Source of the DNA: Hormiphora californensis
Taxonomy: Eukaryota; Animalia; Ctenophora
Direction of reading: 5' to 3'
Assembly (NCBI GenBank): GCA_020137815.1
Contig: CM035355.1
Coordinates: 4,464,001 to 4,528,000, forward strand
DNA length: 64,000 bases
The notes below the pieces were generated by a model that was not told the origin of the DNA, did not search any database, and saw only the letters and a program-made list of their open reading frames with translations. This document shows positions 1 to 64,000 of this stretch, piece by piece (the stretch's first letter is position 1; each line of letters begins with the position of its first letter). A program made the translations under genes and the position numbers.

Positions 1-567
1 AATGTTCAGGAAGATTGGACTGGACCATATCATATTTGGGGCATGTGAAGACTGAACCAGGGCTGAAGCGGCAGTATTAAAAAGCATGATGCTTTCAAAT
101 AACGATGTGAAAAGGATAGAGGACGAAATGACTAAACTTATGTATCCGAATGAAGTTAACAAAGCCATTGAACTTTCTGGAGACCAAGTAGCATGTATAA
201 AGAAGGCATTAGAAAAAGTGTATGTCCTTACTACACTAAAAACAGGCAAACTGATTTGAATGGTATGGTATATATAATCAATATATTGATTTTTCACTCC
301 TATATAAAATAATTGGTTGATTATAACATAAATAAATCAGCTCGACCCATACAAAATGGGGGCATAAAAATATTAGGCAGCACGCCAAAGGGGCCAAAGA
401 CACGACCAGCAAAGTGAAGATACTCAACTTCCCACTAACTACACGATCAAACAATTAAAGAGCACAAAGTGGTGGTATCACTTACGCTAACGGGTATCGA
501 GATTTTGTAATGAGAAGGACGCATGTTCAAGGAAGAAAACCGAGACCAAAGGTAATTTTTCACTCAG

Positions 568-598
<31 letters not shown>

Positions 599-1589
599 AG
601 GGTTTTTAGTATACCGCTCAGTCCAGACAGGGCTGGATCATTGACATGAGTCCAACACTGCCCAGATTCAGAGCGGTACACCAAGGTTGCTAATATCCTG
701 ACTCACTTAGAACAAAATAGACACATCTACTGATTATATACTCCAAAAATTGAAAAAAGCCTAAGGAAAAACGGGACACATAAACTTCTGGAAAACAACT
801 TGTTAGCTGAAATTAAATAACAGACTATAAATCGAGATAAAGAAACAAAGCCAGTAGCCCTCATGCTACAAATAAATTGGTTGATTATAACATAAATAAA
901 TCAGCTCGACCCATATAAAATGGGGGCCTAAAAAATATGAGGCAGCACGCCAAAGAGACATTGAACTGGAGACCAAGTAGCATGTACAGCGTGTAAACGG
1001 AGTTGTAACCATAGCCAACTTGGAACAGTTCCAGGTGACAGGTACAGAGCGAGACACAGTCAGCACCGGGAAGAAAGCAAGAGGAGGAGGAAAAATCACA
1101 GAGGAACAGACAAGAAATTGTAAACTGTACGCAAATGAGTTTTAATTTAATAAATGACTTTGGGGCCAAAGACACGACGAGCTAAATGACGATACTCAAC
1201 TTCCCACTAACTGACACGATCAAACAATTAAAGAGCACGTTTACCTTGAACCTTCTTTACCTTGTTTAACCATCTGAGTTTACTCTTTGTACGGATTGGA
1301 TCGGTTCGTTTCCCGCAACGCCCCTGCAACCCTTCCCCCCACACTACACCCACCCGAAACAGTGGTAGCAGTGAAGTGTACAACCGATGCCGTCTGATAT
1401 TCAACCACCGTCGACGATACTCCGGGATACTCAACTTCCCACTAACTGACGCGATCAAACAATTAAAGAGCACAAAGTGCTGGTATCACTTACGCTAACG
1501 GGTATCGGGTATTATAATGTGATAATTTATAACTTAAATAAATAAACTAAGGGTCGAAGCAACCATTCCTCCGCCGTTATTATCTTAAG

Positions 1590-4500
1590 CAGGGTGTGAA
1601 CTGCATGTCGTGTTTGCTAGTCGCGAGCGCGCTTGCGAGACAAGCAAACACGTCAAGGTTCATTAACAAGCATGCTGCTCAGTCATTTTAGATTTAATAC
1701 ACAATGTAAGGATACCATGTAATAGGTGAGACTCTTGCCGTCACCCTCGTTCAAGTCCCGTGAAAAACGGAGCAGTACACGCAAACTGATGCCCATTTTC
1801 CTCGCGTGACCCCGATTCAGCAGTTTGAGACACCAACTCTTTAGGGGGCCATATCTCAGGAACCAGACAAGATAGGAAAAATCGCCGTCTAACGAGGCGT
1901 ACAGTTTTTAATCTAGTTTACCACTGTACCGGCCGTTTCACTCTCCGACCTAAAACAAAAATCACAACCCCACAAAACTTCAAAATAATGAAATTCGCAT
2001 CTCGCATGTCGTGTTGCATGTCGTGTTGCATGTCGTGTCATGTTATTGACGCGCTCGCGTTCAACTCTCACACAGCAGCTGCAGAACATGGCGGGAAACA
2101 TCGAGGAGTAGAGAGAGGGTCGGTGCCGAATCAAATATTTCTTGATCTTGATCTACTCCATCTCTCAGCTATCCTACCCCTCATCAACTCGATCTCTCAG
2201 CTACCCTACCCCTCATCTACTCCATCTTTCAGCTACCCTACCCCTCATCTACTCCATCTTTCAGCTACCCTACCCCTTATCTAGTCCATCTCTCAGCTAC
2301 CCTACTCCTCATCTACTCCATCTCTCAGCTTCCCTATTAGGGAAGCATAGAGATGGAAACGATTAGGGGTAGGGAATCCCTATCCATAATCGTTTCCATC
2401 TCTATGCTTCCCTAGCCCTCATCAACTCCATCTTTCAGCTACCCTACTCCTCATCTACTCCATCTCTCAGCTACCCTACCTCCCATTTACTCCATCTCTC
2501 AGCTACCCTACCTCCCATTTACTCCATCTCTCAGCTTCCCTACCTCCCATTTACTCCATCTCTCAGCTTACCTACCTCCCATTTACTCCATATCTCAGCT
2601 TCCCTACCTGCCATTTACTCCATCTTTCAGATACCCTACCTCCCATTTACTCCATCTCTCAGCTTACCTACCTCCCATTTACTCCATCTCTCAGCTTCCC
2701 TACCTCCCATTTACTCCATCTCTCAGCTTCCCTACCTCCCATTCACTCCATCTCTCAGCTACCCAACCTCCCATTCACTCCATCTATCAGCTACCCTACC
2801 TTCCATTTACTCCATCTCTCAGCTTCCCTACCTCCCATTTACTCCATCTCTCAGCTTCCCTACCTCCCATTTACTCCATCTCTCAGCTTACCTACCTCCC
2901 ATTTACTCCATATCTCAGCTTCCCTACCTGCCATTTACTCCATCTTTCAGATACCCTACCTCCCATTTACTCCATCTCTCAGCTTACCTACCTCCCATTT
3001 ACTCCATCTCTCAGCTTCCCTACCTCCCATTTACTCCATCTCTCAGCTACCCAACCTCCCATTCACTCCATCTATCAGCTACCCTACCTCCCATTTACTC
3101 CATCTCTCAGCTTCCCTACCTCCCATTTACTCCATCCCTCAGCTTCCCTACCTCCCATTTACTCCATCCCTGCCTCCCATTTACTCCATCTCTCAGCTAC
3201 CCTACCTCCTATTCACTCCATCTCTCAGCTACCCTACCACCCATTTACTCCATCTCTCAGCTTCCCTACCTCCCATTTACTCCATCTCTCAGCTTCCCTA
3301 CCTCCCATTTACTCCATCTCTCAGCTTCCCTACCTCCCATTTACTCCATCTCTCATTTATCCTAACATTCCTACCCCTGAGAGATGGAGTAAATGGAAGG
3401 TAGGGAAGCTGAGAGATGGAGTAAATGGGAGGTAGGGAAGCTGAGAGATGGGGTAAATGGGAGGTAGGAAAGCTGAGAGATGGAGTAAATGGGTGGTAGG
3501 GTAGCTGAGAGATAGAGTAAATGGGAGGTAGGGAAGCTGAGGGATGGAGTAAATGGGAGGTAGGGAAGCTGAGAGATGGAGTAAATGGGAGGTAGGTAAG
3601 CTGAGAGATGGAGTAAATGGGAGGTAGGGTAGCTGAGAGATGGAGTAAATGGGAGGTAGGGTAGCTGAGAGATGGAGTAAATGGGAGGTAGGGAAGCTGA
3701 GAGATGGAGTAAATGGGAGGTAGGGTAGCTGAGAGATGGAGTAAATGGGAGGTAGGGAAGCTGAGAGATGGAGTAAATGGAAGGTAAGGTAGCTGAGAGA
3801 TGGAGTAAATGGGAGGTAGGGAAGCTGAGAGATGGAGTAAATGGGAGGTAGGGTAGCTGAGTGATGGAGTAAATGGGAGGTAGGGAAGCTGAGAGATGGA
3901 GTAAATGGGAGGTAGGGTAGCTGAGAGATGGAGTAAATGGGAGGTAGGGAAGCTGAGAAATGGAGTAAATGGGAGGTAGGGTAGCTGAGAGATGGAGTAA
4001 ATGGGAGGTAGGGTAGCTGAGGGATGGAGTAAATGGGAGGTAGGGAAGCTGAGAGATGGAGTAAATGGAAGGTAGGTAAGCTGAGAGATGGAGTAAATGG
4101 GAGGTAGGGTATCTGAGAGATGGAGTAAATGGGAGGTAGGTAAGCTGAGATATGGAGTAAATGGGAGGTAGGTAAGCTGAGAGATGGAGTAAATGGGAGG
4201 TAGGGAAGCTGAGAGATGGAGTAAATGGGAGGTAGGGTAGCTGAGAGATGGAGTAAATGGGAGGTAGGGTAGCTGAGAGATGGAGTAGATGAGGAGTAGG
4301 GTAGCGGAGAGATGGACTAGATTAGGGGTAGGGTAGCTGAAAGATGGAGTTGATGAGGGCTAGGGAAGCATAGAGATGGAAACGATTATGGATAGGGATT
4401 CCCTACCCCTAATCGTTTCCATCTCTGAGAGATGGAGTAGATGAGGAGTAGGGTAGCTGAGAGATGGACTAGATAAGGGGTAGGGTAGCTGAAAGATGGA

Positions 4501-5163
4501 GTAGATGAGGGGTAGGGTAGCTGAAAGATGGAGTAGATGAGGGGTAGGGTAGCTGAGAGATCGAGTTGATGAGGGGTAGGATAGCTGAGAGATGGAGTAG
4601 ATCAAGATCAAGAAATATTTGATTCGGCACCGACCCTCTCTCTACTCCTCGATGTTTCCCGCCATGTTCTGCAGCTGCTGTGTGAGAGTTGAACGCGAGC
4701 GCGTCAATAACATGACACGACATGCAACACGACATGCAACACGACATGCGAGATGCGAATTTCATTATTTTGAAGTTTTGTGGGGTTGCGATTTTTGTTT
4801 TAGGTCGGAGAGTGAAACGGCCGGTACAGTGGTAAACTAGATTAAAAACTGTACGCCTCGTTAGACGGCGATTTTTCCTATCTTGTCTGGTTCCTGAGAT
4901 ATGGCCCCCTAAAGAGTTGGTGTCTCAAACTGCTGAATCGGGGTCACGCGAGGAAAATGGGCATCAGTTTGCGTGTACTGCTCCGTTTTTCACGGGACTT
5001 GAACGAGGGTGACGGCAAGAGTCTCACCTATTACATGGTATCCTTACATTGTGTATTAAATCTAAAATGACTGAGCAGCATGCTTGTTAATGAACCTTGA
5101 CGTGTTTGCTTGTCTCGCAAGCGCGCTCGCGACTAGCAAACACGACATGCAGTTCACACCCTG
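1590..5163. mobile_element. 3.6-kb non-autonomous foldback DNA transposon (almost fully palindromic, minisatellite-filled arms)
   Basis: CAGGGTGTGAACTGC at 1590 is the reverse complement of GCAGTTCACACCCTG ending at 5163. About 550 bp of near-identical unique inverted arms are followed by inverted minisatellite arrays meeting at ~3355-3378. A 5-bp direct repeat TTAAG flanks it (1585-1589, 5164-5168). Confidence 0.9.
2150..4602. repeat. 32-bp minisatellite (CTCCATCTCTCAGCTWCCCTACCTCCCATTTA)n, inverting at ~3365
   Basis: 32-nt period visible directly (CATCTCTCAG at 2461 and 2493); reverse-complement units from ~3378 onward. Confidence 0.95.
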
Positions 5164-5536
5164 TTAAGGATGAGAAAAGGAACTGTTTGCCTACTGTGTG
5201 CCCTGAACAGCATGTAACAAAGTATATTGATGTTAGCGCGGGGAGGACTAAAAAAAGAAAAAAAAAAGCATATTGTTCAATCAGTAAACATTATCATTTT
5301 AAAAAGGTTCATGTTGATCGAGAAGAACTTCCGAAACCCTATAAATATATATATATATATATAAAATATACTTTAGTAACGTATCTATAATAGAATTGTA
5401 TGCCATGGGAACCCCCTCTCTCCTAGTTAGAAAATCAGTACCCACGCAGGTACTTCGGGGGAGAAGGGAGGGGATAGAAACTACCAGCTTTGTGTAGATC
5501 TGTGGTATCATGACACAGTATGTATATATTACATAC

Positions 5537-8444
5537 CTGAGTGGCACTGTAAGCATCGTTTAGAAGACCCTGTATGGACGCCTGCAGTTTGAGGTAGCTG
5601 CTGGATTTTGTAGCACCTAGGAGATCCGTTACACGGTCACACGGAACAACACCCGCTATATCCAGGATATCCTGAAAAGGGGGGAGGACGTTTATTCGTC
5701 ATATAGAATGGTGTTTTTAGGAGCTGGGGAGGTTGATTGGTCGTATAAAGTGTTGTTTGTGGGGGGGGGGGATCTGATGTTGTTTGGCACAAGGGAAGTA
5801 ACATTAAACTGGGACATTAGAATGAGTCATGAACCAAATCTTCCTCCACCCCTTACTCAACAAGTGTTACCTGGGGTCAGGAACCGACCGAATTAGGAAA
5901 TACTGGTCCCTGATTGGCTGATAACCAGTCACGTGACCTAAATAACGAGTTCTGATTGGTTGTTTACTTGTGTCGGTCGGTTCTTACCTGGGGTTTAATG
6001 GAAGAGTCGGCTCTAAGTCGGGCACAACTCTGAAGATAGGTGATGGCTTTCCGCAGATCCCCACCACTCACTTGTCGTACCGTGTCTAACACCTAGCCGT
6101 GATATATATTATCTCATAATATAGGGCCAAGAAAGAGCTACAATATCATCTCATAATATGGACAAAGAGATGGAATATGAGAGTAGCATCATAGCGCTGG
6201 CAAGCGCCCGGGGCCCAATCCTCCCTCCCCCAACCATCCTTCCCTTAAAAATGTCCATTTTCCAAGCATTCTTGCTTCCATTGAATGGAAAATCGAAATT
6301 GCGAAAAAAAAAATTTTTGAATTTTTTGAAAATTTTTGTAAATTTTGACAGCGCTACTATACTTATTGTCTGAAATCGGCGATTTCAACTTAGTTTTAGA
6401 CAACCTTCTCGTTGTCCTACGAACATGCCGCTTGGTAGTTCGTGTTGCCTTGACACCTAGAGCACACGTTTAAAATTTCATGCAAATCGGAGTTACGGTT
6501 TTTGCGCTACAGATGGTCGTATTTTAGACAAAATGTCCGTTTTTAGCGTGACGAACCACCGTAAAGTAACGACTTTTTTGCGTACACGATGGAGGCCACA
6601 GTTTTAAAGCTATCACCATGAAACTTTGGGAGTCGGTAGGTCTAGTGGTGTACCTTGTATTAAAGCTTGGACAGAGAAAACGGACAGTCATAACAAAAGT
6701 TATGACTGTCTTAAGTTTTCTTTGGCGTCTAAGACAGCCTTCCCGTCGTTCTACGAATACACCGCTTGGTACGTAATGTTGCCTTGACATCTTGAACACC
6801 CGATCAAAATTTCAAGCAAATCCGAGTTACGGTTCTTCATTTACGGGCATCTGACTGTATTAAGATTTAAGACGATTTTCAAAAAAACCCAGAAAAGAGC
6901 AAATTAAACTATAAATCATGATTTTATCATATATATTTTGCCAACGTAGGTCAACTGCTGTATTTTCAGGTATAATTGGTAGTCATATCTAGATTTATGA
7001 CTGTCTTAAATTTAAGACGATTTGAAAAACACCTAGAAAGAAGCGATTCAGAGTCTAAATTAACATTGGATCAGATTTATGTTATAAAATTAGGTTTACT
7101 GCCGCATTTTCAAATATAATTGGTAGTCATATCTAGAGTTATGACTGTCTTAAATATAAGACGATTTTAAAAACCATTGAGAAAAGAGCGAATTAGTGCG
7201 TAGAACCTGATTGTATCAGATATATCTGATTATCAATGCTTATCCGTGATCATTATCCGTGAATAATAATCAAAATCATAGAATAATCGCGGAGAACCAA
7301 TCGCGGATATAATCAATCGCTGATAACTAATAGAAATTGTAATCGTGCATAACTAATCACGATAACTTATCGTAAATAAGTAATGTAGTAAGTAGTAACC
7401 ATTTGCGGGTAGCTATTAGCTAATCGCAGATAGCTAAGATCGCGATAACTGATTGCGATATCTTATAATTACGGATTCGTGATCAGTTATCTGCGATTGC
7501 AGTTGTCTACGATTACTATCATATTAGTGATTCGCAATTGATGTCCGATATTGGATATCTAATCTATATCTGCGATTGTAATTAGGCTACTTACAATTGT
7601 AAAAGTCCGTGAATCCCCAATCCGCGTTTATTAAGAATTACAAAATGCATGTCATAGTATTAGTATAACAAAATGCCTGATACTAGATCCAAAAACCAAA
7701 CAAGTTTGGTGGATAGCCGGGGCCGCAGAATAGAAATTAAAAAACGTGCGAAAGTTTTGATACATGAACTTTCGGGGCCTGGGGTGCTGTTAAATTCGCG
7801 TTTCCATGATAGTCAGCCGTTCTTTCAAAACACACTATTATTCTGTAAAACAGACTCTGAAACGACCCACTGTGTGCAGTATATTATACGTGATATGTGT
7901 GGAGCTGTATGTATGATAATGTGGAATCAAAAATAATGATAACTTGCAATCATTGCGATAGTTTTCCTGGCGTATAGTTTGAAAATGTTGCTGGTTATAA
8001 TCATGGAAACGCGAATTTAACAGCACCCCAGGCCCCGAAAGTTCATGTATCAAAACTTTCGCACGTTTTTTAATTTCTATTCTGCGGCCCCGGCTATCCA
8101 CCAAACTTGTTTGGTTTTTGGATCTAGTTGCATATATTAATTGTTAAAGTGATCTGTAAAATGTTCAAAGGAGGCCTTTGGACATTAATTAATGGATGGC
8201 AAATGGTTATTATTAGAATCTCCAGATGAAGGAGGCCTTTGAACTGTTTATGGATCACCTTTACTATCGTGACTACACAAATCTATTTAATATTGTTGTA
8301 GTGGGGGGGGGGGGGGTAAATACCTCATCATCACACTGTATTCCTTCCTGTGTACAAATGAACCTGAGACGTTCATCCAAGACTATAGTATCCAGGGGCT
8401 TGAACCGGAACTTGGCACAACGAGACGTTATGGGGGCAATTATC

Positions 8445-8481
<37 letters not shown>

Positions 8482-8488
8482 TGGGTGA

Positions 8489-8577
<89 letters not shown>

Positions 8578-11500
8578 GATGCATCATGTTTGACAATATA
8601 ATGACGTACAATACGAAGAAATATTGCAATATTTCTTCGTATTGTGGCCTGGAGGGATGGTTGAATAAATCATAGTATTTTAAAGAGCGTGTCCCAGCTC
8701 TAGTATATTATGTAGGTTGCAATGTACATTGTGTTCTTCCTATAGACAATTGTTTAGTAAATTGTTCTACATTTTAATTGTTTACAGCCTGTAAATTGTA
8801 TTTAATTGTTTACAGCCTGTAAATTGTATTTAATTGTTTACAGCCTGTAAATTGTATTTAATTGTTTACAGCCTGTAAATTGTTCTACATTTTAATGCAT
8901 TGTCTATACCAGCGAGCAGAATGGAGACAATAGATCATGGTCGTATGTACACATGTGTGCACACCCCTCTGTGTGTGTATGTATTACATTGATTGTTGCA
9001 CTACCCTCTCTCATTGATTATGTCTCCCGGTGTTCTTGTCTCGCTCGAGACCCTCTCTCACCGCCCCCTTGTTGTGCCTCCCACTTCCAATCCACAGCTG
9101 CTTCATGGTTCAGCGTGACCAGATCACCGCCCCCTTGCAAAAAAAGAACATACACAGTCGGACCCCGATATAATACACCAGGGGCAAGACCGTTTCCCTA
9201 GCTGAGTGTCCCGGTAAATCGGGATCCGATATCTGTACTATGTTCTCTCCACCCGGCATCCATTATGTTGTTGTGTTCTTTACTAAATAGAGCCCATTCT
9301 AACCTTGTTCTAACCCTCCTTTACATTTGTAAATGATCTCGTGAAAATGGGGTCGAGCTAGCCCATTCTAACCCCCTAACCTTCCATATTCTAGACACAG
9401 TTGAAAGTAGCCTCTTGAATAAAACAACTTTGATCAACACCCGATCTACATTATCCACAATGCTCCACAACTGCGGTACTTTTGAAGCAATGATATGTAC
9501 AGAGTCTACCGGTATCCTACCTACTATAAAAATGAAGGCAGCAAGATGGCGGACTGTTCTTCATCTGAGTTACAGATTTCTATTATTTATGGGTGCCGTC
9601 CTAGTGTTAACCTCAGGTTATGGGGTCTTGTTTTGGACTTTGGTTTGACCTAATCAATGATGGTTTGAAGGGGCTGACGGACGGCCTGATCAATATTGAC
9701 AGTTCTTCCTTTACATTTATCAAGAAAAGAGAGGGGGTCGAACAAGGCAAGGCAGTTTGACATGTTGGATGATTTCAGCAGGGGGGGACCATGGACACTG
9801 TAGCTACGTGTTCAAGGCTCCGGGGAGCTTGCCAGCGCTGTGATTACCTGCTGACATAGTTGCAAATCAGACAGAATCGAGTTGTCTTGGTAAATCGTTC
9901 CATGGTACGACGTAGAGCACTTTGTGCAGCATCCGTCATTGAGTCCGCCTCATCCAGGACAACCAACTGAGAAGGGGGGCATTGTGAGAGGGGGGGGGCA
10001 TTGTGAGAGGTGTCAGCTGCTGTCCAACTGAGGACAAGGGAGAGGAATGAGAATTGGTATTGTGGAGGGATTGTGAGATCTGTCAGCCAGTGAGAAGAAG
10101 GGATGGGGAACTATAACTAGCTTTAGAGGAGTTGGGGCCGAGACTGCTGGAGGTGATGAAGTCAGATTATGTGTCACCCCCCCTCCCACCCTGCCCAGAG
10201 TCAAGTTTCACCCCTGTACCTTGATTGCGGGTATCTTGACGCCGTTCACAGTTTTAGCGTTCACTGCAATTTGAGCAAATGTCTTGATCTTCACTCGTAC
10301 CACCTGGACAAAACGGGGGTTCAATTATTTTGTACCGTGAAACTCTGGTGTGTGCTATGAAGACTTTGGTCTTTGGTTTGAATTTATATTCCATGTTATA
10401 TTATGTGTGAATTGTTTTAGGGTCAGCACACACCAAAGTTAAAATTAAAATTAAAATTTGACGTTTTTGGTCGTAACTCTGCCAATTCTTGATAAAATTG
10501 CTTCATTTAGGGCTTGTTGGAAAGAGGGCATCGAGCCCGATCTAAACAGCCCAAGAAACTCGAAATCCGCACAAATTGCGCGGCGTTACAGTGCAAAATG
10601 TGTGCGTTAAAATTTTAGAGATTTTAACGCACACATTATGCGCCTTATCGCCACGCACTTTGCACCGATTTTCAGTTTCTCGAGCTCTACAGAACAAGCT
10701 CGATGCCCTCTTTCCAACAAGCCCTAAATGAAGCAATTTTGTCAAGAAATGACAGAGTTATGACCAAAAACGTCAAATTTTAATTTTAATTTTAACTTTG
10801 GTGTGTGCTGACCCTAACTCAGGAATCATCAGAAGAATTTGAAAATGAGCTTTTTGATAATATGAGTTTTAACGCTTGAAAGCAGTTACCATAATAACAT
10901 GTCGTAATTTTATTTGATCTTTGTGTGTGGCTTGAAATGACAAAATGACAACTAATCATCCCGTGACATGTTTCCTTTCATTACTCATGAATCTAAAATG
11001 ATAAAATGACAACTAATTATCCCGTGACATGTTTCCCTTCAAAATTATATCAGTTGTCACATCAGTTGCCCCCCCCCCCATTGTGTAACACGTCATTTCG
11101 ATAGTGAATTGTATGGTGCAATATCAATACTAAAGGGAGGGTTAGAATGTATAACTAATCAATACCTGGATTCCCCTTTCATCGGAAGCATTCAACTCCA
11201 AAACTCGGCTGGAGTACTCTCCGCCAAACATCTGGCGTGCCAGGGCAAGGATTGTGGAGGTTTTACCGGTACCGGGCGGGCCGTAGAACAAGAAATTAGG
11301 GATATCACCACCGTCCAGGCATCTCTTTAGCACCGAAACCACCTGGAAATAGATTATAGTGGAATCAAGAGGGAAGGGATTAGATTTAAGAGTTGCAAAA
11401 CCTAAAATACCGGATAGTATGAAACTCTCAATGCCCGACCTCATCCCACCATATTCTTCTTAGTACCAGACATCAACCAACCTCAACACAAATCATGCCA

Positions 11501-11879
11501 CCTCATCCCACCCCATACCACCCCATACCACATCATGCCACCTCATCTCACCTCATCCCTCACCCCATATCACCTCATTCTACCTCGACCCACCCCATAT
11601 CACCTCATTCTACCTCACCCCACCTCATTCTACCTCACCCCACCCCATACCACCTCATAAGTTACCTCATTCTACCTCGTCCCACCTCATGCCACCTCAT
11701 GCCACCTCATCCCTTACCTCATCCTGATGACTGACATCATTAACAGTTCTGGGTCGGTACTTCTCCACCCAGGGCACATTCTTGGGGGCAGTCTCTCCTG
11801 TAGTAGTGGTGGTAGTACTAGCTGCCGGGGTCTGCTGCTTGGGTCTGGCACCACTTCCCCCTTTTATAAAGGCGTGCAT
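5537..11879 (-). CDS. RFC4: Replication factor C subunit 4 (spliced; final exon(s) not found in window)
   Basis: Phase-compatible GT-AG exons 11718-11879, 11166-11342, 10220-10303, 9848-9966, 8324-8444, 5988-6092 and 5537-5671. They encode [41 protein letters not shown] and GDLRKAIT, the RFC small-subunit boxes. Confidence 0.9.
5878..5986. mobile_element. 109-bp hAT-type MITE, copy 1
   Basis: TIR CAGGAACCGACCGA / TCGGTCGGTTCTTA; 8-bp TSD CCTGGGGT (5870-5877, 5987-5994); same family at 26373 and 39198. Confidence 0.9.
6188..8128 (-). mobile_element. Hairpin-terminated non-autonomous element with terminal 129-bp inverted repeat (Helitron/Helentron-like)
   Basis: Hairpin GCGCT-GGCA-AGCGC at 6194-6207; AT-rich internal degenerate repeats; inverted arms 7682-7810 and 8000-8128. 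Same architecture at 41432-42527 and 47956-49696. The inverted repeat is certain; the boundaries and class are inferred. Confidence 0.55.
8446..8575. repeat. (GA)n microsatellite; similar tracts at ~19790-20020, 33860-34170, 36995-37160, 40240-40320, 51645-51727, 52845-52943, 55165-55525, 56100-56235 and 62730-62885
   Basis: Direct inspection. Several tracts serve as intronic polypyrimidine tracts of minus-strand genes. Confidence 0.95.
10420..10814. mobile_element. 395-bp palindromic MITE in an RFC4 intron, TA-flanked (Tc1/mariner-like)
   Basis: TA|GGGTCAGCACACACC ... GGTGTGTGCTGACCC|TA, with inverted arms of at least ~118 bp. Confidence 0.8.
11440..11717. repeat. Degenerate intronic repeat of CACCTCAT / CACCCCAT units seeded at the RFC4 exon-1 donor
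   Basis: On the minus strand ATGAG|GT is reiterated after the true GATGAG|GTAAGG donor. Confidence 0.7.
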
Positions 11880-12643
11880 TCTACATACAGTGATTAGGAT
11901 GATAATTAGGCAATCAATTAGGATGGTATTGAGATAGGTGAAGGGGATTACGGGGGGGGGGGGGGATTGCCATACTTGGTAGGTAGGTGGAGAGAATAAA
12001 AAAGAAAGGTATTTTAAAACGAAGATTCAATTAAAATAAAGGTCTCACGCCACACACAAACAGCACAAAACGGTGCAAACACAAAATATATAACAATTTA
12101 CTGTCTCTTTAGTCGTCCTTTTCACTACTACTGAAAAAGGAAATGTTATGATCGCCGAGTCGCCTGAAGAAACCACCCTGCCCTATTGATAGAAAAACAC
12201 ATTCCCAACCACGTAATATTTAGTCGGTTGAAATACCGTCAATTTCCTATGTAGGGGTCACGGTAAATCGGGATCCGGTATAATATCGTGGTCTGACTAA
12301 CCGTTTTGTCACGAGTAGCCGAGTATAGTTCGGGCAGTTCCTCATCCCATCGACTGCCAATGTGAAATCCAATTTGCTGACGTTTCACAGCGTTATCTCT
12401 CTCCACTAGATCAGCCCAACGAACCTAAATCAAGGGGATTGTTATCATGGTTGCCATGGTTATCATGGTTATTATTTGGAAAGAGATTTATCTTTCAAAG
12501 TTTTGGTAGTTGAGATCCTGTAAAGTGCTCGATCCGACCTCCGGGGTTGAGAGCCAAAGAGAGATATCTCAATACATCTCAATTACATAACAAATGATCA
12601 CGGTACAACTAGACCCCGATTACAACTCACATGTTTTTTGCCA

Positions 12644-15600
12644 TCATTCTTCAGGGTACTTCCGTTTCTCCATCACCTTGATCTGCTCCATGATATCGGG
12701 ACTGGGGCTTCTGTCGTGGTCCTTCTTATTCCAGTTCTTACTGACACCGTCCAACTGGTCTGAGAAGGGGAGGAGGACAGGGGGTTAGTAATGGTCTGAG
12801 AGAGAGGAGAGCAGGGGGTTAGTAATGGTCATAGAGAGGAGAGCAGGGGGGCTAGTGATGGTCTGAGAGGGAGAGAGCAGGGGTTAGTGATGGTCTGAGA
12901 GGGAGAGAGAGCAGGGGCTTAGTGATGGTCAGAGAGAGGAGAGCAGGGGGTTAGTGATGAAGAGGAGAGCAGGGGGTTAGTAATGGTCAGAGAGAGGAGA
13001 GCAGGGGGTTAGTAATGGTCAGAGAGAGGAGAGGAGGAGGTTAGTGATGGTCAGAGAGAGGAGAGCAGGGGGTTAGTGATGGTCTGAGAGAGAGAGAGAG
13101 CAGGGGGGGTTAGTGATGGAGAGGAGAGAGAGCAGGGGGTTAGTGATGGTCTGAGAGAGAAGAGGAGGGAGTTAGTGATGGTCTGAGAGAGAGGAGAGGA
13201 GAACAGGGTGTTGGAAGGGCATACTAGCTGCACTAGGGCCAGGAGGTACTGTTTATGGGAGATACATGTTAGACGTTAGTGAACCCACAAAACAGTCGGG
13301 AAATTCTTGCTAATTCTGTTGATTTGTCACTGCCAGCCTAAAAACTCAGAGAGTTACATGATATATCCCCTCTCACTTACTGAGGGACTGTTCATCTTGC
13401 TCGTGTGCCTCCCATTTCGATTTGCTGGCAGCAGTAGTAGACAGGTCAGGGTCAGGATCAGGTGTAGATGATGTGGTCTGGAGAGTGTATACAAATGTAC
13501 ACATGTTGTACAATGTACACAAATGTACTCGTCATGTTGTACAGTGTATACCGAGTGTATTGTGTATATCCACCGTTTATTATACACCACGATCGTGGAA
13601 GTGTTATTATTGTGGGCGACATAGCACGAACATATATACAAAACACAGCAGCCGGAAACCTTAATACAACCCAAAAACCTTCCTTCTTGTTCTAGATCAT
13701 TCCCGGTTGTATAACACAAGTTACTAAGTTTATGATCAATTAAACTATGATCAATTAAATCAATGATTTATTTATTCCACCCACTCTACTTACAGCACTA
13801 CTTGTCTCTATAGGAGACGCCGTCCATGTCATTGTCATCACTTCCCTCATCCATCTCTACCTGCAATGTCATGGTAATATTCGTGCATTGTTGAGTACAG
13901 TCGGACCCATCTAGGCCGCTCTATGGGGGAAGCTCATCCTCCCGGTAAATCGGGGTTCCGGTAAATCGGGGTCCGACTGTAATATGGGGTGAGAGAGGTT
14001 ATCCACCCCCTAATAGTCAGGGTCAATAATTGTAGTTGGACAAGAGGCCTCTGGGCTAGGCCGGTAGTACATACGAGGAGCGAATCATCAATCAACCATG
14101 TTAGTAAATAATTGCCCAAGAAATGAAGGACCTACCTCTTCGATCTCTGTTCCCTGTAGTACGCCCCTTAGATCGAGTCTGATGTTGTGATCAGGAATAG
14201 GTTCCCACTCCTTATGGATCTGTTGGAACATTGGAGTCAACGTTGGGTCATCAAATATAACCATCGTAACCATGGTGACCAATGGTAACTAACACAGGTG
14301 TACCGTTCTTCCCGTTTTTTGCAACAAGATAGTACCTGTGCAATATCCTCTAAACCTCGTTTATGAGCGCTGTTAGCAGCACAACTGTCCGGGAAGCTCT
14401 TGATCTCCGCTATGTACACCTGGAACCCCTTACACTTGGCAGCGCTCCAAAACTCAGAGAAATGGACCACTTTAGAGTTTACCGAATCTGTGGAAAAGGG
14501 TGTGTTAATTTTGTTATTTGTGCAGCTCCCACTTCCGACCCTCGGCTGCTTCTTGATCCAGCATGATCAGATCGGATTTACAACCAGCTTATTGTATTGG
14601 AACGGGATTGGAACAGCTAAGCTCGGAAATATATATATATATATATGATTGGTTACCCCTATCATTGCTTTCACGGAGGGGTAATTTCATTACCAAAATA
14701 TAAGAGGGTAAAGCTTACCAATGATGATAAATTTGAACCATCCCTCGTTCAAGTTCTTTTGGAATGCTTTCAGCATGCTGCCTCTATAACTCTCCTCCAT
14801 TTCCTCTTCGTACTCGTACTCGTTCTCCTAAATAGTGGTGAGATGGTGTAGTACTGTTTTCACTTAGATCAGGATGGGAGACTTTGTAGACAGCGGAGTA
14901 ACTGCAGAGTTGATATCATAATATAACAACTAACATCATTTAGAAAGTAGTCATCTAAAGAGAGGATTCTTGGTGCACTTCCCCCATTCTCCACCTCCAA
15001 ATCTTTCAGTTTCTTGGCGAGAGGGCTCTTTCCTGAGCCAGGGAGACCACGGAGAATAATCACAATCTAAGGGAAGGGGGTATATTGCGTAGATGATAGA
15101 TTATACTCATTACTTGGTGACAAGTCCCAGCTTTCACAATTATAAACAGGGTGTCGTAATAACTGCTATCCCCCTTTACTATCAGTACACTGTGCAATGT
15201 GGCATGTGCAATGTGCATACCTTATCGGGTCGTTTCCCTCGACCGGGTGGGAAGAGTAAATCCTCGGCAGGGACAGGGGGAGCCTTTGGTTTGGCAGGTC
15301 GGGCCCTGGGTCTCACTTGGGGCGGGCCAGGGGGAGGTCTGATGCTGGATGCAGGGGGTGGTGGAGGTCTGCTGGGAGAGGGATACCGGGGTGTTGCTGA
15401 AGGAGGGGGAGGGGGCCGTGCTACAGTCCTAATGTTCTGAGGAGGAGGGGGAGGCCGGGTAACTATCTTTCTCCCATCTTGTTGAGTGTCTCTCCGAGCA
15501 GGTGAGTCAGATCTCTCTAACGATCTCTCTGTTCTCCGATTATCTGATGATTTACTGTCGGACCCGCGGTGCTCACGGTCTCTGGATGACGGTCTATCAC

Positions 15601-18600
15601 TCCTATCCCCTGATCTCCTGTCATCACGATCTCTACCCGTCGGATCGGTGGGAATCTGATCTCCTATTTTCATCACGCGATCTCCCATCAGTCCTCCTCT
15701 CCCCTCTCTCCCGATAATGTTTCGGTTCCCTGCTACCCCTCTCCTCTTGTCTCTCACTATCACTGCGTGGCCTATCATCTCCATCTTCCTTGTTTAGCAA
15801 TGATGCAGTGAGCGCCTCACTAATCTGTGCAGTGAACCGCTCTACAGTTCCTTCCACTAACGTCTGTAATACTTCATCGGCTACTGTAACACAGGTGTTT
15901 TTGCGTTAGTTATTGGGCGATATATTTATCGGGGCTTACTTTGCGAATCAATTTAAATGAAATTGGTTTTGGATAAAAAATAGGGCAATTCCTTTTTGGA
16001 AATTTGTTAAAGAATTTCAGCGCAATATTTGTGTCTCGAGATATATATCAGAATTGTTCGTGCCACCCTTTCTAGATCTCACGCCACGTGTATATCACTC
16101 CTATTACCATTCTTGACCACGTGTAATTCATATAACATATATCAGTATAAAACTCTGTGATAGTGCTGCCTAGTACACTGTCAAACAACACACAATAAAT
16201 AGATCCTGTCCCAGAAGCTAGAACTCTCTCAATTCAGTACCCTCCGCGATTGCTGTAGGCAGGTCTCGATGATCGGTAGGCCGGTTTGGCGCCTAAAAAT
16301 GCCGGCCGAGAACCAGACTGTGGCGCCTCTTCTACCACAGGGGCGGAAGGTTGTGGTGAACCTGAAACATTTGGAAATTTAATAAATATTTCGATTGTGG
16401 AATATTACAGGAGTGAAAACTGAAAGTAGTTCCCAAACAGAGTAGGATATATATACTGATTGTGTATTTGATTGAAGGAATGAAAGCTCAGTACCTTGTT
16501 TTCCTGCAACTAAATCAGCAGGAGGTTTAATGACACGCCTCTTGGGTGGGGCTAGGTCAGCGGGTGGTACTATGACCCGTTTCGTAGGTACCGATCCAGC
16601 AGTACCAGTAGGTGCAGTAGGTTGAGGAGGTACCTCCTCCTGTTGTTTGACCAGATCAGCAGGTATTGCAATTTGGCGGCGAGCAACTGTCAGTTGCTTT
16701 TGTTCTGAAAGAGAGGGAGGATGTTGGCATCACGCTCATGAGCCCTTTCCAGCGCGCGGCAGTGTGGGAATAAAGAGGCGGCGCACGCGCGATAGAAATG
16801 CGCGAATCCCCTGACACTCATTACAAATCGTGCACCGCGCCCTACGTCAATGTAGAACCCCTTACATCCCCCACCATCTCGGTTCAGTGTGCCAATCCCC
16901 CTGTCTTACAACTTATACTCAGTAAACCAGTACAAATCCCCCATACAAACCTTTTGCATCAACTGTCGTCCATTCACCGTACGCAGGCGCCTCGTATGTT
17001 TTTGAGGGTCTCTTGGGCCAATAGTCAGGATTCACGTGCCGGCCTTCGGGCTACAGCGAAAAAAGGGAGGGGAGATAGAAAGTGGACCAAAATTATTTGG
17101 AGGGGAAATGTATTTGAAAGTTTCACAGAATGGCTCTAAACTCACATATCGACACCCATATTTCTGAAACTCAGACACCATTTCAGCGAGATCTGGGTCG
17201 CTACTACCAAAGCTTACTGGCAAACCCATACTGTGCAATTCACGTAGTGATATTTCTTCAACCGGTTTTTCTGAGGAAGGGGAGGAGAAAAGGGAGAGGG
17301 AAGGAGGGAAGGGAGGGAGAGGGGAGGGAGAGGGAATAATTCAGATTACCTAAGCAGATTAGTTTTCATTTCTATGTGTTTATTGGTCTACCGAACCCTC
17401 ACAGAGCGCTTTATGAAATAAAATGTATGTCACACAATGTGCACACTCATTGGTCGGCGCAGGGACAATTCAAATAGATCTCCGAGTCTTAAATTTTAAT
17501 TTTCAGTCGCCAAATTTTTAGGAATTGCCCTATTTTTTGCGTACATTTTGTCCCTAAAGATATCCCAAACCAATATCATATCATAACGACCTGATAATTC
17601 GTCTAAAGCGGGTCTAAAATGTGTCTATCAGCTTGATAAAGGCTGCTGTGTGTCTAAAACGTGTCAACCAAATGTAGATCTAACTTATCAGCTGTGTGTA
17701 ATGTACCTAAAATGTGTCTAAAATGTGTCTAAAATGTGTCTAAAATGTGTCTAAAATATGTCTAAAATGTGTCTAAAATGAGTCAAAAATGTGTCTGGAC
17801 AGTGGACACCCAACAACATACCTAAAGATGTATCCACAGCTGGTTCCTCCTCCTTCTGTTCCTGTTGTCCCCACTGTTCCTGTTGTTCGTAATGTCCCTT
17901 CTTCCCGTATTGTTCCTGTCCATACTGTTGCTGCCCGTACTGTTCCTCCTCATAATACTCCTCCTCAGCCCACTGTTCCTGATGTTGCTGCCCCCCTCCC
18001 CACCCACTGGGTAACTGCCTGGATGGGGGAGCTGCCCTCCTATAAACCACACCTCTAGTTGGGGGTGGTGCCCGGGGGCGAGGTGCGGGGTACCCTCTGG
18101 GGGCATAGTGTCTTGGTGCACCTCTAGTAGGAGGGGGAGGATATCCACCTCGCGATCTTCTGGCTACTACTGGAGGGGGATGATGGTACTCTTCCTCAGC
18201 ATACTTCATCCACATACTCTTCCTCATACACTTCCTCCTCTTCATAATGTTGTCCGTAGTACACCTTCAGCAGCAGGGGGTGGTGCACGGTACCTTGTAC
18301 GCAGTACCACGCGGTGAGGCATATCTAGTTGGTGGGGCAGGCCCCCTGGGTCTCACTGTACCTCGGGGTGGGGGTGTACCATATCTTGGAGGTAGGTGCT
18401 GGGTGCCGGGTGGGTCGGGTACTACCTCGAGGTACCATGCCTCGCGGTACAGCTCGGGCACGTGGCGGTGGGGTACCACGGGTGGGTGGTAGGTGGGTAG
18501 TAGTGCTCCTGGGGCCTGCTTCGGGCGGGTACTGGTACTGACCATACTGATCGTACTGTTCCTCTGGGTGATGGGCTGCTGCGGGGTGATGGGCTGCTGA

Positions 18601-19803
18601 TGGGTGATGGGCTGCTGCTGTCTCGTACTGGTGTTCATCATATTGAGACGGCGCTGTCTTTTCGTACTGAGACGCTGCTGTCTTCTCGTATTGATGTAGT
18701 GCTGGTGGGTGCTGGGTGTCGTATTGATGCTGAGGGACCGGTGGTGTCTGCTGCTTTTCATAGTGCTGCTGATCATACAACTCGTGCTGTGATTTTGGAT
18801 CGTAGGAGTGTTGTTGTTGCTGTTTTGCATCGTAGGAGTGTTGCTGTTGCTGTTTTGGATCGTAGGAGTGTTGCTGTTGCTGTTTTGGATCGTAGGAGTG
18901 TTGCTGCGGGGCTCGTTGTTGGTCGTGTTGCCCTGGGTACTGATGCAGCTGTTTCTGATCTTGTTGCCCCGGGTATTGCTGGTGTTGTTTTGGATCTTGT
19001 TGCCCTGGATACTGATGCTGCTGCTGATGCTGTTTATCCGAATTGTATGACTGGTGTTGTGGCTGATATTGGCTTTGCTGTTGCGTTGGCAACTGTTGCT
19101 GTTGCTGAGTTGACAACTGTTGCTGTGGCGACATGTATTGTTGTTGAGGAGATTGGTAGTGTTGCTGTTGCCACGGTGATGGAGCTCTTTCCAAGTGAGC
19201 TTTCTGAAACATAATGACAGAGGTAAAAACAGGAATAGCCTAACTGGCAGTGAAATATATCACCTAATCAGTACTGTAATTTAATTAAGTTATTATCTGA
19301 TAAACTGATTAAATATCACTTTATCTCACCTTTGTATCTTTCTGGGGTGAACCCTCAGGAGGAGGCGGTTTCCTTTTTTCACCGTGTTGTGGAGCTTTTG
19401 GCGCAGACCCACCTAAAATAGACAGTTATTGAAACGATAAAATGAGTAGTACATACATGACAGCAGGAAATATGTTAATGTTGTACTACAGACTACTATA
19501 CTACAACCTAAAAAGGCTCTCACAGTAATAATAGAAGTGTGCAATACACATTCAGTGATAATCACTGTTTTTAGTAAATAGAACATTACCTGCTGATGAA
19601 GGTGGTGGAGGGGGAGGTGGTGGAGGAGGGGGCGGACTGCCAGGGGGTGGAGTTGGGGTAGGTGGGGCCACACTGGGAGGAGGCGGATCCTTGGGCAGGG
19701 GTGGCTGTGATGGAGGTGGTGTGCTTGCCAGCGCTTCCTTGTAAACTCCATGTACTGCTTCAAGTAGTTCTCTCCCATTTGCATTCCTGGAGAGAGGGAA
19801 GGA

Positions 19804-19893
<90 letters not shown>

Positions 19894-19906
19894 GTGAGAG
19901 AGAGAT

Positions 19907-19959
<53 letters not shown>

Positions 19960-19992
19960 GAGAGGGAGTGAGGGAGTGAGAGAGAGATAGAA

Positions 19993-20023
<31 letters not shown>

Positions 20024-21286
20024 CAGATTTAACTTTTAAGATAGAGGTCACAAAGCAAGAGAGAATGTAGCGAGATACCTACCCTGTGCGACTACGGATG
20101 GAGGGTTGGCCGATGTAGTGGGAGGTTTAGGACCAGTTGGAGTTGGAGGTAGTGGCGGTTGGGTAACACCACCACCACCTGGCAGGGGTGGCGGTGCTCC
20201 GCTGGGAAGGGGAGGTGGTCCAGAGGGTGGGGGCGGGCCACTTGGAGGGAAAGATGGCGGAGCTGGGCTACCAGGGTATGAGTGGTTACCAGTTGGACCA
20301 CCTGAGTATGAATTGGGTCCACTGGGTCCAGTTGGGCCACCTGGGTAAGAATTGGGTCCACTAGGTGGGGTTGGACCACTGGGGTAAGAATTGGGTCCAC
20401 TGGGTGGGGTTGGACCACCTGGATACGAATTGGGTCCACTGGGTGGGGTTGGGTACGAGTTACTAGGAGGGGTTGGGCCACTGGGGAATGACGATTGTTG
20501 GTCACCAGGACCAGCCATAAGCGACATCGGCTGCCGGCCTGCCCCTACTCTGTTGTTAGCTGGCATGTTGTTTCTTCCATGTTGGTTACCATAGTTACCT
20601 CGGTTACCACCAAACTGGTTACCTTGGTTACCCATGTTGCTTTGATTCGCACCAGCCATTTGCGGCGGCTGATTGCTTTGGTTACCTTGGTTACCACCTC
20701 TAGACGGATAGGAGACAAGACCCTGCTGGTTACCTTGGTTACCACCGACCTGGCTTTGGTTACCTTGGTTACCAACGGCCTGATTTTGGTTAGCACCAAA
20801 GTTATTGCCTTGACTACCCTGATTTCCAGCGAACTGTTTTTGGTTACCATCAAATCGATTTTGGTTACCTTGGTTACCACCGAACTGATTGTTGTTACCC
20901 TGGTTACCTCCAAATTGTTTCTGGCTACCAAAATTCCCCTGTTGGTTGTTACCATGGTAACCACCTTTCTGCTGGTTCCCAAACTGGTTACCGCCACCTC
21001 GCTGAGTGTTGTTACCACCACGCTGGTTATTGTTATTGAACCCGCCGCGTTGGCTGTTATTATTATTAAAACCCCAGGAATTATTCCCTCCTCCTCCTCC
21101 TCCTCCCCATGATTGCCGGGGATTGTTATTATTGTTACCTCCTCGACCACCAGGAGGACCGCCCCTATTCTGCTGTCCCCCTCCACCACCACCCCGGTTC
21201 TGTTGCCCCCCACCAGGACCGCCCCTGTTCTGTTGTCCCCCACCGCTGCCCCACGAGGAGGTGTTGGGAGGTCGGTTAAAGCTCAT
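12644..21286 (-). CDS. YLPM1: YLP motif-containing protein 1 (ZAP3) homologue; long low-complexity N-terminus, C-terminal P-loop kinase-like domain
   Basis: Exons encode EDLLFPPGRGKRPDK, IILRGLPGSGKS..GGSAPRILSLDDYF, EYEYEEEMEESYR, HFSEFWSAAKCKGFQVY and WEPIPDHNIRLDLR..IEEVEMD, all characteristic of YLPM1. Large first exon 20082-21286; stop at 12644-12646. Apparent frameshifts near 18230-18420. Confidence 0.85.
12760..13200. repeat. ~30-35-bp degenerate minisatellite reiterating the last YLPM1 splice acceptor
   Basis: Units GGGGTTAGTGATGGTCTGAGAGAGAGGAGAGCA. The minus strand reads CTAAC..pyrimidine tract..CTCAG|ACC, identical to the true exon start CTCAG|ACCAGTTG. Confidence 0.8.
13898..13979. 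mobile_element. Short pogo/Tigger-like MITE (related copies ~9155-9237 and ~28069-28131)
   Basis: TA|CAGTCGGACCC ... GGGTCCGACTG|TA; internal CCCGGTAAATCGGG motif shared by the copies. Confidence 0.7.
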
Positions 21287-21807
21287 TCAGATCGACATTC
21301 TGGGTTCCTAGGTAAGGAATAACACTGGTTATATATCCAGGGTGGGGCAGAGAACACACACATTAATTTAACACGTTTTAAAAATAAAAGTATTTATATT
21401 CATTTAGAATTTTGATCACATCATCATGTCACAACACATTAACCGATTCGGGGAGATTTTTTAACAAAACGAGGCTCATCTCATCATGTTCCGTTCATGA
21501 AACATATTTTCTCTTCCTCTCTCTCTCTACAGCACTCTTTACAGTAACCAATGAATTTCTTCCAATAATTTATGACGTGATCAACAAAAAAAGCGCTTCA
21601 AGTATTCATGGTAAAACCACTCAGAAACCAACTTAAAAAGAGAGGAATCTTAGTGTGTCATTTGGGGCACATTACTTCAAATTACTTTTAAACCTCTCAG
21701 CTCACCAATGTCTTTTTCCAGTTCACCAATGTTACACCCGTGCTCGGTAGCACATAACTCGGAGGTTTACCTCTCAACCCCCTTTGATCCAACACACCAA
21801 CATGATG

Positions 21808-23797
21808 TTAGTTGATCCTCTTATAAAACAGCAGGTACGCAGGATCTCCCTGGAACGTGTTTCAGAACAGCCTTGTCATACTGGGTCTGCACCTTCTCAT
21901 CAGTCATGATAGATCCAGCTCATTAGAGACTGGTGGTAGGTCATGGCAGTATAGTGACCCCCCGCCGCGTGGGAAGCCATGATGTATACACCACCCCGAA
22001 CAGCCGGTATTCCCGACCCCCACACGCCGCTGCTCCTGGGGATAACATCTCATTTTGTATCGTCATCTGTACCCCAAAGTTGATCTCTTTGTGGAGTTTC
22101 TGGCAGGACTTAGCGGCCTCATCGTAAATGAACCGTTTCAGGTGGAGGATAAGAACGGGCTGGTAGGGATTCCAGGGTCTCTCTTCGATAGCACTTCACT
22201 TCATTCAGAGTGATCTGTTCTCTGTGTGTGAAGTTTAGTAGGGCATCCTCGACTGTGGAAATTGATGGATTCTGGATATCCAGCTGGAGGGACAGGAAGG
22301 GTTGAAGGGTAGCTGACTCCTTGGCACCTGCTTTAGTTACAACTGATCGGGTGAGACCCCCAAACAGCTCGCTAACCGGGCTCGTCTCGTTGTTGGATGT
22401 GTTTCGTGTCACTTGGATTCGCTTCTTTTTCCCGATCTGCTGCCACTCTCCTCCGTCCTCCTCTTGTGGAGGATCCATGATCAGGGGCAGGGAAACAGTT
22501 TTCTTTGCACTCCTGATAGCAGAGACCATCTCATCGTGGAGATTAGACAGGATGATTCCCAGGAATTCCTCCGCATCTTCCTGTCGCCCATTCTCGTTGA
22601 AACTCGGGATTTTACTTCGCAACATCTCGTAGATGGAGGTCGGTTCAAAGGGTGAATCAAAGTTGGCGTAGATCCCTGACATTAGGCGGATAACTATCAA
22701 AGAACGACTTGACAGCACAGAGAACAGGAGACACGGTGTAGTTTGGGATTGAGTTGTCTGATGACAGTGATAGAGTGGGGAGACAAGGAGTGCCTGGAGG
22801 GGGGCATGTGCGAAACAGTTGGTTGATTTGTTGATAAGACCCCTGGGGATGAGGGGAACTGTCTCAGAGTGAGTTATGGTCATGAGCTGGAGCTGGGAGC
22901 CCTAACATCATCAGCTCGTGGTCTTTAGAGGACACTATTGGCCGGGTTTCTGAGAGGATCTGGGGTAGCTTGGCAACTTGGGGCACTGTCTCCTGGGTGG
23001 GCTGGGTTTGTGGCTGGGCGGTATCTTTGAAACATGGAGGTCCACGGGTGGTGGTTGTTTGACCAAACTGATGCTGAGGGGGCGGCTGGTTTTTTGGCAG
23101 TTATCCAGGGTTCCTGTTCCTGGGCCTGGCCTGTACTTGTCGGTGAGGTGAAGGAGAGTTGGTTATCCGACCAAGACATGTCAGGCTGGGTCGACCATGG
23201 AGCGGGTGCTGCGGCCGCAAAGTTATTTTCAGGTGCAGCGGCAGCAAAGTTATTGTCGGGTGGTTGTGCAAAATTAGACGATTTCACTGCCTCTTCAATC
23301 AGCCTGTGCATAACATCGTTAATATCAGCCTTCTCTGGTGTTGATAGAATGGGAATACCGGAATGATCAGCGGATAGATTGAGAGATGGGAAGATGGGGC
23401 TGGGAATGTGAGATACCTCTCCTATTACAGAGGAGGTTATCACAGGCAGTCGCACTTCTTCTTCCTCTTCCTTTGAATAATAATCCTGGCTCATAGTTGT
23501 TGTAGGGTCATCAGGGGAAACGGCATCCACATCAACTGTTGCCCCATTCTCACCCTCAAACTCGAAATCGACGACATTCTTGAGGTCGTGAGATGAGGTA
23601 ACAATTTGACTGACCTCCTCACAACTAAACGACCCAAATGAGAGGGGAGCTGCAGCCTCACTGTCCTGCTGTAGTACACTCTGTTTGATGATCGATTCAA
23701 CCTCGCTCTGGGTGAAATCCCCGAAAAGGAGGTCGGGCACCACAGCGGTGGGGACTCCCCGATTGGTTGGCATGTTAGTGAATTGTAGGGTTGCCAT
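21808..23797 (-). CDS. USP10: Ubiquitin carboxyl-terminal hydrolase 10, intronless, with several apparent indels
   Basis: N-terminal FGDF motif; Cys box PRGLINKSTNC..LQAL; FEPTSIY, GRQEDAEEFLG..LHDEM, KESATLQPFLSLQLDIQ, HLKRF and terminal AYLLFYKR*. Split across ORFs 22925-23797, 22119-22883 and other frames down to 21808. Confidence 0.85.
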
Positions 23798-24035
23798 GGT
23801 TACATTCAGCCAGCCATCATGAGAGATGTAGCTGATAGAATGGGATGTTGAAAAGTGTCGAGGGTGGTGTCACCTTGATTTCATAGCTAGAAGGAATGAG
23901 AATGTGTGTTAGTTTGATGGATAAACCAGCGAGGTAACAACACAAAATTGGTAAATTCGATATCATATCATAGGTCATATTAACTTGGTAAATTTACAAA
24001 AAACTGTACAAAATAACAACTTAAAAACGGTATTT

Positions 24036-26059
24036 TCAAACCGGTACTTTCTTCCGTTTTCTGGTGCCCTGTTCATCACCTGACGGCAAAACATAAGCCT
24101 CCAAAACCTCACTCTGCAGCTTCCTTGACAATAACTTGCACGTCTGATCATTTTGATTTAGTTCGACGTTCCCACTATTTGCTAGCATGAGAGAGGTCAA
24201 GAATAACCGTGATACCTCCCTCCTGTCCTCTCCCCCTCCCACCAACTCAGTCAGCTCCAACACCTCCCCACTGCTCCCTGACAACTTGCTAATCAACCTC
24301 CTGCTGTAAGTACAAATATCATACGGTAACTGCCCCCTCCTCCGTATCCAAAATGGGTGATATCGTGTTCTCCCACGCCAACACTCTCTCCCGCAACTCA
24401 CTGACCCTCATCATACTCCTCGCCTCATCAGTGAATTTACTGACATGCTCCTTCACCAAGTCCCCGTAGGACAGCTTTATGTCGGCAGTGGTGAGGGCCT
24501 CCCGCTGACTCTCCTCAAGGGCCATTACCGCAGAGGAGTGGATGTCGTGATGATCCGGTTGTGGGGGAGGGCAGCTCGTTATTGTCATCCACAATCGTAC
24601 CATGGATATCCACGTCATCATCATCGTCATCAGCGCCACCTGCTCCTTCATAAACATCGTCATCATTGTTAGGATGTCTGAAGCTCTGCTCAGGAACCTG
24701 CAGTAGATCCGATGGGAGGGGGAGAGCGGGTGGCTTGGCAATCAACCTGTTCTTTAGCCGAGTATTAGCTTTCTTGTCCTTGGAAAGTGTGGCTTTGAAA
24801 AGTTCAATATTTTCTTCGAAGATGGGTTTCCGTAGGATGTTAGGAAAAGAAACGGGCTTCCGGAAGCTCCTCTTATCCAGCTTGAGAGCATTAGACAAAC
24901 TCCCGCCACTTGCCGCCTTCTTCCTCTTCCCTCTACTTGGCTTCTCGATGACACCCTTTTTAAAGGGTTTCACGGGCAGCTCCACATACGGATCCAAGTG
25001 ACAGTCAATCTTTGAAGTGTCAGGGGTGGGAATGAGAGGAACTGTGCGGCTCCTCAGGGAGGAAGAGGAGGAGGAGTGTTTGGTAGGAGTTTGGAAGGAT
25101 GGTGGAGGATCGTCATCGTCATCAACACCGAATGCCTCACCTCCATCGTCATCATCCATCCCTGCAGCAGCTAAAGTAGCATCATTTACCACAGTAGATT
25201 CACCAGGAGGATGAGTTTCATTGTTCTCTCTCTGCTCAGGAGCCACCGTGTTGTCGCCTCCTCCGCCCGGTGGTTCCCCAATACTAATGTCCATCTCGTC
25301 ATCCGGCAGCACAACACCAGGGGTGGTCGATCCCCTCTCCCTCAACTCCCCCCGTGCAAATCCATCATACTGCGACACTCTCCTCTTGAAGAATGGTGTC
25401 ATTGCTTTCAACTTCTGTTTCTGCTGTTGAGCAAAGAACATCGCGGAGTGGATATCAAAAGCTGCACAGCCGTGCTTGTTGATGAGTGATGTGGTAGAGA
25501 AGAAATCATCGTATGTTGCTACCAACTCTCCTCGTTTTCGATCAAAGATATTGTTTTCAGGGAGATCTCGTTTGGTAAGGGCGGGTGTGAGACAGAGTGG
25601 TAGCCGTGTTTTATAGTGAACACCCCGGCTAAAAGGTTTAATATCAACCCGCACCTTGGCTGATGTTGAGAGGTTTACAGGACCTAGCGTCATAGTCTCA
25701 TCCTCGCCATCACTATCTCCTCCACCCTCTCCCCCACCACCATCATCATCATCATCTCCCTTCTTCCCTTTCTTCTGTTTCTCAGCCACTAGATCCAAAC
25801 TATCAACTACAAGAGAGTACAACAGTTCCACCTTCTTGCTGTACACACCCGCACTTCCCTGGATCACAAGGGCCGCTTCTGCGAAGTTGTCGTGACCACC
25901 ACCTCCACCTTGTGACACAGTAAAACCACTCATGAACTTCTCGAGTTCTATTGAAATATCCACGTTCCAGTTTTTAGCGAGGTCCTTGATAGGGTTGATT
26001 AGTTCCTTGAGGGCCTCCAACCTCTCCTGGGATAGTCGGACATCCTCTGTTTCAATCAT
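24036..26059 (-). CDS. NCAPH2: Condensin-2 complex subunit H2 (kleisin beta), intronless, two apparent frameshifts
   Basis: PIKDLAKNWNVDI..LE and NFAEAALVIQGSAGVYSKKVELLYSLV (N-terminal kleisin domain); C-terminal EVSRLFLTSLMLANSGNVEL. Frame switches near 24565 and 24335. ATG at 26059 lies just after an AG acceptor. Confidence 0.88.
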
Positions 26060-26372
26060 TCTCTGGAAGGAGAGGGGTATTAGAGAGACATACATGAAAG
26101 GAAAGGGAGACAGAGTGAGATAGGAAAACTGAGAAAAGGAGACGGTTAGAAAGAGATAGAATGAGAGAGAGAGATAGCGAATAAGAAAATACAACGCAAT
26201 TTCTTGAAACAGTGTAACGGTAGGAATACAGTGGTAAAATTGTATTAAAAAGCATTACAGATAATAATATATTTACAAACGTTCTTTTTCATTCTCTTCA
26301 GTAGACTCGAGCACCATACTTTCTTCGAATGCAACCAAACATAACAAATATACTGTTCGTCATATTAAATAT

Positions 26373-26481
26373 CAGGAACCGACCGACACAAGTAAACAAC
26401 CAATCAGAACTCGTTATTAAGGTCACGTGACTGGTTATCAGCCAATCAGGGACCAGTATTTCCTGATTCGGTCGGTTCCTG
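26373..26481. mobile_element. 109-bp hAT-type MITE, copy 2 (opposite orientation)
   Basis: CAGGAACC..GGTTCCTG termini; perfect 8-bp TSD TTAAATAT. Confidence 0.92.
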
Positions 26482-26577
26482 TTAAATATATAATGTTTCG
26501 TCTTATCTCTACTGTCTACTAAGTGCATTGTATTTCATACTTCATAACAATTCAACATACAGAACTCTCACAGTACT

Positions 26578-29500
26578 TCACTCTCCAGACTCCAGACTAA
26601 GTTTCTTCGTGGCCACCAGGAAAGTGTTCTCAGCATTAACATCAGCAAGACTCCTACAGAGAGCAGAGGTGGTAGTGTATTGTTCGAGTGTTCTCTCTAG
26701 ACACTCCCGCAGGGGCTGCAGTTCCTGTGTTGTTGAGCCAATCGTATCTGAGGGTGCGAGAAGAGGTAGTTCACAGCGTACTTTACAGGGCCGGGGGGGG
26801 GGGGGGGGGGGGGGGTTGTTATGGCGACATTTGGCGACACTATGACAACCCCCAATTTAATATTGATTATCAATAGTAAACAATGTAATGAAGGTTTACC
26901 TGTTTGGTCCTCCTCGTTCCCTGTTGCCTCCCGGTAAATGCACCTCAACACATCCAGGACCTGTTTCAGGGAACTCTGCAATTCTTCCACCTCACCTTCT
27001 GACATCCTGGAGAGAAAGTAGTGTGATGCGTTATATTCTTTAACATCTAAAACTGATATATATCACCGAATGTATCAATATAATAATAATAAGTGTCAGC
27101 AACAACAAAATACTATAGCATATAGAACATTGGGATTCTGCGAGTATCTAGGGACTTAATGACGCTATAACTCTGCGACTAACTTTGCGATTTTGACAGT
27201 GTTGATATAATGTCGTGTTCCGTCCAGCATTGTGCACAGAGTACTAAACTGTTTATCAAACCGCGGTAAGATCTCTGTGAGCTCCCCACATATCGGTAAC
27301 TGAGAAATATTATATTAGACATCACCCAAACACACCCCCTCCCCCATTGGCAATAAGAGAGAGACATGGAAGTGTGTGTGTGTTTGCCATGATAAATCAG
27401 GAAATTTGATAACACAATAAATGAAGAACCTGCCCCATTTCCAAAATTCACTCTCTCTGTGGTATATTACTCGTTTCTCTCTCGCTCTTTTCCACCACAT
27501 CTCACCCAAATACTCTCACAACTAACTCCTACTTCCCTCCTCCACCCCCTCAACTCTCGCTCGCCCACCCCATTTCACTCTCAACTCACCCTTTTTACTC
27601 CCCCACTCACCAGTACGGCACACATGTCGTGCACCTCTCACTCTCTCTCTCTCTTCCCCTCTCTTCCCCTCTCTTCCCCTCTCTTTCCCTCTCTTTCCCT
27701 CTCTTTCCCCCCTGTCCCCCACTCACCAGTACGGCACACATGTTGTGCACCTCTCCCCCTCTCCCCCCCCCTCTCTCTCCCTCTCCTTCTCCCTCTCCCC
27801 ACCTCACACATATATACTCCTTCACTCTCCCCCCATTCCACTCTCAACTCACCCTCCCTTTAGCTTTCCCCCACTCACCAGTACGGCACACATGTCGTGC
27901 ACCTCACACATGTACTCCTTCACCAAACAGTCCACCTCCAGACCATGACAGTCATTCCTCAGATTCTCCAGGGCCTTCCACATCTGGTAAAGTTGTCCTG
28001 TTGCTTCCGTTCTCAACGCCTCCTGTGTTCTCTCCATCTTATCCTGAGAGAGAGGAAACATGGTTATACAGTTGGACCCCGGTTTACCGGGATGCTCGAT
28101 GGAAAGGTTTTTGCCCGGTAAATCGGGGTCCAAAGTTATAGATATTAGATAGGGGTTGGTTTAAGTGATCCCCAAGAAGAAGAGACAGTATTTTTTCCAC
28201 CAGCCTGGGTACACACTGCACACTACAAAGGGAGGGTTCGGGTGGGGGGGTTCCGGCCGGAATTTATGAGGATTTTTGAGGTCACCTCAAAAATCCTCAT
28301 TTATTATTTGCTGGACAAGCCCTCAAAAATCCTCAAAAATCCTCAAAAATTTTTCGTTCTATTTAAACATAAACACAGCAAATGCCTGATAAAAAACAAT
28401 AATAGACTATATTTTAGAGGTATAAAATGCACTGATTATCAATTCAAGTGCTCTTGCCTGTGCTCTTTGGCTTCCCACACTTGAAGCACTGCTTTCCTTT
28501 AGCAAAGTTATTAACTTCACATGCTTGAAAAGACCCCGGTGCCCAGATTTTCAAAATTTTAGATAAATACGATTTTCAGTCAAATATGCTGTCAACTTTG
28601 TCCCAAAAATCAAAGATTTTGCTGCCTAGTAAGATAAATGTCTAGAAAATTTTTAGAAATCGTTTATAAAGTTTTTAAAAGTTTAAAAAAAAGTGTCCCC
28701 ACCCGGGCCCGGTCGGGAATCGAACACGGGCCTCACGCGTCAGAGTGGAGGCAGCACACTGCACAGGCAGCACAAATTTACCCCATATTTACATTTTGAG
28801 GACTTTTGAGGATGTTTTTAGGACCATCACCAGGGTATCTGGGAAAATTGCTTAACTGTTTTACTCCTATTAAGGAATGTGTATGCCCAATAATATAATA
28901 GTAATCGTCAAAATTTTTGTAAAAACTATAAAATAATTGTTGAGGATTATTGAGGATTTTTGAGGATTTTTGAGGATTTTTGAGGGGCCTCATTAATTCG
29001 AAAAACGCTGGACAAGACCTCATCCTCATTAATTATTGGCCGGCACCCCCCCGTTCGGGTAAATATAACGTTTACCCGGAGCGGGTAGTACCCACTACCC
29101 ACTGGTGAGTGGGTACAAAATAAAAACGGGTACCCCTTCACCAGCTGTTAAACTTACCAATAAGAAGAGCATTTGAAGTTTCTGGTGCTCCAGAAGGTGT
29201 AGATCTGTCTCTGTGACACCCTCCTCCCTTGGCGATCTGCCACCACCAACCCCCACTGTCACCCTCACCTCCTCCCCCGAGTTATCACTGTAAAGAGGGA
29301 GTTTGTATTATTAGGAAAGAAAAAACGTCAGCTTTTGGGGTCGTGGCATTGCCATTAATAAACTGATAAAAGACACCTGCACCATCTGAATTGTACTTAT
29401 ATCTAACGAAAATGGTAATGATGGTTTTACTTTTTAGAGTCATTTAACTCACTTGTTAGAAGTTGTGACTGGTTTTCTGGTGATCTGAGAGGTACTATCA

Positions 29501-30642
29501 GCCATAGCCCGTAACGCTTTCCTCTCGCTAACTCCCCCTATTGACTGCTTGATAGTGGGCCGCTTTTGGGGCGTGGCCGGTTTACTTGTTGTTTTTGTTA
29601 TTGAGCTATTCTTATTGGTTCCTCGAGAGGTGTTAATCGGTTTATTGGTTGGAGTGGAGGGTTTCCGCGGCACTGCAGTTTTGTTGGTTGGTGTAGAAGG
29701 TTTTCGAGTTTTTTCCTCACAGGTAAACGTATCTTCTCTGTTCAGCTGAGAGAATGTGCTGTTCAGTTGTTAGTATGCGGGAAAACAATTACACCCTATT
29801 ATTCCAGCAGTGTAGACATTAATTTATTAGTACACAGTGAACTATCATGGTTGAATGCTGAAAAATGAGATCGGTGTTAATACCTGTTTACCCCGTGATA
29901 TGTGATTAAATATCCTGACAGGTGTGCTGGAGGAGCGAGCATGGGATGTGATCTTGGCTTCCTCGTGTGATGTGATAAACTCTTGTGATGTGGCCCCTCC
30001 TACCTCATCAATCCTCATTCGATTACTCCGATGGACGGAAGCCGGTGTTGGGGCAGAAGCAGTACGGGGTGTTTTGCCAACCGGCCTACTCGCACTGGCT
30101 GACTGCATGTACCGTGATTTGATCTCTACAGGTTTTCTCTTACTACGTTTTAAACTTTCATTCACTTTGGGATCTTTGTTTTCGTCAGATCGGTTAATTG
30201 TTTTATCAGATATCCTAAAGGAAGTAAAGGAGCGTGAAAATAACAAATTCCGCGAAGGCTGGAGCATCGTGCAGGTACATGTGATAAATGTTAACTCACT
30301 CCTAAGGTCCCTAGTGGGTTGTGTAATGGTAACTCACATTGACTCATCCCAGTTGAGAGGAGGTACCGCCATTCCATTACTTTTGTCGAAGTGAGCTGGT
30401 GTAGACAAAACGTGCACTGAAATCGAGAATTTGAGCACAAGTCATTTAATCAATAATGCTTTTACGCTCGCTGTCTTACTTGAGTTAGGTGTTTTGAAAG
30501 TCTTCACCGGCTTTGGAGGGCTGAAAAAGTTTACAAAATTATGATAGATCTTTGAATCCGATCACCCAATTGTCTACTATCTTTGAATACAATTCGTAAA
30601 TAGTTACCTCATCTCTGTAGTGAGACGGCCTTGTCTAAGCAT
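26578..30642 (-). CDS. HAUS8: HAUS augmin-like complex subunit 8 (Hice1/QWRF family) homologue, spliced
   Basis: Basic S/T/P-rich N-terminus with IKSRYMQ. Downstream exons give LLEHQKLQMLFLL-DKMERTQEALRTEATGQLYQMWKALENLR and PRFDKQFSTLCTMLDGTRH, resembling the HAUS8 coiled-coil region (LDTTRH). Exons approx. 30608-30642, 30481-30520, 30339-30417, 29884-30210, 29452-29746, 29158-29288, 27879-28043, 27184-27299, 26900-27006 and 26578-26780. One exon needs an indel correction. Confidence 0.7.
28244..29052. mobile_element. 809-bp non-autonomous DNA transposon with poly-G termini and 8-bp TSD (intron of the HAUS8-like gene)
   Basis: GGGGGGGTTCCGGCC ... GGCCGGCACCCCCCC; TSD GTTCGGGT at 28236-28243 and 29053-29060; subterminal CCTCAAAAAT repeats in both orientations. 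Confidence 0.85.
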
Positions 30643-30649
30643 TATATCT

Positions 30650-31200
30650 GCCTTGTAACCACGATGAGGACAGCTTCAGAGACCCGAGACGGAAAAGGCG
30701 AAACTAAAAAGAAAGAACGCGAAACAAAAATTTTTCGGATCAACTTTTAGAGAGAATTTGATACCGTGCATCGCTTTATGATTAATTTTGGCGCGTTACA
30801 TTTTGTTTAGTCGCCGCGCATCATGTCAGCGTTTTTTACCGTTCGCGTTCTTGTTTTTTGCAAACTCGTCTTTTGCTCTTTTTGACGTTTGTGAGCTTGC
30901 TTTCTCCCTGTCCGGGCTTAGGGGCGACCCAAGGACGTTTGAACCGGTGCCCATAAACTGAATTCGTGTTTTTGAGTTTCCAATAACCCCAAAATTGCGA
31001 TTGATTAGCTTTTTTTGGGACCGGCCAGAGTCACGTTATTCGGAGTTGTGTTCTGTGGACCAATTGCCGCATGGTAACCTATGTTCAATCAAAACTTGTT
31101 ACTCTACTCGAGAGTGCTTTCAGGCTTGCTCTAACTGAAAATGATGAACGTGTTTGCGTTTAAAAACACACTGCAGCAGCAGGTGATTCGTCGTAAGAGC
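30650..31200. promoter_or_regulatory. Probable bidirectional promoter region between the minus-strand cluster and the MARCH gene
   Basis: Position between divergent genes; locally CpG-richer, with T-rich tracts on each outgoing strand. No specific element identified. Confidence 0.4.
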
Positions 31201-32288
31201 GGGTAGGGTCGTTACTCGTTTAAATTGTTAATCTATATTGACTCTGTTTTAAACATCGTTGTTGATATTGTTTTTGTCCAAATTTTACCCAAACCCACTT
31301 CGTAGTAATCTAAATTTGCTCTCTCTCAAAACTTAATCTGAGCAGTTAAATCCTTTCCAATTGAGCCGAGATCATGTTCTTCCTCCCAGTAGGTAGATCT
31401 CACCGTGTGTTCCCTCAGTCATCCTTCTCTGTATTATAATACTGTGTAGTGTTGTCCAGTTATTCCATTTGTCATTGAGAAATGCTTGCAACTCTTTCCC
31501 AGTAGCCAATCTCCCACTTCTCGCAAGTTGTGTGTCTCTCTCTTTCTCTCTCTCCCCTCTCTCTTTCTCTATCTAAATATTTAATATGCTTTGACGTCAG
31601 ACGCCTTCCCGAGAATCAAATATCTTGATTTGGTCGATCTACTTTTGTATAATTATTTTTGATGGCTGATCTATTATGATTTTTAAAAGATCACATAATT
31701 TATCACCGGTATATAATGAACTCCTAACCGCACACCACTTTGTATTTACCTTGCTCCAGACCCTGTTTAACAGTGTTTCCCCGCACCCCTTTGCAAATGT
31801 AAGGGAGGGTTAGAACATAACAATCTTGAATGATTGTTTTAATGGTTGATCTATTATAATTTTAACTATATGTTATTATAACTTTTAAACAGATCTCATG
31901 TTTATCACCGGTGTATAATAACTCTTTGAAACCTAATAGACATGACATGTGCTCTGTAACGGCCCATTTAACGATACTGTCATCTAGAAGCTATATTGAG
32001 AGAGTGTACATGGCCGTGTTTGCGTTTGTAACTTTCCGTATTTATCCCATGCCTGCTGTGCAAATAGAAAATTGTGTATATCCAGTAATTATAACATGTC
32101 ATGGTGCCATTGCTTACTGTAACTACAACAATACAATTCGGTAACTAATCCTGGTTCATGTATTTATTTGACTTCTTTGATCATCATGATCTGGATTAGT
32201 TCCTCTGTTCCTAGTTTTATAACACAATTGTTAGCCTCTTTCTAACACACTCCTCTATTTTTAACACAATCTTACACTGCACTCCCAT

Positions 32289-33116
32289 GTGATTTTAACC
32301 CCACTCTAACACCCTCTAGTAACACCCTCCCTGTTTCTAGCTATGTGTCACACCATGGTTCGGTGATTTTAACCCCACTCTAACACCTTCCAGTAACACC
32401 CTCCCTGTTTCTAGCTATGTGTCACACCATGGTTCGGTGATTTTAACCCCACTCTAACACCCTCTAGTAACACCCTCCCTGTTTCTAGCTATGTGTCACA
32501 CCATGGTTCGGTGATTTTAACCCCACTCTAACACCCTCTAGTAACACCCTCCCTGTTTCTAGCTATGTGTCACACCATGGTTCGGTGATTTTAACCCCAC
32601 TCTAACACCCTCTAGTAACACCCTCCCTGTTTCTAGCTATGTGTCACACCATGGTTCGGTGATTTTAACCCCACTCTAACACCCTCTAGTAACACCCTCC
32701 CTGTTTCTAGCTATGTGTCACACCATGGTTCGGTGATTTTAACCCCACTCTAACACCCTCTAGTAACACCCTCCCTGTTTCTAGCTATGTGTCACACCAT
32801 GGTTCGGTGATTTTAACCCCACTCTAACACCCTCTAGTAACACCCTCCCTGTTTCTAGCTATGTGTCACACCATGGTTCGGTGATTTTAACCCCACTCTA
32901 ACACCCTCTAGTAACACCCTCCCTGTTTCTAGCTATGTGTCACACCATGGTTCGGTGATTTTAACCCCACTCTAACACCTTCCAGTAACACCCTCCCTGT
33001 TTCTAGCTATGTGTCACACCATGGTTCGGTGATTTTAACCCCACTCTAACACCCTCTAGTAACACCCTCCCTGTTTCTAGCTATGTGTCACACCATGGTT
33101 CGGTGATTTTAACCCC
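32289..33116. repeat. 74-bp tandem repeat (~11 copies) spanning the splice acceptor upstream of the MARCH ORF
   Basis: TTTCTAG ends recur at 32340, 32414 ... 33080 (period 74); units nearly identical. Confidence 0.95.
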
Positions 33117-33127
33117 ATCTTGGATTA

Positions 33128-33844
33128 ATGGGGTCTTCCCCTAAGATGCCTCATAAACACGTTATTGTGAACCCAGTTGCAGACATGCAACCACAACCAA
33201 CATCTTTTACCTCTGTCGACATTGAGGCAGGATCAAACTCCGATATCAAGGACACTTCTTCAATTAAATCTGAGAAAATATGCCGTATTTGTCATTGCGG
33301 GGTGGAAGACGAAAAGTTTATATCCCCCTGTAAATGCACCGGCTCCCTCGGCTACATCCACCAATCGTGCCTCCAGTCCTGGTTGAATATAACGGGGAAG
33401 GCTAACAAGAAACAGTGCGAGTTGTGTCAGTTTGATTTCCAGTTGCAGACCTCCCTAAAACCCCTTCACAAGTGGAAGATGCTCAAACTAACGGCATACG
33501 AGAGAAAGAAAGTTATCTGCTCATTTGCATTTCATCTCCTCGCGGTCCTATGCGTGATATGGAGCATTTGGGTGCTGATGGACAGGTTAATATCAGAGGC
33601 AAATGATAACGAAATCAGTTGGGCGTTTTGGACGAAAATTGGAGTTGTTATCATCGGTTTCATCGGGGGAATTTCCTTTATGTATAGCCAATGTAAGATG
33701 TATGTAACGTATTTTAACCGATGGAAGGCCAGTAACCAAATCATAGTTGTGTTAGATGCGGGACAATGTAGAGCTGACACTCCTCCTGGATCTGCGATAC
33801 CAGCCAACACCTCAACAGCATCCCCCATTGCTGATGTAGGGTAG
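33128..33844 (+). CDS. MARCHF8: MARCH1/8-family RING-CH E3 ubiquitin ligase, single coding exon
   Basis: RING-CH CRICH..SPCKCTGSL..IHQSCL..W..CELC; two TM segments; ERKKVICS..FH and FWTKIGVV.IGF.GG..FMY.QCK motifs match MARCH1/8. Confidence 0.88.
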   Translation: MGSSPKMPHKHVIVNPVADMQPQPTSFTSVDIEAGSNSDIKDTSSIKSEKICRICHCGVEDEKFISPCKCTGSLGYIHQSCLQSWLNITGKANKKQCELCQFDFQLQTSLKPLHKWKMLKLTAYERKKVICSFAFHLLAVLCVIWSIWVLMDRLISEANDNEISWAFWTKIGVVIIGFIGGISFMYSQCKMYVTYFNRWKASNQIIVVLDAGQCRADTPPGSAIPANTSTASPIADVG

Positions 33845-33869
33845 AACTGGGGTGTGTGTGAGAGAGAGA

Positions 33870-34049
<180 letters not shown>

Positions 34050-35239
34050 AGGGAGAGAGAGAGATAGAGGGAGAGAGCGAGGCAAAGAGAAGGAGAAATA
34101 GAGAGAGAGAGAGAGGGAGAGAGAGAAAGAGAGAAAGAGAGAGAGAGAGAGATAGAGAGAGAAAGAAAGGGAGAGTCTGTGACAATTTGAGCTGTTTTGT
34201 TTCTTTTGTGTTTGAGCTTGGGTTCTGTTGGCAGTATGTATGTGTGTTTGTCACGTGTGCGAATCTCATTCATATCATGAGTGATATACCCCATCTCTGT
34301 CTCTCTCAGATCTCTGAGAGATCTACAATAATCATGTACCATAGGTCGCCCCTAGCCCCTGTACCATTGGTCCCCAGGCCCCACTGGCCCCTGTCTGTAA
34401 TCATGTACCATGGGTTGCCCCTGTCTATAAGTATAATCGTGGTGTACCATGGGTTATTGGGTCGCCCCTGGCCCCTTTCTGCAATTGTGTACCATGGGTT
34501 ATTTAAAAGAGTCCCCCCTGTATTCCCCAGCTGTATCCCCCATATTGTGTCAGTCCAGCACGATACATACAGACAGTACCAGGGGACAGACAGCGCCGTT
34601 CACCCTCTGTATTGTGTGCAAACATGAAGCAAAAGAAGAGATTTTGGGGGTTTATGTAAAAAAGGTTTGTGTGTAAAAAGGAGAATGTTACTAAGTGTGG
34701 GTTGATCATTTAAAATGACAAAGTGTGGGAGCAAAAGAATGTGAGTGAGAGATTTGTTTTTAAAATGTTTGTGTGTGAGCTTGTTTGAGAATAATACCTT
34801 ATATTTTCAGCTTATTTTCAGATAAAAAACGATTAAAATAAAGTTCTATATATTATGCAGTACATACATTGTGTAAATATCACCATGCACAGTTCGCAAG
34901 ACTGTACTTTTCTTCTTTTTCTTACTGTTCAGATAAGAATTATGTTTTTTGTTTTATAAATAGAACATGCAACTATGAGGGGGGGGGGAGCTTCTGGGTT
35001 TTCATCTGGACCAGTTTCAGGGATTTGGTTACCTACACTCACTTTTCTGCTTTATATTTTGAAAATTACTCCGAGAATAACAACAGAATACCCGCAACAA
35101 GCACGAGTTATCTCTCTACATTGAATCATCATAATGCTGCATATTAGAGCACATAATCATCCTACACACACACACACGCTTACACGGCATCTGTGGCTGG
35201 ATGTGGTGGTCAGGAGGAGAGGTTATTTTGGTATCCTTT

Positions 35240-35301
<62 letters not shown>

Positions 35302-35357
35302 ACTTTTGTTTTCTTCCCCAGCTTTCACCGACTGCACCTGTTATCGATTATACATAT

Positions 35358-36483
35358 GGTCATTTTTTTTTTAACTTGTGCAAAATTTTTTCCGAAAATG
35401 ACATAAGTTCAGTTTTTTCGACTTTTATCATAGTTTTTGTCAAAAAATATTATTTTCCAACGAATATTATGTGTAAAAGTGTATAGGAAATAGATTTACA
35501 GGCAAAATAAATTAAAAACTCACCTCGTGAGGTGCCGGTGACCATGTTTGCAAAAGCGTGTGCCATTCCGTCAAATTTTAATATTTTTTCCTAAAATTTT
35601 CGAAAATATGCTGAAAAATGTCCATAATAAACACCATTAAAATATGTAAGCAAACTTACTCAATCTATGAGGTGCAACCGGTGTTTAAAGTTACACTGTA
35701 TACTTACAGCTACTTTTAAGCCCGTAGCACCTCACGTTTCACGACTTTTCCTAGCTAGATACTTGCAGTAGACTCAAAACCATCATTTGTACCAAAAAAG
35801 TTCCAAAAATTTTGCTCAATGAGTGAGGTGCACCCAAAAAACTGTATTTTCTTCAAACGCTAATTGCACCTCACTCAGTGAGTATATAGTTCTGAAAGTG
35901 GCCTTAATTTGCTCATATGACATCCCCAAACACTACCTAATCGATTCCAAGGTCATTGCTCAACCTGTGAGGTGCACTGGAGAAGTAGGTAAAATATGTC
36001 ATTTTTTGAGGGTCTGCACCTCACTCGCTGAGTAATTTTTAGAGCAAATTTTCGGTAAATCAGGAGGGAAATTGTCTAATCTTGCTTTATGCCAAGTTTC
36101 AATTCTTTATTTACTCATTTGACCCCTAGTGAGTAAACTTTTAGCTCTAAAATCGGCTTGCACCTCACCAAATGAGTAAATTTTTCCATGGTTTTCACCT
36201 CATCTGATGAGTGAGAAATATCCCCACCATTTCTGAAAGTTTGGAGATTTTTGATCAAACGGTATTTCTACAAATCGGGGGCACCTCACGATAGCACCTC
36301 ACGGCGTAGAAATGCTATAGCACCTCACTGGAGTAAGCTAGAGACTTCGTTCTTTCACTAAATTGAACTTTTAATATTTCTCGATTTTTTGAGGTGCTGA
36401 GTAAATTTCCAGTGGCTACAGCTATTTTGCTATGATCATTTGAAAAAATTTGGTAGTTGCACAAGTTAAAAAAAAAAATGACC
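35358..36483. mobile_element. 1.1-kb non-autonomous TIR element with many internal GCACCTCAC motifs
   Basis: ATAT|GGTCA(T)nAACTTGTGCAA ... TTGCACAAGTT(A)nTGACC|ATAT; about 12 dispersed GCACCTCAC/GTGAGGTGC motifs. Confidence 0.8.
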
Positions 36484-36993
36484 ATATATTTTACGAGAAT
36501 GTGGTATTTTGTAGCACACACACGAATAAAACAAAGAAGAGTGAAAAGAATGAGAAAAAAGATAGAGAGAGGAGAAAAAGATAGAGAGAGGAGAAAAGAT
36601 AGAGAGAGGAGAAAAAGATAAATAGTTTATTTGGAATAATGACACTGGGGTCAAAATATGATTTGGGTGGAAGGAGAAAGAGAGAGCGAGAAAGAAAGAG
36701 AGAGAGCTTGATCAAAATATGATTTAGGTGGATCTGTCTTACACCCACAATATGATATATAGCTCTGAGTAATTCAATTTCTTTCTTCTTCAATTATCTA
36801 AATCCAATGTTTTGAATAATATCACTATTTCCCCCTTTATTCATCTTTTCACCAACAGATCCTTAGTACGACTGGTACCTTTTATTTCTAAATTTCTCTA
36901 GTCGTTCTCTGTTATACTGCTCCATACCTCCTCTCTATTGTATGAGTTGCTAATGAGTGGTATATAATGTGCTGCTGCCTACTTACATGCACA

Positions 36994-37088
<95 letters not shown>

Positions 37089-37092
37089 CCTC

Positions 37093-37166
<74 letters not shown>

Positions 37167-37400
37167 TCTTTATGAATGTATGCCAAGACAGGCAGGTAGA
37201 CCGTAGAGATTTAGGAAAACAGGATAGTAATAGACACAGAGATATATACACACTGGAAACTGGCTATATTTAAACATTTTCCATCGCTTCCTTTTATATG
37301 GAAGCAACTCAAAGCTGCAAATTTTAACACAACTGTTATAGCCCATTCTATTCTTCTGGTATTTTAACTCATGAAGTAGGCGACGAGTCTCTGGGTCTGG

Positions 37401-38861
37401 CACGGCGTGCCCGAGGGTAGTTTAACATTTGTTTGAGTGCACACCTCCAATTCCGGTTGTAACTGGTCGGGAAGACCTCCCTGAAGGTCGTGGCGGTGCG
37501 GGAAAAATAGGGTAGACCTGCTGCGGCTTCAGAAAATTGAGAAAAAGATAGCTATCTTTTTTTTCACTTTGAAAATAAGACGTTTTTTATTAAAAGATCC
37601 TTGATCAGTGAGATACGGTTGTCCCCCACCTATTTTTTGACGTAGAATCGAATGCCGTTGAAATCAAACCTCTAAAATGTTGGCAAAATGGAGAAAATCA
37701 CGTTTTTAGGTGTTTTTCGGTGAAAAAAGCGTTCAAACTGGTAGTAGATAATGGGATAGAGTCCCAAAAATATCATAAATCGATTTTTTGGGTCTTTTTC
37801 GCCCTAGGAACAGAGTTTCATGAAAATCTGGTACAACGCCTATTCTCCGTTTGCTTTCAAAGAAGGTGAATATTGCTCTAATTTAGCCAAATTTGAAGAA
37901 AAGGCGTCAAAAATGATACCAGTTGACAGGATAGAGTCCCAAAAACGTGAAAATCATCAATTTTAGGCATTTTATACCCTAGAAACAAATGGACATGGTG
38001 GTCGAATGATATTTTTTATCTCGGTAGGCCTCTGAAGTATGTGGAAATAGCCACAATGTAGAGATTGTGGTAAATTAATGTGAATAAACGTTTACCAAAC
38101 CCACTTTAGTGGGCTTCTGGATTATGCAAGAGCCACTCTTCAACTTAGCAGGTGCTAAAGTGGGTTTGGTAAACGTTTATTCACATTAATTTACCACAAT
38201 CTCTACATTGTGGCTATTTCCACATACTTCAGAGGCCTACCGAGATAAAAAATATCATTCGACCACCATGTCCATTTGTTTCTAGGGTATAAAATGCCTA
38301 AAATTGATGATTTTCACGTTTTTGGGACTCTATCCTGTCGACTGGTATCATTTTGGACGCCTTTTCTTCAAAATTGGCTAAATTAGAGCAATATTCACCT
38401 TCTTTGAAAGCAAACGGAGAATAGGCGTTGTACCATATTTTCATGAAACTCTGTTCCTAGGGCGAAAAAGACCCAAAAAATCGATTTATGATATTTTTGG
38501 GACTATCCCATTATCTACTACCAGTTTGAACGCTTTTTTCACCAAAAAACACCTAAAAACGCGATTTTCTCCATTTTGCCAACATTTTAGAGATTTGACT
38601 TCAACGGCATTCGATTCTACGTCAAAAAATAGGTGGGGGACAACCGTATCTCACTGATCAAGGATCTTTTAATAAAAAACGTCTTATTTTCAAAGTGAAA
38701 AAAAAGATAGCTATCTTTTTCTCAATTTTCTGAAGCCGCAGCAGGTCTACCCTATTTTTCCCGCACCGCCACGACCTTCAGGGAGGTCTTCCCGACCAGT
38801 TACAACCGGAATTGGAGGTGTGCACTCAAACAAATGTTAAACTACCCTCGGGCACGCCGTG
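37401..38861. mobile_element. 1.46-kb palindromic non-autonomous Chapaev-type transposon
   Basis: CACGGCGTGCCC ... GGGCACGCCGTG termini; ~708-bp arms with few mismatches; ~45-bp spacer (38110-38154); 4-bp TSD CTGG. CAC..GTG ends with a 4-bp TSD is the Chapaev signature. Confidence 0.85.
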
Positions 38862-39197
38862 CTGGGGGGGGGGGGGGTAGAAGTTATGAGAACAGGTCTG
38901 AGGGGGATGAGAACAGGGTCTGGGGGGGGGGGGGGGGGGGTATTAATATCCTTATTAACACATCCTCATCACATCCTTATACTAACACATCCTCTCAAGA
39001 CCTGTTTGATGAGTACTGCAGATGAGAGCTGCAATATATCTCTGGCTGGATCGCTCAGCCGGTCTTGATATGATTACTTCTTCAAAACATAGTACTTTAC
39101 ATAGGTGTTAGCGCAGATAAAGTGGAAAACCATGATCATTTCTCTATCCATATAATATCGATCATAACTTCATTTTCTGGTTTCTAATCATGTACAT

Positions 39198-39306
39198 CAT
39201 GAACCGACCGAATCAGGAAATACTGGTCCCTGATTGGCTGATAGCCAGTCACGTGACCTAAATAACGAGTTCTGATTGGTTGTTTACTTGGTTCGGTCGG
39301 TTCCTA
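39198..39306. mobile_element. 109-bp hAT-type MITE, copy 3
   Basis: Same sequence as 5878-5986; 8-bp TSD ATGTACAT. Confidence 0.9.
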
Positions 39307-39785
39307 ATGTACATTGACTATTGTGAATCCTACCCTCCTTACCCAGCTGACCCCGTAGAAATAAGAGCCCGTTACCCTACTCCTTGCTGCACAACCTTTT
39401 TTGTGGTCCTCTTAACACATCTCTCCACTGCTGTTTTTTTATCAACGTGATCAGACCATATTAGGACAACACACTCACCGAGCCATCATATTATTCTTCC
39501 AGATCCTTCCAAGCTGAGGCGATACGTTGCAACTGTTCTATGGAAAACCCCGGATCAAGCTGATATAATATAGATCTACCCATTATGCCACTTTTGGAGT
39601 GCTTTTTTTCCCCTGCCCGGGTGATCTCCTTAGCACGTGTGCTAAAAATAAAAAGATGATTCAGGGTTTAGAAATCAGCAATGTTGGGGTTCTTGAGAAT
39701 GAAAGTTATGGGCTCGCTATTACCCATGGTGGGTGGTCAAATTTGATATCATTATCAATCAATGTATTGAACAGCTCTCATTATC

Positions 39786-39856
39786 GACAGAGAATAAGGA
39801 TCGGTTGATTGTTTATTAGCCGCATATCAGTGAGGAAGTTTTGTTTTCTCCTTCCG
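39786..39856 (-). mobile_element. Extremely 5'-truncated Penelope tail insertion
   Basis: Reverse complement of the element end at ~46079-46147; flanked by direct repeat GCTCTCATTATC (39774-39785, 39857-39868). Confidence 0.75.
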
Positions 39857-40237
39857 GCTCTCATTATCAATAAACATACACACAACTTACTCACAACTGC
39901 GTGAGCCCTCTGAAGAACTGTCTGCAGCGGCCCTGCCCCGATTTATATAGACTGGTGTGAATCAAACCCGGGTTGATTGGCCGCCAGATGGATGACACAT
40001 ATTCGTAATGATGATACATCACTGAGAAAGGGTTTCCGCCCTATGAATGGAGAGGTCTAGAAGAATCGGTTGTCACTGCTAGGAGCGAGGAGAGGTAGGA
40101 GAGGGGAGTGTAACATTTAGCACTTATTAGGCTGCATGGCCATAAAGACATGTGCATTTTTCATTTTACTTCTGATCAACTGAAATTGCTTGTATCCAGC
40201 GTCAGACTCTTCTTCTTTAACTTTTCCTCCCAGACCA

Positions 40238-40310
<73 letters not shown>

Positions 40311-41431
40311 TCTCTCCCTCTAGTCTGGTGTACATTGCACACTAACATGCACACCTCCCACTGAGCCGGTGAGTGTTTTACTGCGTCATCAGACGGCCAT
40401 CAGAGGCACAGCTCAATTTATATTGTGAGAGGGATTTAGAGAATGGTGCACTCTAAATCTTTAAACCATGGTGGTAGTGGTAGCTTTAGAACGACTATGC
40501 CGGTAAACAAACGTCACATTACCGTACTATAGTGGCGGTAGTGGGGGTCCCATATAAAGTTGTGACTTGTCACTGGAACTTTTCACCGCATTCTGTAGTG
40601 GTATATTTTCTACAGCTTTCTCATTTACGGACACCTGACAAAATTGAATCGTGGGATTCGGAGTTCCGTCATAGCTGTACAATAAAATTTGGGGAGAGAG
40701 AGAAAGTTGAGAGAGAAGCATGGGAAAGTTTAGAAGGAGAATTCAGTACTCATGATCTTAATTCGATAAAATCTTATTATATGAGGGCCTAAAATAGACC
40801 AAACAAAATTGTTGTAAAGCGGTATCTTAGGCCCAAAAATAATAATATGTAATTGACCCATAGGCCTGCATAGGTAGGGGCCTACTAGGGGGTGTGATAA
40901 ATGGGTGATTTAAGATTTTGGAATCTCGATCTGTCCAGATTTGAACAATGGTCCTTATGGCAAAGGGGGTGGAGAAAGTTCTAGAAAATTCCATTTAGTC
41001 CTTCCTTAAATTTTATAGATCTGCATTCAAAGTAGGTACGCCGTACGGTAGGTGAATCGATCTGACTTCGTTCAATTGATCCACATCCTCACATGGCAGA
41101 TGCCACTAGGTCAGAGGTCAATAATCAAAATGTTGACCAAATAACGCCATATGGTACATCGTTTCAGAATCCCCTAGAGAGATTCTAGAGAGAGTATGTG
41201 CTTTCTCTATAACAGCTAGGCGTCTTTGTATTTGCTTTTTCACGTCAAGTCATTTTAAACAGATGGTCAGTCAAAGAGGAGAGAAGGGGTCAGTGCTTTC
41301 AGAGGAGAGAAAGAGAGAAGGTCGACAAGATCATTCAAGTGAGTTAATGTGGGGTCAGATGATCAGAGGGATGTGATAAGTGAGGGGGCAATAGAGATGT
41401 AGGTGAGAATGATCCACTATAATATGGGCAT

Positions 41432-42527
41432 ATTATACCAAAACTAATTGAAATTAGTAGGCCGGAAAGGTTGCCCTATGAGTTGAGCTACCTTTGGCAC
41501 CAGTACATTCCCTTCTGAAGATAGAGTAAGCATCTGTACCCTGTCTGGACACCGTGAATGTTACGGTGGCTAAGGTAGCTCAACTCATAGGGCAACCTTT
41601 CCGGCCTACTAATTTCAATTAGTTTTGGTATAATTTGCATCATTTTTGGGATTTTTTATCCATTTAGATGTAATAGAACAGGTACAGAGAGGATGGAATC
41701 GCAAAATTGAGAAAATTTCATTTTTGACGTCATTTTGACGTCATAAAATGACGTCACGACGTTATGACGTCATAATTACTTCGTCATATCATCAGGATTA
41801 CCTAGAAGAAGATACTGACCAAGTTTGAGATCGATTGGATAAGATTTGAGTCCGCTATGGCGAAAAAACCCATATCGTCATATCTATTTTTAAACAGTCT
41901 TAATACTTCAGACGCGTTTTAAGACCCTTATACATACAGTTTTGAAAATTCGCAATATAGTTTCTGAGAGTTCAGACAATTCTCTTTCCATGATATAGTC
42001 TTCGTTTTTCGATTAAGATCCGTCTTCAGGGTGTAAATTGAGCTTAAAGAATTTTGGTCAGAGTCTGAAAAATGACGACTTTAAGACGTTCTGTAGGACG
42101 TTCCTAACAATGAAAAGGGGCCTCACATCGACTAATGCACACACATCTAGTAGATCTACCAGCTGTCAAAACGAGAAGTTTCTATCTTTTTTCGTTTGGC
42201 GTGAATATGGTTTACAAAAAGCGTCTCTCCTATGCGCGCGCGCGCATATGCGCGTGTTACACTGAATTTAGGGCAAATGGAACCTATCTGTTACTTCGGT
42301 TCCAGATGAGATAGAGACTTGAAATTTTAAACTTGAGTCAAAGACCCCAAGCCGGGTATACATTCCAAATTTCAAGTCAAACGGATGAAAGGGAGCCACG
42401 CTATAGCCTTCTTAAATCTGGGTTTTTAGCCAAAACACCCATAAAACGTATAACTGCGTTTGTGGCGGCGCTTTGGTGGGGGGGGGAGGGGGGAATGGCA
42501 ACCTTTGCGCTTGCCAGCGCAGTGATA
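41432..42527 (+). mobile_element. Hairpin-terminated element with terminal 63-bp inverted repeat (same family architecture as 6188-8128)
   Basis: Perfect arms 41432-41494 and 41572-41634; ends GCGCT-TGCC-AGCGC-AGTGATA at 42507-42527. Confidence 0.55.
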
Positions 42528-43117
42528 GTGAACATGTGACCAATGGATTCACTACAAGGAATAATTGTATTTATTCCTTTTTCAATCGCTGCTATTAGAG
42601 CACGTACTATTGGCTATGTATAGCCATTCTATATTCTATGAGCTATAGTATAGGTGAATAGTTGTTGAGTGATTCACCAAGGTCATATAATTGGCAAGTT
42701 CTATAGTGACTCCTCTGCACTGACCCCCTAACGACATGTATTTACCACCACGTCTCATAAATTAAAGGTGTGATCCAGACATAATGCTGGCAACTTCAAA
42801 TCGTCATTCACCTCACCCCAGTTTATATGGTCAAATGAGCCTGCGGACAATGAGTGACGTGCGTGGTGGGGTGTTATAATTTTCCATTTTTTCTTCTTTC
42901 TTCTAGATCATCCACCCAGATTTGCACTTTGAAAACTCAAAGATATTTCAAAGCAAAAGCTCAGTCACTGGTTGTACTTATTCGAGATAATGATTGTACA
43001 GAACTACTAAACTAAGTTTAGAGAAATGAAATAATCTGACGTTTCTGTAATTCGGTGAGGAAGTTTTGTTTTCTCCTTCCGGCTGGACAAATGAGTAGAC
43101 GTAGATTTTATTGTAGA

Positions 43118-43160
43118 ATAACGCTATCAATTTCGGCGCACAGCACCATCTTCAGGCTAT
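43118..43160 (-). ncRNA. Minimal hammerhead ribozyme motif in the Penelope terminal repeat (left copy)
   Basis: Reverse complement of 46001-46043. Confidence 0.6.
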
Positions 43161-46000
43161 AATATACGGAATATACATGTTAGAAAAACTGTACACATAC
43201 CAATCGTAAAATAAAAATTACTGGAAAATTCTAAAGCTAAGCTAATTTAGTGAAATAGTAAAAAGTTGAAAAACTACACGCGGGACTGAAAAATTATAAA
43301 ACAAAAAGTAAAGACTAGGAAATAAACGGGGTTTAAATAGTAAAGAAATAAGATCAGATAGTGAAATAAGATAGGAATCACGCGACTGCTCAAAAAGATA
43401 TCTAGCTAAAAAATCAATGACCAATATGGCCGTTAGAAAATACTAAAAACGGATAATATTAAGAAATAAGGAATCTAGATAGATCAGTCAACTCTTCTTT
43501 TAAATTAATAGTAGGCTTCTCTCTGTTAATATAATATGCTTCTATATCTTTCTATAAAGATACGTGACTCTGTTGTAATAATCTCAAAACTCAAATCAGG
43601 TACTGTCTTATTATGAAACTGTTTATAGTGCACTGCGAGTGCCATCTCCGAGTAAGATTTCAACGTAGGGAGGTGGCATACCGGAGATGTTCTCCAAAGC
43701 GGTCTTTAGCTGTTCTCCGTTTCCGATGTAGATCTCTTTACAGATGTTACAGGTAATCCGGTATACTGGAGCAGTCACCTGGCAGTTCCTCTCCCCTCTA
43801 GCCGTGGACATATTTTACATGATCTCCCCCCACAGTAAGCTGCTCCATTGTCAAGGGGCCGTGAGCTACAGAAGATGTTACGTAGTTGGTACCTGGAGTA
43901 AATATGTTTTGATAGGAAGAGAGCGGCTAGAGATAAACTTCTGGATCGATAATGAAAATGATTCAGAGATGTAAGGCAGTTTCAAAATAACACAGTCCTC
44001 CACCTGCTGCTTCTGACCCTGGTACAAACGACAGCTCTGTTGTTGTGCGAACTGACGAGGGTTCTGGTACCCATTAGCAATCAGCAGGTTGTCCACTATT
44101 CTAGGGATGCCTCCTCTGTTCCGAATCTGATGCACTTAGCCTCGCTGTGGCGTAGAAATTACGGACAGTTTGGATTTTAGTGGAAATAGGGTGGTGACTG
44201 TTCGCGTGCAGTGTGATATTCTTGCGAGCCTCCTTGCGGTAGAAACGCGTCTGCACCTCCCCAGATTCGGTGACCCGGATGTTAGTACCCAAGAAAGGTA
44301 CAAAGTCATCACCTCTGGAAAGTCAACCTCCCATTTGATAAGATGGTCCGGATCCTGCTCACCTACTTATCAAAGAAAAAACACTGCCTCCTCTTCTGTA
44401 TAACATACGGTACAGGCATCATCAATGTACCGCCCATATAGAATAGGCAAGTACGATACGTCGGTGTAGAACATACAGGCATGTATATCGTCCTTGGTAT
44501 CTTTTGCCGAGGAACACTTGGACGTCTTGAACCTAAGGGGTCTAGAGTGTGTAGATGTCCATGAGTGTCTAGATTGGTACTGGAGAGTTATTCTTTCGTA
44601 TGATGGGCGCCTCTACAAAACAACCCGGGGGCTATCATGGGATGTGCCCTAGTCCCATGCAGCAGTGGTGAGAGTTTTTATGTTCGAGAGAGCCACCTCT
44701 ACACCGACGTATCGTACTTGCCTATTCTATATGGGCGGTACATTGATGATGCCTGTACCGTATGTTATACGAGAGAGGAGGCAGTGTGTTTCTTGATAAG
44801 ATAGGTGAGCAGGATCCGGACCATCTTATCAAATGGGAGGTTGACTTTCCCGAGGGTGATGATTGTACCTTTCTTGGGTACTAACATCCGGGTCACCGAA
44901 TCTGGGGAGGTGCAGACGCGTTTCTACGCAAGGAGGCTCGCAAGAATATCACACTGCACGCGAACAGTCACCACCCTATTTCCTAAAATCCAAACTGTCC
45001 GTAATTTCACGCCACAGCGAGGCTAAGTGCATCAGATTCGGAACAAGAGGAGGCATCCTGAGAATAGTGGACAACCTGAGTTGCTAAGGGTACCAGAACC
45101 CTCGTCAGTTCGCACAACAACAGAGCTGTCGTTTGTACCAGGGTCAGAAGCAGCAGGGGGAGGACTGTGTTATTTTGAAACTGCCTTACATCTCTGAATC
45201 ATTTTATTATCGATCCAGAAGTTTATCTCTAGCCGCTCTCTTCCTATCAAAACAGTATTTACTCCAGGTACCAAGCTACGTAAACATCTTCTGTAGCTCA
45301 CGGCCCCTTGACAATGGAGCAGCTTACTGTGGGGGGAGATCATGAAAATATGTCCACGGCTAGAGGGGGAGAGGAACTGCCAGGTGACTGCTCCAGTATA
45401 CCGGATTACCTGTAACATCTGTAAAGAGACCTACATCGGGGAAACGGGGAGAACAGCTAAAGACCGCTTTGGAGAACATCTCCGGTATGCCACCTCCCTA
45501 CGTTGAAATCTTACTCGGAGATGGCACTCGCAGTGCACTATAAACAGTTTCATAATAAGACAGTACCTGATTTGAGTTTTGAGATTATTACAACAGAGTC
45601 ACGTATCTTATATAGAAAGATATAGAAGCATATTATATTAACAGAGAGAAGCTACTATTAATTTAAAAGAAGAGTTGACTGATCTATCTAGATTCCTTAT
45701 TTCTTAATATTATCGTTTTTAGTATTTTCTAACGGCCATATTGGTCATTGAGTATTTTTAGCTAGATATCTTTTTGAGCAGTCGCGTGATTCCTATCTTA
45801 TTTCACTATCTGATCTTATTTTACTATTTAAACCCCGTTTATTTCTAGTCTTTACTTTTGTTTTATAATTTTTCAGTCCCGCTGTGAGTTTTTCAACTTT
45901 TACTATTTCACTAAATTAGCTTAGCTTTGGAATTTTCCAGTAATTTTTATTTTACGATTGGTATGTGTACAGTTTTTCTAACATGTATATTCCGTATATT

Positions 46001-46043
46001 ATAGCCTGAAGATGGTGCTGTGCGCCGAAATTGATAGCGTTAT
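46001..46043 (+). ncRNA. Minimal type I hammerhead ribozyme motif in the Penelope terminal repeat
   Basis: CTGAAGA core, stem II GGTGC/GCGCC, GAAA, vestigial stem III and ATA cleavage triplet (46034-46036). Penelope pLTRs are known to carry such motifs. Confidence 0.62.
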
Positions 46044-46192
46044 TCTACAATAAAATCTACGTCTACTCATTTGTCCAGCCGGAAGGAGAAAACAAAACTT
46101 CCTCACTGATATGCGGCTAATAAACAATCAACCGATCCTTATTCTCTTTCTGTAATTCTGAAGACAAACCAATTCTAATTCGCATGACTGTG

Positions 46193-46343
46193 CTGTCAGA
46201 GCATTGGCCTGATCCTACTATACTTAATTTCTTTCAAATAAGGAACACACGAGAACTGTGGTCAGAGGATTGGCCTGACCCTATTCTCATTTCTTTTAAA
46301 TAAGGAACACACGAGAACTGTGGTCAGAGGATTGACCTGACAG
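46193..46343. mobile_element. CTGTCAG-ended mini-element with internal duplication
   Basis: CTGTCAGAGCATTGGCCTGA ... CCTGACAG; flanks TGACTGTG/TGACAGTG (7/8 TSD). Related copies at 47397-47486, 58022-58100 and a partial one at ~55884-55940. Confidence 0.7.
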
Positions 46344-47396
46344 TGACAGTGTGTCCCTTTCTCTTAAGAGCTCTAGATCTGTAGAACACTGCATACAATC
46401 ACTCTGTGCGTGTATGAGTGTACAAATGCTACATAGTGCATGCCGCACGTTGGGTCCTTTTGATTGGATTGTGGCCACCACCCATCTCTTTCCTTCTATA
46501 TATTTCTCTCTCCCTCTTCTTTCTTTCTTTCTTTCTTTCATTCACCCTCTCCTTCTATCAAATTTGCTCTTTCAGCAGGCCTATCCAAGTCAATGAAAGA
46601 CAGACTCAACTGTACTTGGAGGGTGGTATTGAGAGTGGCCTTGCTACGGCAGGGTGTTGGACGTGCTGGGGCGCATAATAAGTGTGTTCAGTACGGCATC
46701 TGTTATTTCCGGGCAGGCCATCCTCAAGACGTAGCAACGAGAAACAAACAAACTCTACAGCAGTAGGTCACGGGTTTATTTCATCCCCAGCGTGAATCGG
46801 TAGAAGTTGCTTGTTATTCGACCATCCTGTGCCCCCCTCTGTCTGGTAATTACAGATGAAGAGCTTCTTAGTGTCTAGTGATCTGTCTGGCGGCGCCGGA
46901 CTCCGATTCAACAGTGCTCTCAGATCGGGTCCGCGGCGCCAGACGGCAGACAGTGCGGCCCCTCCTCCTTGCATGCGTGAACATGAAACGTAGAAGCTGC
47001 AACTATCAACTATGTTACAAGTGTTACAAGATTTGGTTAGTGGTCGAGTTTCTATGCGACTTGATTAATGTACTGCTGAGTTCTCCAGCTAAAGATTCCT
47101 TGCAATATTACGGGGGCGATATATTATATGTGCATTGTTTCACCAGCAAGGAGAGAGAAGCGGGCCAGCTTCAAAGCTATCGGTAAAGTGCAGGGGATAA
47201 GATATCACACTTCTTGCTAGGTGGCACTTGACTTGAACAACTGAATTAGATTAGACTCGAGCTCTTATCGTGTGTGGGAAACTGTCATGTATTGAGTATT
47301 AAGTATTGAGACATCTGTAAGGATTCATTGAATTGTTCATACTTTATGACACAGTGTCAGGCGACTCTTAAAGGAGTCAGGCGATTTATCTTGTTG

Positions 47397-47486
47397 TTGT
47401 CAGAGCACTGGCCTCAGGCCTGACCCTATTCTCATTTCTTCAAATAGGAGTGCACGAAAACCGCGATCAGAGCATTGACCTGACAG
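47397..47486. mobile_element. CTGTCAG-family mini-element
   Basis: 8-bp TSD TCTTGTTG (47389-47396, 47487-47494). Confidence 0.75.
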
Positions 47487-47898
47487 TCTTGTTGGGGTAA
47501 TCGCATTTACATTTAAGGCGATGATCCTACTGTAGAGGATCAGATCTTCTACAGCTTCGAACAATTGCCTAGATTTAGTGAGTAAACCTCAGAGTTTAGA
47601 GCGCTGAAATGATGTGTTTTGTGGTCTACTTTAATTTTGAAGGGATTCCTGGTAAAGTTTTGTGGTCTAGACGTCTTTGGGTATTTATCTTCACCTGCTA
47701 TATATATCTGGAGGGAAGTGATCACTGATCACGCTGATCACGCTAACAGCATCTCAATTCAGTCTTGGTGGTGGACCTAACGTGATCGCAGGTAACAAGC
47801 TGTCTGGGAGAGCAGTCAAAAACACAAAATCTCTCTCTATGTCTTATATTACTGGGCAATCTTTAGAGAGTTTCATCAACCTGCTCTACGAGGATAGG

Positions 47899-47950
<52 letters not shown>

Positions 47951-47955
47951 AAATT

Positions 47956-49418
47956 ATCACTGCACTGGCAAGTGCCCCGTGGCCCTAGGGGGGTCTGGGG
48001 GCACAGCCCCCAGCATTGAAAAAACCATCCTACCCCTTCTAAGGTCATCCTAGAACATTATAAGATGAAATCTGAAAGGATAAACTCAGGCGCAGAAAAT
48101 TTAATTTCGCCCGATTCGGGGGCCAGTGCAGTATACCATACGGATGCGACTTTCGCTCTTTTCGAGCGTCTATTTAACCATGTTCCCGACAAGCTACGAA
48201 GCTGAAATTTTTTATGTAAAGCTACCTCAATGATATCTATTAGTGTTAAAAATTTCAAGTGGATCGATGGTTCCGTTCAAAAGTTACGAGGGGGGTCCCA
48301 AACGCTTGCTCTGTATACATACATACATACATACATACATACGCACGACCTTTTTACAAACCAAACTGAGCAAAAACGGCTGGATTTAGAGCTTTTTGTC
48401 CCGGGGACGACCCCCCATAAATCGACCATTCTACATGTCGTAGGCTATATAAAATTTTGATTTGAGCATGGGAAGTCATTAATTATGCATAATTTATGTA
48501 TAATTTTATGATTATTTCGGTATTGGCTGTTGTAAGGACATTTTAAAGAACATATTTCGACGCAGAATAGTCGATTTAAGGGGGGTTGTCCCCCGGACAA
48601 AAAGTCGTATCTTGCACCGTTTAGCCGTTATTTGCATATTTATGCGCCGATTTATGATTTAATGCATATTCTGAATATTTCCACTTCAGCTGATCCTAGA
48701 ATGTTTTCATGGACATATTTCGACGCAGAATGGTCGATTTATGGGGGGTTGTCCCCCAGACAAAAAATCGTATCTTGCACCGTTTAGCCGTTATTTGCAT
48801 ATTTATGCGCCGATTTATGATTTAATGCATATTCTGAATATTTCCACTTCAGCTGGTCCTAGAATGTTTTCATGGACATATTTCGACGCAGAATGGTCGA
48901 TTTATGGGGGGTTGTCCCCCGGACAAAAAGTCGTATCTCGTACCGTTTAGCTTTTATTTGCATATTTATGCACAGATTTATGATTTAATGCATATTCTGA
49001 ATATTTCCACTTCAGCTGGTCCTAGAATGTTTTCATGGACATATTTCGACGCAGAATGGTCGATTTATGGGGGGTTGTACCCCAGAAAAAAAGTCGTATC
49101 TCGTACCGTTTAGCCGTTATTTGCATATTTATGCACCGATTCATGATTTAATGCATATTCTGAATATTTCCACTTCAGCTGGCCCTAGAACGTTTTCATG
49201 GTCATATTTCGACGCAGAATAGTCGATTTATGGGGGGTCGTCCACCAAACAAAAAGTCGTATCTCGTACCGTTTAGCCGTTATTTGCATATTTTTGATAC
49301 CTGTTTACAAAAATCCTGAGAAACTAGACCAAAAAACAAAGGAAATTTGTTTGGAACACCCGTGGCCTTTTGTCGATACTTGACGCTGCGGGAAATGCAC
49401 CCTTCGTCAGGGCAAGAC

Positions 49419-49487
<69 letters not shown>

Positions 49488-49696
49488 CGTGTGCTAGAAC
49501 TTGGAGAGAGATGGCACAACGATACCTAGTAGCTCAGTTGCCAAGCTAGACTGCCTTTCGCGAGCCCCGCACAAATGTAAAGGGAGGGTTAGAACATAAC
49601 AAGTAGCTCAGATTATGGGTGCATTTCCCGCAGCGTCAAGTATCGACAAAAGGCCACGGGTGTTCCAAACAAATTTCCTTTGTTTTTTGGTCTAGT
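47956..49696 (-). mobile_element. Hairpin-terminated element with internal 163-bp tandem array and terminal 80-bp inverted repeat
   Basis: ATCACT-GCACT-GGCA-AGTGC at 47956-47975; perfect arms 49323-49402 and 49617-49696. Confidence 0.55.
48540..49292. repeat. 163-bp tandem repeat, ~4.6 copies
   Basis: CATATTTCGACGCAGAAT recurs at ~48551, 48714, 48877, 49040 and 49203. Confidence 0.92.
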
Positions 49697-50273
49697 AAGT
49701 ATTTATCTTAACGTTTATTTCCCATCATTTTATATTCAAACCATTTAGTTGTTTAACTTGAATTTAGCGTTTATCAATGTTTATAGAGAGAGAAGAGAAA
49801 GAGAGAGAGAGAGAAAGATAGGGAGAGAAAGAGAGATAAAGAAAGATAACTGTACGTTGATTTTGGATACTGTACTTTGGTTTCGGGACTTCCTGGGGAA
49901 CAGCTTCCTCGGAACTATCTCGGATTTGATCATTTTAAATCTTATATAATATCATGGTAGTAATAATTTTAAAGTTCCGTCCACGTATACATGCTAAGAC
50001 TTCCCAAGACAAGCTATAGTGCATGTTAACAACGCTGTATTTTCACACCAACCCCCTCAATTGTGTGTAAAACTTTGGCATGTGATAACAGTTCCTCTCT
50101 CGTGGGCGTACCCCCGCAACGAGGGGCCTGGCTGCAGCGTATACAAAGTTAGGGCCTTTCTCAACGAGACAAAAACTACAGTCCCATCTGCCATCATAGG
50201 TTTTTAGATATCAAAGTATTCGGGTTGGAAAATATTTAAAGAGACAGTTTCTCTCGTATATTGATGCAATATA

Positions 50274-51189
50274 TTAGGTTGTCCAGTAAATATTTTCGTT
50301 TGGCTACGTATGGGAAAATGGTTTGAGATAGAGCAAAATGGATTTCACCACCGTTTTTCTCATGCGATTTTAGATCGGAATATCATGCTTGATATCGGTA
50401 TTTGGCTGTTCTCGGTTCCCAACAGGTGTTTTTCTCTACCCCACTTTTGTTGCTGCTGCATATGAAAAATCGCGATTTTCGAGTTTTAGTACTAAAGCTG
50501 CTGTACTTCTTCAAAATGGTACCTGCAGTGATGTTTTGTTGCATCAAGCTTGTTCATTGGACAATTATCTATCGTTTAACATGTAAAAAAAGATCCTATC
50601 TTTGTTTTGTCACTGAGCAATGGGCCTCCAAACATTTTTGGTCAAAATTAGAAATTTTGACTTCCGGGTCTTATCAAGATTGACTTATAATCAAAAACTC
50701 TGCAGTAAAAGATAGTTCTAAGTAAGTTCTAAGACATAGTGAAGCCAATTATGTGATTGGTTGACTTTTAAATTGACTAATTGACGTTTTCGAACATACC
50801 CTAAAACGGGCCAGTTTTTATGTGCATTTTTTCGCTTTTCCATGTTAAATTTACTGTTCTAGTGGTTACTAGCGAACGCGTAGAGACCCAAATCGCATGT
50901 ATATTTCATCCTTAGACGATTTGCTATCGATTAAGCACCATTGGCGCTAAAAAGACTGTACCAGTTTTCTTAGGGAAGCGTTTAAAAAACTTTGGTAACC
51001 CCGTGCAGCGGCAACAAGAGTGGGGTAGTGAAAATAACCTGGTGGGAACCGAGAACAGCCAAATACCGATATCAGGCATGATATTCCGATCTCAAATCGC
51101 GTTAGAAAAACGGTGGTGAAGTCCATGTTGCTCTATCTCAAACCATTTTCCCATAAAAGCCAAACGAAAATGTTTACTGGACAACCTAA
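50274..51189. mobile_element. mariner-derived non-autonomous element with long (~180-bp) imperfect TIRs
   Basis: TA|TTAGGTTGTCCAGTAAA ... TTTACTGGACAACCTAA|TA; the TTAGGTTG start and TA TSD are typical of mariner. Confidence 0.85.
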
Positions 51190-51642
51190 TACTCTACTCT
51201 CAAATCAATTCCTGTCTGATGATATCTAAGTTTTTTGGCGAGACTCCAATTGAAAGGCTGCCAGAAAGACAAGGGGTAGTACAGCAGCCAATGAGGCGGG
51301 GGGAGGGGTAGTACAGCAGCCAATAAGGCGGGCCGGTTCAGGGGAGTCGTCGCGACAGGTCTACTGTTGAGAATAGAGACAGGGATATGAGACATGGTAT
51401 GTGTTCACTGTTCGTGGAGCCTGGAGGGAGAGTAGCTTAGCATGTGATATAGGTCTAGAGCTGGGACCTGCGGAAACGTCGTGGTCTCTGAAATTATTAC
51501 TTGATCAAATATAATTTCCCTTTCACACGCCATGTAGGTGAGATTGAGTGGAAAAGCAGTAGCTATCTGGCTTGCTGCTGCAGGTCCTCTAAAGTTTAAT
51601 CACAAACCTAATATTTTCACTCGAACAGATGTTCTCTTTTTA

Positions 51643-51714
<72 letters not shown>

Positions 51715-52840
51715 CTCTCTCTCTCTCCCCCTGCTGTTTGTTAGTATTAAATACACTGGAGAGAGCAGCACGGAGGGAGAAAGCCGGCTCCAGAGAATTT
51801 CATATATTGCTCTAAATATCACGTACTGGATTAGTAGCCTAGCAACGAGATTAGTAACCTAGCAACGAGGTCTTCCAAGTGACATAGAGTTGTTCGTTGT
51901 TGTACAGATCATGTAACATTTAAACGCATTAGTCACACGTCTTGGATAGGTGTTAAAATATGTGTGACGAACTGCACACCACATTTCGCAATCATTGTAT
52001 TCATCTTCCCAACTCAATATATAATATTAACGAATGCACGACAGTTTTATAGCGAATCCGTGACTTGTCACCCGTTTTATAGCGAATCCGTGACTTGTCA
52101 CCCGTTGAATATTTGTTTTTCTAGGATTGGGTTAACATAACAAAATAATATTCAGGTCCGAGACAAGCCCATATATATTAGGTTTGTTATGTTGAGGGTG
52201 AGACGGCCCTTACTTGTTTGTTATGATCCTTGTGGAATGTGTTAGGTTTAATCCCCCCCCTTCATGCACACTCAGCATTCAGGAGCCTCGGGAAAACTAT
52301 ATAATCACGGGCGGGCTGAATACAAAGGGTAAAATGAAAAATCAATGAATGATAAATGTTCAATGTTAAATGTTAGACGTTTGTTTTTTAGGAGATGGTC
52401 TCACCAATTGATCAACCAGGTAAGAGTCCTAGTGCAGATGGTATAACAACATGTTCTTCTTTGAAGTTGTTTGAGAAAGAGCTGGACTTTGTCCCCCAGG
52501 CCAAGGGAGGGGGTTCGAGACTAGGTCGAGAGGGAGGGGTGATGGGTTACCAGGTTATAGGGCGAGAGGGAGGGGTGAGAGTTACGCAACTGAGTTGGCA
52601 GGTGCATAGTGAACGTAAGTTGGAGGACTACAATAGGTTGTTCTATAGAATAGCTATATAGCATATATTGTCTCTGACGTTTCATAATATATACAGATAT
52701 AGATGTTAAAACTTTAGAGATTAGAGAGAATTATGTTAGAGAGTTTGTCATGTATTATAGAGAGCAACTTGTGTAGCTATATTACTGACTTGTCAGTAAA
52801 GTCATTGACTACATCACCTACTCACTGTCTATATGTCTCT

Positions 52841-52943
<103 letters not shown>

Positions 52944-54949
52944 AGTTACAATAGTGTCAATTTAAAGGCGCAGCATGCTGTAACAAATGATATTAGGCCT
53001 GCGCAATAAATCCTACCTCTACATATTCATTTATGATATTGTTCATGTTCCTTCCTTCCAGACTACCAATGATCATAAGATATCTTACTAAAATAAACAT
53101 GTTCCATTTCCTCCTAGGCTAATTATCCAAAGATCATAAGATACCTTGTGTTTTGCTCACACCGCACGCTCTGTGAGAGTTCATCCAAAAAGTAAAAATA
53201 TGTATCGTACTCAACATCCAAATGGACATGTTCCCGGAATGTGAAGATTTGTTGAATTTGACACAACAAGATTGGTTTGTTGTTCCATGAAAGGATGGTG
53301 CCAGTCGGTCGCGTTATGAACCTTGAAGATGGCAGAATTTGATTGCTGATTTTGCGTCCTCATATATAGTCAAATCGCTGGTAGCGATACCACAATCATA
53401 CGGCGATACATAGCGATACCACGATGCCGTTCCACAGAATTTTCAGCAAAGAACATGTTATAATCTCACTAGATCGATCGATTTTGAAGAGCATGCCCGA
53501 TCCATTGTTATCGCGGGTAAAACAATGCATTTTGTGATGCTTTACACGGTCGCTTGTAGTGGGAAAACGGTAATGGAAAACGGAGATACAGTAAGACGAC
53601 GAGCAACCGTGGCCAATCAGGGCGCTAGTACGTGCTGAACATGTGCACTTTTTGCCGTGCGTTATGCAACGTGCGCGTCTCATTACTGTATTTCCATTAC
53701 GGTAATATAAATACGACTACAAGCAGCACTGTAAACTGTGTGTTCCTTCGACTCCGATCCAAATTATAAAGGGATATAATATCATGTAGAAGAATGTTAT
53801 AGTTGTCTACAATAATATATCCTCCCTGTCATTGGGGGACACCCAAGTTATAAAACTCTATAAAACTCTATAGTTTGACTTTGGACGGGGCCATTGTTCT
53901 CTCTCCCACCCTCTCTCAACTTTTCTAAGGAAGTGGATCATATGAGCCCTCCCCCCCCATTCTATTGTAACGGTCAGAGTGGGGGAGGGACCACTCTATC
54001 AATCTGTGTGGGGGCTATATGAAGCAGGTTATTTCGAGAGCTAATGGAATCTCCCCGGGGGTTGGGGGGATCTCATTTTCCCCGGGGACAGCTTGTTGTA
54101 AAGAGGTGGGCCGGGAGGGTATTGTCATACGGGGGGCTGTGAGGCCGGGGGGTTGTCATACTACATGACTGTAACGCTGCGAGAGTATTATAAGCTCTCC
54201 TCACCGGGCCACCGGAGTCTTTTGTGAGACAAGAGGGGTTGTGTCAGCCGCGGGAGGAGGATTGCCTTGATCGACCTGCTCGCCCAAAACAAAGGAGGGG
54301 ATTTCGTGACTTTCCAGGCGGTACTGATCAGAGGGGCGACAAGTTTGGGGGGTTGATTAATTGCGTTCTAGAGCTTCACCAAAAGTGCAGTATGACGTAA
54401 GTCACGGATTCCATGTCACACTTTGAGTTCCTTTCCCCCTGTCATCCATAATGAATTTAGAATCGTCTGGAAGAATAGTGTGCTCTCACTGCAGAGAGTC
54501 TCAGTGACAAACCTATTGTAGAACCTTCTAAATAACATGCTGATTATATATTTGGGGGTTTTCTAGAGAGTGAGATGAGGTAATGTTTATTGCAGGGCAC
54601 CCAGAAAGTTCGAGAATTAAAGATATTTTGTGTTTTAGCCAAGAGAGATTTGAGTAGCAGCCAATCATTAATTAGTCTAGCATTTATCCCTTCTTTCTCT
54701 ACCTCAGAACCTTCACTCCCAGCTGTACATGATGTATCTTACTTTTTTGAAACATATAATTTAGACACATAAATGTTCCGAATCATTAGAAATCCATTCG
54801 CATTTCGCATTTCACACTATAATTGTAAGGTTTGCTAAACATTTGGTTACGAAGTCACCCCTATTATTGCATTAGCGCAGAGGGGGAATTTCATTACCAA
54901 GCTAAACATTATGTACACTGAGAAGTGAGAAATACATGAAGAGGGAAAT

Positions 54950-55098
54950 AAATAAAAAAGATGCGGATATATGAAGAGAGAAATGAAAAGATACGGATAT
55001 ATGAAGAGAGAAATAAAAAGAAACGGATATATGAAGAGAGAAATAAAAAGAGGTGGATATATGAAGAGAGAAATAAAAAGATATGGATGTATGAAGAT
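54950..55098. repeat. 30-bp tandem repeat (~5 copies)
   Basis: GGATATATGAAGAGAGAAATAAAAAG.. repeated with period 30. Confidence 0.85.
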
Positions 55099-55475
55099 GA
55101 ATGCAAGCACATTACAGTGCTGAAAGCATGTATATAATGATTGCGTGTGAAGTACGTGGCGACTGAAGAGAGAGAGAGGGAGAGAGAGAGAAGAGGGATG
55201 AGAGGGGAGACCGAGAGAGGGAGAGAGGAGACGAGACGAGAGAGAGGATGAGAGAGAAGAGAGTCGGAGAAACAGTGAGAGAAGAGAGAGATCCGAGAGA
55301 GAGAGAGACCGGAGAGGAGAGAGAGAGGAGGAGAGGAGAGAGAGAGAGAGAGGAGAGAGAAGGAGAGAGGAGAGAGAGTAGAGGAGAAGAGAGGGGAGAG
55401 GAGAGAGAGAGGAGAGGGAGAGAGAGGAGAGAGAGAGAGGAGGGGGAGAGAAGAGAGAGGAGAGAGAGGAGAGAG

Positions 55476-55527
<52 letters not shown>

Positions 55528-56126
55528 TACATATAATAGATCACAGAGAGAAAGAAGGAGTGTATGACTGTAGAGACGCAGAAGGAAGTATGATTGGAAG
55601 CATTCTAATATCTCATGATCTATATCAAATGATACAAAGAGAGAGAATAGAGACATGAGTATCTAGGAATGTGTAGTGGGTAGTGACACTACTATTAGTA
55701 ACATTACTAGACTACTACACTACTGTAGTGTACTCTACACTAAATCTAAAACAGGTTAAATAACGTTGCATCTTCATATGAATTGGGATGGATTCACTCC
55801 ATAGTTATACATGATTCCCCCCTCTTTGATGTCCATGACCTATCCTTAAATCCTTTATGACCAACGTCCAACTCTCTCATATTCTGTCAGGCCAATGCTC
55901 TGACCACAGTTCTCACACGCTCCGAATGGGTCAGGCCAACGTCCAACTCTCTCATATTGTGTTGCTATTCAAAACACAGGGACCAAGTTTATCCACTAAT
56001 CTACACTAGTAGTAGCGATCTTCGTTGTGACTAGTAGCAAAGTAGAGAAATTATTATTTTATTTGGGAAATCAACTGCATAACTTTATTAACTTTGAAAG
56101 AGGGAGAGAGAGAGGGAGAGACTAGA

Positions 56127-56216
<90 letters not shown>

Positions 56217-56368
56217 TAGATAGATAGAGAGAGATCGCGATTAAAAATCGATCCAGGTTCTCAATAAAATTCTCAATATGGACTAATCGTCAGAGCTCTT
56301 TTTGTAAACGAGCTCATTGCATACAACCCATTTTCTCTCTCCCTCTCTTTCTCTCTCTCTCTCTCTCT

Positions 56369-56408
<40 letters not shown>

Positions 56409-57851
56409 ATCCATTTATCCCCTCTTCCTCTCCGGGGCTTTTAGCAAATGTATCCTCCAACTTGCTTTCCCTCATTTATTCATTCTTCTCCATCTCTTGC
56501 CGATTCCCAGAACAACCTTGATACAACAAGTTCATTTGAAATTTAAAAATGATTGTCGGGGCCCCGGGGAGGGAAAGATGGGTTAGATAGATGTTGAAGG
56601 GAGAAATCTCAGTTTGAGAGAGAGGTGAACAAAGGGTGAAGTTAAAGATTGTTTGTTTAACTGTGGGTGGAAGTTGCACTACCTAGATGGAAATACTCAG
56701 AGTTTGAATCAACGGAAGAAGACAGAGACAGAGCTATTTGCTGCTGCTACTACTACAAAGCAGCTTTGTAGTAGCTACTTGAGAACCACATCATCGCTAC
56801 TCTAACTTACTACTACATTTGATAGTAGGAGATCAGTGTGGGTCTTACAGATACCTACCGTATGCGGCTAAATATATAAAACTGCAGTTTAGAGTATAGA
56901 AAAAGGGACGTAATGTCGTAAACACGTGATTTATAGCGCAATAAAAAGAACAAAATAAATCACACAATTACAAAACTAATAATTTGACAAATATTACTTC
57001 CGAATCTACCCACAAAGTATATCAACATTATTTGGCACTCTCCCACACGACATATTCTCACCCGGCTAATCATATACACGCAGTCACCAAGTCTTTGTTG
57101 TACAAATTAGCCTATTAACAGAATAGGTCCGTGTATGTTTCAGCAATTTTTGGCAGTCACTTGTGTGTGTATTTACAGGTCTGTCAATTGGCAATCCTTC
57201 CACACACTCACACACATACATCAGCGATTCAGCAGAATATAGCTTGGCACACGCACATCTGTTTCCAACTTTACCATACTGAGTCTGGCCTCCCAACGTA
57301 GTGGAAAGGAACGCGCACAACTCACAACCAATTAAAAGTACTTCGCGCGCTTGTCAGCATTTAGTGCTACGCCGCGCACTAGAATCCATAGTTTCTCAAC
57401 TCGGTCGCCATTTCATTGTTTTCTGTCCCGTTCTCGTTTCACTGGCTCCCGGCCCGGGTTTGACGTTTCTTCCGTCCCCTGCAAACTGCACCATTTTCAT
57501 ATGTAGTGAGCAGATTTAAGGTAGTAATAGAGTCCACCCATACATCCAATCAGGACGAGGACACTGATTATGACTACTGGCACCAATATGGACACTTTCA
57601 ATGACACTGAAATGTGTGTCACAGTTTAGCCACTATCTTGTTATTGTGGGAGTATGTGAGAGCTGGGGTTTCGGTGCAGTTCACTCCTAGAAAAGTAGCA
57701 CACTATGGCCTGTCAGATAGAAAATGGGGGGACTGGGAAGGTCAGTCAAGCAGGAGGGAGGGGACCGTTGGTGACATAGACACCTGGCGCGACCCCCGCC
57801 AGGTGTCTAATTCTATGTCACCAAAGCTAAAGGGGACAGGGGGTGTCATAC

Positions 57852-58883
57852 CATCACAGTTTGAATCCTCTGGCGTTGTCCACGTACTCCCTGTTATACA
57901 TGTGATGTTATGCCACACATCTTCTGATGTATCTTTATCCTGACAGTACGCCAATATCTACAGGAAAAAAACGAAGAGTTTAAAGATATTATTTGTTTGG
58001 ATAAGAAATTTCTAACATCTACTGTCAGGCCAATGCTCTGACCACCGTTCTCGCGAAGAAATGAGAATACTTAGATAGGGTCAGGCCAATGCTCTGACAG
58101 AACATCTACCTACTACTCACAGTTTCGCCGTCTAGCACCTTCAGATCATCGTCTTCATCGTACGAATAACCCTTGGGAAGCTCTGTACAGAGGGTCTCTG
58201 AAATTAAAGGAAGGGCTGTATTTAGGGCGGGGGGGGGGGGCTGTACTCTGAATTAAAGAGGGGCTGTGTTTAGGCCTTAGGGGGGGGGGGGGACTACTCG
58301 ATTGGCCCATTGTGGGATTGTACTATGATTATGTAGGGATTGTATTTGTCTTGTTTGTACCTGACCTTTCTTTATTGCTCTTCTGATTGAAACCAAAGAA
58401 GGGTCGGGTGCAAAACAGACTATAATACAGGGAAAGGGACTGCTGGGTTGTGGGTTCCCGGGTACAGTTCCCACTTCCCACAGTGTACTGTAACTGTTTA
58501 ATGTACAGGCTAAATACCACCGGCCACACGACCAACAAAAGGGTACATATCAATCGAAAATCAGGTCATCTGATTTAGATGTCTTCTCTTGCTCAACGAG
58601 AGGCTACCCCCCCCCCCCCGGCTAAAAGGGGCAGTTTCACTTACGTGTAGCTGCGAGTGCTGTAGGTACGCTGAAAACTGCTAGGATCACTGTGACAGTC
58701 AGTAAACAGGTCAATCTGGGTGTGGCTAGAAACATGCTGGGAAGCAAAACGGTAAAACTCTCGAGAGGTTGTACGACCCGACAGCCCGGGTCTTTTGAAG
58801 TTTGAACAATGATCATTGTTCGAACAGTGAGTGAGACTGAGAACACAGGTCGCACGGAATGAAAACCACACACTAAGTAGAAG
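57852..58883 (-). CDS. Partial spliced gene for a probable secreted/cell-surface protein with a Sushi/CCP-like module
   Basis: Four GT-AG exons with mutually compatible phases: 58645-58883, 58361-58509, 58121-58197 and 57852-57957. Hydrophobic start LLLSVWFSFRATCVLS; module CTELPKG..DGETILAYC..NITCITGSTWTTPEDSNC bounded by phase-1 introns. First and last exons not identified. Confidence 0.65.
58022..58100. mobile_element. CTGTCAG-family mini-element (intronic)
   Basis: CTGTCAGG..CTGACAG; perfect 8-bp TSD AACATCTA. Confidence 0.8.
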
Positions 58884-59934
58884 CTAGGAAGAGAGACTAA
58901 ACACCAACAGGGGCGGGGAGGGTGCTCTCTCTCCGGGGTAGATTTACAAGTATGATACAAATGCATATTAAACCACGCAGTAACATGTGCACTTGCAGTT
59001 GGATTACCATAACACTTGCCATGTTCTGTCAGCTCTCACCCCGCGTTGGAGGCCCGGTGTGAGCTTACGCGAGCCCGAATGGACAGACTGCGTAGCATGG
59101 CAAACTGTACTAGTACACTATAAAACTATGGGCGGGGTTATATAACTCGCTGAGCAAGCTGCCAGAGGTTTAACAATATAACGAGGCATAATGTGTGCAC
59201 TGTGCCCTATATAACTGTGCAGGAGGGTTGTGGTGTGACTATAATGGCTTGTGTATTCGTAATGGCACACATGCAGATGGTACATATGGTGGTGTACAAA
59301 TTGTACACTGCGAGAATCATGTGTACTACAATATATACATCTACAATACATACATCTGTACTATTATAACATATGTAGTGGGGCATTGGACGGTCTATAC
59401 TTGTTGCGTAGGGGGCCGGTGCCACCCTTTACTCAACAAGTAACAAGTTACCACAGTAACTTTCAAAAAACCTAATTAACAAGGGCACTGGACAAGTATG
59501 GCAACAAAAAGTGAGAACAGACCAAGAGAGAGAGAGGTCACTGGCCAGGGTGTGGATAGTAAGAGGGAGTATAGACATTATATTGTGAGAGAGAGACAGG
59601 GAGGATAAATGGAGGGAGAGAGGATAGATGGAGGGAGGGAGGGAGAGAGAGAGAGAGAGAGGGAGAGAGGATAGATGGAGGGAGAGAGGATAGATGGAGA
59701 GAGAGAGAGAGAGAGGGAGAGAGATAATGAGACAGAGGGATGGGTGGATAAGGGGGTGGCGGAAGACATTAGCTTTAACATTACACATTATACAGGTTCC
59801 TGCCTTCCAGTTTTCAAGGCAAAACTATATCCTTTCGGGTCGGTTATACACGGTACGGGGGGGGGGGGGGGGGGGGGTACCGCGGATAGCTCGGTATTTA
59901 TATTATTCAAATGTCCCAAGAGAATCGAGACACA

Positions 59935-61352
59935 CACAGTGGATTGCCCCAGTCCCGGCTTTGTTTTGTTCTAGCTAGGCAATCCCGGCTAGTGTCTTTC
60001 CTCCCAAACTTGACAGGCTACACTGTCCCTGCAATTACAGTGTAGCTCCTGTCAACTTGGGCCTACAGGAAATGTGTGTTGGCGGTTTCTCAGTGACCCT
60101 GCAGTTCGCTCCGTTGTGAGGGAAATGATTGGTGTGCCCAGCCGGGCGGATAAGCTGCTGTGGCTTTTCGATAGGATTGCGGTAATATTGCGTGTGATCA
60201 GTAGTAAAAGGAAAGTTAAAACAACCGAGTTTAAGACGTACTGTACGGAGACGTATGAGTACATCCTAACTGAGTATCCACCTCCACGGAGCCAGGTCTC
60301 CCCTACTCTCCACAAGGTATTGGCTCACGCACCAGAGGTTATGGAGAAGGAGAACAAGGGAAGAGGATTGGGGAATCTCGGTGAGGGGGGTCTCGAGGCT
60401 TGCAACAAGCTCCTACGTCGGTACAGGACGAGACTCAGCCGCAAGAACAGTCAGGAAGCGAACCTCACGGACACCATCCGCCGGCTTTTCATCCTTGGTG
60501 ATCCGGAAGTTCGAGAAGTGGGGCAAAATGTTATGGTTAGATGCCAGATATGTAAGGATCCCGGTCATACCCGAGGTGCATGCCCATCTATTATTGGTCC
60601 CTTGGGGAACCTGGACAGTACCGTGGAGTCCTTTTTTAGTTGATCATTATGTTTCCGTCTGTTCAAATGTTTAGGTTCACAATTCAACACTCTTTTAACC
60701 AATATATAACGAGTTTTAATCCTAACCTCGTATGCAAATAGCAATTCTCCTTAACATGGAATGGTTTTAGAGCTCCAATATTGATGGCAATCGATTCTTC
60801 GTGCAAAAATAGGTGGGGAAATGCTTCTAGTCGGGTCTCAGCTACTGATTTCTAAAAACTCACTTAAAAACACGCTTCCTTCAACGCTATTTTACCCAAT
60901 TTTCGGATCGTTTCGGAGAAGTGCCCCATACACTAAAAGATAGATATTTGTCAGGCCTTTCAAATAAAACTGGTCTCCCGTGACGACTCATGACGACTCT
61001 GTGTATGCCATAGCTTTATGTTTCGTTTTTGGCTGAAAAATGACTTTCCGAAAAAAAAATTTCAAAAATTTCCAAAAATTTTGAAATTTCACCTAATTGC
61101 CCTTACAAGACAACATACATTGAAGAATAAGTCTATTTTTCGTCTCGTCCTAAAACCCTGCAAGTTAAATGACAGTCAAAAAAGACAGTCAAAAATGACA
61201 GTCAAAAATGACGAAAAACTCAAATAACGCATCGATTCTGAAGCAATCAATCGGTGGGTCGCATGGCATACAACTCTATGGACTAATATCTATCGGATAG
61301 AACCATTTTTAGGAAATTTTTTTTTTCCTATGTCCACCTAAAAACCACTGTG
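59935..61352 (+). mobile_element. Transib/RAG-like transposon remnant; right end at heptamer CACTGTG, left end uncertain
   Basis: CACTGTG at 61346-61352 follows ~700 bp of AT-rich subterminal sequence. An inverted CACAGTGG at 59935-59942 matches for only 8 bp and has no clean 5-bp TSD. Confidence 0.55.
60065..60643 (+). CDS. C-terminal part of a RAG1-like/Transib DDE transposase with Cx2Cx3GHx4C tail (last exon or truncated copy)
   Basis: TGNVCWRF (Transib GNTARRF / RAG1 GNFAR); PTLHKVLAHAPEVME (RAG1 HKTLAHVPEIIE); GNLGEGGLEACNKLLRRYR..SRK (RAG1 SEGNESGNKLFRRFR); D..RRL...DP; CQICKDPGHTRGAC. Open frame with a possible acceptor CCTACAG ending at 60068. Confidence 0.85.
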   Translation, partial: TGNVCWRFLSDPAVRSVVREMIGVPSRADKLLWLFDRIAVILRVISSKRKVKTTEFKTYCTETYEYILTEYPPPRSQVSPTLHKVLAHAPEVMEKENKGRGLGNLGEGGLEACNKLLRRYRTRLSRKNSQEANLTDTIRRLFILGDPEVREVGQNVMVRCQICKDPGHTRGACPSIIGPLGNLDSTVESFFS

Positions 61353-62301
61353 GAGAGATGGGTAGAGGTATATCTATTGGCTCCATTGCAACCTATTCTC
61401 GCTCCGCGAAGAATAGGCTCCCGGCCTGTGGACAGCAAGAACTCACGTGCGCGCGATGTAAAGCACGTTTTCAGCAGTGGGACTATCAAATCGCGCGCGA
61501 TATACTGTTTTAGCAGGCATTTTTAGCCGACATAGCACTACCAAAACCCCAATTACCGCCTCAATTGGCACTTTGATGTATCGGCGGGTATTTTCCCATA
61601 CTCACAAGGCCATGACGATTCACCCAGTACCCGCAGATTGTCCCAGGACCGAGTAGGAGCTTGCAGCCAGGTCTTTAAAGAATTGCTCATATTTAGCGTC
61701 AATTTTGACCCACTATTCCTCAAATGCTGATATTCGCGGGTATTTTCCGTAAAACTAGAGACAATTATCTGCCAGGAGCAACAAACGAGATGCAAATCGG
61801 TTCAGTAGTTCCTTGCAGCCAGGTCTTTGAAAAAGTTTGCTCTAAAATCAATAACGCGCCGGAGGCCTAGATGTGAGATCGATCTCGGTCGCTGCGCGAC
61901 CTCGATCTCACTCAGGCATCAATGTGGCCAAGTATATCTATTACATCTCCATCAAATTCGTTAAACAAGTTGATTTTAAGCTTAAAAATTGGTATTATAT
62001 AGCCACACACATCCAAAAGTGAACACCACGAAAAAGGGGAGCACTGGATGCGCTGTAACAAGATGGGGTGCTCAAAAAGAACCAAAATACACTAATTTCT
62101 TTAGTCCTCTCTCTCACACACACACACATGGCCATTATATATTTCGTCTCCCTCCTTCTCTCACACTGCACGTGTTTAGTCCAGGATGCCCAGATCACTT
62201 CTGCAGTACACGACTACAAAAAAAACTCAAATTTTAGTTGTCTCACTTTCTATATCTTGCTATATAATTCTCCGGGAAAAAAGAAAGTCTCTATCTTTTA
62301 G

Positions 62302-64000
<1,699 letters not shown>

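What the first reader, a model, noticed from the sequence alone, without database searches (positions are those of the whole stretch)
59935..61352. RAG1-like transposase with ProtoRAG-type zinc tail and a perfect RSS heptamer end, with no RAG2 partner
Seen: an uninterrupted ~190-codon frame containing HKVLAH, GEGGLEACNKLLRRYR and C-terminal CQICKDPGHTRGAC, with CACTGTG ~700 bp downstream. Established: RAG1 has Zn-binding HKTLAH and its catalytic Glu in SEGNESGNK. Invertebrate RAG1L proteins (ProtoRAG type) carry a Cx2Cx3GHx4C tail. Transib/RAG ends begin with a CACAGTG-like heptamer, and RAG2L normally lies convergent downstream of RAG1L. Inference: this is a single-gene element, since there is no room or ORF for RAG2L before the right end. 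It combines Transib motifs (GN..RF, RL...DP) with RAG1L motifs, a candidate intermediate between Transib and RAG. If the host is a ctenophore or other early-branching animal, it would bear on the origin of V(D)J recombinase.
Basis: partly seen in the sequence, partly recalled or inferred. Interest (0 to 1): 0.85.

Follow-up and report, generated by a model that had tools for sequence, protein, structure and literature searches.

The report
Truncated comb-jelly Transib transposon relic
This is the broken-off last third of a jumping gene related to the antibody-gene recombinase RAG1, likely from a comb jelly; it closely matches single-gene elements already described from comb jellies in 2022, so it is likely an ordinary inactive relic and not a new missing link.

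Summary
Bases 60065-60640 encode 192 codons of a RAG1/Transib-family transposase: the zinc histidines, the catalytic Glu and a Cx2Cx3GHx4C tail. CACTGTG at 61352 is the true right end, because other copies in two samples leave the sequence at exactly that base. A host gene points to a ctenophore.

The copy is a 5'-truncated relic. It covers profile positions 526-705 of 725, lacks both catalytic Asp residues and the NBD, and nothing else of the element is in the window. The CACAGTG at 59935 is not the family's left end.

The 'intermediate' idea is sound but published. Tao et al. 2022 defined Subgroup I Transibs (CTT1 tail, alpha11-12 region, asymmetric ends, no RAG2L) and listed ctenophore elements. 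Two top hits are their MleTransib_2823 and _3931 (45-46% identical), and the fragment nests among them. The tail occurs in 109 of 171 relatives that reach it.

Verdict: new, inactive member of a known kind; interest 0.2. The remaining value is that my searches found no biochemistry for this subgroup.

The parts
60065..60643 (+). C-terminal quarter of a Subgroup I Transib transposase: second half of the zinc-binding insertion, last RNase H helix, CTD and CTT1; 192 codons plus stop
   Evidence: Family profile positions 526-705 of 725, E 1e-59; 41-46% identity to P0002-P0006; PDB best hit HzTransib E 1.9e-10
60311..60328 (+). HKVLAH, the two zinc-binding histidines (ZnH2)
   Evidence: H in 179 and 178 of 181 relatives; aligns with RAG1 HKTLAH
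60395..60397 (+). Catalytic Glu of the DDE triad, followed by Ala as in BbRAG1L and HzTransib, where RAG1 has Ser
   Evidence: E in 180 of 181 relatives; alignments
60542..60583 (+). CTT1 zinc knuckle Cx2Cx3GHx4C, predicted to clamp the DNA next to the heptamer
   Evidence: Sequence; strict motif in 109 of 171 relatives that reach it; function shown for BbRAG1L according to passages
60644..61316 (+). 3' non-coding and subterminal region, with three 13-bp-spaced repeats at 61167-61212; no RAG2L-sized frame
   Evidence: 60644-60895 is also conserved in organism B (contig 60381-60895, 43 differences in 513 nt)
61317..61352 (-). Right (3') terminal inverted repeat; read inward: CACAGTGG, 14 nt, TAGG, A10
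   Evidence: Loose ends at exactly 61352 in runs X1 and X5; same layout with a 15-nt spacer in three published ctenophore 3' TIRs, compared by eye
60003..60061 (.). 59-bp palindrome flanked by CCT on both sides, abutting the truncation point; likely not part of the Transib
   Evidence: (z -4.3 for 59930-60070); no cover in organism B and flat low depth in organism A
59935..59942 (+). CACAGTGG look-alike; not supported as the family's left end
   Evidence: No 5-bp TSD (ACACA against GAGAG), no second TIR block; single contigs cross it with flat depth in X1, X2 and X5, and X12 has no cover

Best explanation
It is the 3' end (1.29 kb, 60065-61352) of a single-gene Transib DNA transposon, likely of the already described Subgroup I and likely in a ctenophore, and this copy is predicted to be inactive because it lacks two of the three catalytic residues and a recognisable left end. 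The parent element is inferred to be about 3.6-3.8 kb, with one 730-750-aa transposase (NBD, RNase H DDE core, zinc insertion with the alpha11-12 region, CTT1) between CACAGTGG ends whose inner spacers differ by about 10 bp. By analogy with HzTransib, BbRAGL and RAG it would cut each end by nick and hairpin without RAG2 and insert with a 5-bp duplication. This copy lost its 5' part by deletion or rearrangement and survives as a fragment among several other decayed right-end copies.
For: SHOWN. (1) P0003 (45% over 99% of the query) reads, by eye, as MleTransib_3931 of PMC9435367 apart from one predicted intron, and its cluster holds two Mnemiopsis proteins. P0099 (E 4.6e-43, 46%, second of 150 rows) reads as MleTransib_2823. 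(2) Tree of 182 rows: the fragment sits in a 21-row clade (SH-aLRT 90) with both elements and the Bolinopsis protein. (3) The family profile scores HzTransib 243 bits, BbRAG1L 189, RAG1 131-145. (4) Truncation: profile positions 526-705 of 725 only, and no other hit below E 1.7 among 2643 six-frame segments of the window. An organism B contig of 437 nt fits 60065-60346 and its other 155 nt do not fit. (5) Right end at 61352; stop-to-end distance 709 bp against 738 bp in MleTransib_3931. (6) Past coding function: between the window and organism B, 19 synonymous and 7 non-synonymous codons of 26 changed, omega about 0.06-0.09 (28 of the contig's 31 differences were listed). (7) Host: a MARCH-type gene of the window is 82% identical to a cluster with a Mnemiopsis leidyi protein; hits outside the top five are at most 52%. 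INFERRED: the parent's size, left end, TSD and chemistry, from published relatives (PbaTransib_0868 has a 5-bp TSD and 25/15-nt spacers) and from passages.
Against: My tree held no RAG1, RAG1L or HzTransib row, so it shows nesting among published ctenophore elements but not the position relative to RAG1L. The two branches that carry the claim have SH-aLRT 84 and 90, below the starred level, in a quick search without bootstrap. In structure the full-length Mnemiopsis relative ties between RAG1 (Z 33.2, rmsd 2.7, 492 aligned) and HzTransib (Z 32.4, rmsd 2.8, 467 aligned), and Foldseek ranks RAG1 chains first. Pfam names only RAG1 (E 1.1e-5, below the cut-off). I could not see the paper's figures, so assigning these two Mnemiopsis elements to Subgroup I rests on the paper's text (CTT1 marks Subgroup I) and on their sequences. 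No full-length copy of this exact family was recovered, as no genome is held. The loose-end table was cut (18 rows shown, 36 hidden).
Confidence: 0.9

Rival explanations
1. It is a complete non-autonomous deletion derivative running from CACAGTG at 59935 to 61352, still movable by a transposase supplied in trans.
For: Eight matching terminal bases (CACAGTGG) lie 130 bp upstream of the break; internal deletion is the usual way such elements decay (general knowledge).
Against: The flanks ACACA and GAGAG are no TSD. The inner block seen at the right end is missing at the expected spacing (spacing). Single contigs cross 59935 at flat depth in X1, X2 and X5, while depth rises over the right end. 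Organism B covers the ORF and the right end but has no cover on 59880-60029.
Confidence: 0.05
2. The fragment has been recruited by the host: the CAG at 60066-60068 acts as a splice acceptor and adds the Glu helix, CTD and zinc knuckle to a host transcript.
For: The frame is open to its natural stop. Without the 59-bp hairpin the upstream text would be a pyrimidine run ending in CAG. Relatives carry introns in this general region (loci L002-L005).
Against: RNA run X22 of organism A laid 0 records on the stretch (weak, contigs only). No upstream exon was found. MleTransib_3931 and PbaTransib_0868 have no intron at this motif. The purifying selection is explained by the element's mobile past. 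The neighbouring RAD23-like gene is on the other strand.
Confidence: 0.04
3. It is the RAG1L end of a true RAGL transposon whose RAG2L lay upstream in tandem, as in the alga Aureococcus, which would be the first ctenophore RAGL.
For: The tandem layout exists; the 5' part is missing here, so it cannot be excluded directly; the structure ties with RAG1.
Against: The nearest relatives are single-gene elements of about 3.8 kb. In L001 the 917 bp between the heptamer and the ATG hold no frame above 82 codons, and in L002 the 1356 bp after the stop none above 72. The profile prefers HzTransib. The DP motif typical of Transib is present (D in 158 and P in 165 of 181).
Confidence: 0.02

Closest known systems
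Subgroup I Transibs of Tao et al. 2022 (PMC9435367): MleTransib_2823, MleTransib_3931 (Mnemiopsis leidyi), PbaTransib_0868 and _8175 (Pleurobrachia bachei)
   Same: 45-46% identity over the fragment to the two Mnemiopsis elements; SEGGxEACNKLLRR-type Glu motif; CTT1 in the Mnemiopsis elements; CACAGTGG ends with a TAGG or GACAT block 10-15 nt inside; about 0.7 kb from stop to right end; no RAG2L
   Different: A distinct family (at most 62-64% identical to anything found, P0098); spacer 14 nt and not 15; this copy is 5'-truncated. The two Pleurobrachia proteins as printed end without the Cx2Cx3GHx4C motif
HzTransib (Helicoverpa zea; PDB 6pqn, 6pqx), Subgroup II
   Same: Best PDB sequence hit; GN..RRF and DP motifs; single gene; Ala after the catalytic Glu
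   Different: No CTT1 and no NBD in the solved chain (matches begin at profile position 170); about 39 residues shorter in the zinc insertion, where relatives of the fragment align with RAG1
BbRAG1L of ProtoRAG (PDB 6b40) and other invertebrate RAG1L
   Same: CTT1 motif; the model of the full-length relative aligns through the tail (to model residue 718)
   Different: Lower score (189 bits against 243); RAG1L has a long pre-RNase H loop and an N-terminal region, and sits beside RAG2L
Vertebrate RAG1
   Same: HKxLAHxPE motif, catalytic Glu, fold (Z 33.2), end identical to the RSS heptamer
   Different: About 20% identity in the structural alignment; acidic tail instead of CTT1; needs RAG2; the end here has no ACAAAAACC nonamer (0 matches in the window)

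Membership tests
Transib, Subgroup I (Tao et al. 2022) | CTT1 tail Cx2Cx3GHx4C | tested here: met
   60542-60583
Transib, Subgroup I (Tao et al. 2022) | Groups with the published Subgroup I proteins | tested here: met
   Clade of 21 rows with MleTransib_2823 and _3931, SH-aLRT 90; no RAG1L or Subgroup II reference in the tree
Transib, Subgroup I (Tao et al. 2022) | [quoted passage not shown] | tested here: inconclusive
   Relatives have about 39 residues that HzTransib lacks and that align with RAG1 and BbRAG1L. That stretch lies upstream of the break; equating it with alpha11-12 is my inference, as the figure was not visible
Transib, Subgroup I (Tao et al. 2022) | Asymmetric TIR pair | tested here: inconclusive
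   The right TIR has the short-spacer layout; no left TIR was recovered
Transib superfamily | Single transposase gene, no RAG2L | tested here: inconclusive
   Met downstream and in relatives L001, L002 and MleTransib_3931; the 5' part of this family was not seen
Transib superfamily | End begins with a CACAGTG-type heptamer | tested here: met
   Copies end at 61352
Transib superfamily | 5-bp target site duplication | tested here: inconclusive
   None around 59935-61352, and no earlier CAC end preceded by GAGAG on the plus strand of the window; expected if the left end is lost
Transib superfamily | Complete DDE triad | tested here: not met
   Only the Glu is in this copy; both Asp residues are invariant in 63 long relatives (D289, D391, E658 of P0278). 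This marks the copy as a fragment, not the family as different
Transib superfamily | Nick-hairpin cleavage and transposition | not testable with these tools
   Inferred from passages on HzTransib, BbRAGL and RAG
RAGL / ProtoRAG transposons | RAG2L gene, convergent and downstream of RAG1L | tested here: not met
   709 bp from stop to end; longest minus-strand open stretch 55 codons
RAGL / ProtoRAG transposons | Closer to RAG1L/RAG1 than to Transib | tested here: not met
   Fragment: HzTransib 44 bits, RAG1 at most 23.5, BbRAG1L 21.4; profile 243, 145, 189. Structure is tied
RAGL / ProtoRAG transposons | N-terminal zinc-finger and RING region | tested here: inconclusive
   Missing with the truncation; no such Pfam match in the full-length relatives P0278 and P0097

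The most novel reading that the evidence does not exclude
Full-length members of this ctenophore clade are working single-subunit transposases that use NBD plus CTT1 to pair two ends whose spacers differ by about 10 bp, without any RAG2. A 12/23-like rule would then predate RAG2, and this family, under purifying selection and with several right-end copies in two species, would supply a near-intact enzyme to test it.
Probability: 0.2. Interest if true: 0.6.

Novelty: new member of a known kind. Interest (0 to 1): 0.2.

Why it matters
Little on its own: a fragment of one more family in a large clade (1001 clusters at 50% identity match the fragment, E up to 0.001). It adds a likely further ctenophore host and one mapped right end to a subgroup known from few annotated elements. 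The subgroup matters because it keeps the NBD, the RAG2-facing region and the CTT1 clamp without RAG2, and five paper searches showed no biochemical or structural study of it. An intact member, not this copy, would be the object to study.

Tried and rejected
No genome is held, so the search for full-length copies was not possible; public runs were used instead. Five of 22 listed runs were laid (X1, X2, X5, X12, X22). RNA run X22 gave 0 records, which is weak and no proof of silence.

Related-locus scans: viral contigs 0 of 37 and 0 of 7 stretches; prokaryote genomes 0 of 14; metagenomes 8 of 136. None of the 8 loci holds both ends, and none is close to the window at DNA level (best E 0.066). 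The host check by the protein atlas got no answer. Three look-ups of earlier findings returned nothing.

Rejected: 59935 as the left end. A 4-bp GAGA repeat if the end were placed at 59931 (wrong length, GA-rich DNA; read). Further transposase exons in the window (15 weak tblastn rows, best E 0.024). Summed contig depth as a copy number.

For the tree, 182 of 242 rows were kept; the others had no BLAST hit or a match spanning fewer than 126 query residues. The fragment itself was not folded; the full-length relative P0278 was.

Full report
OBSERVATION. The plus-strand frame 60014-60643 is open for 209 codons. CACTGTG lies at 61346-61352, 709 bp after the stop. The heptamer alone means little (9 in the window, 7.8 expected). 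Contigs of public runs settle it: 3 contigs in run X1 and 2 in run X5, two samples of organism A, fit up to exactly 61352 and go on into unlike sequence.

WHAT THE PROTEIN IS. Against solved structures the fragment's best hit is HzTransib (E 1.9e-10), ahead of RAG1 (4e-4) and BbRAG1L (1.8e-3). A search for longer proteins gave 5 hits among 622 candidates, 40-45% identical, one named from the ctenophore Bolinopsis microptera. A search of 1.84 billion representatives gave 1001 hits, 150 listed. A profile from 63 long relatives scores HzTransib 243 bits, BbRAG1L 189 and RAG1 131-145. In that alignment the family has a stretch matching the RAG1 nonamer-binding domain and about 39 residues in the zinc insertion that HzTransib lacks. 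An AlphaFold model of the 740-aa Mnemiopsis relative P0278 (mean pLDDT 89) ties between RAG1 (Z 33.2) and HzTransib (Z 32.4), with BbRAG1L at 28.6 but aligned through the tail.

IT IS PUBLISHED. PMC9435367 (Tao et al. 2022; whole main text read; supplement parts 1, 8, 9 and 22 of 24 and three searches; figures not visible) defines Subgroup I Transibs. They have the CTT1 tail, the alpha11-12 region and asymmetric TIRs, and the paper calls them intermediates between Transib and RAG1L. It reports six ctenophore Transib-like proteins. By eye, my hit P0003 is its MleTransib_3931 apart from one predicted intron, and P0099 is its MleTransib_2823; the P0003 cluster holds two Mnemiopsis proteins. In a tree of 182 rows the fragment pairs with P0098 (99) and lies in a 21-row clade with both published elements and the Bolinopsis protein (SH-aLRT 90). 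The tree held no RAG1, RAG1L or HzTransib row. The strict tail motif occurs in 109 of 171 relatives that reach it, of 181 rows. Passages of bioRxiv 10.1101/2023.08.20.553239 also state that this tail has been identified in Transib transposons. Passages of PMC7204232 give its role in RAG1L. The supplement's figure pages with the tree and alignments hold no text, so the subgroup label of each element is read from the main text and the sequences.

THE ENDS. Read inward, the right end is CACAGTGG, 14 nt, TAGG, A10. The published 3' ends of MleTransib_3931, PbaTransib_0868 and PbaTransib_8175 read CACAGTGG, 15 nt, TAGG; the 5' ends of the first two have 25 nt there (by eye). MleTransib_2823 has a GACAT block 11 nt (3') and 21 nt (5') after CACAGTGG, and the window has GACAT after 10 nt. 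The window's end is therefore an ordinary short-spacer 3' TIR of this subgroup. The candidate left end at 59935 shares only 8 bases, has no inner block at the long spacing and no TSD. It is crossed by single contigs at flat depth in X1, X2 and X5, and it has no cover in organism B, which does cover the ORF and the right end. I reject it as the family's left end.

THIS COPY IS A FRAGMENT. It matches profile positions 526-705 of 725, starting at 60065 inside the conserved GGTTTxGN motif, and nothing else in the 64 kb matches. Both catalytic Asp residues, the two zinc cysteines, the DDBD and the NBD are missing (positions). A 437-nt contig of organism B fits 60065-60346 with 31 differences, and its remaining 155 nt do not fit the window. 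The junction is real in organism A: one contig spans it in each of X1, X2 and X5. Other partial copies join at 60240, 60756, 60874 and 61051, one with small deletions at 60277 and 60300, so the family appears decayed in organism A. Between the window and organism B, 19 of 26 changed codons are synonymous (28 of 31 differences listed), omega about 0.06-0.09. The frame was under purifying selection in the past, as expected for a mobile transposase; this does not show present function.

HOST. A MARCH-type RING gene at 33131-33838 has five close hits (67-82%); the 82% one clusters with a Mnemiopsis leidyi protein, and the next hits are at most 52%. A ctenophore host is very likely; the species was not determined.

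MECHANISM. Shown: the anatomy, the right end, the truncation, the kinship. Inferred: the parent was a single-gene element of about 3.6-3.8 kb (MleTransib_3931 spans 2018-5807 of its printed locus; PbaTransib_0868 has a 5-bp TSD). Its transposase would bind each end through the core and the CTT1 clamp, with the NBD on the inner block, cut by nick and hairpin without RAG2, and insert with a 5-bp duplication, by analogy with the enzymes described. This copy cannot encode that enzyme and, lacking a left end, is predicted to be immobile.

VERDICT. New member of a known kind, interest 0.2. Five searches of the held library (listings only, apart from the three papers named) showed no biochemistry for Subgroup I, which keeps the subgroup, though not this copy, worth an experiment. 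Most subscription papers are outside that library. The statement that internal deletion is the usual decay route of such elements is recalled, not from a call.

Noticed in passing
window 60003-60061: A 59-bp near-perfect palindrome with CCC...GGG ends, flanked by CCT on both sides, right at the truncation point; possibly a tiny insertion with a 3-bp duplication. A second hairpin lies at 59934-59996. Low depth in organism A, absent in B.
   Followed up: partly
window 60786-60818: A stretch of about 33 bp inside the element's 3' region is shared with a very abundant repeat (summed depth about 140,000-157,000 in X1 and X5).
   Followed up: no
window 61377-61931 and 58021-58100: Very abundant short repeats with many loose ends start 25 bp after the element's end; the 58017-58105 one holds a 19-bp direct repeat and a 27-bp inverted repeat.
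   Followed up: no
window 62300-64000, minus strand: RAD23-like gene (XPC-binding E 4e-15, UBA), ending about 950 bp from the element's right end.
   Followed up: partly
window 22122-22901, 24518-26254 (minus), 33113-33841 (plus): Long exons that look like a USP10-type protease, condensin II subunit H2 and a MARCH RING ligase (the first two names are recalled, only MARCH was tested).
   Followed up: partly
window 1829-4924: A large inverted duplication around a tandem array: the same 151-codon frame appears at 1829-2281 (+) and 4472-4924 (-), with repeats on both strands between them.
   Followed up: no
L001:155-3267: Marine metagenome contig with a CACAGTGG end and an intact, intronless 731-codon Subgroup I transposase with CTT1; a candidate for expression.
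   Followed up: partly
P0215 (no locus): A 1174-aa family member with CTT1 and an N-terminal extension of about 450 aa with no Pfam match; 31 near-identical members, mostly on contigs of 4-7 kb.
   Followed up: partly
L002-L005 and hits P0076-P0083: Family members carry introns at several different positions around the GGTTTxGN motif, while others have none.
   Followed up: no
window 61003-61352 in run X12: In organism B the right 350 bp has far higher summed depth (about 1000-3900) than most of the ORF (about 40-270), which suggests many short non-autonomous derivatives (depth is no copy number).
   Followed up: no
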